A DNA stretch of 64,000 nt from Octopus vulgaris (Eukaryota): positions 158,100,001-158,164,000 of the forward strand of contig OX597815.1 of assembly GCA_951406725.2 (NCBI GenBank), written 5' to 3'. Under the pieces are notes generated by a model. The model ran no database searches, was not told the DNA's origin, and was given only the letters and a program-made list of their open reading frames with translations. Shown piece after piece: positions 1 to 64,000 of this stretch. Within the stretch, counting starts at the first letter, position 1; each line of letters opens with the position of its first letter. The position numbers and the translations under genes are program-made.

Positions 1-962
1 TTGGTTGGTCCCTGGTTTGGTTCTGGTAGGTGAGATTGATAAGTCACAAAAAATGGCAAAATATCAGTATGGGATTTGAGGCAAGTTGTCTTGCTTGTTT
101 ATGACTTATCACCCAGTACTAAGAGGGAATCATTCTCAAGGTGCCATACCACAGCAAAGAAACAAAAAACATACATAAAGTATGTGTAGTTGATAATGTT
201 TATATATATATAAGAAAAAATGGGATTAAAAAATCCTGGTAGATATCAAGTAAGCAATCAGTATAAAGGAATATGGTTAAATTTCCAACAAGTAGATACC
301 AGTAAATGTATGTAGAATACAATTCCCAGGTATATCCAACAATCCTTATGCAGAATTTTAAGACATTCAGAATAATTAACAACAACTAATAAATATGTAT
401 GAAGAAAATCATATCTTTATTTTAGATCATACCCTAAAATCCCACAACTGTTTCAATTGCATTAATATATATATCATCATCATCATCGTTTAACGTCTGT
501 TTTCCATGCTAGCATAGGTTGGACAGTTTGACAGGGGTCTGAGAAGCCAGGAGGCTGCACCAGTCTCCAGTCTGATCTGGCAGTGTTTCTACAGTTGGAT
601 GCCCTTCCTAATGCCAACTACTCCATGAGTTTAGTGGGTGCTTTTTACATGCCACAGGCACAGGTGCCAGGGGAGGCTGGCAACGGCCACGATCAGTTGG
701 TGCTTTTTACGTGCCACTGGCATGGAAGTTAGTCAAGGTGGTGCTGGCATCGACCATGTACAGATGGTGCTTTTAACGTGCCACTGGCACAGGCGCCAGA
801 GGAGGCTGGCAACGGCCACAATCGGTTGGTGGATTTTACGTGTCACCAACACGGAGGCCAATCAAGGTGGTGCTGGCATGGGCCACATACGGATGGTGCT
901 TTTTACGGGCCACCAGCACAGGTGCCAGGATAGGCTGGCAACATGCCACCGGCACAGGTGCC

Positions 963-1230
963 GAGGCGCATGGCCTAGTGGTTAGATCAGCGAGCTCGTG
1001 GCTGAGGGATCATGGGTTTGAATCTCAGATCAGGTGATGCATGTGTTTATGAGTGAAACACCTAAGCTCCATGCAGCTCAGGCAGAAGGTAATGGCAAAC
1101 TTCTGCTAACTCTTTCACCACAACTTTCTCTCACTCTTTCCTCCTGCATCTAGCAGCTCACCTGCAACGGACCAGTGTCTCATCCAGGTGGGGAGCCTAT
1201 ATGCCACTGAAAGTGGGAAAACAGCCCTTA
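963..1230 (+). mobile_element. tRNA-derived SINE family D (second copy at 24866-25128)
   Basis: A-box tggcctagtggtt and B-box gggtttgaatc; body shared with 24866-25128. Confidence 0.8.
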
Positions 1231-1725
1231 TATAATTTATATATAGTTGAATTCACCTGTTTTTACTTGTAATATAGCTACTTTGAGACTAAAATTATAC
1301 AAAAGATTTGTTCAAGAGCTTTTTGATGAATTGTGTTCTAAAAATCACATTAATATGTTAATAGAGAAAAAAATTCAAGTCGTTTTATGAAACCAGTCTA
1401 AATTTGTGATGGTATTAGAATTTCACTGAAACACATAAGGGGTGTATTTTTGGTTAGAAATATAGCAATGAAAGGGTTCAAAATATTTTAACTCTAATAA
1501 AATTGCAAATCAAATAATGTGTAATATGTGGTTGTGAAAATTAAAACTTGTTAAAGACTTCCATCCTATCCATTGAGATATTTGATTTGTGTCAATTATA
1601 GAAACTGGAATCATGTATGATCCAAAAGAGAAGGGATTCTATGAAAGGACTAACTTAAATTTATTCATAAAAGAAGTTAGCAAAAATATAAAAGGAAAAA
1701 TGTATGAAGAAAAAGCATTACTTAC

Positions 1726-1752
1726 AGGTGGGCCACGTGGACCAACCGGACC
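1726..1752 (-). CDS. Collagen exon, 27 bp: GPVGPRGPP
   Basis: Acceptor ttttattttatag, donor gtaagt; 3 triplets. Confidence 0.93.
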
Positions 1753-1920
1753 CTATAAAATAAAAGTATTTAAAATTTTTTAATCAGTAAAAGATTTCAG
1801 CCTCAAGGCTGAAACATATAAAAGAATAATATAAATTTGTCAATAAAATATCTTTGCACACAGTCACGCAGTCTGAATCATTATTGTTTAAAATAAACTA
1901 ATATACTGACTTTTAAATAA

Positions 1921-1967
1921 AATCTTACCTGAATAAGAGACAAATGAAGGAAAGATGTAAATTAGTA
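1921..1967 (-). promoter_or_regulatory. Candidate recursive splice site (branch point, polypyrimidine tract, CAG|GTAAG)
   Basis: Minus strand reads TACTAAT ttacatctttccttcatttgtctcttattCAG|GTAAGA, with the junction at 1929/1928. Confidence 0.55.
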
Positions 1968-2958
1968 ACTGATATTAAATATACATGCTGATACATGATA
2001 TATCAGCATGCTTCTCAACCATTTGGTTTGCAGTTCAATCCCATTGCATGGCACCATTAAGCAAGTGTCTTCTATGATAGAACCAGGCTGCACAAATCCC
2101 ATCACAAATATATGGTGACACGTAAATGATGGTGACATGTAAAAGGTACCCATGACGATGACAGATAAAAAGCACCTGTGATGGTGACATATAAAAGGCA
2201 TCCATGACAATGATACGTAAAAGACACTCATGCTGGTGACACATAAAAGGTACCCACTACACTCTTGGAGTGGTTGGCATTAGGGAGGGCATTCAGCTGT
2301 AGAAACCAAGTCAAAATCAGACTGAAGCTTTGTACAGCTCTCTGGCTTACCAGTTCCAGCCAAACTTTATTTGTTTTCTTTTCATATTGTATATACTTCA
2401 ATTTTTAAGACGTTTCCAGTGAACCAATCACTTATTTTAACCCATTTTGTTTAAATGGTAAGAGTGTCAAAGGAGCATCTTTGCAACTCAAAACAAATGT
2501 CACAAAGTATTTTTGTTGCAAAACACCAATTTTATCAATTTTTTACCAAATGTTTATGGCTTTCATTGAAAGCACACACACACACACACACAGTTACACT
2601 TAGCTACTGCAGAGTGTCCAAATATCAAATTTCACTCAAAAGGCATTGCTCAATACAAGGCTATGGTAGAAAGACACTTGCCCAAGGTTCTGTGTAGCAA
2701 GATTGAACTTAGATTCATTAAGCTGCAAATCTAGCTTCTAAACCACATTGCAATGGCACTATTAAATACTGTATTTTTTTTCTTTGAATGATGTCTTTTC
2801 AATAACACTGTTTTATTTACACTGTATTAAAGAAATGTAAATATTACACCTTTTCTATTATAAACAGTAATATTAAAAAAGTTTTAATTATTTGATAAAT
2901 ACTAAATTTCTAGCAAAGTTTTAATAAAGTTTGAATAGAAATAAAATAAAAATATTAC

Positions 2959-3057
2959 TGGTTCTCCTGGTGCACCTGTTAATCCATCAAATCCTGGCAG
3001 ACCAGGTGTGCCTTTAGGACCTGGGGGACCAGGACGCCCTGCTTCACCTGGTTCGCC
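2959..3057 (-). CDS. Collagen exon, 99 bp: GEPGEAGRPGPPGPKGTPGLPGFDGLTGAPGEP
   Basis: Acceptor aacttttag, donor gtaata; 11 triplets. Confidence 0.96.
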
Positions 3058-4607
3058 CTAAAAGTTTAAAATGGAAATAAAAATTGTATTTAATTTTAAA
3101 ATATAAAAAGCAGTAGCAGAAATATGGTTACTTAAAATAATGAATATAATACAGGTTGTTTTAATGTAATATTTAGTTCTGTATGTTTTTTTGTTTTTTT
3201 TTACCTAACACAACCCAGTAATGAAAATGAATAACTAATTGTACGTGCAGAAAGAAATGGAAAGAAAAAGTTGAAAGAAGTAAACTAGAAATAATGAAAA
3301 TAAAAATATAGCGATTGTTAGGAAATAATGTCTAATGATTGTATTAAAAAAACAAATTATTCTGATTTGGCACTTCTAAATTATATAGGAGATACAGAAA
3401 AAAACAATGAACTGCATTATGATTGTGGTCTTGAAGAAAATTCTCCCAACTGGTTAGGATTCATTATTTGATTGTTACAATGTATATAAATCTTATACAG
3501 TAAATAAGAATTGTAATGGTGCATATCTAGTAATATAGTAGAAATGATTATAGTAATAAATTTCATTATGGAAATTTGCCTAAAGCAGATGTAATCATGC
3601 AACACAAGTAAGCTACATGCTTTGAATAAATCTGTTTATTCTAACAAAATGTTTTGAAAGAACAATTTGGGAATGTTTTGAAAGTTTAACACAAATAAAC
3701 ATTTACATGCATTTAAATGTAAAACAATAATGCAAGCACTAAGAAATAAAAAAAATGCTATTTAAACAATAAGAGGAATTTTAAAATTCCTGTCTATGCT
3801 GCATCCTAAAGCCGGAAAAAAGTGCAGGAAAAAAATGATAAATTTTGCTTATCAAATAAAAAAGAAATCACCTATTTGTATATTGCTTCCATGAATGAAA
3901 TCTAAAATGGTCTTCTAGTGATGTAAAAGCTTAATTTGAGGATTCAAAGGAAAAATTCCTGCATAAAAGAACTTTGTAAACTCAATTTAATACAAATTTA
4001 TCATTCCATGTCCATATTGTAGTGATATAGCTTGAACTGTGCAATACATCAGCTGTTTTGCAAATTTAGCTATTCTATTTCACTTATGTGATATTAATAT
4101 AGCTTTTGGAGATATAGTAAAATTATGTCTTCCATTTTACTTTCTGCAATATTAATATGGTGACTATTTGGTAGTATAGATTTATCAAAATGTCTGGTTA
4201 TCTAGTGATGAGAACCCTTCAATGGATGGGACTATAAAGCTAGAGCAAATAGAGTAACTATTTATATTAACAAGTGACAACTAGTATAAGCAACAGCTAT
4301 AGCAAGAGCAGTCAAAAACCTGTGATGCCCTACTTTAGCCATAAAGCTGGAACCGCCTCAACAAATGTTTTGTTTTAAGTTTTGAATTAAAATCTTCTAT
4401 GAAACCTTAGTCATAATTTTTGTTCCTAACACTATCTTAATGATAACTAAGTTATTTTACTAAATTCTTTGTTATATTTAAAATTAATTGAAAGAAACAT
4501 AGAGCATCTCAAAATAAATATGGTAATGACAGTGTTAAAATAACAGTTTTATTATTAAAAAATCATGGCTAATTAAAACCTATACTGAATATATACATGT
4601 GTGTGTG

Positions 4608-4658
<51 letters not shown>

Positions 4659-4660
<2 letters not shown>

Positions 4661-5747
4661 TAAATAATGTGAGTTTTTTCAATTGCATGAACTTAAAGTT
4701 GGAGGGGGATGGGATAAACTACCTGCATCAACTTGCTATAAAAGCTGGTAGTAATTTTACCTTGTACTTATTCTTAGTGCAAGCTTTGAAGAGTGCAGCT
4801 CGATTTTAACAGGTATTTTTTCAAAGATATAATGGAAGTGACAAAGGAGCATATTCGGTATATTTTGCTTTATGAGTTCAATAAAGGCAACAACTCGATG
4901 GAAAGTGCAAAGAATATTAATGCAGTATATGGGGATTGAACAATGAGTGTAAGCCAGTGTCAACGGTGGTTCCAGAAATTCCAAGTTGGAAAAGCCAGCA
5001 AATTGGGTCAATGGGTTCCTCACAAACTTGCCGAGTCTAATCGTGTGCAAAGAGTGAATGTATGTTCTTCCTTGCTGTCACGTCTCATGAATGAACCTTT
5101 TTTGGATCAAATGGTGACTGGTGATGAGAAAGGGGTTCTCTATAAAAATGTAAAGCACCAAAGACAGTGAGTAAGGAAAGGAGAAACACTGGCACCCCAG
5201 GCTAAAGAAGGTCTTTACCCATGTAAAGTGTTATCTGGTGGGATATGAAAAGTTTAGTCCTCTTTAAAATTTTAAACCCAACCAAACGATAACAAAAGCA
5301 CCTTCAGTGGCTTAAGTCAGCACTAGAAGGAAAACGACCACCTTTGGTTTCAAGATGAAAGGTTTTCTTCCATCAGGATAATGCTTGGCCACATACAGTG
5401 AGGATGACATTCCAAAGGTTGGGGCAGTTTGAATGAGAAACGCTGCCCCACCCACCATATTCGCCAGACATTGCCCCATCTGATTATCATTTATTTTGCA
5501 GTCTTCAAAATCATTTGGATGGGAAAAAAATGAATTCTGTAGATGAGGTCAGAACAGTACTGGAGGAGTATTTTTTGTCACAGACAAGTGAATTTTGGAA
5601 GAGGGTCCTTGCAAGTCTACCTGATAGATAATAAAGCATTGTAGAAAATGAAAGAGTATATTTTAGATTAAAAAATAACTTTGTTTATCTTAATTTTGAA
5701 AAATAAAAGAAATATAAAAAAACTGCATTATTCATGGAATGACTCAA
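4659..5747 (+). mobile_element. Decayed mariner (DD34D) transposon
   Basis: Broken ORF with motifs WVPHKL, VTGDEK, HQDNAWPH and HPPYSPDIAPSDY. Right TIR ends ..tgactcaa-TA; left TIR is truncated. Confidence 0.93.
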
Positions 5748-5844
5748 TATATATATATTTATATTTAAATGTCATGGTTAATTAAAAGCTACGCTGGATA
5801 TATATTTTTTTAAATTTCTAAAATCAGTTAAAATATCTATTTAC

Positions 5845-5916
5845 CTTTAATTCAATAATTCTTAATTCTGCATCTTCCCCAAGAGCACCTGGTAAGCCTT
5901 TGGGGCCACGGTCTCC
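5845..5916 (-). CDS. Collagen exon, 72 bp: GDRGPKGLPGALGEDAELRIIELK (5 triplets plus interruption)
   Basis: Acceptor tattgttag, donor AAG|gtaaat. Confidence 0.9.
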
Positions 5917-7290
5917 CTAACAATACATGCAAAACAAACTGAAGATTAAAACATGCACTTTCATTCTAGATAAATGTTCCTTGTGTTAAGACTAAAGCAG
6001 AACTTAAAATAAAATAAAATAAAATAAAGAAATGAAGAAAAATAAATGCAGTAAATATTTTCCATCATGCTTGCTTTTGAGAAATATGAATCTGAAAGTG
6101 GAAAAAGATAGTAGCATTTAGTTGTAAATTAACTCATTTTCTCACCTTGTTTTGTAATTGTTTATCCATAAGTTAGCCTTAAGTGAACAAAATTATGATA
6201 AAAGGCATGTGAGCCATGTCATCCTATATTTTATTCAGATGGTGTCATTTTTGTTTAAGACAAAAGCCTATAACCCAAGGAAAATTCAGCTGCTATTTCA
6301 AGTAAAAAAACTAAAACCTGCTAGATACATTATCTTTATAGATATTTTGTTGGACTCAAACTAACATCACATAAAATTGTGAATCCTGCCAATTTTTGGA
6401 TAGCATAAAGAATGTACTTCAGAGTAACTATCAGTGACTAAAACAACCTTTGCTACCCTCACCTCCATGTAATATGTGGAAGTTGGTAATCTATTCATGA
6501 AGGATAGCTAAAAGGTATGAGAATGAGTCTTCCCAGAATATGGAGAGAATCATCATGATGACTATGTTTTTTTGCTTTCTTGACATTACAATGATGATGG
6601 ATAGTGATGGTAAGCCCATCAGTAACCAGACATTGTCTTCCATAGCCTACTGATGTCACAAGTATCTGTAAATGAAATTAATATTTATTGTGGTTAGATT
6701 ACTATGAAACTTGTACTTTTATTAAGAACCTGTAATCTGAGCTTACAAGCTCTTAATTAGAAGTACAGTTAACTTCACAATGGAAACCAATAACCACCTC
6801 TACTACTTAGGGCAAATGAAAGAATATAATGAAAACGTACAACAGCTATTTGACAAAATCACCTGAATAGAATTTAAGTGAGATATGTAAGGGGATTTCA
6901 AGATGATTGCCTTTTTGCTTGGTTTACAGGGTAGATATGCAAGATGTTTATGCTTTCTTTGTTTATGATGAAGCAGGTGTGTTAGTGATCATTATCATTA
7001 AGTTCACTGGGCCTCCATAGTAGGAATTACAGCCAAGAAAATTAAATGCAGTCAGGCAGCCACCTGTGAGACCTAAAAGGTTTTATTACCCTGAACTTTA
7101 TACAAAACTAGAACTAATAGAATATCTAGTAAAAGCCTTAGAATTTTGAGGTGTAGCTTTTCAAAATCCATTGTATGAACTGAGAGCTCTCTGATGCCTA
7201 GATCAAAGTTGGTATGTTTGGTGGACCTCTAGTAAATGCTGTGCTGAAGATAGGAAAAGTTGAAAGAAACATGCATGCATGCATGCATGC

Positions 7291-7331
<41 letters not shown>

Positions 7332-7891
7332 ATGTATGTTTCTTTCAAGTTTTTCTAACTTCAATACCACATGTCGATAATTAGAAAGAAAATGAGTTGA
7401 TTTAGAAGCTACCTTTTTGAGAAATAAAAGTGCAGTTGTAAGAAAACATGCAAAAATCTGAGGATCTAAGCACAAACCTTAATGGTTATAACTTCATATG
7501 TAGCATCCTAGAAAAAAGTATATCATTATTAATGTGCAATTAATAATACAAACAGAATTGTGAGAAATTAATGTATCACATCTAGGAAGAAAGAAAGATA
7601 ATATTATTTAAATGTTAATAATGATGTAAATACTTAGAAATTTCATATACTGCAGACCATTTTTTTGAAGATATTTACAGAGGCAACATTACAAAGTGAA
7701 ATACACTCTGTTATTGAAATATAAAATTAATTAATACAATAATAAAAGATTTTAGTAAGATGGATTTAATTTCAAATGACATTCTTTAACTAAGTGATGA
7801 CAGAATTATTTTGAAATAAATGATATTGATATAAATTTAAACCATAAATTTATAAATAAGAGAGTTTAAGAAGCGGGTTAGTAACAAATAC

Positions 7892-7942
7892 CTTTAGATG
7901 GATTAATCCATCTTGAAGTTTAACTGAACGCTTCACTCCTGT
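7892..7942 (-). CDS. Putative non-collagenous (NC) exon, 51 bp: TGVKRSVKLQDGLIHLK
   Basis: Acceptor tttttcctttttag, donor AAG|gtattt; open, phase 0-0, and fits between the collagenous exons. An alternative CAG acceptor lies 4 nt downstream. Confidence 0.7.
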
Positions 7943-9466
7943 CTAAAAAGGAAAAATATATATTAAATGGCAATTGTTGCAACTTCCTTTATATAAACAG
8001 TTTATATCAAATATTGAATTTTCAGTTTTGTAGACCATACATGTATTTATATATTTTATACACTGATACAAATTTTGTTTATTCTAGTTTTTAACATTTT
8101 TTTAAGCTGCAGCCAGGTAAGTCAATTGAATGGCTGAAAGATCACTATCTTGTTAACTGTACTTCATTGTATTCACAATCAAGGCAGTAAATACACAGGT
8201 AAAATATGATAAAGTTAGTCATACATGCAGTATATAATTGAAACATCTTCATTAACTCACAGTGCTGAGTTCAAAACTCCCATGAGTTTATTCTAAAAAA
8301 GTAATGGGTTTCAAAAAGCTGATGTAATTTAGCTATATTACATAAAGACAATGTGTCTAGGTGCTGCTTCTTTGGCCCTTTGGATTTTGGGGCTCATACA
8401 CATAATTAAGGATTAAAGCTACAGTTTTTTAAAATATTTGAGTGATTTTATCCAGTTTAATTGTAAATAAAGCAGAAGTAATTTAATTTTCAAAATCCAA
8501 CTTGTATATTGATAAATAAAGGAACATTAAGGTTATTATGAATATATCTGTATAGTTTGAGTTAATATTTAAAATTTTTTAATATGGAGCTGAATATTAA
8601 CATAGGAAAGTATTTGTTCTAAAGTTTGAAATTAAAATATTGAAACAACATTTAATATTAAAAACAACATCACCATTAAAAAATAATATTGGTTTTAAAA
8701 AGACATGAAGTTTTAGGCAAACATAAAGGAGTGTTTTGTTTGATGACCATAAACCCAATGTTCCATGTTCATGTATTTTTTCAAAATATAAACTGAAAAC
8801 TGAACCAGGAAATCATTGAAGAGCTTTTGTTGTTTTGCCTTTCAATGATTAATTTGGTTTGTAAGCTTTAATAAGCAGATTTAGAATTGAGATAATACAA
8901 TAACAATAGTTGTGATTATGAAAATAATAATACCTACAAAAGAAGATTCTTAAAAATATTCTTAATTCACATTGGTTTGAAGTTATTGATGAGCAAAATT
9001 TATGAATTATAAATTTATTTCAATTAAGTTTTTTTTACAGTCCTTTTTTTCATAATCACATATAATACTCTAATATTTCTGAAGCCTATATGTCAATTTT
9101 CTACTTGACCCAACTTAATTTGCATAGACCCTGTTTAATAAAGTTTTCTGTTTAGCTGGATTGTTGCATTATTTCTTAGGAATGATCTTGTATTAATAAT
9201 TAATAATATTCCAAGATAATATATTTGTTGACATATTGTCTTATTTGTCTGTATTGCACAAAAGGTCTTTTTTAAGTAGCAATTTTGAGATTTCCTTTGC
9301 ACTCTATCTACAAGAACCCCGAATTGTATTGGAATGATGTTTTGTTGATCACCAAAAAGTTTGCAACAAAGTGTATTTATAGGAGTTTAACTCATCATCA
9401 ATCATCACATTAGGGTCATTTCATCTTCAACAGATTTAAAAGTATGGTTTTTCATTTGATAAGAAG

Positions 9467-9965
9467 TTGGAATTAACTCATCCCAAATTTACATTTTCTA
9501 TAATTAACCTTGGGTGTACCAATGGAGTTAATGCTAAACAAGAACATGACAAACAATCTTCTAGTTCCGCTTACATTTCTCAACCAAATAAGAAAAGAAG
9601 ACTATCTTCAACCTTATTTGTAATTTCTCAGCCAAAGAAAAAAGGAAGATGTTCTTTGTGTGGCCCCAAAAAAGACAGGAAAACTCGTACTACATATAAG
9701 AATTGTAATATCCATGTTTGCCAAGAACATTCCAATGTTGTCTGCATTCACTGCCATAAAGAGCTGTAATTCTGTATTTTTGTAATGTTTAAAATTTAAA
9801 ATATATTCTGTAAGCTGTATTTTTTTTATTAAAATTAGTGAGAAACAGTAATTCTTTATTCATCTGATGGCATTTATAATGTAACTAAGAAATAGTGGTA
9901 GTTTGAATAAAATTTGATTAAAAGAAAAATATTGGGTCCATTAAACCCAGTTGGTAATTAGTGAC
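9467..9965 (+). mobile_element. piggyBac transposase C-terminal cysteine-rich domain remnant plus 3' end
   Basis: KGRCSLCGPKKDRKTRTTYKNCNIHVCQEHSNVVCIHC followed by a stop; terminal-like gggtccattaaacccagttggta near 9933-9960. Confidence 0.75.
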
Positions 9966-11767
9966 ATGTATTTTCTCTGGTAGATTGTTAGCCTTGAATG
10001 TCAAAGTAATCAGGAAAAAGGTAATTATTCATTAAATTAATGACTGTCTTTAATGAAAACACAGAACCTTATAAAATTCTGTTATTTTTAATGAGAAAAT
10101 AATTTTAATATTAATTTATTAAAAACAATTATCAAAACTATAAATTAATCCATAATTCATAAATTCCTTGATGATACCACATAATTTTAAAGATCATGTT
10201 AGTAAACATGTTAGTAGAACAGTTATATAAAATAATCACAAACTAAAAATTAAGTCATACTGAGAAAGCAGCATAATTATGAATAAAACAGAAAAAGTAT
10301 CCAAAGAGGAAATTTTTCCAGTAAAAACTAAATATTAGTATTGTACTTTCCAACACATAATTATAGAACATAAAGTAATTCATAAACCTTTTCTACTATA
10401 GGCACAAGGCCTGAAATTTGGGGGAGGAGACTAGTTGGTTACATCGATCCCAGTATTGTCTCACTGGTACTTAATTTACTGACTCCAAAAGGATGAAAGG
10501 CAATGTTAACCAAAGCGGAGTTTGAACTCAGAATGTAGGCGGCAGACTAAATACTGCTAAGCATTTTGCCTGGTGTGCTAACAATTCTGCCAGCTCACTG
10601 CCTTAAAGTAATTTATAATGTCATAAGAATGAAAACGAAAAGTTAATTTAATATTCCTCAATTAAATAAAGAACAATAAGTGAACCAATATTTATCCACA
10701 AGAAATATAAAGAAAATTTAAATTTTAGCATTACAATAATATCAAACTGATATTCTGATCTTAATACATTATAATTCTTATTATATTATAATACCAATTC
10801 TAATTCTTTATTATTTTAAAGTATTATAAGTATTTTACTTGATGCCAGGTGTAAAAATACATTCGAGTGATGCTTTTGCATTGTAATTTGAACAAAAGCT
10901 GTCAAAATGAAATAATTAATGAATGCAATAAAAAATAAAAGAAAGCTTCTTCAATTAAATACATTCAACATTCTGCAGTAATCACTTAGTTCAGGTGGTA
11001 TAAATTATACACGTGACTGTCTGATGTTTCTATCTCCTTAAAAAACCTCACAACTCATTTCCACTGTTTTATATTTATTTACCAAATTTATCAAACTTTG
11101 TAGCTTTTCAGGTATTTCTTGGCTTTCACCAGAACCCATTATTTTTACTATGAAAGGAAGCTAATTTCACTCCATGAAAGGATGAGATAATATTTATAAA
11201 CAAGATATTTTATTTCAGATATTGTATGTATCTACTTTTAATCTTGTATGTCCAATTAAAATCTAAGTCGAGTGGACAACTGAAATTGTCTGAATTATGT
11301 CAAATTTATAACCCACTTAAAATCTAAAACCAAAAGCTCTGTGGACAAACCAACCATCAGAAAACTAAAATTAAGTACCTTAATTGTATTCAATTATTCA
11401 TTTTCATTTCATTCCAAAATAGGAAAATAGAAAAGTTGATATATTTGAATTATAAACTATGATTTTATCACAAGAGTAGATTAGACCCAAATTTCAAAAT
11501 AGCCAAAGATTTTTGCTGGAAAGTACCTACATTGTTTAAAATTGAATAAATAAATAAATAAAATAGAAAGTGCATTTAATTTTCATTTTCCTTTCTAAGA
11601 GATATTGTGTTAAAAAGAAAAAGAAAAAAATTCAAGTGTGATTATTTTAATGAATGGAAATTTTCAGTTATGAACAGAAGAATGAGATTCACTATTAACA
11701 AATCTTGAGTAAAGATTCATGATTTGTGAAACAGAATACTGCAGAAACATAGTCTGTAATCAACAAC

Positions 11768-12230
11768 CATCTCCTAGAATTACAATACTGTGTACACAGT
11801 ATTGTAATTCTAGTAGATGTTTAATATAGCTAAATAAATTCTTTTTACTTAATTAAAGCACAGAATTTATTGAACACCAACAAGTAGGGTTATTTTGTTA
11901 TTAAAAACATTTTATATTTAAAAACATATTGTTAGATACTCTGCTGTTGTGCATTTGACATACAATGTGTTCAGATGTAGGGTATTATTACTGCACTATT
12001 GGTACAGAGAAGTGTATCTGTAATGTAAATATTTTGTATATTTTCATAAATAAATTAATCTAACTTTACTTAAACTAACCTAACATTAATGGCATGTTAA
12101 ATTAAGTTAGGTAAGTTTAGATTCTTGAAAATATACAAAATATGTGCCTTTGATAATGTATTTCAGCATTTTTTTAGTAGACATTCTTTTCTTACCAAAT
12201 TAGATTAAAAAATTTATTTTGCTATTAACA
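11768..12230. repeat. Perfect 40-bp palindrome (11774-11813) next to a degenerate palindromic MITE-like element (inner hairpin 12029-12143)
   Basis: ctagaattacaatactgtgt|acacagtattgtaattctag; atattttgtatattttca / tgaaaatatacaaaatat. Confidence 0.7.
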
Positions 12231-12306
12231 TGCATGCATGCATGCATGCATGCATACATACATACATACATACATACATACATACATACATACATACATA
12301 CATACA

Positions 12307-12337
<31 letters not shown>

Positions 12338-12799
12338 CTAGTTTTGAATGGAAAGAGGTTGCTCTTTCACAGGGATGATTTTATCCAACTGTACACCGGT
12401 TTAACTCTATATCGATTAATTTTTCAGGAATTTGTTAATTTGTGTTAGTATTGGTATTTATTGGTGGTTCTTCTTTGACATCAGGCTCCAGTTGTTGTCA
12501 TAGATGTTTTCATCTATCTGATATAGGAGAACAGAATTTTAGTAGTATGATATAAAGAAAATGGAGAGTGTGAACAGAAAAATCAACTTATTTATATGAT
12601 AGTCAATTTCATGTCCCCTATCTATTCCCCCTTAGTGGAATTTAGATCGGTGTTTTAGAGGCTGGCTGCCACTCTTCTCTCTACTCACTTGTCAAAACAA
12701 TGAAAAATAAAAATATATATATTAATGAGTATCCAAATCCATTTATTTATTTAACTTCTACTTATTTAATTGTGAAAATTTCTATTTTTTTTTATCTGC

Positions 12800-14007
12800 T
12801 TCTTGTTGGATTCTCTGGTGCTAGATGAGGCTATTGATCTCTCAAGTATGTCACAACTTCTCATGTTTATTTGTGGTCTTAATTTAGACTTTCAGATCAT
12901 AGAAGAGTTGGCATCCATTTGCAGCATGCACAGAATAACAATTGGAGAAGACATTTTCATGGAAGTGCAGAAAACTGGAATCAGCTTTGATGTGTTACAG
13001 CTGATGGAGGTAAAAACATGGTTGGAGTGAGGAAGAGTCTGGTGGGGCACATCAGGACTAATCTGGAAGATTCTCAACTCCTGAGTGCTCTGCTTACACA
13101 CTGCATTATACATCAGCAAGCACTCTGTGGGAAAGACAGATATTTTTTACGTACTGAAACCAGTTGTTTCTGCAGTGAATTTCATTCGGAGTCGTGCACT
13201 TAATCACTGCCAGTTCCAGGCTTTCCTTGAAGAAATTGACTCCTAACTCTGTGACTTGCTTTATCACACAGCAGTAAGGTGGCTCAGCAGTGGTAAAGTC
13301 CTGTTTCATTTTTACAACTTTCGAAGAGAGATAGATATTTTTCTCACTGTGGAGCAGATCCACTTCTGTCAGATCTGATCTGGTCGTCAAAATTGTCATT
13401 TTTGGTTGTCATCACATTCTACATGAATGAATTGGACTTGAAACTTCAGGGGAAGGATAACCTTATCTATGATTACTTCAGATTCAGCCAAGGATTTCAG
13501 AGAAAGCCATCATTGTTTGAAGCACAACTGGAAGGAGGAAACTTATCTATTTTCAGTGTCTCAAAGAGTTTTGCACTGGAATCACAGAAGATGTCACCTT
13601 GAGTTTCCGAAGAAGATTATTCATGGTTTAAATAAGTATATTTTGGAGAGATTTTCAGATCTCAACAGAATTTAGAGTGACATTCTTCTGATCCAGAATC
13701 CATTTGATTGTAACCTTGATGATGTGCCAGTTGAACTACAGTTGGTGCTCATTGATTTGCAAGCAAATGACTTGTTGAAAGAGAAGCACAGAGAAGGAAA
13801 ACTTGTTGAATTTTATCACTGCTTACCTGACGATGAGTTTTCAAATTTGAAGAAATTTGCCTCTGGTATGGCATAAGTGTTTTGAACAACTTATGTCTGT
13901 GAAGTCAACACATTGAATGAGGTTCACTGATGAACATTTGAAAGCAATTCTCTTGGTTGGATGCAGCAATTCCAAAGCTAAATGCCAGTTTCACAAATCT
14001 CACTAAC
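12800..14007 (+). mobile_element. Decayed hAT (Charlie/SPIN/GTF2IRD2-like) transposase
   Basis: Fragments LDEAIDLSSMSQLLMFI, HCIIHQQALC, HTAVRWLSSGKVL, NELDLKLQGK, LQLVLIDLQ, TTYVCE and the terminal QFHKSH*, with many stops and frameshifts. Confidence 0.9.
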
Positions 14008-15537
14008 CTTTTTTGCTGCTTAGTTTATGAGATTTGGATATGTGTGCATTATTTGTGTGTCCATGTTTGTCCCTCCAACATTGCTTGACAACCGATGCTG
14101 GTGTGTTTACATCCCCGTAACTTAGCGGTTTGGCAAGAGAGATTGACAGAATAAGTACTAGGCTTACACAGAATAAGCTCTAGGGTCGATTTGCTTGACT
14201 AAAGGTGGTACTCCAGCATGGCCATAGTCAAATGATTGAAAGTAAAAGATTAAAGAATAGGAACAGATCTTAGTGTGTTTGTGTGTGTGTGTGCGTATGT
14301 GTGTGTGCATGCATATATATATATATATTAAGAAACAGAGAAATTAATTTCTTTTTGTAACAAATTAAAGCAACAAATTCAGGGTGCATGAATGTGGAAG
14401 GAATGTTTTGTTGTGCTTAGTATATATATATTTGGTATTGAAAAAAACCCAACATATTGGTGTTTTACTTAATTTTGTGCTTTAATTAGGTAAAAAAAAG
14501 AAAAAAATTCTTCAGCATGGTAGACAGTAAAACAAGGATTGTGGGAGTTAGTTCAAATTGTTGTGGAAAAGTAATAATGCAGTATGTATATTAACAAACA
14601 TTTGCAAAACCACCCAGATTGATCATGTGAAACTTGTAAATATGTATATACACAAAATACTTAAGAGAAAAAAAATTTGAAATTAAATATAGTGAGCAAA
14701 CAGCATGTCACTGCAGTACTCAACTGGCAATCACCAAATTGATCTTATAACAATTCTCCAGTGGTCACATCCCATTGCCAAAAACAATTATCAAAGAACA
14801 TAAACAATCAACTCTTTCCAAAAACTGACTTGAAGTTTTGGTGCTCTGATGAAGAAGTATACAAGTCTGGCTCATTTAGAATTAAAAAGAAAAAATGCAT
14901 TATATTGCTTGCAATGTTGACTTTTGTGTCAAACACACCACCAATACTTCAGTTTGAAGTGGTTGTATTCAGATAGCCCAGCATTAGTCTTCATGTTCAA
15001 TTAGACTTTTATAATCACATCAAAAGCTGTCTAGTTTTTCCATATTTTATCATAACCATACCTTTTGATAAAGAATAAAAAATTACAACTTTAAAAGTTC
15101 ATCTTATGCTATTTTCTTTACTTAAATGTGGACTCAAGGTTTATTTAGCGTATATTTCGAGTTTGAACATAATTTCTTTTCAGGGCCTCAAAAGCCATTT
15201 TGTTCTACTTTACAAAATGTTACCCAACTGTGGCTTTCTTGCTGATAATATTGTTGATAACCCTAACCATCCCATCATTATTTGAGTAAATTATTATTGA
15301 AATGAAAAGAAAGAAAAAAAAAAGGTAGTAGAAGATGGGAGGTGGTAGTAACAGGTTGTAAGCCCCAAAATAGTGGGCTCAGCTGTGCTCCATGGATGTG
15401 GCCATAATGACATTGCCATGGAGAATGATCAGTGATACTTGATGCTTCAACCCCGCCACCTTGCAGGGGTCATTTCTCAATAATTCATGAAATTGTTCTA
15501 TAAAATATCATTGATATACATGAATCTTCTTACTTAC

Positions 15538-15609
15538 TTTAGAACCTTTGATACCATCATAACCAGGTAATCCAGGATTTCCTTTCTGTCCTGTTTCTCC
15601 ACGAATGCC
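15538..15609 (-). CDS. Collagen exon, 72 bp: GIRGETGQKGNPGLPGYDGIKGSK
   Basis: Acceptor gtttctttcag, donor gtaagt; 8 triplets. Confidence 0.96.
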
Positions 15610-16691
15610 CTGAAAGAAACATTTATTTAGAAATAAATAAAAATTTGGATTTTTCATACTAAACTGTAAATGTTGCATATGTCATAACCGTTCCTTTTTC
15701 ATTAGGAAACTGGAGTGTACAAGCATAGAATTGAAAAACACACACCATAGTGCTGTAGGAGCCTATGAAAGGATCAATTTCTAAGTATTCATTTTGTTAC
15801 TTTGATTGCATTTAACTTTCTTTTTATTTGTCTTTCTTCCTTGATATCTCAGTATTAACTTATTGGTTTGAAAAATGAAATATTTTACAACCTGCAGTTG
15901 AAAATCAGAAATACTGACCGTTTAATTCATATTAGATATGTATAATCATTTTAGCATATTTTGCAAGATTTATCTTGGTCCATATACAATTCCTTTCACT
16001 AAACAATTCTCATAGGCTTTAGCACTGGTTGTTTAATGAATCTTAGTATAGACCAAACATTTTGGAAAATTGACTCATATATTTCAAAGATTTCAATAAC
16101 ATAGTTCAATGTCAGTTTTTCTTTACTTTCAGATTGTGAAAAGGTATGTAAACATAGAGTATTGCTGACTGCCTATAATATATTTAATGTGTGAGTCGCA
16201 CATCTATTCTCCCTATTATCATTTGTGTCTATTTGGATTATTAAATTCAAGTTATGTAACTCAATAACAGGAATACAATTAGTTGTAAACTAATAGAGAG
16301 ATTGGAGTGTAGTCTTCACTTTATGTAACAGATACAATAATTACATTTTCATTTGAACACCTAGACTGATTTCAGAAGCTATTATGCAAAATTATACTGT
16401 TGGTTTTGAATTTTAATTAAAGGAAGGTGGAATGTTACAATATCCAGCTTTTATAGTATAAACTAGATAAACTTGATATGATAATAGTGACAGGCATTAA
16501 TTTACCACTGGTGTTCATCTCTGTCAATTCAATAGAAAATATTACACTTGGGCAAAACTGACACTCGAAATTTCTGTTTCAGGATTTCCACCCAGAAGGA
16601 TAAAACATTTTCATTTCTAAAAGTAGTTTAATGTATATAGATAACAGAAATAACATTTATTTCATGGAACAAAATAAAGTTAATACAATAC

Positions 16692-16727
16692 CTTTTCTCC
16701 CTTGTCTCCTTTTGGACCTGGTAGTCC
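16692..16727 (-). CDS. Collagen exon, 36 bp: GLPGPKGDKGEK
   Basis: Acceptor ccattttag, donor AAG|gtattg; 4 triplets. Confidence 0.94.
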
Positions 16728-18978
16728 CTAAAATGGAACACATAAGTAATAACAGGTAAGTAGGATATAGACATAATACAATACAGAATTTGTTGATTTT
16801 GTAGGGTTAAACTTCACAAAGCATAACACATTAGTTGTATGTTAGATTAAAATAGACAACATTTATTAATAAAGTGATGCTTGAAAAAATAATATTCATG
16901 CTTTGTGGATGATGTATATTTAACTATGAGAACTAAATAATTATAAATTTGAAATATATTATTTTCTTAATAAATGATAAGGTCTTTTGCATGGCAGGGC
17001 AAAAGTTTAATTCTAAAATTTCTACAGTAATAAGCAGCTGACTGATAAACTTTCTTTAATAGGATGTTTAGTCTACCACATATAACTTATCTTGCAAACT
17101 CTGATGACTATTCCTAATAGCTAGCTAAACTCAGGAAATTCAGAAGTATTGCATTGTCTAAAATTGAATGAAAGACATGTATTTTGTTTGAAGTGAGCTA
17201 TTCACTCTGTTGTTACCTATAATTTTTTGCTATATCTTTCAGACCTGAAGAATTACACATGGTGAGAAACCACTAGAAGTTAATGGTTACTCAACATCCT
17301 TTACTAGTCACTGACCTGGCCTAAAACCAAAGGAAAACTCAATCAACAGCTGCTCCAATACACAAGTATATCTGTTTACAAGCATCACTGTCATACAAAG
17401 TATGTTGTTGATTTCCAGTCTTCTGTGAAAAGCATAACTGTCCATGAGGAAATATAAACTCTTTTGGAAACAGAGAAGGCTTGGCAACTGGAAGAGCATC
17501 TAGAAGATCTGCCTCAACAAATTTTATTTGACCCATGCAAGCACGGAAAATGAAGGTGTTTATGATATATATGTAAATGGTCATGACTCAGAATCAAAAA
17601 TTTAATATATTTTTTACTAATTGTTGTACATACCTATGTTGTGAGCAGACACCTCATCTCTATCATCATTGACTAAGTGCAACATCAATGATGTGACTAC
17701 CGGGGAAGGGGGGGGGGCTGAACCAGTACTCAGCTAATATTCATTTTAGCTAAGTCAGCTGGAGCAATATAAAAGTGCCTAAATCAAGGACAAATCACAG
17801 GGTGAAAGAAACAAGCCCATAACCCCAACATCCTAACCAGTAGGCCATGTGCCTTAATTATACATATACTTATACACAAATGTATTTATACATTTATTTA
17901 TATATATCACAAACACCCACACACCTGTATGTGCAGTGGAGTGCCAGAAACAGAAGATTGCTAGTCAATGTTTAATATTTCATGAAATCATTTTATATTC
18001 CGATTACAAATCCATGAGAGTCATTCATGTCACTATTGATGATGATGCAGAAGCTATGCTTTAAATCTATATTCATATATATATCCCTGCTTTAAGAAAT
18101 ATGAGAAGTAGGTAAGATAGTTGAGATGTTTAAAATTTCTATTTATTTTAACAAATAGAACACCATGCAGTTGATTTTTTAGTTGTGTAAGTTATATAGA
18201 ATTAATATTAAAATATTTGAATTATCAAACATGCCATTTTCCTGAATACATAATTGCAGGTATTAATTAAATTATAACCTTAATTCTGTGAGTCTCTCAA
18301 TAAACTAATAATTACTCTTTTACTTGTTTCAGTCATTTGACTGTGGCCATACTGGAGCACTGCCTTTAAACAAAATTAAATAATATTCAATGCTTTTCAA
18401 GACAAATTTGTACTGAAGTAAAACTATTAGCTAAAGTAAAACTTGAATGTATTCCTTTCTTTTAAAAAATAAGTTAAGTGAAATCTAAGCCTTAAGGAAA
18501 TAAGAAATCTATTAATAATGAATGATAATATAACCAAATAGATTGACATAAATTTGAGGTCTTCACTTGATCCAGTGGCTCTCAAACATGAAGTAACAGG
18601 TAGGAAAGTGAACTGTGAATATAACCAATAAATTGATATCAACTGATATTCTATAGCTAAGTATTTCTGAAATCTTAAAATTGAAGAGTTATATAAATTT
18701 TGAAATGTTTCTCACAAAAAATATTGTTAAATAAAATTTTGAAAATTCGACTAATGCAAGGGAATTTAAAGTAAATTATAAGTTCTAATAAAAAATTTAA
18801 TATTGGACTTTTTTAAATTGAAAATAATTGAGGGATCAGATTTTTCAATGGAAAATTACAACATTTACTTAGAAAATTTACTGAGCTGAGACATATTTAT
18901 AGCAGTGGAAAAAATGTTTCATCACAAATTTGATATTATTATTTTAATTTTTTAATTTGTGTGAAGCTAAATACTTAC

Positions 18979-19014
18979 CACATCACCCTTTCCTCCTTTT
19001 AAACCACCTGGTCC
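18979..19014 (-). CDS. Collagen exon, 36 bp: GPGGLKGGKGDV
   Basis: Acceptor tatatag, donor gtaagt; 4 triplets. Confidence 0.93.
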
Positions 19015-20303
19015 CTATATACAGAAGAATATATATTTACATTGAATGATGATGCAGTAAATAACTATTTATTTTCTATTTTAACAGAATATTGGGAACC
19101 TTTCAGAGTTCAATATTTATTACATGCTATAGTGAAGTGTATTCAGGATATTTATCAGATTGTAATTAAGTTTTTATGATGCAGTACTGATTATTATACA
19201 GCATGCATGATCTCAACAAAGCTTTATTAGAATATTTCAAATGATATATATCTTAAAGTGCAAAAAACAACTATAAAAAAATGTGTTTTACAGTTCATTC
19301 AAATTTGTTAGATTTTAACATGCCAGCTTCTTCCATCACATATCTTTACTGAAATAAGCTACAGATTAAAATAACAGGTATTATATTTGAGATTCTTGAC
19401 AAGATAAAATTACATATTTTAACTATAAACAAAAAGTACTTGGTTTTACATGATAATAAAATTTTGTTTATAAAAATTTACAACTCTTTCTGTAGATGCT
19501 ATCATTTTATGGAGTAGCTTAGAAGCATGCTTTGAAGATATTTTACATTCTACAGTTTCAGAGTCAAGTTTTCTCTGACCTCAGTTAGCTAAAAAATAAA
19601 ATTTAATAGCTAACATAACATAAATGATTGTTATGTCCAGTCAAATTTTCACTTCAAATCAAGGCATTTTAAAATGTTAAGACTCAATGAGGCATGAAAT
19701 AAAACATTTTTTTTTTCAATATAATCATACTAAGATCTGGTTGATTCCAATAAAACATTGACGTGGTAAATCTATATTCATTAAATCATATAAAGTTTAC
19801 ATTATCAAGGATTAAACTATACAGTTTAAAATAAAAGGAGATTTTACTTTGAAAAAAATTCAGAGAATCTTTCACAAGTTGAAAAAAAATTGAAATACTT
19901 AGAAATATCATTTTAAAATAATATTAAGAAAAATAGAACATCAGATATGCAGATATAGCAAAATATTAAAATAAGCATCTTGGAACCAGTTTATAAAATG
20001 TTCAAAGGTTAGAAAATTTCTACATAGGTTACAGGCAAATATATATATACATATATATATATATAAATATGTTCATTATAAAGTCCATGTACAATTTTAA
20101 ATTATTAAGCAGTTTTAAAACTTTTGTTCCTTATATGACAATCAAAATATTGTTGCAATTACTTTTTTATCTTAAAAAGTTTAATAATTATTTCAGCTTC
20201 ATAATACAAAAACAATAAAGTTTATTCAACTGGATCTCATTCTAAAGATGATTTGTAAGTTAGAATACGTAATATGATTCAGGATGAAACTGAACATCAG
20301 CTA

Positions 20304-20448
20304 TAACTTATAAATAAGGGCAAAAGAAAGAAATTCCAATGCCAAATATGCTGAGAATAGACTTTAAATCGTGGTTATTCACAATTTAAAGTCTATTCTC
20401 GGCATATTTGGCATTGAAATTTTTTGCTTTACCCTTATTTATAAGTTG
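20304..20448. repeat. Foldback hairpin with ~70-bp arms
   Basis: aacttataaataaggg..caatgccaaatatgctgagaatagactttaaat / atttaaagtctattctcggcatatttggcattg..cccttatttataagtt. Confidence 0.9.
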
Positions 20449-21627
20449 TTAATAAATTTCATCTTATAAGGTATTTTTTAATATGCTAGCCACTGATAAA
20501 ATTTTTTTGAGAATTTTTTCCTATATTAGGTGATATTATATATGTGTGTGTGTGTGTGTGTGTGTGCATATATTTTACTTATGTAAATATATATATTTAT
20601 ATGTATGTATGGATACATATATTTGTAGTAGGGTATTAAGAACATCTTCTGAGCATGATCGTTGCCAGAGTGGCTATCTGGCCTCCGTGCCGGTGTCACG
20701 TAAAAGACACCATTCAAGCATGATCGTTACCAGCATCGCCTTACTGGCACCTGTGCCGGTAGCATGTGTAAAAGATTCAAGTGAGGTCGTTGCCAGTACC
20801 GCCTGATTGGCCCCATGCCGGTGGCACGTAAAAGCACCCACTACACTCTTGGAGTGGTTAGGAAGGGCATCCAGCTGTAGAAACTCTGCCAGATCAAGAT
20901 TGAAGCCTGGTGCAGCCATCTGGTTCACCAGCCCTCAGTCATTCGTCCAACCCATGCTAGCATGGAAAGCAGACGTTAAATGATGATGATGATGATGATG
21001 ATGATATAAATAGAGAGAGAGAGAGAGAGAGAGAGAGTTAAAGTTATGCAAATGTGAAATTGTACAAGGACTTTATAATGACGCTATATATAAACGGATA
21101 AAACATGCATTTAAAGTGCTTCCATAGAGACAATACAAGTAGATGAGTAGAAAGAAATGAAGAGATTACTGAATGGCTAAAGAAAGATAAATTGATTTAA
21201 AATTAGCAATAAAATTGCAGTTAACCCTAAAATATGTATATAATAATTAACATTAAAAATTATGTATACAATCAATACACAACTGTTTCAGATATGATCG
21301 ACTGCGATAATGCTGGAGCATAACTTCTTGGATTTTAGTTGGTTGTATCAAATCAGTATTTATTTTGTTTACCTTGGACAAAAATCAAAGACTAAGTCAA
21401 GAGGTCATAAAGGGAGACAATCAAGATAATAGAAAAAACAAGGCATTTTCATTCAAGATTTTGGTTTTATCCTCCTGTACAGACACTTGTTCACATGCAC
21501 GCAAGCACGCGCACACATGAAAACAAACACACACACACACACACAGAGTAGCACACCTAACTTCTGCAGAGTTGCTATACATCAAATTTTACTTGCAAGG
21601 CTTTGGTCAGCATATGGCTACTGAACA

Positions 21628-21851
21628 TAAGGCAGTGAGCTGGCAGAAACGTAAGCAGGCCAGGTGAAATGCGTAGCCATATTTCATCTGCCGTTATGTA
21701 TGAGTTCAAATTCCACCGAGGTCGACTTTGCCTTTCATCCTTTCGGGGTCGATAAAATAAAGTACCAGTTTCGCACTGGGGTCAATGTAATCGACTTAAT
21801 CCCTTTGTTTGTCCCCTCTATGTTTAGCCCCTTGTGGGTAGTAAAGAAAAA
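21628..21851 (+). mobile_element. SINE family C insertion with a perfect 16-bp target-site duplication
   Basis: ATATGGCTACTGAACA at 21612-21627 and 21852-21867; B-box-like gagttcaaattcc. Related copies at 10385-10604(-), 40552-40760 and 45480-45690(-). Confidence 0.9.
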
Positions 21852-22211
21852 ATATGGCTACTGAACAATGACATGGAAACACAGTTGCAAAGTCAACCTC
21901 TTAACAGATAGCCATGCCTGTGACTGATGTTAATATAAAGTATTCATTTTTAATTGTCTGTAAAGTGGGTTGGCAATAGGAAGAGAATCAATGTTAAAAA
22001 ACAATCCATCCAAAACATGCCAATAATGAAAAAACAGTTATAAGATGATGTTGATTATGATGATGATGATGATGATGATGACAGTAACCTACTCATATTA
22101 TCAAGTGAAATTTAGTAATAACCTATCATATTTCTTTTTACACAATGCATATAAAGTGAAGGGGCAAAAACAAAAACCCAGAAAACAAACATGTCTTAAA
22201 ATAGTACAAAC

Positions 22212-22247
22212 CGGATAGCCAGGATAACCACTTCGACCCTTAGGCCC
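22212..22247 (-). CDS. Collagen exon, 36 bp: GPKGRSGYPGYP
   Basis: Acceptor ttttttcaaag, donor gtttgt; 4 triplets. Confidence 0.92.
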
Positions 22248-22425
22248 CTTTGAAAAAATAAATAATTGAATTATTACATTTAAATAATATCAACTAGATA
22301 AGGAACTAATATTAAACAAAGAATTATAGAAGCTAAATATTGACTTATAGACGTAATACCAATGACATCTTTTTAAGCAATGCTGCCTGTTTCAAAAACA
22401 GAACACAAATGAATCTGAGAATAAT

Positions 22426-22569
22426 TATATAATATATATATATATGTGTGTGTGTGCCCACATAGACACACACAAATATATACATACATACACATACATA
22501 TGTATATATATACCTATATATATATACATATATACATACATACATATATACCTATATATATATACATAT

Positions 22570-22608
<39 letters not shown>

Positions 22609-22609
22609 T

Positions 22610-22692
<83 letters not shown>

Positions 22693-22740
22693 CATATATA
22701 AATATATATACATATATATACAAATTATTACATTATATAC
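22426..22740. repeat. Compound (TA)n/(TACA)n microsatellite; similar tracts at 4597-4658, 12229-12338, 24622-24865, 25296-25606, 33607-34090, 57329-57664, 61015-61390 and 63700-64000
   Basis: Directly visible low-complexity tracts; these produce the YIYI/HTHT ORFs. Confidence 0.97.
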
Positions 22741-23499
22741 TTTAAGTATTAGAAATAGTTTTAAAAAAGTTTTTTAGCTGCTATTTCTAATGAGTTCAGT
22801 ATGCGGCAAAGTAATTTATTTTACTAAGCCCTTTTATATAATGTAATAATTTGAATTCGCCTTAAATGGTCCCTTTGCATACTGAACACTTGGTGAAATT
22901 GATTAATAATTAATTAATTTTACCCTCAATTGTTGAAATTATAATTAATCTCTCTCTAATTAATGCCTCGGATTTTACCGAAATAAGCATAGTGTTTGCT
23001 GATTTTAACCCACGCTGGTGGAAAGGGGAGAACAGAAATTCTTCGCTTGCATATTTGAGTTTGTTGGCACTGTTAGTTGCGGGCAGGTCTTCAGAAGCGA
23101 TAGGAAGCCGAAAGGGCATGCTCCCACTTTCAGTGTTTTCAAATCCAAACCAAGGAGTTTCTGAGCTGATGATAGAAGTGTCGTGTTGACTAATCTTGAA
23201 ACGTACGTTCTCAAATAACCTTTGCATTTGATTTTTTGATGTCTTTACCCCCATACTTTCGTGAGCTGAATTGAGCAAACACTATATGAGAGAGGTTTTC
23301 TTTAAGTATTAGAAATAGTTTTAAAAAGTTTTTAGCTGCTATTTCTAATGAGTTCAGTATGCGGCAAAGTAATTTATTTTACTAAGCCCTTTTATATAAT
23401 GTAATAATTTGAATTCGCCTTAAATGGTCCCTTTGCATACTGAACACTTGGTGAAATTGATTAATAATTAATTAATTTTACCCTCAATTGTTGAAATTA
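22741..23499 (+). mobile_element. Non-coding hammerhead-bearing element with ~200-bp direct terminal repeats (Penelope-like pLTR or retrozyme-like), inserted in (TA)n
   Basis: 22741-22941 is near-identical to 23301-23499 (period 560 nt), with a hammerhead between them and microsatellite on both flanks. Confidence 0.7.
23162..23213 (+). ncRNA. Minimal type I hammerhead ribozyme motif
   Basis: TGAG-CTGATGA(23166-72)-T AGA..GTC gtgtt GAC..TCT T-GAAAC GTAC GTT-CTCA. Stem III lies in the palindrome AACGTACGTT. Predicted cleavage is after 23209 (GUU). Confidence 0.7.
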
Positions 23500-23599
23500 C
23501 ATATATATATACATATATATATATACATATATAAATATATATGTATACATATATATATATATTTATATAATATATATATATACATATAATATATATTTA

Positions 23600-24182
23600 A
23601 GATCTTTTCCTTTTGAACGGCAGACAATTTCTAGTTAACTAAACACTTTAAAACTTCGTATACTGGTAGAATTTGTCAAAATAAAACATTTTTTTCTCTT
23701 GGCTTTCTTGAGAAAATTTTAATCTGTTTGTTTAACATAGTTTAATTTTTCAAATTTTAACCAATCCTATGCTCTTTTTTGAGCTAAAATCATTTGCTGT
23801 GTCTAAAACTGAGACAACATCCTGTCACTAACCCTCAACCTAACCTTAACCCTAAATTTTTTTTTCTTAATTGTTAAATTCATTTAACAATAAAAAAAAA
23901 ATAGGGTTAGGGTTAGGTTGAGGGTTAGTGACAGGATGTTGTCTCAGTTTTAGACACAGCAAATGATTTTAGTTCAATGGAGGTAATCAATTGGTTAAAA
24001 TTGCCGAAATGCTTGGATTTTCAGATGAAATATCTTACAAACTATAGAATTTTCTCAATAAAACCAAGAGAAAATGATGTTTTATAAACATTTATAAACA
24101 CATTCTACCAGTATACGAAGTTTAAAACTTTTTAGTAACCTAGAAATTATGTTACAAACTGCCGTTCAAAAGGAAAAGATCC
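23600..24182. mobile_element. Palindromic MITE/foldback element with internal telomere-like (CCCTAA/TTAGGG) repeats
   Basis: Termini gatcttttccttttgaacggcag / ctgccgttcaaaaggaaaagatc. The arms pair along most of the length; the centre reads aaccctcaacctaaccttaaccctaa..tagggttagggttaggttgagggtt. Flanked by TA repeats. Confidence 0.85.
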
Positions 24183-24619
24183 TATATTTATAATATATAT
24201 TATATATATACATGATATATATATATATGCTATATATATATATAATATATATACAATATTCTTTTATTGACTGCGTCCATGCTCGAGCACCACCTTTTAG
24301 TCGAACAAATCAGGACTTATTCTTTGTAAGCCTAGTATTTATTCCATCAGTCCCTTGTTGCCAAACCGCTAAGTTACAGGGACATAAGCACACCAGCATT
24401 GCATGTCAACCGATGTTGGGGGGAGGGGGAACAAACAGACACACACATATATATATATGACAGGCTTCTTTCAGTTTCTGTCTACCAAATCCACTCACAA
24501 GGCTTTGGCCGGCCCAAGGCTATAGTAGAAGACACTTGACCAAGGTGCCACACAGTGGGACTGAACCTGGAACCATGTGGTTGGTAAGCAAGCTACTTAC
24601 CATGCAGCCACCCCTGAGC

Positions 24620-24654
<35 letters not shown>

Positions 24655-25151
24655 TATTATATATATAAATATTATATATATATACATATATATAAATATT
24701 ATATATATATATACATATATACAAATATTATATATATATATACATATATATAAATATTATATATATACATATATATATAAATATCATATATACACGTATA
24801 TATATTATATATATATACATATATATATAGATATTATATATATACATATATATATGTGTGTGTGTGGAGGCACATGGCGTAGTGGTCAGAGCAGTTGACT
24901 TGCGGTCGAGGGAATTTGGGTTCGAATCTCAGACCAGGCGATATGTGTGTTTATGAGCAAAACACCTAAGCTCCTTGTAGCTCCGACAGAAGGTAATGGT
25001 GAACTTCTACTGACACTTTTGCCACAACTTTCTCTCACTCCTTCCTCCTGCATCCCGTCCAAGTGGGGAACCTATACATCAAGGAAACCAGCCCTTATGA
25101 GCTAGGCATGGCCCGAAAAAGAACAAACATATATATATATATATATATATA

Positions 25152-25214
25152 TGACAATTATTCAGTAGCCATGATAAAACTCCGAGGTTTATCATGGCTA
25201 TTGAATAATTGTCA
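25152..25214. repeat. Hairpin with 27-bp arms
   Basis: tgacaattattcagtagccatgataaa-actccgagg-tttatcatggctattgaataattgtca. Confidence 0.9.
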
Positions 25215-25292
25215 CATATATTTACAGATAAATTCCTCTATTTACATAATATCAAGGTCTCTTTCATTCTTTTGTTGTCTTGCCATTTCCAT

Positions 25293-25327
<35 letters not shown>

Positions 25328-25520
25328 CATATATATATATATCTATATACATACATATATATATATATATCTATATATATATCTATAGATATAAATATAT
25401 ATATACATACATATATATATATACATACATACATATATATATATATACATACATATATATATATATACATACATACATATATATATACATACATACATAT
25501 ATACATACATACATATATAT

Positions 25521-25590
<70 letters not shown>

Positions 25591-25841
25591 CACACACACA
25601 TACACATAGTCCAACTCATGTCAGCATGGGAAAAAGGACATTAAATGAGGATGATGTATATAAAATATATGTATTACTTTCTTTACCATCTGTCAATATA
25701 TTTTTCTCAACAGAAAGGGCTAGACAGGCAAAGTTGAGGGTATACAGAGGTGGTGAAGTACATTGCTTTTAGAAATATATAGTATACATAATTTAATAAT
25801 TATGGTCATGCTTGTCTCCAGATAGCAGGAAAGTGCCATAC

Positions 25842-25868
25842 CTGAATGCCAGTTGCACCATTTGAACC
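25842..25868 (-). CDS. Collagen exon, 27 bp: GSNGATGIQ
   Basis: Acceptor tcttgcatttag, donor CAG|gtatgg; 3 triplets. Confidence 0.85.
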
Positions 25869-28175
25869 CTAAATGCAAGATAAACAGAGACAATGATTAA
25901 ATATTTGTATATAATTAAGCTTTTGTAGATATATATTAACTAAAGGCAGTGATGATAAGTTTCATATAGATTAAGAGGCCCCAATAACGACAGGTTTTCC
26001 AAAAATATTTTTTTAAAAGTGGGTCTTTTTGACACCCACTGAAACTTGTTTGAACTATTAAAACTCTTCTCACTCAGAGCTATTGCAATTTTTTAAAATG
26101 AACTACAATACTTAGTGATATTTAAAGTTGGGTTAACACTCTACAAGTGAGCAAATTCAGGAAAGCATCTGAGTCTACTACACACATGCACTCTCTCTCT
26201 GATACTCGAAACATCGTCAACAAGCAACAACTATCCTTACATAATTTCAAATGTACATTGTGCTAAGATACAACACTAAACAATCTGATCATCTCTGGAA
26301 AAGGTAACAGGCACGCTGGTACAGGAGATATAAGGTTGAGAAGGGATCCTTACTGTGGAAATGGAATAGTATAACTTGAACAAAGTCACAATTTTGATAA
26401 TCCCTTTAAGTTAAATGATGTCAGAACATTTAAATTATCAAATAAAAGATATTTGATAGTTGCATGAAGTACAAATGTTAATGTACCAGATTAAATGTTT
26501 CCAATACTTAGTTTCATATACTGTGAGGGTTAAATTTGCATTTCAATGCAATAACTTTGATAAAATTTTACTATTGAAATAGCAGGGTTTAACCCAAACG
26601 ATTTATAACCCTCATCTACAAAAAATGGCTTGCTCAAAAGATATAATGATATAAATTATTTTTTAAAAATGAATGCTTTGCAGTGTTTACTCTAACTTTA
26701 TATGCTTCTGAGTTAAAGTCCTGCCTAGGTTAACTTTACCTTTCATCCTTCTGGGCTGATAAATAAAGTACCAGTCTAGGGTAGAATTGCAGTATCTATT
26801 TTTTTTTTTTGCTTTTTGCATTCCGAGTTCAAATTCTCCACCTCACTGGAGTCCTATTAACAGTAAAGCTATTGCAAAATGTCATTAAGTCTAATTTAAA
26901 AATTGAGGCTTATGACTATCCAGTGAACTCTCAAAACAAATGCAGCATGAATTCATAAGAGCCCTTTGCATCAGGTGTGAGTGGCAGGATTTTCATATAT
27001 GCTTTATATTTAGAAACACTGTCCTGCTTCCTATGCCAAAACACTAAACCTCACTAATTTAATGTATAGTGATGATGAATGGAATATATTTTGAAATGCA
27101 TCAAAATATTGTTATAAAACCATAAACAGTTAGCTTTTATGTGCACCCCTATAACTAGTTGCCTGCCAGTATTCCTCTGGTATATTCTTTTATTAATACT
27201 TTTTAAAACAGAATTTGTAAACAATTGTGACACAGGAGGATCGTTAGAGTATCACTTGGAGACTGTCTTGCCCTGTATAAGATATACAACAGGTTTTGTT
27301 TTGTATATTATACTGAAGAATAATATCATGAATCACTTTTTTAAACTGCTGGGACTTGGGCCAAGTTTTTTATTATTGTGCCAGAAGAGGACTTGTGACA
27401 TGAATCATAAAGCCCACCTTGAGCTTCTACAAGGTGAGAAAATGTGGACAGTAAGTCTGTTCTAGAGGTTATATAAAGATTCAGCAAAATATTTAGTGCA
27501 AAGTTGAGGGTGAAACACAGTATGTATGTAGACGAGAGACGAATGCTTCAGTTAACCTGGGAAAAGGCGAAACACAGCTTGCTATTTAGAGGAACAGATA
27601 CCATCATAACAGTTAAAGGAGACAGAGAGAGAAAACAGCATATCTGAAGGTCAGTGGTTGTAGAATGTGTCTGGCAGTGGCCCTGATGGCCTTTCCTTGT
27701 AGATGTAGTCAAGGATGTTCCTTTGTTCCAGATATATAAGTTACATACCAACATGAAATGCACCTGATCAAGGATTTGATATTTTTTAAACCTTGAAGAA
27801 TAAATCTACACTTTTGGATATAGTTTTGCTAATGTTAAAGATGTTGTGAGTTGAAATTTTTAAATTTTACATGTATTTACTTTTTTGTGTTAATGTGTTG
27901 CATCAATCAATTTATAAAATTTTTTACTATATTCTCCTCTTTTCATATCTCCTTTGAGGGATAACAAACTAGAATATAATAAAATATTATCAGTTCTCCT
28001 AAATTCACTATGACCAAGATTATTTTAAATTATTATTAAATAGTATATAATTAAATATATAACTGTTGTCTAAATATAACACATTTAAGACAATTTTTCA
28101 TTTTCAGACCTATTTCTCTATATGAGAGAGATTTTAAAAAATGAATATAAAACTAGATATGTGGTGGATACTCAC

Positions 28176-28211
28176 TTTAAGGCCAGGAATTCCAGGTGGG
28201 CCTGTTGGTCC
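28176..28211 (-). CDS. Collagen exon, 36 bp: GPTGPPGIPGLK
   Basis: Acceptor catttag, donor gtgagt; 4 triplets, phase 0. Confidence 0.95.
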
Positions 28212-29083
28212 CTAAATGTTTTAGGTTTATACAAAAAAATAAAAGAAGAAAATATGGCATAAAATCTGCATTTAAGATAAATATTTACTCCAAAAGAAGT
28301 TTCAAGAAAAATGGAAGCACTTTAACGACACTCACTAATGAAAAATTTGAAAATATATACTTTGTTTTCAATTAAAGGAAAAAAATCTTGGAAAGCACTT
28401 TTCTACATTTGAAGCAAGAAATATAAAACAAATTATATAACTATGACCACCACCAAGTTTCCTTAGATTTGAAATTTTAATTTATAAATTTACTTTATAC
28501 TGCCTATGAAAATTCTGATGAATTGTTTTAAACAATTTTTTTTAACTAATGAAAACAAATATTTATAATATTGTTAGAAAATATTTGCAAAATTCATAAA
28601 TAAAACATTATTTTAAAAGTATGTAAGCATGTTTTAAATTAAAAATGCATAAAAGGTATAATAATCTTTTTGCCTTAAAAATATATATTGAGAATGAACA
28701 GTGGGTGGGTATTAATATAGTAATTTGAACATAGGAGAAATTTTGAAATATATGGTTTTAAAGCAGTATAAAAACAAATTTAAAAAATAAAATAACATAT
28801 GAACTTCAACAATAATTGTTTCAGCCTTTTTGACAAACTTTTGAAGTGATTAGCAAATGTATCAAATACTGATATAAAAATCTATAATGATAATATGATT
28901 TTGAAAATTAATTCATTTAGAAATGATTTAAAAAGATAGATTAATAAGAGGATCATATTGGAAAGAAATACCATTCTGGAATAAGTGAGTTATTTCCCTT
29001 GCCTCAAACATCAGTTTTCTATACTAAATATGAATCGTACTTCTTTGAGAGCCGAAAACTTTTGATGTCCCATTTTATATACG

Positions 29084-29270
29084 TACCGTATTTTAGCGTT
29101 TATAGAGAACATTCATGCATAAGAAACCCTCTAATTTTGGGGGTTTAAAATTTGGTAAAAAGGTTTTTTAAGGGATTATAATACTATCCATATATAAGAA
29201 ACTCCCATATTTTTTAACCTAGTTTTTAACAAAAAAAAAAAGGGTTCTTTATACACTTTAAAATACAGTA
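29084..29270. mobile_element. Short TIR MITE (Tc1/pogo-like, TA-flanked)
   Basis: TAccgtattttagcgtttatagagaac ... gttctttatacactttaaaatacagTA. Confidence 0.65.
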
Positions 29271-29914
29271 TTTCTTGTGCCTTATCTTACCCAAGTAACT
29301 TTTAAATACTCTTCGTAAACATACATTATCTATTATTCTCTTGTTGAGAGAAACTTAGTCATCTCCCTTTGATCCATTCCCTGCGAAAGCCTATGTTGCT
29401 TTTACCACACACTATGTGTATCATACAACCTTCTAGATTGTTTCAGTATAAAGGATAAGAAAACATTAGTCGCAAAAAGGTAATAAAAGTAGAAGAAAAC
29501 TGATGACGTCACTATTCTGAAGACAAAATCTGAACTCTTCTTATGGCTACTGAGTTGAGAAGTTTATTAACTTATTTTAGCTACACTACATAAATTCTCT
29601 AAATACTGATGCTATTGATCTGAATGACGAACACTAAGTTTTGCTAATAGCTTTAATATCGTTACTCATGTCATTTTTTAGAAGTTTCAAACTACTGAAA
29701 TATCCTAAATTTATTCCATAGTAATCATTTGTTGTCAAAAATTCTAAAACAGGTAAATGAAATACATTGACTAAACATATATATGAAAAAAAAAAAGTTA
29801 CATTAAAAAATATAAGTTAAATTACTAAATACACAGTAAGTGGCTGATGTAAGCTAAAGCAAGCATCGAAGTTAGAAGAAAATCCACTTTAAAGTAACAA
29901 GGAATATGAAATAC

Positions 29915-29950
29915 CGGAAAACCACTGCTTCCTTGATCACCCTTGTCACC
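29915..29950 (-). CDS. Collagen exon, 36 bp: GDKGDQGSSGFP
   Basis: Acceptor tttgcag, donor gtattt; 4 triplets, phase 0. Confidence 0.93.
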
Positions 29951-32057
29951 CTGCAAATACAATTTAAAAAGATTTTGTAAATAGGTTTTGGGTATTTCTA
30001 AAAATAAAAGGCATATTTAACAGTACATAATAGAAACACTTTTGTTATTCTAATTCTTTATTAATTACTAATTAGCCTCAACAATAATTGCTTTATTTGA
30101 GAAATCAAAACTCAACATAAATATGTTATTTTATTTTATAGTAATTTCTTATCTCCCCCATTCCTTTTTAACATTTAAAATTTTCCTCATCAAATAGTTT
30201 ATGATTTGATATAAATTTACAGGATCTTGTATCTTGAGAGAGTAGATCACAAAAATTCTAAATCATAAACATGTAGTTACAAATTTTCGTCAAGATTAAT
30301 GGCATTAGTGAAGTCATTTAATTTCAAAATTATCTTATTTGTACAGGTAACTGTCTTCCATTACTAAAAATAGTCATGACAAATTGGTGATGACATGCTA
30401 GTTGTGACTTGAAACAATGACACTATTATCTCCAAAAAGGTTTTTAAAAAAACAAAGAATGAAGGAAGATATATTGTTTTTATTGGTTTGGTCTGAAGGA
30501 AAACAACTGTATTTGTAGCCTTTGCAGGCTCTCTGAGACTGGTAGGAGTGTTAAAGCTAATGCTCTTCTTTAATAGTAGCAAGAACAAGAAATAAATTAT
30601 AAAAGGAACAAAGTTCTAAGAAGGAAGAATTGAGCACAATGATGAGTGTGGGGTCTGAGTAGACACAATATAAGTGAAGTGAAATGAATGCATCATCAGT
30701 GTCTAAATGGGGTGTCATGAGTCTAGTCAACTCTGAAGAACAGTTGTCATGCTGAGACTCTCTTTGGTCGTGACTGACCATGGGACTGCACCTAGAAATT
30801 TACCCTCCCAGGCACAAATCTGGGCAAGTTTGTTTATGGAAGACTAGCAGTTGCCCATGCATACTGGCCTCCCCTCTCCATGCCACCAATGTTATCCAAA
30901 GGAAAGGCAAATACAGCCTGGCACTTGTGATGTCGCAACTCATTTCTACAACTGAGTGAATTGGAGCAATGTGAAGTAAAGTGTCTTGCTCAAGAACACA
31001 ACATGCAGCCCTGTCTGAGATTTGTACTCACAACCTCACGATCGTAAGCTTGACGCTTGAACCACTGAGCCATGTGCCTTCACAACAGTTGTCATAGCAG
31101 CAAGAAAAAGGTAGAGAGAAAAGTTTGCACATCTGTGGCCTAGAGGTTGGAGCATGTTGGTGACTTCATGTTAATCAATTTGTAGAATGCAGTCTAGGAT
31201 CTCTTTATGTGTAACAGCAGGACTGTTTCAGATGTGCATTTTATGGAAGATTAGTTGTTGTTGAGGGTTGGAGGACTTTCAGGCCCTAAAAAAGACTAGT
31301 CTTTGTGAAGTCTAGTATTTGCCATGACTGATGGTTCTAGTGCATGTGGTTCATATTTAGGGAGAGGGGTAGGATAGTGATATTTTGATATGTAATAGTT
31401 GTGTCTTTCTGCTGTTGAAAGATGAAATTAATATAATCTCACTAGAGAGAGAATTTGAGGTCTCTGTTCGGGGAGATTTGGCATAGGGATGGATTAAAGT
31501 TGCATGTGCATGACAATTGAGTGCAGAAATTTAGAGAGAATGAAGGGTGTATTATTTATGTATGACTGAACATTGTTTGAAGTGATAATAGGTCATTAAT
31601 GTATACTTGGGGGTCATAGAATTGATAAAAAAATATGATTCACAGGGAGCTCTCCCAGCACATGCTGCAGTAGTAAATTTATTAGTTTAATTGTTTCTTT
31701 TCTGGAGGCATTTTTTGGTGTGATCATTAACAATTTTAATTCAGCATCTTAACTGTCAAATGAAAATTATTTTCTGAGATTTTGAAACGACATCCATATT
31801 TAAAACTGTGTTGGAAATATTTGGTTACTCATTTCTTCATGATCATTTTACTCCTCATTTTTATTGCCATCAACAACAAAGTGTACTGCTCATTTTCTAT
31901 GTTCACATAGATTGGATTAGTAAGGAATATGTAAGTAAATGCACACACCAGCTCAAAGTAGTTCCAGTATGGCTTAATTTACTCAGGATTGTCAACACCC
32001 TCAACTATCATGAAACTTTAAGTAAGTAGTAAAATAAAATTTTACTGAAAGATGCAC

Positions 32058-32089
<32 letters not shown>

Positions 32090-32108
32090 ATGAATAAATT
32101 TAACATAC

Positions 32109-32152
32109 ACTATTTCCTTGATCTCCTTTGTTTCCTTTCTGACCAGGTTGAC
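32109..32152 (-). CDS. Collagen exon, 44 bp, phase 1 to 0: (G)QPGQKGNKGDQGNS
   Basis: Acceptor ttttatag, donor gtatgt; 5 Gly-X-Y triplets with the first Gly codon split. Confidence 0.92.
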
Positions 32153-32559
32153 CTATAAAAGAAAATTGCCATCAGTAAATGGAATATTTAAAAACACAAG
32201 CTTATGTTCTGGAAATCCTAATTCCAAAAGGAAAAAAAATTAACACTTTGAATTTGAATTCCATCATACATAATAGTAGACAATCTTTCAAAACATCATA
32301 CAGAATAGTAGATATACCATTTAAGATAATCAATAAGCCTATAAAAAAGAATATGCAAAAAAAAAAATCATAGGATTTCAACTATGAAGTGTAACTTTTT
32401 GATGTTTAGATGTATTCTAAGTATCTCTCAACTCACAATTATCCCCTTATGAAACTTTCACGAAGTGCATTTCAGATGTTTTGAGACATTTCTTTTGAAA
32501 GGCAGTCATCACTGTCTTAGATTATTGTCATTTTAGTATAGCATTACTATATATCTAAC

Positions 32560-33270
32560 AAATTGACTTATCAACTTTTATTACTCCAGATTGAAGTAGA
32601 CAGCTGTAAAAGCACTTTGAATACACCCAACTAAAACTGCTTGTCACAGCTGACTCATTTGCATAGTGCAGTCGGGATACGAAGACAATTTGGAAGCTTA
32701 CTATGCAATTAACTTCTTGTGTTAAATTGGATAAAAATACTACAGAAACTTATGAAATGCTCCTGACTGGTAATGGATTAGCTTATGAGCTGGGAATTTG
32801 TTCTCCACTGGCACAGGAAGCTAGGCAAAGCAAGACTACCTGGCAGTTCAGGAAGATTCACTTTATTGACAAGGGCATCTTCTACTTCCACTGAGTTTTC
32901 TCTGGTCAGATGGTCAACAAAGAATACTTTGTGGAGATTTTGAGGGAGTTCAGGAAGATATATCATTGCAGAAACACAGAACACTTGCACCAGTCCACAA
33001 TTTCATCCTGATAACCGAGTATTTGACAGACATAGGCATCAAAAGTGTCGCTTACCCTCCCTAATGTCCAAATCTAGACCCTTGTTATTTTTGTTTGTTC
33101 TCTAAGGTTGAAGGAGATGATGAAGGAGGTTGTGACAAGGGTTGTGAACACCTTAACTTTGGAGGATTTCCATGGAGCCTTCATACGGTAGAAAGTAGAG
33201 TACTAAGTTTAAAAAGTGCATTAAAGATTAGGGTTTTGTACATCTTAGAAATTAATTGCCTGAAGAGTAC
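32560..33270 (+). mobile_element. Highly degraded mariner fragment (third family)
   Basis: CVKLDKNTTETYEML N-terminal motif, GQMVNKEYFVEILREFRK, and YPP*CPNLDPC, a remnant of HPPYSPDLAP. Confidence 0.7.
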
Positions 33271-33965
33271 CATATGAGTGTGATCGTTGCCAGAGCAACT
33301 AGCTGGCCTCCGTGCTGATGGCATGTAGAAAAGCACCATTCAAGCTTGATCATTACATACATTGCCTTATTGGCATGTGAAAAAACATTTGATCGAGGTT
33401 GTTGCGAGTGCTGCTGGACTGGCTCCTGTGCTGGTGGCACATAAAGAGCACCATTGAGTGTAGCTGCTGCCAGTACCACCTGACTGGCCCTCGTGCCTGT
33501 GGCACGTAAAAGCACCCACTACACTCTCAGAGTGGTTGGCATTCATCTAGCCATAGAAATTCTGCCAGATCAGCTTGGAAAGCGGACGTTAAACGATGAT
33601 GATGATAATATATATACATATATGATATACATATATTATATATATATATATACATATATGATATACATATATCATATATATATACATATATGATATACAT
33701 ATATTATATAAACATATACATGTATAATATTATATATATATGATTTATAATAATATATATGTATATATATATATATACACACATAACACATAATATATAT
33801 ATATAATATACATATATAATATATGATATATATATATATATATATATATAATACAGATATATATATATAATACAGATATATAGATATATATATATATAAT
33901 ACAGATATATATATATAATACAGATATATAGATATATATATATATAATACAGATATATATATATA

Positions 33966-34005
<40 letters not shown>

Positions 34006-34036
34006 CAGATATATATATATATAATATACATATACA

Positions 34037-34087
<51 letters not shown>

Positions 34088-34169
34088 CAATGTATATCTG
34101 TATAGATAAAACTTACTTGGAAATAGATGCGTGGCATTCAATCATATAAGAATACAAATAATATATACA

Positions 34170-34665
34170 TATATGCATATATACACACACATACATGCAC
34201 ATGCTACATATACATGTATTTATGCATGGATATATGGGTATAGGAGGTCGAAAAAACATGAACAAAATGAGAAACAAGAACATAAAAAGCAAAAGTACGG
34301 AAAACAAACATTTTTTCGTAGAAGGAAAGAAACAAATAGAGAAACAAGACAGGTAACATAAAGAATATACCCTTAATCAGCTGTCCCCTGTTTTATCTAC
34401 TCCGCATTTCAAAGGTGTAGATAAAACAGGGGACAACTGATGAAGGGAATGTTCTTTATGTTGCCTGTTTTGTTTCTGTATTTGTTTCTTTCATTGTTCG
34501 AAAAAAAGGTTCATTTTCCATGCTTTCGTTTTTTATGTTCTTGATTCTCATTTTGTTCACGTTTTTTTGACCTCCAGTACCCATATATGCATGTATATAT
34601 ACATATATATGTAGGCATGTACATGTATGTGTGTATATATGCATATATATATATATGCACATATA
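34170..34665. repeat. Inverted dimer, ~240-bp arms, centred near 34413, in (TA)n-rich DNA
   Basis: tcagctgtcccctgttttatctac is mirrored by gtagataaaacaggggacaactga, and gaacaaaatgaga/tctcattttgttc also mirror. Confidence 0.8.
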
Positions 34666-35375
34666 TATATAATGTATGATATACATATATTACATATATA
34701 ATATATATATATTCAATATTTAATATCATCATCATCATCATCATCGTTTAACGTCCGTTTTCCGCACTAGCACGGGTTGGACGGTTCAACCGGGGTCTGG
34801 GAAGCCAGGGGCTGCACCAGGCTCCAGTCTGATCTGGCAGTGTTTCTACAACTGGATGCCCTTCCTAACGCCAACCACTCTGCGAGTGTAGTGGGTGCTT
34901 TTTACGTGCCACCTGCACAGCTGCCAGGGCAGTCTGGCATCGGCCACGATCGGTTGGTGCTTTTAACGTGCCACCAGCACGGAAGCCAGCCAAGGCGGCG
35001 CTGGCAATATATATATATATTTTTTTTTTGTAGTTTGTTTCATATATATATATATAAAATATATATATTTTTTGTAGTTTGTTATATATATATATATATA
35101 TATAAAATATATATATTTTTTTGTAGTTTGTTATATATATATATATAGTTTTTGTAGTTTGTTGTTACATGTATATTTATATTATTGTACCACTAATCTA
35201 TATTTATATTTACACTTCTACCTTTACGGTGCTTTATTTTTCTGGAAAGTAATACACTTGTATTGCAATATTTCATTTTTCATCGAAAACTTTTTCACTG
35301 TTCTCATTCTGTGAACGGCTAAGCGTTCAGGTGAGTATGCTGGCATCGATGTAGCAACATTTGAAATATTGTCTA

Positions 35376-35881
35376 GGTAAATGCAGCTGATGAAGACTGG
35401 TCAAATTTACGTTCATCATCATCATCATCATCGTTTAACATCTGCTTTCCATTCTAGCATGGGTTGGACGGTTTTGACTGAGGGCTGGTGAACCAGATGG
35501 CTGCACCAGGCTCCAATCTTGATTTGGCAGTTTCTACAGCTTGATGCCCTTCCTAACGCCAACCACTCTGAGAGTGTAGTGCGTGCTTTTTACGTGCCAC
35601 CGGCACGCGGGCTAGTCAGGAGGTACTGGCAACAACCTTGCTCAAATCTTTTTACACATGCCACCAGCACAGGTGCCAGTAAGATGACGTTGGTAATGAT
35701 CACACTTGAACGGTGCCCTTTTACGTGCCACTGGCATGGAAGCCAGTTGGCTGCTCTGGCAATGATCATGCTTGGATGGTACTCTTGGCACCCAACTAGC
35801 ACGGGCACAAGTGCCAGTAAGGCGGCGCTGGTAACGTTGATAAACATATTTGAAGAGTCAGAAACCAGTCCTGCTTTATCC
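35376..35881 (+). ncRNA. Hammerhead ribozyme motif split by a SINE insertion in loop II
   Basis: GGTAAATGCAG-CTGATGA(35387-93)-A GACT gg TCAAAT..[SINE 35414-35838]..ATTTGA ag AGTC A-GAAAC CA GTC(35868-70)-CTGCTTTATCC. Stems I, II and III all reconstitute once the SINE is removed. Confidence 0.65.
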
Positions 35882-35995
35882 GATTGTGGGTTGTCCATTT
35901 ATCGAATGTTCTTCTTAGAAGTAAGACAAATTTTTCATGTTTGTTGCACTATTTCTAAATCTCACAATGCGAGATATTCAGCAATAGTACTTTGG

Positions 35996-36608
35996 AGTAA
36001 AGATTGTTTGCCAACATAACATGGCAGTCCTGGTTTAGGACGAATGTTACTGTAATTTAGCTCCCGGAGACATCGTTTCCAGCTGGCTATATGACATGAT
36101 CTGTGTTCTTATATTTTCGAACAAGAAAATGTGGCACCCCCACTCAGTTCAAAACAATATCTGTGTATCACAATTCTGGGTTATTTCTCTTCATCAGCAC
36201 AGAATAATTGTTTGGCTAGAGGTGGTGCTGCCAAATTCCAGTTCGAAATATTAAATAGTTTTCCAAGTGACAACTAGTCACTGATCAATAGTAATTTCCT
36301 AATTTATAGATCAGTGACTAGTTGTCACTTTGAAAACTATATATTTCGAATTGGAATTCAGCAGCATCACCTCTAGCCGAACAATTATTCTGTGCTGATG
36401 AAGAGAAATAACCCAGAAATCATGATATACAGATATTGTTTCGAGCTGAGTGGGAATGCTATATTCCCTTGTTTGAAAATGTAAGGTCACAGATTGTGTT
36501 GTATAGCTAGTTGGAGACAACCTCCTTCAAATGTTTTTTCACATGCCAATAAAGCAACATTCGTCCGAAAACAGGACTGTCATGTTATGTTGGTAAACAA
36601 TCTTTACT
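35996..36608. mobile_element. Head-to-head inverted dimer (arms 35996-36286 and 36309-36608), each arm carrying a hammerhead motif; Penelope-like remnant
   Basis: The arms are diverged reverse complements. The minus-strand hammerhead copy at 36143-36221 reads GAATT instead of GAAAT. Confidence 0.7.
36371..36450 (+). ncRNA. Minimal type I hammerhead ribozyme motif with long stem I
   Basis: AACAATtatTCTGTG-CTGATGA(36395-401)-A GAG aaataa CCC A-GAAA TCATGA TA-TACAGA t ATTGTT. Stem III is the palindrome ATCATGAT; stem II is weak. Confidence 0.6.
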
Positions 36609-39600
36609 ATTAGGAAATAGTTTGATATTTCCGTTCCATATGATCAAACATTTGTTGTAATTTGCATTTTTATTCATTTATTTTGCAAAAGAGCTTTTCT
36701 TAACTTAGCAAATTTTTATAATACAAATGCTAAAAATAATTATATATCCAATTTCATGCCAAAATTAAATCATTTAAATTTATTTTTGTTATCACCTGTT
36801 TCTAAGGTGAAATAAGCTAAAATAATGCACCTGTTTCACTCAAAAAGTCCTAAAAGAAAAAAAAACCCAAAAGGCAATTTATTAGAAGCAGCAAAAAATT
36901 ACACAGAAATAGGCCTGTTATGTTGAACATTGATCTAGGTTAACGAGAACTGAAACCATATTTCACCATACTGGGCACATTTATCCTTGTGCAGAACTGT
37001 CTGTATATTCCCTGAATCATCCTTTTTTCTGTTGTGTAGGTTTAGTGAAAGAAATTCTGAAATTTTCACTGAATTTGAGATGTTTTGAGCCTGTATTACC
37101 TCTTGAAATTCCAGTGGATCATATTTTCAGCTACAGCCAATAAATGTAATAATCAAGAGAATATAAGTGCAGAACACCGTGGTCCAAAAAATGGAATGCA
37201 CTGCCATATTAGCTATCAAAATCTTGGAACATCTCAAAGTTTAAAAAATCTTTCTCATAGACAATGAATCAGTGTGTGTGTGTGTGTGTGTGAGAGAGGA
37301 AGAGAGAGTGATGGGACAGAGAGAGAGAGGGAAAGAGAATGAGTGGACAGAGAGAGAGGGGGAGAGATAGATAGAGATAGAGCAAGAGAGAGAGAGAGAG
37401 AGCAGCTATAGCTTTGGTGAATTTTATATCAAATTACCACCACCATTGTCAATGCTTGCTACCCTCATCACTCTCATCATTGTCATTGAATAACATGTAT
37501 ATTTTTGAAAATGTATGCAATTAAAATGATGTTAGTTAATTCTAATTAACATTATATTAATTAATAAGTCAAATGTAATATGTCATTAAACAGTAATAAA
37601 ATATGTTAAAATGTCAAGATATTTATAGTTGGTCACATTGAAAAGGTATGCTTGTATTATGTATTTAAAAAAGTTTTCCTTTTGCAATCATTTTCATCAT
37701 AGATATGACTAAAATCCAATATTATCTTAATTATACATACTTTGAATTTAAAATCTGACAATTAAGCATACCTGCATACATGCAAATGTGACATGTTTTT
37801 AAACATATATGCATATTGCCCATGCTGATGGCATGTAAAATGCACCATTTGAGTGTGGTCGTTGCCAGTACCACCTAACTGGCACCCATGCTGGTGGAAC
37901 ATAAAAAGCACCATTCAAGTGTGGTCAATGCCAGTACTGCCTGACTGGTCCCTGTGCCAGTGGCACATAAAAAGCACCCACTACACTCTGGGAGTGGCTG
38001 GCATTAGGAAAGGCATCCAGCTATAGAAAATTTGCCAGATCAGATTGGAGCCTAGTGCAGCCTCCTGGCTTGCCTGCCAGTTCTCAGTCAAACCATCCAA
38101 CCAATGCCAGCATGGAAAGCAAATGCTAAACGATGATGATGATTTTGACACATGTAAACATTTTATGAAATTTTCTAATCATAACTATAAAATTGTAAAT
38201 TACATAATGAATTTACACCCTCTTCTATATACATTAGAATGTATTTAATAATTTGTAGCTAATTCATGTTGAAGTCACACTGCGTTATACTATGTATTTA
38301 TACTGAAAAGTATTTCTGAACCTTAATTGTCAAGAGAAATTAAGAAACAGAATAATAAGTTGTGTTGCATTGTATATACATTTCTGCTATATTTATTACA
38401 ATTTTAGCAAGTAAACAAACATTTTACAGAAAACGAAAACAACATGTTGTTTAAAAAACTTTTGCAAAGTGGGATAGTGATTCAAGATTTCATTATTAGA
38501 AATATTAATTAAAAGATAATGTCGCCACATTAAATGAAATGTAAACCTTTAAATGTAAGAAAACAATATTGTAGTTTTACAGTATGTTTAAAAACTGAGC
38601 ATACCTCAGTTTTTAGAAATGGAAAATTATTTTAAACATTTAGTCTTGTGTGTGCTTAATCAAATACACAATTGGAGATTTTATTGAGCAAATTAATTTT
38701 AATTACTAATTCTGGAATTTTTTAAAATTTTGTATAGAAAGGGAAGGTAACACCACACTTAAAAAAGAATAGGCTAAACTATCTTTTCTATGGGATATCT
38801 ATACTATAATAGAGAAAGCTGCTTATTAATTAGTTGGAATCATGAAACTTTTACTAAAAGAAAGCTATTATTAAATTCACTGTTGTCCAGAAGATATTTT
38901 AAAATTCCAATTTTTACATATTTTTATCAAAAAAAGGTTTTCAAATTTCTTTTCAACTAAATAATTAATTTTAATTTGCTACCATCATTTTCAAAAATCT
39001 GAAACTGTATTTCTGATAGTTAATTCCTTTGCTGGAACCTCTGTTTATGCTGTCATAGTTCATATGATGAACAAGAATTTAAAAAATATCATTTTTCATG
39101 TCTGTACATCTGTAGCTGTGTTTATATAGGTTATAAATAAATTTTAGTATTAATATCTCAGCACAAATATATGTCAACAGAAAAGAAATCAGTCACAACT
39201 AAAGGCAAGTTTTTCAATATGATTTTTTCCAGTACATTCCTTAGCATTTTTATGCTGCCTTTAACAAAACACTTTGAACATCAGAGATTATGAGCCTGCA
39301 AATATTTTTAAAATAACAATCTAGTGACTGAAATATATATCATACAAAACAAAATATATTAATACACATGCACTTTAAATGCAAATGAAATATATTCATT
39401 CATATACAAAACAAAATATTTTTATACACAATTATTATACAAAAAGAATATTTTATACACTTCAAATGCAAATTTTTCAACTTTAACCTATGAAATGGAT
39501 ACTCAAAACTCTTTCTCTGTGATTTACACTCGTGTACCTAATGCATACACAAACACAGAAAACAAGTTTATTTGTCACAGATATGATGAATATTTGGGGA

Positions 39601-40790
39601 AGGATTTGAGTGGTAATCTAAAATTGATTTCAAATTACCCTCAGAAGTAATACTAGCTGTTCCTTAATATGAACATAATTTCAAGTTACCAGGAGGTTAG
39701 CTGAGTGGGATCGGGAGGAATCTAAAGAACAACAACAACAAAAAAAAAGAGGGTAATTTGTGCATATGTTTATTTTGTATGTTATAGGCTTTAGAATATA
39801 CCCACACAATCTAGGTATTTCTAACATAATAAACAACCACAAAGAGGACTTGCAGTTCGTTTAAAAGAGAGGGGTTAAGATTGAAAAAATTCTGAAAGAA
39901 ATATTTACTGAGTTAGTGAGTACTATTAGATGAATAAAAGATATAAAGGAAAATTAGAAGTAACAGAAAAATAATACAAATTGGGAATCAAATATGTAAA
40001 TATTACTAAGCAACTATCATAAAACTGCCTGGTGGGGGCCAGTGTTTTCTCTAGTTTTCTTAATGAAGTTAAGATGAGACCATTTGCTAAAAAAGTATAT
40101 CAAATTATTCACTGGTACTTATGACAATTATTATGAAAATTAGTGTTGATTTATGCATTTACTTGTCATGGAACATGTCAACAATTTTAGGAAGTATTGG
40201 AGAGTCCATTCTGTATGTCTAATATTTGTGTACTTATATACAGAGGACTGAGATATGTGGGGCAATGATGTACTCAAGAAGACCTACTCGTCACAACAGA
40301 ATTGAGATCCTAAAACCAAGGTGGCACATGAAAAGCACTGGTGTGGGTGGTGTTGCCACGTAAAAAGTACCCAGTACACTCTGTAGAGTGGCTGGTATTA
40401 GGAAGGGTATCAAGCCATAAAACCAAGCCAAAACAAACTATGGAACCTGGTGTGACCTCTGGCCTTGCCAGTTCCTGTTAAACCATTCAACCCATGCCAG
40501 CATGGAAAATGGACATTAGATGTTGATGATGATGATGAGGATGATGAAGGTGAAGGTGGTGAACTGGCAGAATTGTTTGTATGCTGGGCAAAATGCTTAG
40601 CAGCATTTTGTCTGTCTTTACATAGTGAGTTCAAATTCCACTGAGGTCAACTTTGCGTTCCATTTTTCTGGGGTGATAAAAATAGGTACAAACTGAGAAC
40701 TGGGGTAGATGTAATCAACAGCCTCTTCCCTAAGATTGCTCAACTTGTGTCAAAATTTGTATACTTGGATTTGTCTAATACAAGTAGTTA

Positions 40791-40832
<42 letters not shown>

Positions 40833-40953
40833 TATATATATAATTAATGAGAGAGATGGGAGGTATGAAAATCTTTATTGATCACTACAACCGTTTTGAC
40901 CCATCTCGCATTGGCAAACAACTAGGTGTATACCATATGATTTATTAAATACT

Positions 40954-40987
<34 letters not shown>

Positions 40988-42429
40988 TATACACACACAC
41001 TCATACACATATCTTTGCCCGAGGTAGTAATAATGGGAAGTTTTATTTTGTGCATTTATAAATGTACAGAAATTCTTAATGGAATTTTAAAATATATTTT
41101 GTGTTTTCGAAAGTATTTCCCTTCATGACTTGTTTCATAAAAGTTCTTGCAATGCAAATATATAGTCTTGATTGATGAATAGTGACACATTTTGATAGAA
41201 TTGGGAACTGATATGTTGATGATGGCAATTTCTATTTATATAAATGCATTAATTAATTGTACTTACTAGCATGCAGTTATAAGCGAGAGTTTTATTATGG
41301 AAGAACAGCATATGTCCATACAGCTAGTTTTTGTCTTCATGCTGCTGATGTTGTCCAAAGGAAAGATGGGTTGGAACCAGTGTTATTATAGATGAACCCA
41401 GAAGATAAAGATCTGGAATAAGCACCTCAAAGCATTTTGGTCAGTGCTCTGATAATTACACCAATCAACCACCCTGGATTGGTGTTTAATTTTTTAACTT
41501 CAAAAGGACAAAAGATAACGCTGACCTCAGCAGGAATTGAACAATGAACATAAAGAGCTGGAACAAATATCACAAGGCATTTTGTTTGAGGCTTTAATAA
41601 TACTGTTAATCCACTGCCTTAAAGTTAAATGATAATGGAATATTTGTATGTTTTAAGACATTTAATCTAAATACTTTGTTAAAGAGCTCATCTATGTTCC
41701 CAACTACTATATTTGATATTCTTCAGGAAAATATTCCCACAAAACATTTTTTTTTGGATGCCATTTTGAATACATATTTAAAATGTTTTATCAGTTCTAC
41801 GTTTAAAATATTTTAATCTTTTGTTTTCTGTATTCAGATGATTGACCAACAATACTCTGGCTTTAAGATAGTGCCTCTTTCAGGGTGGCCACATTGGTAT
41901 TTGTATTCAGACTTCATAGATTTTATTAAACATTTTTGGTAGATATTTAGATACGTGTGCCTAATATTGTTGATTATATAAAATGATATGGCAGAGGATT
42001 TCAAAATTTCATATTGAATTGATGACACAATGTATACAGGAATACCTCAACAAATGTCCACTCATTAAGTAAGAGATTCTGTGAGAGGCTAACTTACAGA
42101 GAAATGTTATAAACAATGATTACATTTTAGAATGACTTTAGAAATTTTTAAAAGTTTAAATAAGGAGCAACAAACTACTTAGGCACATATTGAGTTGATG
42201 AAGAAAAACATTACAAATAACCAATCAAATATCTCTAGTTTATATATACATCACTCAATGTTTCTTTGCTGGTAATTTTGGGTTAATAACTCAATGTGTA
42301 TCTGCCACTTGTAGTTAGTTCACTGGAAATGGAATGAGTCTCATTATTATTTTTTTTTCCATTACAACACCATTCCTTTAGAAATCTCTAGATAGCAGAC
42401 TAGCTGAGAATGTAAGCTTCATAAGGATA

Positions 42430-43020
42430 GATGCACTTGAGCAGCATTACTATGAGTATGCTGGAATTAGATTTTCTTAAATACCAGGATGGCTCACTAG
42501 AATCAAGGAAAGATGGTTACTCTGAAAATATGGTAGCTAGAGTAAGAATGGGCTGGGAAAAATTCAGGAAGGCTACTACTGCTGCTGACAACAAAAGATA
42601 TTTTTCCTTAAGTGTGAAAGGTAGACTGTATGAAGCTTGGGCTAGATCTATGATGCTGGATCATAGTGTGATATAGGCCTTGAATATTGAGAACAGAAGA
42701 AAACTGGAAAGAAATGAAGCAAGCATGCTCCATTGGATGTACAATGTAAGTGTGCATAAATGACATGGTACAAATGTGCGGAGGAAAACTGGACACAAGA
42801 GAAGTCAGAAATAGTCTGCAAGAAAGAAGACTATGCTGGTATGGACATGTGATACATATAGTTGAGGACAGTTGTATAAGGAAGTGTAGATCACTGAATG
42901 TGGAGCTTGCAGAAGAAATGTGAGACATATGGTGAAGGCTGGTCTCAGGCCCTTGAAACTCACAGGGGATGACAAAGGACAGGGATGACTAGTGATATGC
43001 GGTTCTTGAGAAGACCTACT
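42430..43020 (+). pseudogene. Older degraded RTE-clade LINE 3' fragment
   Basis: ARVRMGWEKFR, SLSVKGRLYEA, LERNEASML, RRLCWYGHV; homologous to 59304-59760. Confidence 0.85.
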
Positions 43021-43123
43021 GTCTGCCTGTCTATTTGTCTATCAATCTACCTGCCTGCACACATCAATTTGTCAACACTACTCATCACCTCTATAGACAG
43101 TTTTTTTTATACCACTTATCTTT

Positions 43124-43189
43124 CTGGAACCATTTCACTTGGACTACCTGGAACCATTTCACTTGGACTACCTGGAACCATTTCACTTG
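43124..43189 (+). repeat. 24-bp tandem repeat, ~2.7 copies
   Basis: ctggaaccatttcacttggactac repeated. Confidence 0.9.
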
Positions 43190-43454
43190 ATATTCACCCA
43201 CATTTTACACTGAGCATCCTCTATCTCTCCTCCGAAACCTTATATCTCTCAATCTCCCCATGCACTATGTCTTCCTCTCCTTTCCCCCCCCCCCCCACAC
43301 TCTTGCAATCTACACAACCTTACTTTATCTCTCTCTGTCTTCCTCTCTCTCTCTCTCTCTCATCCATCTCCTGCTTTCTGTATTATCTTTACTATTTTGC
43401 AGCTCTCCACTCATTATGAATCATCATGAACATTTTCTTATTTTTATTATGTAA

Positions 43455-44093
43455 TAGCCATTTGTGTTTCATACTTAATGTATACATAGTGTCAATAGCC
43501 CAGTTACTGTAGTAATTTCCCTGAGCTAATTAATATCTCTTATAGGCATTCTATATTAAAAACAATAAATATCAGGGAAATGAAAACTTATCCCAGCAGC
43601 TGCTAGAGAGAATGCCAGCTGAATTTTGGTGTACTTACAATTAGCCACATGCTCACTGTCCACGAGATAAAAAAAAAAGTGAATAAAGCATTCACTGATG
43701 TTGCAAACAACTGTCCAACTGATGCAATTGAGACAATATTAAATTAAAATAGCCATCTACATTTCAAACTTAATGTGTACATGCTGTTGATAGGGCAGTT
43801 ACTGTAGTATTTGTCTAGAGATAACATCTAAGGATGTGCTGTCAAAAGAACATAATAAATATCAAAGGGAGACAAAATTCCGTTCCAGTAGCAACCAGTA
43901 AGAATGCCAGATACACATTTCAGCCTTTTTGGGTCTTTTCAATGGCATATACTCACAACCAATCTACATTCTTGGATTAGAATCTGTTGCCCTGATAAAG
44001 AATAAAGTGAATAAAACAATCATTGATGTTGTGAATAGCCACCTGATTAAATGAAAATCCAGTAGACATAATTGAGGTAGTATTAGATTAGTA
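43455..44093 (+). repeat. Old diverged tandem duplication (~300-bp unit)
   Basis: The anchors acttaatg, cagttactgtagta, aataaatatca, agaatgccag, aaagtgaataaa and aattgag occur in the same order twice. Confidence 0.7.
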
Positions 44094-46017
44094 TGAAACG
44101 AAATACTTAGTTGTTTAAGCAAGAAATCTGCTACTGAAGAAAAACTTCATTTCAAACGAATGAACAATGGCCTTGTGTTAAACATATATATGATAAATAT
44201 GGAAGATGGAATATATTTTTGTACTCATTTGTAATAGGTCAGTAACAAAAAAAAAAAAGGGAGCTACTTCTTACTTTCAAAAAGATCTGTTTTTCCTTAT
44301 GTTAAAGAAGAAAGTTAAATTGGTTCAATGAATATAGAGGTTTGGAGTGCTGTAAAGACAAGAGTATTCTAACATTTAGAACAGGGTTTCTAATGTTCAC
44401 ATTTTGTAAGTGAACACCAAATATTCACATTACGTGCACATTTGAAATGAATGGATTCCAAAATTACACTTTTTTTACCATTCTTTCTGATGACTGTTAT
44501 CCTTTTCTACATTCTCAATATATTTTAGATTTTAGTTTTTCCTGTATATGTATGTATACATGTATGCAAGTGTGTGTGTGTGTGAGTACATTCTGGACAC
44601 TGGCAGTGGATTATCTTGAGATGACTGCCTTCTTATAGTGACAGGTTAAAACCCATTTACAGTCATGCAGATTAAGAGAGAACTACAAAGACTTTTGGAA
44701 GGACTTGCTATTGCTATGACCTTAGAAGTAAATTTCATGGATGTTATGGATATTTCTCGTGAATGATGCTGTCTATACTATAAGCTAAACAAAACTTTAT
44801 ACTACTTCCAAAAGCTATTGAATCACCTGAAATTTATAATTAGTGGACTTGTGTGTATAGATGGACAAAATTGCCTATGTAGCTCATGTCATCATCATTA
44901 TTGTTTTAACATTGACTTTTTCATGCTTGCATTAATCAGAATTTGTCAAGGCAGAACTTTTACATCAGAATACCATTCCTGTTGCCAACTCACACCTGTT
45001 TCTATGTAAGATAAGGATGAATGTTAGACACTAGCACATAATAGATTTGAAAGAAAAAAAGAGTAATAGCATTTGCTTTTTGAACAGCACTTCCTTTTAA
45101 GAGCTTTTGAGCTGCAGAGACAGATCGTACACAAAAGTAATTAATGATAGTGACTGTACTAATCACTAAAGGTATTAATGAAAGCAATTCTAACATAGAA
45201 ATTAATATCAGGTATGTAACTGTGAGGAACCAGCAATCTACAGGATATGAATGCTCATCAAATACATAACAGTTTTAATGACTGGTAATACACAAAGTAT
45301 GTGTGATTGTAGGAAGGTGAATGCATAACCTTCAAATAAGTGTTTTCTTTATAAGATGGTAATAGTTATGTGAGCAAATTTCAAGGAATACATAGGCTTT
45401 ACAGCTTCAAAAATTCAAAGTTAGTCCACTCAATTTTGTTAGCTGAATATGTACAACACAGAAATAATAACATAGATAATGATTTCAAATTTTTGCCATA
45501 AGGGCAGCTTGGGGGAGGATGTTAAGTCGATTACATTGACCTCAGTATTTCACTGGTACTTAATTTATTGACACTGAAAGGATGAAAGGCAAAGTCAACC
45601 TTGGTGGATTTTGAAATCAGAACGTAAATGGGTGAAATACCGCTAAGCATACCGTTCAGTGCGCTAATGATTATGCTGGCTCACTGCCTTAATAGCATAC
45701 ATAATTAGTCAAAATGGAGCATTGTGAAATATGTAATTCCATACAAAAGTGAATGGAAGAGATGTGGATTATGTTGCCAGAATGCACAAAAGATCTTGCT
45801 AATTCACTGCTTTTGAATAAACGAAATGAGGTAGTAATTAGCAGTAACTAAAAACAAAATGTTTGTACATTTTTAAATATTATGAGAAAAGGGGATACAA
45901 GAGTTAGTTTTACAATGCAAATACCATGTTTTATGTGATGCTTGTAAATATATGTAATCTTGGATTATAAATATATATATCTACATTATATATTTAAAAT
46001 AAAATATTTATTATGGA

Positions 46018-46178
46018 CACAGGAGTGGCTGTGTGGTAAGTAGCTTGCTAACCAACCACATGGTTCTGGGTTCAGTCCCACTGTGTGGCATCTTGGGCAA
46101 GTGTCTTCTGCTATAGCCCCGGGCCGACCAATGCCTTGTGAGTGGATTTGGTAGACGGAAACTGAAAGAAGCCTGTCG

Positions 46179-46219
<41 letters not shown>

Positions 46220-46425
46220 TTGTGTGTCTGTGTTTGTCCCCCTAGCATTGCTTGACAACCGATGCTGGTGTGTTTACGTCCCCGTCACTTAGCAGTTCGG
46301 CAAAAGAGACCGATAGAATAAGTACTGGGCTTACAAAGAATAAGTCCCGGGGTCGATTTGCTCGACTAAAAGGCGGTGCTCCAGCATGGCTGCAGTCAAA
46401 TGACTGAAACAAGTAAAAGAGTAAA
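46018..46425 (+). mobile_element. tRNA-derived SINE family B with an internal (TA)n(TG)n microsatellite; full-length copy
   Basis: Head ggagtggctgtgtggtaag..gggttcagtccc; tail gactgaaacaagtaaaagagt. Other copies at ~14037-14258, 24257-24612(-), 46808-48003(-), 51790-52648, 54105-56049(-) and 60735-61001(-). Confidence 0.88.
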
Positions 46426-46449
46426 ATGCACTATGATATATGGACTTAG

Positions 46450-48165
46450 CGGCACAATACCTACACATATGTGCCCCACTGACTTTGTTTACTCATAACT
46501 TTCTGAAAAATGGATATTCTTTAATGAAATTTTCTAAAAGATAGATTCTATCATATCAGAATATGTGTTGCAACAAATTAAAAAAAAAAAAAAAAAAGAA
46601 GTCATGTGTGTCATGTGCTATCCTATCAATTTTTATCTTCATACCAAATTCCAATAAAATCATAATCTACACACTGTGAAAGGTATTTGTTGCAATTTTC
46701 ATTGAAAATAGTCATTCTTTTCAAAACTTATGCGAGAAAACAAACCCAAACATGTGAATTTTCTTAAACCCCTCTCCCCCACTACCTTTTTAAAAAATTT
46801 ATATATACTTGTTTCACTCATTTGACTGTGGCCATGCTGGAGCACCGTCTTTTAGTTGAACAAATCTACCCCAGGACATTTTCTTTGTAAGCCTAGTACT
46901 TATTGTAAGCCTAGTACTTATTCTATCAGGGTCTTTTGTCAAACTGCTAAGTTACAGGGATGTAAACACACCAACATCAGTTGTCAAGTGATGGTGGGGG
47001 GACAAATACAGACACACAAATACATACATACAAACATACACATAAATAATGTGGTTTTTTCATTTGCATGAACTAAAAGTCAGATGGGGATGGGATAAAC
47101 TACCTGCATCAACTTGCTATAAAAGCAGGTAATAATTTTACCTTGTACTTGTTTTTAGTGTGAGTTTTGAAGAGTGCAATTCGATTTTAAAAGTTTTTTT
47201 TTTCAAAGCTATAATAGAAGTGACAAATGAGCATATTCAGCATATTTTGTTTTATGAGTTCAATAAAAGGAACAATGCAAAGTGGTTCCAGAAATTCTGA
47301 GCTGGAAACTACAGCCTCTTAGAAGACAAGCCTTGTCCTGGAGATCTGTAGAGATTGACGAGGATGTCCTGCAAACAAAATCCCATTGTAACTGTTGGGG
47401 AACTAGCAGAGAAGCTTAGATTTGGCCATTCAACCATTCACTGACACCTGTGCTAGAAGAAAAATGACTATCTTTGGTTTCAAGACAAAAGGTGTTCTTC
47501 CATCAGGATACTGCTTGACCACAAACAGTAAGGATGACATTCCAAAGGCTGGAGCAGTTTGAATGGAAAATATACCTCACCCACCATATTCGTCGGACAT
47601 TGCCCTACCCACAATATTTGTTGGACATTGCCCTATCTGATTATCATTTATTTCGCAGTCTTCAAAATCATTTGGATGGAAAAAATATGAGTTCTATAGA
47701 CAAGGTCAGAACAGTACTGAAAGAGTATTTTTCATCATGAACAAGTGAATTTTGGAAGAGGAGCCTTGCAAGTTTACCAGATAGATGGAAGAGCATTGTA
47801 GAGTATATTTTAGATGAAAAAAAGAATTTTGTTTATCTTAATTTTGAAAAATAAGAGCAGTATAAAAAAACTGTATTATTCATGGGTTGCTTCAATATAT
47901 GATGGGCTTCTTTCAGTTTCCATCTACCAAATCCACTCACAAGGCTTTGAAGACACTTGCTCAAGGTACCACACAGTGGGACTGAATTCCACACAGCCAC
48001 TCCTTCCTTCGAATACATTTTTTTCACAAAAATTTCAATAAAATTGGAATCTACACTATATGAAGTGTATTTGTATAAAATTTCATTAAAAAAATATCCA
48101 TTTTTCCAGAAGTTATGAGGAAATAAAATTAGTGTGGCACATTTGTGTATGTATGTTCATTGCTA
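46450..48165. mobile_element. TIR element (MITE) hosting a SINE that hosts a mariner
   Basis: acacatatgtgccccact..cataactttctgaaaaatggatatt (46465-46520) is inverted at 48093-48150. Confidence 0.7.
47041..47895 (+). mobile_element. Internally deleted copy of the same mariner family, inserted into a SINE microsatellite
   Basis: Colinear with 4659-5747 (gatgggataaactacctgcatcaacttgctataaaagc; DIALSDYHLFRSLQNHLDGK). Confidence 0.9.
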
Positions 48166-48524
48166 TAACATAATTAATACTAAGATGAGATTGCAATTAC
48201 AAATCTACATATCAGCTTGTTTCACTTCACTTTCATTTTATATATAAACAATTTTTATTATATAACAGCATGTTATATTTCTTTTATTCTTTTACAGGTT
48301 TCAGTCCTAAGGCTTGGATATAAACAAAGAATATACTACTTTTGTTTGGTTTGCACATGAGAATGACAATACTGTGAACCAGATGGGCTCAGTTTTTCAC
48401 TACACATAAACATAAATAGCATAACAGTATTGATGATTATTGTGTTTATTACATAATCCTAACTGTATTAAAAATGCAATGCAATGCAATGCATACATGC
48501 ATGTATGTATGTTATATTTCAATA

Positions 48525-49021
48525 TCTATAAAGCTGAAATGCGAAAAAGTTGTTTGTCTCATTTTGGGATGGGAATCGTTTAAGGGGCAGTAGATGGGGT
48601 CGGATTGCCACCAAAATTTACAGGGACATGTAAAAAGAGGCAAGGAAGCGACTGGACTAGGTTAGAAACCCTTATCTCAAAAGCTGTGGTTACTAGGGCA
48701 ACAAAACCCAGACTTTGACAAGTGTTTGTCGTTTCTCTCTTTCGTTTCTTTCTTTCGGATATCACACTGTCTTCCTCGATCTCTCTCTTTCCTTCCTTCC
48801 CTTCACTTTCTCTCTATAACGCTGTTTGACACCTTCCACTCTCATCCCCTCTCTGCCTTCACCGTCTCTCTGTCACCCTTTCTCCCACCACTTCTTGTCT
48901 TATTATCGCCCACCACTACTGCACAATCATACCGGATATTATTAATCAGATATATTGTGTTAATTTATATATATATATGTGTGTATATAATAAATATAGA
49001 TATGTGTATACACACACACAT

Positions 49022-49052
<31 letters not shown>

Positions 49053-49748
49053 ATCAATATCTATGAAGCCGAAATGCGAAAAAGTTGTTTGATTTCCTGG
49101 TTATTTGCCTCATTTTGGGATGGGAACGGTTTAAGGGGTGGTAGATGGGGTCGGATTGGCGTCAAAATTTACACTGGCGGGTAAATGGGGTGGGCAATGG
49201 TGTGAGGAGGGTTCCAAGTCTCTTGGGGCTACCGGTTGGTTGCCATGGTGAGGAATATGGGAAAAATTGAGTTTTATGGGATAGACAGGTCGTACTGTTT
49301 GAATAATGGTGGCATTTTGTGTTGCTGCAGGGACTAGAGGCGGTTATCTTTAATCTAATCTATAAAATGAAGGCAAATGTTGATACAAATTGGGTTTTTA
49401 TGTAAAAAGGGGTCTAAGTGGGGTTGGAAGGGGATTAAAATTTACAGGAGTGGGTAACTTGAGGTGAGAAATTGATGGGGAGACGTTTTGGGGCACTACA
49501 GTGGTTGCTTTACTGTGAAAACGAGGATCTTATTGATTTTTGGGGATATTTGGGGGTCTAGATTGGACACCTTTTGCTCAATTTCACTCAAATTTTCAAC
49601 ATGATAAAGTGGAAGCAGATTTGTAATTTAAGCACAGAAAATGGGTTTGAATTTTTGAAAATTAAGGCAAGATTTAAGAAAAGAAAGGAATCAACAGAAA
49701 GTAACAACCACACTCTCACCTGCACGTAGAGCGGTCACCTTAAGCTAG
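48525..49748 (+). mobile_element. Non-autonomous Helitron-like element with a duplicated 5' end
   Basis: The 5' sequence TCTAT(A/G)AAGC(T/C)GAAATGCGAAAAAGTTG occurs at 48525 and 49060; a 3' GC-rich hairpin remnant is followed by CTAG|T at 49745-48. Confidence 0.65.
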
Positions 49749-50049
49749 TATATATTATAAAATTTATTGGCAGTAGTAATTAGGTAGTCATTTTTCATTG
49801 CTTTACAAATGCATAGTTTCTTAACATAATTGCATTTTATCTTATAGCTCTATGATTTCCATTGTTGATGTTTGATCTTCATTCATATTGCATGTCTTGC
49901 TAGCATTCTTCTCACATGCATGGCATATGTATATTTATGCATTTTACACTATAAAATGTATGATACAATGATATCAAATCTATGTATGCTATCTTAAAAA
50001 GATAGTGTGTTTGCACTATGGTATATATATCATCATCATCCTTTAGCGT

Positions 50050-50093
<44 letters not shown>

Positions 50094-50435
50094 ATAAGGA
50101 AAGGAAAAGTCCAGTTGACATTACAATTGTTTCCATAAATGAACAATATCTTTATTCCATATCTCATACAATGTTATGCAATACATGCCATAACGTATGG
50201 AAATATATAATAATCCTATAGTTCATTCACTTTCTCAGATGTCATGATCTGAAGACATGCTTGATCAAATAAATGTTTTGAGATGGGTTTATTTGGGCAG
50301 GTTACAAAATGTAAATAGACTGAGCATGTAAAACTTTCACTTGATATCTCCCATAAGTTTCAAGACAATCTTAATTAATAGGTATAGAAGTAAATTAAAA
50401 TAAATTCAAAATAAAATTGACTGGAATTTATCACA

Positions 50436-50906
50436 TACCGTAGCCAGTACCGCATCGACTGGCCTCCGTGCTGTGGGCACGTAACAAACACCGTCCGAGC
50501 GTGGCCGTCTGCCAGCCTCGTCTGGCACCTGTGTCGGTGGCACATAAAAACACCATCCGAGCGTGGCCGTCTGCCAGCCTCGTCTAGCACCTGTGTCGGT
50601 GGCACATAAAAACACCATCCGAGCATGGCCGTCTGCCAGCCTCGTCTGGCACCTGTGTCGGTGGCACGTAAAAACACCATCCGAGCGTGGCCGTTCGCCA
50701 GCCTTGTCTGGCACCTGTGTCGGTGGCACATAAAATCACCCACTACACTCTCGGAGTGGTTGGCGTTAGGAAGGGCATCCAGCTGTAGAAACACTGCCAG
50801 ATCTGACTGGCCTGGTGTAGCCTTCGGGCTTGCCAGACCCCAGTTGAACCGTCCAACCCATGCTAGCATGGAAAGCGGATGTTAAACGATGATGATGATG
50901 ATGATG
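50436..50906 (+). mobile_element. SINE/retroposon family A with a (GAT)n tail and GC-rich internal tandem units; this copy has four ~62-bp repeats
   Basis: Shared core cccactacactctcggagtggttggcgttaggaagggcatccagctgtagaaac..gcatggaaagcggacgttaaacgatgatg. Other copies at ~475-962(-), 2040-2365, 20633-21004, 33273-33606, 34724-35008(-), 35414-35838(-), 37817-38143 and 40320-40546. Confidence 0.88.
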
Positions 50907-51999
50907 AATGTGGATGATTTTAAACACTCAGTTTTGACATTTGGGATCATCCTGGTCATACAACAGGGGCTGATATTGTTGTTAATCTCAACTGGCTGGC
51001 CAGACAGATGCATCTTAAACTGAAAGATTTCCAGATTGAAATCTTGGAAATCTCTTTTAGCACACTTATTTCATAACAGCATCCTCTCCATACACAGCGC
51101 ATATCTTCGTGCAGGTTTCCTCCACTTTTTGCATTTTTTAAAATAAGAAAAGCATGAGGTGTCAATAATGTTCATTTTGATACTTCATTTTCAGAATGAT
51201 CCCAAGCATACAAAATGCAACATATCTCATTGTTGTAAGTTAATGGTGAACTATGTTGACATGTCAAGTATCAAATGAGTGAACATCCAAAGTTAGCTAC
51301 TTATCAGAGTGCTATAAGTTTAGTGCTAACAAAAAAAAAAAGGACTTTTTAGGGCTGACTCATATATATATATAAATATATCCTCCACCATAAAAAAAAA
51401 ACAAAAAACGATCAAAGTTCCTTCCCAAGCTGTAGGCTCATAAGGCTGGTTTGCAAGATTCTACAGTTTATATATTCCTCCACTGGATGGAGTACTAATC
51501 TATTGCAAGATTACTTGTCTTTGATAGCTGAGTGGACTGAAGCAATATAAAATGAAATGTTTTGTTCAAGAACATAATGCATTGCCCAGTCCAGGAAATG
51601 AAATTACTATCTTATGATCATGAGTGAAATACCATGTCTCCACATGTGTGTATGTGTATGCTTGTATATATGTATATATATGTGTGTGCGTGTGCATGTG
51701 TGTGTGTATGTATGTAACAAATAGAATAACAACCTCGGACGTTAAATGATGATGATGAATCATCTTTAATAAAAAACACAAATACCCTAGGAGTGGCTGT
51801 GTGGCACCTTGGGCAAGTGTCTTCTACTATAGCCTTAGGCTGACCAAAGCCTTTTGAGTGAATTTGGTAGATGGAAACTGAGAGAAGCCTGTCGTATATA
51901 CATATATACATACATAAATACACACACACACACACACATACATACATACATATATTTATATATATGTATATATGTATATTTTGTTTTTGGATTTCATTT

Positions 52000-52323
52000 G
52001 CAAGATTCGTGTGTTGAAACATATTCTGTCGTGTCTGGGGAGAGTCATTCTCGTGGTGCCTTATAATTTAACACTCTCACTGGTAAAATTTCCACTTATT
52101 TCCTTTTTATATTTTTTTTATCTTTCTAAAATTTTTGTTGCTTCTTACAATAGTTTTGACTCAAAACGTTGCAAGCCGCAACGAAATTTAGAAAAATTTT
52201 AGAAAAATAATAAAAACATAAAAAAAGAAATAATTGGAAATTTTATCGGTGAGTGTGTTAAATTATAAGGCACCAAAAGAGAATGACTCTCCCCAGATAA
52301 CAGAATATGCTTCAACACAAATC
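52000..52323. repeat. Inverted dimer, ~150-bp arms, inserted in a SINE
   Basis: tgtgttgaaacatattctgt..ggggagagtcattctc..ggtgccttataatttaacac is mirrored at 52254-52319. Confidence 0.85.
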
Positions 52324-52366
52324 CTTGTGAGTGGGTTTGGAAGACAGAAACTGAAAGAAGCCCGTC

Positions 52367-52431
<65 letters not shown>

Positions 52432-52880
52432 TATGTGTCTGTGTTTGTCCCCCCAACATCACTTGACAACCGATGGTGGTGTGTTTACATCCCTGTAGCT
52501 TAGCAATTCGGCAAAAGAGACCGATAGAATAAGTACTAGGCTTACAAAGAATAGGTTTTGGGGTTGATTTGCTCAACTAAAGGCAGTGTTCCAGCATGGC
52601 TGCAGTCAAATGACTGAAACAAGTAAAAGAGTAAAAGAGTGAAGAGAGTACTCCAGATAATTTTTACCATCCAGGAAAGTGTACATGGAATTGCCCATTG
52701 GGAGGATTTATGGTATGATTATTAACAACTAATTGTAGTCACAGATTTTAGATACTGATCATTGTGGTTAGCCGCCAACTGGGACTTGACTGAGAGCTAA
52801 AAGAGTATCCACCTGAATAATATAACCTGCCAAACTCACTTTAATCTCTTTTCTCTCTCTCTCTCTCTATCTATACACAT

Positions 52881-52922
<42 letters not shown>

Positions 52923-53906
52923 GTATGCATATATAACGTATGTATATGCGTATATGTGTGTATGTGTGAGTATATGTATACACACACACATACTATATAT
53001 ACATATACAAAGGTCCAAAATGATTGGCATTTTGCAATTCTCACAAAGACCTGTCCACTGCAGCAGAATTGATATCCTAAAACCACCTTAGTAACACTTG
53101 TAGGTGCAGGGCTCTGTCCCACTCAACCTCTATCCTCTCTGACCATTAAGCATTTTCCCCATATCTCAACTCCTAACACACCATTTCCCTATCTGTAGTA
53201 CTAGGTGGCTGTAATCTCCTGAGAGCAGAATAGAGCAGAATACTAGATCCCCTCCCTTTGGTTACCATCTTCCTCAACCCCAAATAACTTCCATTTCTCC
53301 TTATCTCCCACCCACTGTTTCCATTAATTACTACCCTCTATTCTGTGTCTTCAGCCATTGCTCTCTCTCTCTCCCCTCTGCTACACTTCATCCTTAACAC
53401 CACTTATCAGTCACCACTCTCAATGTCATCATATCCACCATAACACCATCCACTGCCCCACAGTCACTCCTATTTCTCTCCCAGTCACTTGCAACAGTGA
53501 ACACTATCCAGTCTCTAGCCATATCTCCTCACTCTCATGAAACATCCCCTGTATCTCCTGCTGTCCACTCCCCCCAGTTTAATCCTCCACATCAATTCAT
53601 CTATAGTCCCCACCACTACATCGTTAAGGTATGTCCCAACACATCACTAGCATCTCACTGTCTCTCCTTATCTTCCCATCTAACTTTGTCTCTTTGTCTC
53701 TTTCTCTTTACCTAGAGAATCCGTGTATCTTCCCTACAGCAAGACAACAATTTCTGTCCCTCTAATATAATTTTAAAACTTCTCATCAAGCTACCTTCCT
53801 TACAACTACTCCACAGCTGAGTGGGGTTGTTGTGCAATTTACTTGGTAACCCTGCTGGTGCCATGGATAAAGCTGCCAGCGAGTAATCTCTGTAAAGTGA
53901 ATTGAA

Positions 53907-53961
<55 letters not shown>

Positions 53962-54011
53962 CATCATCATCATCATCGTTTAGCGTCCGATGATGATGAT
54001 GATGATGATGA

Positions 54012-54103
<92 letters not shown>

Positions 54104-54303
54104 TTCTTTATTTTGTTTCAGTCATTTGACTGTGACCATACTGAAGTCCCACCCTTAGTCGAGCAACTCAACCCCAGGACTTATTCTTTGTAAGCCTGGT
54201 ACTTATTCTATCGGTCTCTCTTGCCGAACTGCTAAGCGACAGGGACGTAAACACACCAGCATCGATTGTCAAGTGATGTTGGAGGGACAAACACAGACAC
54301 ACA

Positions 54304-54335
<32 letters not shown>

Positions 54336-55879
54336 CTAGCAGTATCGCCCGGCGTTGCTCGGGTTGTAAGGGAAATAACTATATAAGCATTTTTAGAGAG
54401 TTATAGCAAAAAAATAGCAAACAAATGCATTAAAAATTGAAAAAAAATTAAGGTAAATTTTTTTTTAAATCGTTGATATTTTTAGAGAGTTACTTCCCTT
54501 ATATAAAAGCGAAAAAATGCATTAAAATGGAAAAATATGATGGTAAATTTTTTTAAAATCGTAGACTCATCGTAGACGCACGCTAATACCCAGAAGGGCT
54601 CGATATGAATCACGACTATAAGATACCCGCTTTTGGTTAAACTGCACCGCAAAATGTGGGAGTAGTTAGGAATCTAAATCGTAGGAGACAGACACACAAC
54701 TTCACTCTTATATAAAGATGCTTTTTTTTTTTCAGTCATAGAGTTAGATTTATGAAGGTCTTCAGTAGAAAATCCTTCGAATTCTGACTCGCTGCTTGAT
54801 ATAATGAAATTCGTATCCATTTTTTGTCAGAATTACAAATTTTGAAAACACAATAGGAACAAATTTCGGAAAAAAATCTCCCATAATTCACGGAATTAAA
54901 ATTACACTTCGATTTTTGTACAAAACTGTAGTTGAAGTGTTTACGGAGTGTAATACGTGTTTTCACGAATGTACTAAAGAGATTTGCTCTGATATTCTCA
55001 TTTAAATATGAATAGGTAAATTCGGGCGGCTTGGTAACTATATATAAGTGTCGTCTGTTTATACATAAACACTGTTTCATACTGCAATTATATATACATA
55101 TATCTATATATAATATTATATAATAAAATATATACAGAGTAAAATAAAAACCAATTTACCTTTTCTGTCCGTCCGTGTGTCTTTGCAAAGTGAGTTGAGT
55201 TTTGGCGCCTTTTTTACTAATAACAAACACACACGTGTTTGTATGTAGTTGTATGTGTATGTAGTTGTATGTGTATGTAGTTGTATATGTATGTGTATGC
55301 GTGTGTGTGAGGAATGACACACACACACTCACGCACGCACACATGTACATCAATGCTTTCGGAGTGATATGTTAAAATATTGAGTTTTCTCGAATTTTGT
55401 CTTAATTGGTGGTAAAATTGAAAGAAATTTTTTATGGCATCACCCACTGAAGTACTCTGAAAAATCTTAGGTAAATTCTAATTGAAGAAATTGTGTGAGG
55501 AGTAAATGGTTATGTATTTATTTGTTTCTGTTTGCTGTGTTTTTTTATTTTTTGAGTAGTGGTTTAAATACTTTCAGTTTAGTCTTCCTCAAATCACTCT
55601 GTCGCTATTTACTTTCATTTTATTCGTTGCACACTGTGTGTGTGCGTTTGCGTGTGGTGTAAACCAGACTAAGAAAAGCATTTGACACACACACCAGAAT
55701 GTGAGTTTTCTGTAAATTTTGCTTAATTGGAGTTTAAATTTTAAAAACTGGACCTGGCATGACGTGATGCATTGTACTCTTAAAAATGCTAGGTAAATTG
55801 TAATTGAAGAAATCGTATATTGTAGATTTGTATAACTCCCAAAGGGAGGCAGATAAAATCTGCCTTTTATAATAAGAGA
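54336..55879 (-). mobile_element. Composite Helitron insertion (short element 54336-54718 plus a second 5' end at 55879) inside a SINE
   Basis: Minus-strand 3' CTAG with hairpin cccggcgttgctcggg; 5' ends TCTTTATATAAGAG (54718) and TCTCTTATTATAAAAGG (55879). Confidence 0.75.
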
Positions 55880-56060
55880 TATATATACGACAGGCTTCTT
55901 TCAGTTTCCGTCTATCAAATCCACTCACAAGGCTTTGGTCAGCCCAAGGCTATAGTAGGAGACACTTGCCCAAGGTGCCACACTGTGGGACTGTACCTGG
56001 AACCATGTGTTGGTAAGCAAGCTACTTACCACACAGCCACTCATGCGCCTATATATATTA

Positions 56061-56092
<32 letters not shown>

Positions 56093-56106
56093 CATATAAT
56101 ATATAA

Positions 56107-57328
56107 TCTATATTTATACAACAGTCCTTGGACGAAAATTGTATGCACATTTTGCTTTGGCAGTTAATGGCGGCCAAACAGAGGCTAGGATCGAGCTGAA
56201 AATTGGCAGGGATACTAAATGCATGGTGAGGATGAGGCCCACGATGGTTAAAATTTGCAAGCTATAAAGGTGTGGTTGCTATGGCAAAAATTGTGATTTT
56301 TATCGATTCAAGGGGGCCCAGAGCCCCTCTAGGTTTGTGCGATTGGCTTTTAATGCCCTCATTTCCTTTTTAATCTTTTCCATAAATCAACTATTGTAAA
56401 GATTTTCTACCATGTCCTCACATTTTCTATGTATGTGTGCATGCCTTAAAAGATGTGATTAGATAGAGTTCCAATAGAATTGAATGGACCGGCTGCTGGT
56501 CAAGATGTTCTTATAACTCAAATGTCCCTCACTCCCTCCGATATGATCTACATGTTTAAGCGGCTTCAATTTCCTATCAAACTCTCCTTTGCGATGACAA
56601 TAAATAAGGCACAGGGTCAATCATTGCAAATGGTTGGTTTAAATCTCACATAGCAAGTGTTCTCCCACGGTCAACTTTACATTGGATGCTCCCGTGTTGG
56701 CAGGCCACAAAGTCTATACATTTGTGCATCAGAAGGGAAAATGAGAAACATTTCCTACAAAGAAGCACGCCACTGAAAAGATAGCATTTCTTTCAAATCA
56801 CCCCAGTCATCTGCCATCTCAAAAGCTTCGCAGTTGCCGTGCCAGCCAATGTAACTCGATGACACACACCTTCACTCATTAACTCTATCTCTCTTTCTCA
56901 CCCTCTTTCTCTCTCACATACACATGCGCAAGCATGCACACACACACACACACACGTCCCATTTCACATACCTTCTTTCAATTTCTGCTCTCTGCAAACA
57001 AAATTTTTATGGATACAACTGCTTACAAAAATAGGGATTAATGTGTAATTTATTTATATGTTCATAATTAAATAAATGTTTTAATGATTAGACAGAGGTC
57101 CAATACAACAGCTCTCAGAAACAGACTACATACAAATTCTTTCTTCACAACTCCTGAAGTTATTTTCTGACACTGGAGGGGGGGGTTTACATACAGCTGG
57201 ATGCCCTGATTGAAACAGGGGGCCCGAAATGATAAGGTTGAGAAACACTGTTATAGATTGTGCCTAATCGAAAACGATCACGCCCACATTATCCAGACAG
57301 ACTGGGTGAGACTGGGCTTAATTCCTAG
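56107..57328 (+). mobile_element. Non-autonomous Helitron carrying a PIF1 helicase C-terminal fragment
   Basis: Ends A|TC ... CTAG|T. 56480-56776 translates FKRLQFPIKLSFAMTINKAQGQSL..*QVFSHGQLYIGCSRV..RNISYKEARH*. Confidence 0.88.
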
Positions 57329-57424
<96 letters not shown>

Positions 57425-57486
57425 ATAATATAGAATATAATATATATATACAATTTATAATACATATATTTAATATATAATGCATG

Positions 57487-57572
<86 letters not shown>

Positions 57573-57664
57573 CATGGAGAACGGACGTTAAACGACGATG
57601 ATGATGATATATATACTATATATATATATATATATAATATATATATTATATATATATATATATA

Positions 57665-58970
57665 CTAGCAGAGATACCCAGAGTTGACCGTGTTACATGC
57701 AATTGAAGAATTAGACTTTTCTGTTATATTTTCTGTAATGAACTGGAATATCTATGTTTCGAATTTCATCAAAATTGCAGAGGAGGGTTATTTCCCTCTT
57801 TACACATCCTAAAAAAATTGTAATCGTGCCACATTTATCCCATATGACTTGATTTTTATGCGCATATTCCAAAATTCCAGTCTTATTGAACCTGTTAAAT
57901 AGATTTTGCTCCTGAAAAAGGAAGGTCATGGAGCTCTAAAATGTGAAACTTAAGGCCCCTGTTGGGGTTGGGCATCATAATGTCAACCAGAGAAGTTGAA
58001 TTGTTGAGAATCTTATTAACTTGGGTCTTATATCTATTGTTTGAATTTCTTTCAAATAGGAAATATATGTTCACTGGGGTTTGTAAAAGAGAACAAAGCT
58101 ACTGGAAACCAGAAGACGAATGATCACAATAAGCAGTCAGCTACCCTAGTCGTTACCACTCCCAATGTAGGATTCCTCACCATCCAGGTGACAGGCACAG
58201 CCATAAGATGCATTACAAATGTATAGCAATTGGAAGGGCATGACCCAACTGAAATAAACATTAACAATTGTGTGACGTGAGGGCTAAGGAGAAATGAAAG
58301 TGTCACCTCTGGAGTTTGCAAATGACCACTATACTGATACGTAACTGGACAAAATAAATTAACAATCTATAAATGTCTTTGAATAACCAGTTACTCATCT
58401 GGGAAGGCCTTGAAATCAATGTTACCATCTGGGGACTATGTGTAACCCAGTGATAATAAAAAGACTGAAAGGAGGTCAGCAATCAAATAACTTTACTCGA
58501 CACTTTGCAACTGAATCAGTGGAGTCAAAGATGCCTCTCATTTACTTGACAATTTATGCACCACATTGCAGAAATCACAATGTAAGTATATGTCAAAGCA
58601 AACTTTTACACAGTTGTACTATTGAATAATGCTCATCTTTTATGCTCGGGTAATCCTACAGCTTCCAAGAGCACCACTGTATTCGTTTTTGCATAGATAA
58701 AATGACAAAATAGTGGGTGTTAAGTCCCCATGGAGGGGTCTTGCTAACTTGTAAGAAGATGAAATTTTATAAATATTACTTCATTTGTGTCTAATATCTA
58801 TGGTAAAAATTTCATCAACAGCAAAGAAAAAAATTAATTGTCATGGGGGTTATGGCCCTTATGCATAGAATAATATTTCCAAATTTCATAAAGATCCATT
58901 TAGTACTTTTGATGTAGTTTTGGATCATAAAAGAAATGACTAAAATTTGGGTGTTAAGGCTCCCATTTAG

Positions 58971-59029
<59 letters not shown>

Positions 59030-60401
59030 TAGATAGATGGATATAGATATAGATATATACACAAACACACATAAAAAGATAAATTGATAGATAAACTGAG
59101 TGGGCAAACAAAAATATGAGACACAGCCTAGTGCTCTTTTTATGTTGATAAGCCTGGTACTTATTCTATTAGTTTCTTCTTGTGAAGCCACTAAGTTATG
59201 GGGATGTAAATAAATGAACAGCAGTTGTGAAGCAGTGATGAGAGAGAAACACAAAGACACACACATAGACTTACATATATACATACATATATATGCAATT
59301 GATTTCTGAGGTCATGCTTGACTACCTCATCCCATGTCTTCCTGGGTCTACCTCTCCCCCTGATTCCTTCAACTGTTTGGGAGCGGCACTTCTTCACACA
59401 TCTCTCCTCATCCATCCGCAGTACATGACCATACCATCGCAAGCATCGCTCTTGCACACCACATCTGATGCTTCTTATGTCCAGCATTTCTCTCAGGGTG
59501 CTTACACTCTGTCGTGCATGCACACTGACATTACACATCCAGCGGATCATGCTAGCTTCATTTCTTTCAAGTCTACGCATGTCCTCTGCAGTCACGGCCC
59601 ATGTTTCACTACCGTGAAGCATTGCAGTTCGCACACATGCATCATACAATCTACCTTTCACTCTGAGTGAGAGACCCTTTGTAGCCAGTAGGGGTAGGAG
59701 CTTTCTAAACTTTGCCCAGGCTATTCATATTCTAGTGGTGACACTCTCTGAGCATCCACCTCCACTACTAACTTGGTCACCCAGGTAGCGGAAACTATCG
59801 ACTACTTCTAGTTTCTCCCCCTGGAGTGTGATGGAATCTGTTTTCTGAGTATTTGTGGTGTCTATTGTCCCTGTGCATCTGCCGCACATGAAAGCTATCT
59901 AATCAGTTAATTTCCCTTTGATGTTGCTGCACCTCTTATGCGTCCATATCTTACACTGGGTGCATCTTATGGAGTTTCTACCTACACCTTTCCTACAGAT
60001 CGAGCAGGGTCACCTGTCCGATGGGGTGTGTGCTGAGTTCGCCTTTCTGCTTACTATAACTTTGGTCTTTGCTACATTTACTCTAAGGCCCTTTGATTCT
60101 AACCCTTGTTTCCACACCCGAAATTTCTTTTCTAGTTCCGGTAGTGATTCTGCTATGAGAGCCAGGTCATCAGCATAGAGGAGCTCCCAGGGGCAACCTG
60201 TTTTGAATTCCTCTGTTATTGCCTGGAGGACTGTGATGAATAAAAGGGGACTGAGGGCTGAGCCTTGGTGTACACCTACTTCTACCCGGAATTCTTCACT
60301 ATATTCGTTGTCAATCCTAACCTTGCTGACAGCCTCTCCGTATAGGGCCTGTACAACCCTTATTAGCCATTCGTCAACATCCATATATATACATATAGAT
60401 G

Positions 60402-60444
<43 letters not shown>

Positions 60445-61013
60445 AAATTTAAATTTAAAATAATAAGGGAGAAAAATTGAATATTAATTTGATTAATATG
60501 AATTGAAAACCAGTGGTGTAGCATATAAGACCATAGCGGATCTTCTTGTAGGAAAATGGATGTCCATTGTTAATGGTTACATATATATATATATATATAA
60601 TTGATTTGTTTCAGTTTCTTCTACGAAATCTATGTATATATACATATATATATGTATACACAAACACAAAAATAAATTGATAGATACAACTGAGTGGGCA
60701 AACAAAAATATGAGACACTGCCTAGTGCTTTTTTTTTACTTTGATAAGCCAGGTACTTATTCTATCTGTTTCTTCTTGTGAAACCTGAAAGTTATGGGGA
60801 TGTAAATAAATGAACACCAGTTGTGAAGCAGTGATGAGAGAGAAACACAAAGACACATATATATGCAATTGATTTCTTTCAAGGCTTTGGTTGGTCTGAG
60901 GCTATAGCAGAAGACACATGCCAAGTTACCACACAGTGGGACTGAACTGAGGAGCATGTGTTTTGGAACCAAGTTTGTTACCACAGAGCCAAACCTGCAC
61001 CTATGTATGTATC

Positions 61014-61045
<32 letters not shown>

Positions 61046-61780
61046 TGTGTATGTGTGTATATATGCATGCATATATGTGTGTATATATATGTGTACATAT
61101 TACATGTACATCTATCTACACATACATGTATACATATACAGCTATACATATACATGTATATATATACAGCGACACGTGTAGATGTATACATATAAAGCTA
61201 TACATATACATGTATACATATACATCTATATATTTACATGTATATTTATATATATATACACATCCTTATATGTACATCCATATATATACATCTATATATA
61301 TACATCTATATGTATACATCTATATATATATACATCTATATCTATATACATCTATATCTATACATATATATGTATACATATATACATTTAAATATAAAAC
61401 AATAAGGGTGAAAAATTGAATATTAATTTGATTAATATGAATTGAAAACCAGTGGTGTAGCAAAATGGATGTCCACTGTTAATGGTTCATCCCTGTTATA
61501 TAATAGTTTGACTTCAATAGTTTCAGTATTAAATTGAAAGTATCTGACATTACAATAGAGAATTGTTTTTGTTTCACTTTTAACATGTAATACTGAAATA
61601 GTGGAGAAGATATGATATTGCTGTGGGCTCGCCCTAGGCAAGAAGTTAAAAATTTTGCCCATGTCACTACATGGACCCTAAGTAAGGCATGTGTAAAATT
61701 TGAATGAAATTGGTTGTGTAGTTCTCAAGTTTTAGAGATTCACACAGACAGACACACATTCTCAGTTTTATAAATATAGA
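57665..61780 (-). mobile_element. Helitron-type ends (3' CTAG at 57665, 5' TC at 61780) bracketing a mixed repeat block
   Basis: actagcagagatacccagagttgaccg is a 3' hairpin remnant; TCTATATTTATAAAACTGAGAATGTGTGTCTGTCTG is the 5' end. It is uncertain whether both ends belong to one element. Confidence 0.5.
59304..60383 (-). pseudogene. RTE-clade LINE reverse transcriptase fragment with an embedded PHD-like finger
   Basis: GVHQGSALSPLLF, LLYADDL, VNVAKTK, FRYLG, LHGSETW, LRWYGHV, GRGRPRKTW; in-frame stops present. Confidence 0.95.
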
Positions 61781-61786
61781 TATATA

Positions 61787-63044
61787 TTCCCGCCATTTTA
61801 TTCCATTTTGGTATTCATAGCGGTTTTGAATTTTGGAATCTATTTTTTTCAAGAATTCTATTTTTGAATCATTTTGCTATCTATTTTGTTTTTGTTTTCT
61901 AGCTAATTTTAGTTAATTTTTGTTTATTTTCATATCATTAAAATGGAATGTCAAGTTACGAAAAATGAGCATTTTCGACACCTTCTTTTTGCTTTTAATC
62001 AAGGTTCTAAGACCGCAAAAGCTGCTTGCGACATTTGTGCTGTGTTGGAGAAGGTGCCATAGCTCGTGATTGTAATGCCAAGTTCAAAAATGGAAATTTT
62101 GACCTCAAAGATGCACCTTATTCTGGCCATCCAGTTGAGTTCGATGAAGGGTGATTACACCCACTTTTGCATGAAAATGCTCATCAAACAACAAGGGAAC
62201 TGGCAGAGAAAATGGAATGCTCCCACACTGCTATAGAGAAGCATCTTCACTCGATGGAAAAGGTTCAGAAGTATGGAGCATGGGTTCTGCATGCTTTAAA
62301 TGACAACAACAAAAATAAGCGAGCCATGATCTCTGCTGGTTTACTTGCTCGTCACCGTTCAACTCATGGACACAAGCAATGATTTCTTTACCGAATCGTT
62401 AGTGGCGATGAAAAATGGTGCCTGTACATCATTATGAAGCAGCATAAGGAATGGCTTAGCCCCAGTAAACAAGCGACTCCACACGTGAAACAAGATCTTT
62501 ATCCATGTAAAACGTGCATATGGTGGGACTGGGAAGGGATTATCCATTACGAATTGCTTAAAAGGAACCAAATGATCAACACGGAACTCTATGTCCAACA
62601 GATGGAACGACTCAATACGGCTATTCAAGAGAAAAAAACATAATTGTCAGTTTATGGATTTCTTCTGCTGTATGACAACGCCTGTCTGCATATCACCAAT
62701 ATGAGCAAAGAAGCCATTCAGACACATGGCAGGGAAGTGCTGCCACACCTGCCGTACTCTCCTGATTTGCCACCAACAAATTTCCACCTCTTTCAATCTC
62801 TTTCAAATGCTATGCGCAGAGTTTCGTTCAATACTGATGCAGAATTGAGAGCTTGGTTGGATCAATTTTTCGAGTTGAAATTGGGGTGATTTCTACCAAC
62901 GAGGTATTAAAAATTTGGTTGAACATTCGGAAGAAGTTGTAAACAATAAGGGTGAATACATTTTTGATGAATTAGTTATTTTTCATTAAACCTGTAAAAA
63001 AATTTAAATTTAAAAAAACGACAGGAAATTAGTTGCCAATCTAA
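61787..63044 (+). mobile_element. Near full-length decayed mariner of a second family
   Basis: ATG at 61943 (MECQVTKNEHFRH). Frameshifted pieces include WVLHAL, VSGDEKW, YDNACLH and PHLPYSPDLPPTNF. Right TIR ends ..ttagttgccaatctaa-TA. Confidence 0.93.
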
Positions 63045-63078
63045 TATATAATATATATTTATATACAATATACTATAT

Positions 63079-63404
63079 GTGAAGGTGTGTGGCTTAGTGG
63101 TTAGGGCATTCGGCTCACGATTGTAAGGTCGTGAGTTCAATTCCCGGCAATGTGTTGTGTCCTTGAGCAAGACACTTTATTTCACATTGCTCCAGTCCAC
63201 TCAGCTGGCAAAAATGAGTTGTACATGTATTTCAATAGGCCGGCCTTGTCACACTTTGTGTCATGCTGAATCTCCCTGAGAACTATGTTAAGGGTACGTG
63301 TGTCTGTGGATTGCTCAGTCATTTGTACGTTAATTTTATGAGCAGGTTGTTCCATCGATTGTATCAGCTGGGACTCTTGTCGTCGTAACTGACGGAGTGC
63401 TCCT
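63079..63404 (+). mobile_element. tRNA-derived SINE family E (related head at 30745-31084, minus)
   Basis: gtggcttagtggttagg..gagttcaattccc, then gtgtccttgagcaagacactttatttcac. Confidence 0.8.
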
Positions 63405-63929
63405 ATATACATATAATTTAGATAACTTGGATATGTTTCGACCAAAGATTGGTCCAGGCCATGTCTAACTTATATATATATATAGGAGCACTCCGTCAGT
63501 TATGACGACGAGAGTCCCAGCTGATACGATCGAGAGTCCCAGCTGATACGTTCGAGAGTCCCAGCTGATACGATATATATATATATATATGAATAAATTG
63601 AATGATATGCAAGTGTTATTCCAGAAGAAATAAAATGATGTAAAAGAAGGCAATCTTCTCATCAGGGAAAGAAAGAAACCAAACACATCAATAAGATATT
63701 TTGACAGAATATAAATATAACATACATATCTAATATATAATATATAATATATAAAATGTATAATATATATAAAAATATATGTATATATATTTGATATATA
63801 TATTTAATATATACATAAATATATTCACACATAATGTATAATATATATACATATAAATCTCCCCCTCCCTATTATAGATATATATGTGTGTGTGTAAATA
63901 TAACATATATATATAAATCTATCTATCTA

Positions 63930-63964
<35 letters not shown>

Positions 63965-64000
63965 AATATAAATTAAATTATTTATATGATATATATCAAA

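What the first reader, a model, noticed from the sequence alone, without database searches (positions are those of the whole stretch)
22741..23499. Hammerhead-ribozyme element: 560-nt unit with 200-bp terminal redundancy (retrozyme/circRNA-like)
Seen: two near-identical ~200-bp direct repeats 560 nt apart with no credible coding capacity. Between them is a complete type I hammerhead (stem I TGAG/CTCA, core CTGATGA and GAAAC, palindromic stem III AACGTACGTT, GUU cleavage site), and the element lies in (TA)n. Established: minimal hammerheads with palindromic stem III occur in Penelope-like element pLTRs and in non-coding retrozymes, can cleave as dimers, and can yield circular RNA. Inference: about 1.36 copies of a circularly permuted monomer is what reverse transcription around a ~560-nt RNA circle, or pLTR formation, would leave. 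The near identity of the repeats suggests a young and possibly active ribozyme-based mobile RNA family.
Basis: partly seen in the sequence, partly recalled or inferred. Interest (0 to 1): 0.8.

Follow-up and report, generated by a model that had tools for sequence, protein, structure and literature searches.

The report
Penelope-type hammerhead retrozyme copy
This is one likely young copy of a very abundant 560-base non-coding repeat that carries a hammerhead ribozyme motif and likely spreads by borrowing the enzymes of a Penelope-like retrotransposon; the family appears undescribed, but the kind of element is already known in animals.

Summary
Observation confirmed. There are two 200-bp direct repeats (no substitutions, two 1-nt homopolymer indels) around a type I hammerhead motif with intact core and palindromic stem III, all inside (TA)n. 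New here: the whole 560-nt unit is a high-copy family (4,693 contigs in one public run; 20 runs, 5 organism labels). The copy has a 19-nt inverted templated piece at its 5' junction and a possible ~30-nt target duplication. The unit folds far better than shuffles (z about -5.5), with modest support for compensatory changes outside the ribozyme. This is the anatomy of a Penelope-like partial tandem without an ORF, i.e. an animal non-LTR retrozyme, a kind already published. Not shown: cleavage, a circle, a fixed 3' end, a parent ORF. This copy has one hammerhead, so it cannot release a unit-length RNA itself. Stem II is weak, Rfam gives no hammerhead hit, and the monomer is predicted to block the ribozyme. 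A linear multimer template explains 1.36 units as well as a circle does. The scan noted a similar element in another genome. Verdict: new member of a known kind; interest 0.4.

The parts
22430..22720 (.). left (TA)n/(TAC) microsatellite flank, likely the insertion target
   Evidence: sequence
22680..22709 (+). left copy of a 30-nt interrupted-TA string also found at 23513-23542; possible degenerate target-site duplication (inconclusive)
   Evidence: its 22-nt core occurs only at 22688 and 23521 in the 64-kb window, both strands; offset 11-13 nt from the junctions
22721..22739 (-). 19-nt inverted copy of element positions 22835-22853 at the 5' junction (templated insertion or minimal inverted 5' piece)
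   Evidence: exact 19-mer, the only 19-mer of the unit found outside the element in the window
22740..22941 (+). repeat A: 5'-truncated upstream partial unit (pseudo-LTR-like); three strong hairpins
   Evidence: fold z -7.65
22942..23299 (+). segment B, present once; predicted 350-nt rod-like domain closed by 22947-56/23288-97
   Evidence: z -3.0
23162..23213 (+). type I hammerhead motif, short stem I, weak stem II, palindromic stem III; predicted cut after 23209
   Evidence: sequence; no Rfam hit
23300..23499 (+). repeat A': 3' end of the element; 23499 is the inferred reverse-transcription start, 290 nt downstream of the predicted cut
   Evidence: role inferred from PMC11167929
23500..23597 (.). 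right (TA)n flank, holds the second copy of the 30-nt string (23513-23542)

Best explanation
The locus is a 1.36-unit copy of a high-copy, non-coding 560-nt repeat with a type I hammerhead motif, likely a non-autonomous Penelope-like element (animal non-LTR retrozyme) that was likely inserted into a (TA)n tract by a Penelope RT/endonuclease acting in trans. Proposed steps: (1, inferred) a source locus with two or more units is transcribed; (2, predicted, untested) the hammerheads cut weakly, as dimers through the palindromic stem III or with protein help, and may give a monomer that can be circularised; (3, inferred) the PLE protein nicks AT-rich DNA and starts cDNA internally at the position matching 23499; (4, inferred) it copies one full unit and 200 nt more, either around a circle or along a linear multimer (about 40:60, unresolved); (5, inferred) synthesis stops at 22740 and the 5' end is joined by repair that leaves a 19-nt inverted templated piece. 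This copy has one hammerhead and is a product, not a source of monomers.
For: Shown: repeat anatomy and hammerhead motif. Contigs cover 30 of 30 bins in 4 of 4 runs laid: 4,693, 2,999, 626 and 177 contigs; the lowest interior bin in run X1 has summed depth 216,000, against about 20-45 for the rare-joint contigs. Contigs read B->A (table 5c) and bridge A->B (X4 record 17, X5 record 25); one diverged 630-nt contig in X5 also runs more than one unit. 20 of 24 listed runs, 11 studies and 5 organism labels hold the stretch. 5' inverted piece. Unit fold z -5.3 linear, -5.7 circular. Among 24 variants of frequency >=0.25 outside the ribozyme, 3 of 12 at confident pairs break a pair (7.9 expected, P=0.011) and 2 pairs change on both sides (22804/22877, 23087/23117; P=0.027); two more variants close 1x1 mismatches. 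In the ribozyme, listed changes fall at N7, stem II and a stem I wobble, none in the core. Established: partial tandems, 5' truncation, inverted 5' pieces and microsatellite bias of PLEs (PMC8557442, PMC3846280, PMC8969392); dimeric hammerheads with palindromic stem III in pLTRs (PMC4209133); internal RT start downstream of the hammerhead in AT-rich targets (PMC11167929); retrozymes as PLE derivatives (10.64898/2026.07.22.740005).
Against: No parent PLE ORF was seen: none in the window and none among the 24 of 268 loose ends shown. A fixed 3' end and variable 5' ends could not be shown; depth drops after 22941 in all four runs, but similar dips occur where this copy diverges, so it is ambiguous. 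Stem II lacks G10.1-C11.1 and the active fold is 4-10 kcal/mol above the minimum; no Rfam hit. Absence of core variants is not significant alone (about 1.9 expected in 26 positions). The covariation result is modest: a first, cruder test gave P=0.51; with all 35 variants P=0.097 and 0.059; the frequency cut was chosen afterwards; phase is unknown; 20 of 60 variant rows were not shown. The minus strand also folds well (z -6.1, -2.9). The inverted piece is not a classic inverted pLTR, since it does not include the 3' terminus.
Confidence: 0.7

Rival explanations
1. Hammerhead-bearing satellite whose units are dispersed at DNA level (array fragment or extrachromosomal DNA circle captured at a break in (TA)n), with no reverse transcription for this copy.
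For: Depth in A and in parts of B is similar in X1, as long arrays would give. Templated inversions at junctions also arise in end-joining repair (general knowledge). Satellite-type amplification of retrozymes is proposed in 10.64898/2026.07.22.740005.
Against: Possible target duplication; pair-preserving variants and a sense-strand ribozyme point to an RNA stage; the geometry matches PLE partial tandems.
Confidence: 0.12
2. SINE-like element mobilised by a LINE (RTE, R4/Dong, CR1) rather than by a PLE; the 3' (TA)n is a tail or a LINE target.
For: An RT fragment of LINE type lies in the window (59191-60483, PF00078); the 3' end abuts (TA)n.
Against: No similarity of the unit to anything else in the window; LINE TPRT does not normally give more-than-unit partial tandems; hammerheads of this type are a PLE feature (PMC4209133).
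Confidence: 0.08
3. Rare internally deleted copy of an abundant autonomous PLE, where the high depth comes from the parent's pLTRs (the reading an earlier agent reached for another genome, e1-7814458).
For: Depth dips at 22949-22986 and 23082-23119; 244 of 268 loose ends were not shown.
Against: Even the dips carry summed depth above 200,000 in X1 and are bridged by contigs of depth 624-1,434; the loose ends shown are mostly variants of the unit itself; no ORF remnant on the sense strand.
Confidence: 0.07
4. LTR-type mini-element (TRIM or plant-type LTR retrozyme) with A and A' as true LTRs.
For: Repeat-internal-repeat layout with near-identical repeats; A is deeper than B in X4.
Against: No TG...CA ends, no primer-binding site after A, no 4-6-bp TSD, and the hammerhead is type I and lies outside the repeats.
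Confidence: 0.03

Closest known systems
Metazoan non-LTR retrozymes (Cervera & de la Pena 2020, PMC7229834; Li, Clavereau & Pollet 2026, 10.64898/2026.07.22.740005)
   Same: Non-coding head-to-tail unit with a type I hammerhead, GC under 45% (35%), high copy, strongly self-paired, proposed PLE-dependent.
   Different: 560 nt, against about 170-400 nt for the invertebrate cases (inside the 51-972 bp range of Li et al.). Hammerhead predicted blocked in the monomer, as reported for plant retrozymes and some mussel circles but not most animal ones. This copy has one hammerhead, so it fails Li et al.'s 'active' definition. Circular RNA not shown.
EN+ Penelope-like elements and their pLTR hammerheads (Penelope/Poseidon, Neptune; PAc of Anolis; PMC4209133, PMC11167929, PMC3846280)
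   Same: Partial tandem forming a ~200-bp pseudo-LTR, 5' truncation, inverted piece at the 5' junction, AT-rich target, palindromic stem III, 3' end downstream of the ribozyme.
   Different: No RT/GIY-YIG ORF. The ribozyme is outside the duplicated part because truncation came first. Cut-to-end distance is 290 nt against about 90 nt in PAc. No G10.1-C11.1.
Non-autonomous Chlamys PLEs such as MRC1 (PMC8557442)
   Same: ORF-less elements that form pLTRs and head-to-tail insertions and were mistaken for LTR elements.
   Different: Green algae; that clade lacks canonical hammerheads; their parents are known.
Plant LTR retrozymes (PMC4918200, seen as listing only; features as summarised in the Li et al. 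preprint)
   Same: Repeat-internal-repeat layout, non-coding, predicted blocked ribozyme.
   Different: Type III hammerhead inside true LTRs, PBS/PPT and 4-bp TSD; none present here.

Membership tests
Type I hammerhead ribozyme | Catalytic core CUGANGA / GAAA / NUH with stems I and III | tested here: met
   descriptor 2 real hits vs 0 in 30 shuffles
Type I hammerhead ribozyme | Stable stem II closed by R10.1-Y11.1 (usually G-C) | tested here: inconclusive
   3 bp + internal loop + 3 bp with U.U next to the core in this copy and in the majority; G or A there in minor variants; no Rfam hit
Type I hammerhead ribozyme | Self-cleavage at the predicted site | not testable with these tools
   needs in vitro assay; stem III self-duplex predicted at -9.8 kcal/mol
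Metazoan non-LTR retrozyme | Multi-copy, non-coding unit of <1 kb with type I hammerhead, low GC | tested here: met
Metazoan non-LTR retrozyme | Head-to-tail unit junction present in many copies | tested here: met
   contigs bridge A->B and B->A, tables 5, 5c, 8
Metazoan non-LTR retrozyme | Loci with two or more complete hammerhead units | tested here: inconclusive
   this locus has one; no listed contig spans two; no genome held
Metazoan non-LTR retrozyme | Expressed as circular RNA | not testable with these tools
   only contigs available; no holder on record as RNA
Non-autonomous Penelope-like element | Partial tandem (pLTR) with 5' junction anomaly, AT-rich target | tested here: met
   (one copy)
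Non-autonomous Penelope-like element | Fixed 3' end, variable 5' ends across copies | tested here: inconclusive
   depth drop after 22941 confounded by divergence
Non-autonomous Penelope-like element | Terminal homology to an autonomous RT/GIY-YIG element | not testable with these tools
   no host genome; none among 24 of 268 loose ends shown
Autonomous PLE | RT + GIY-YIG ORF | tested here: not met
LTR retrozyme / TRIM | TG...CA LTRs holding a type III hammerhead, PBS/PPT, 4-bp TSD | tested here: not met
   sequence

The most novel reading that the evidence does not exclude
A viroid-like 560-nt RNA circle, selected for fold along its whole length and built to lock its own hammerhead once circular, is the actual template that a Penelope RT runs around. 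Thousands of dispersed partial-tandem copies like this one would then record that step directly and give the first genomic proof of circle-templated retrotransposition of an animal retrozyme.
Probability: 0.2. Interest if true: 0.7.

Novelty: new member of a known kind. Interest (0 to 1): 0.4.

Why it matters
How animal retrozymes move, and whether PLE tandems come from RNA circles, is still hypothesis (PMC7229834, PMC4209133; Li et al. say the mechanism remains to be worked out; PMC11167929 found cleavage unnecessary in vitro). A high-copy polymorphic family with dispersed, junction-readable copies makes this testable from an assembly alone: circle templating predicts that the two repeats inside each copy are identical at birth whatever the subfamily, while a linear multimer predicts repeat differences shared between sister copies. 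As a single locus it is ordinary repeat content.

Tried and rejected
Whole-genome copy count: no genome held. Rfam: no hammerhead family, only sub-threshold hairpin and snoRNA matches. Metagenome contigs: 0 hits with a hammerhead pattern and with a 21-mer of repeat A. Viral contigs: 20 pattern hits; 19 of 20 have stem I of 0-1 bp and none is homologous beyond the pattern, so chance. Minus-strand 114-aa ORF: no Pfam family (on the 123-aa stop-to-stop frame); Atlas recognition 1143, best score 0.83; one phmmer hit at E 1.6e-5 to a low-complexity repeat protein, rejected; no coding constraint. Expression: no RNA holder listed; run X16 is only guessed to be RNA and was laid as contigs, so it is not used as evidence. 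Depth profile as a test of a fixed 3' end: confounded, rejected. First covariation test (all 40 listed variants, no partner changes counted): no signal, P=0.51. Host: the repeat landscape looks like an octopus genome to me (recalled, no call supports it; a paper search with a flanking-repeat 16-mer found nothing; Atlas on the RT fragment gave no taxon). Earlier findings by sequence and by place: none. One search was uninformative.

Full report
Observation. The window holds two direct repeats, A (22740-22941) and A' (23300-23499), with no substitutions and two single-base homopolymer indels. Between them lies a type I hammerhead motif: stem I TGAG/CTCA, core CTGATGA and GAAA, palindromic stem III, predicted cut after 23209. 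A descriptor with these features hits 2 places in the window and none in 30 shuffled windows. Both flanks are (TA)n. Stem II is weak (3 bp, a 3x3 loop, 3 bp, and U.U next to the core). Rfam returns no hammerhead family, which I would expect for such a variant but which is no support. A 114-aa minus-strand ORF exists and is longer than chance (P=0.005), but 35 family variants inside it are 26 nonsynonymous, 3 stops and 6 synonymous, and homology searches gave nothing credible.

Junctions. Immediately left of A, 22721-22739 is an exact 19-nt reverse complement of element positions 22835-22853, the only 19-mer of the unit outside the element in 64 kb. It begins, on the element side, with TATATA, which fits a short templated extension primed by microhomology with the target (inference). 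It marks 22740 as a repaired 5' junction. A 30-nt interrupted-TA string occurs on both sides (22680-22709, 23513-23542) and its 22-nt core nowhere else in the window. It is 11-13 nt off the junctions, so it is a possible degenerate target duplication, not a proven one.

Copy number. No genome is held, so I used public runs. 20 of 24 listed runs, from 11 studies and 5 organism labels, hold the stretch. Laying 4 of them on the monomer 22740-23299 gave 4,693, 2,999, 626 and 177 contigs covering 30 of 30 bins. In X1 38% of contigs are 99% or more alike and 24% are under 95%. Summed depth is 0.2-1.6 million in X1, while rare-joint contigs have depth about 20-45. The tool warns that this is no copy number; my rough inference is thousands to tens of thousands of copies. 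Contigs read from B into A and bridge A into B (X4 record 17, depth 624; X5 record 25), and one about 81%-identical 630-nt contig also runs more than one unit. So the 560-nt unit and its head-to-tail junction are family features, not a local accident and not a rare by-product. None of the 24 loose ends shown (of 268) looks like a parent ORF. Depth falls after 22941 in all four runs, as a fixed 3' end would give, but it also dips wherever this copy diverges from the majority, so I do not count it.

Age. This copy differs from the majority (85% or more of depth in both X1 and X5) at 5 sites in B, yet A and A' have no substitution. If those 5 had arisen after insertion, zero differences between A and A' would have P=0.004. 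They were therefore inherited from a minor source lineage and the copy is young: at most about 0.75% divergence, or about 2 million years if the octopus rate quoted in PMC13282606 applies. The host is my recalled guess and is untested.

RNA structure. The unit folds far better than shuffles: z -5.28 linear, 0 of 100 shuffles as good; -5.66 circular. A forms three hairpins and B a 350-nt rod. The minus strand also folds well, so folding alone does not prove RNA-level selection. I mapped variants onto the fold predicted from this copy alone. A first test on all 40 listed rows that ignored partner changes showed nothing (25 of 40 non-disruptive, 24.6 expected). Dropping the 5 rows inside the ribozyme and counting partner changes, 8 of 19 paired variants break a pair (11.6 expected, P=0.097) and 2 pairs change on both sides (P=0.059). 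For the 24 variants at frequency 0.25 or more, 3 of 12 break (7.9 expected, P=0.011) and the 2 compensated pairs give P=0.027. The paired sites have similar frequencies in X1 (49/45% and 99.7/99.8%), but phase is unknown, the cut-off was chosen afterwards and 20 further rows were not shown. This is modest support for selection on structure beyond the ribozyme. In the monomer the 5' strand of stem I is sequestered and the active fold costs 9 kcal/mol (4-6 in short fragments); the stem III palindrome can form an 8-bp intermolecular duplex at -9.8 kcal/mol. I expect weak, dimer- or protein-dependent cleavage. Li et al. saw cleavage in 1 of 9 dimers, and the PAc ribozyme needed protein.

Mechanism. 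Shown: anatomy, abundance, motif. Inferred: a PLE RT/endonuclease in trans nicks (TA)n, starts cDNA internally at the 23499-equivalent site 290 nt downstream of the ribozyme cut, copies one unit plus 200 nt and is 5'-truncated at 22740. In PAc, RT starts internally about 90 nt downstream of the cut, in AT-rich targets, and uncleaved RNA is the main substrate (PMC11167929). Partial tandems, inverted 5' pieces and microsatellite bias are PLE hallmarks (PMC8557442, PMC3846280, PMC8969392). The template may be a circle, as proposed in PMC4209133 and PMC7229834, or a linear multimer. The identity of A and A' at sites where the family is 38-55% polymorphic fits one template read twice, but also a homogenised array. 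I put the circle at about 0.4. This locus, with one hammerhead, cannot release a monomer.

Comparison and novelty. It works like, and passes the tests I could run for, a metazoan non-LTR retrozyme / non-autonomous PLE. Arrays with two full hammerheads, a parent element, cleavage and circular RNA remain untested. It fails the tests for autonomous PLEs and for LTR retrozymes. I found no description of such a family in the guessed host: 'octopus' with 'hammerhead ribozyme' gave 5 papers, 4 listed; 'retrozyme' with 'octopus' gave 3, 2 listed; none is about this by title or abstract; and two cephalopod repeat papers have 0 occurrences of 'hammerhead' in their main text. Repbase, Dfam, subscription papers and the supplements of these papers were not seen and may hold the consensus under another name. 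An earlier agent of this scan reported a similar hammerhead mini-element in another genome as a gutted PLE (e1-7814458); I did not check that claim, but used it as a rival here and found it unlikely for this family.

Papers seen. PMC11167929: parts 1-2 of 4. PMC4209133: parts 1-2 of 4. PMC7229834: passages and sections 14 and 17. PMC8557442: passages and section 10. PMC3846280, PMC8969392, PMC13282606, PMC8967140: passages (one supplement of PMC13282606 listed, not read). PMC4918200: search listing only.

Verdict. Real, abundant and well formed; a new member of a known kind. Interest 0.4, mainly because the family could decide between circle and linear templates for PLE-type tandems.

Noticed in passing
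window 35996-36608: Head-to-head inverted repeat (about 80% identical arms of about 290 bp) with a second, unrelated hammerhead-like motif in both arms (+36389, -36203; 6-bp stem I, decayed stem II). It looks like an older PLE inverted-pLTR pair and suggests other hammerhead PLE families in this genome.
   Followed up: partly
window 23584-24198: Foldback/MITE-like element right of the finding, with terminal inverted repeats and an internal 86-bp hairpin (23779-23977) containing TTAGGG-like units.
   Followed up: no
window 59191-60483 (-): Broken LINE-type reverse transcriptase fragment (PF00078, E 1.3e-13), interrupted by microsatellites.
   Followed up: partly
window 22761-22777 vs 23321-23335: The two indels between A and A' remove one A and one T from opposite strands of the same hairpin, so the stem is kept; could be a real compensatory change or homopolymer sequencing error.
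   Followed up: no
joints 22762/22865 (X16) and 22867/23159 (X5): Opposite-strand joints in other copies, consistent with inverted 5' pieces elsewhere in the family.
   Followed up: no
window 22947-23297: The 5' truncation point (22740, equal to 23300 in the unit) lies 3 nt from the end of the helix that closes the 350-nt rod; may be an RT stop site or a true domain border.
   Followed up: no
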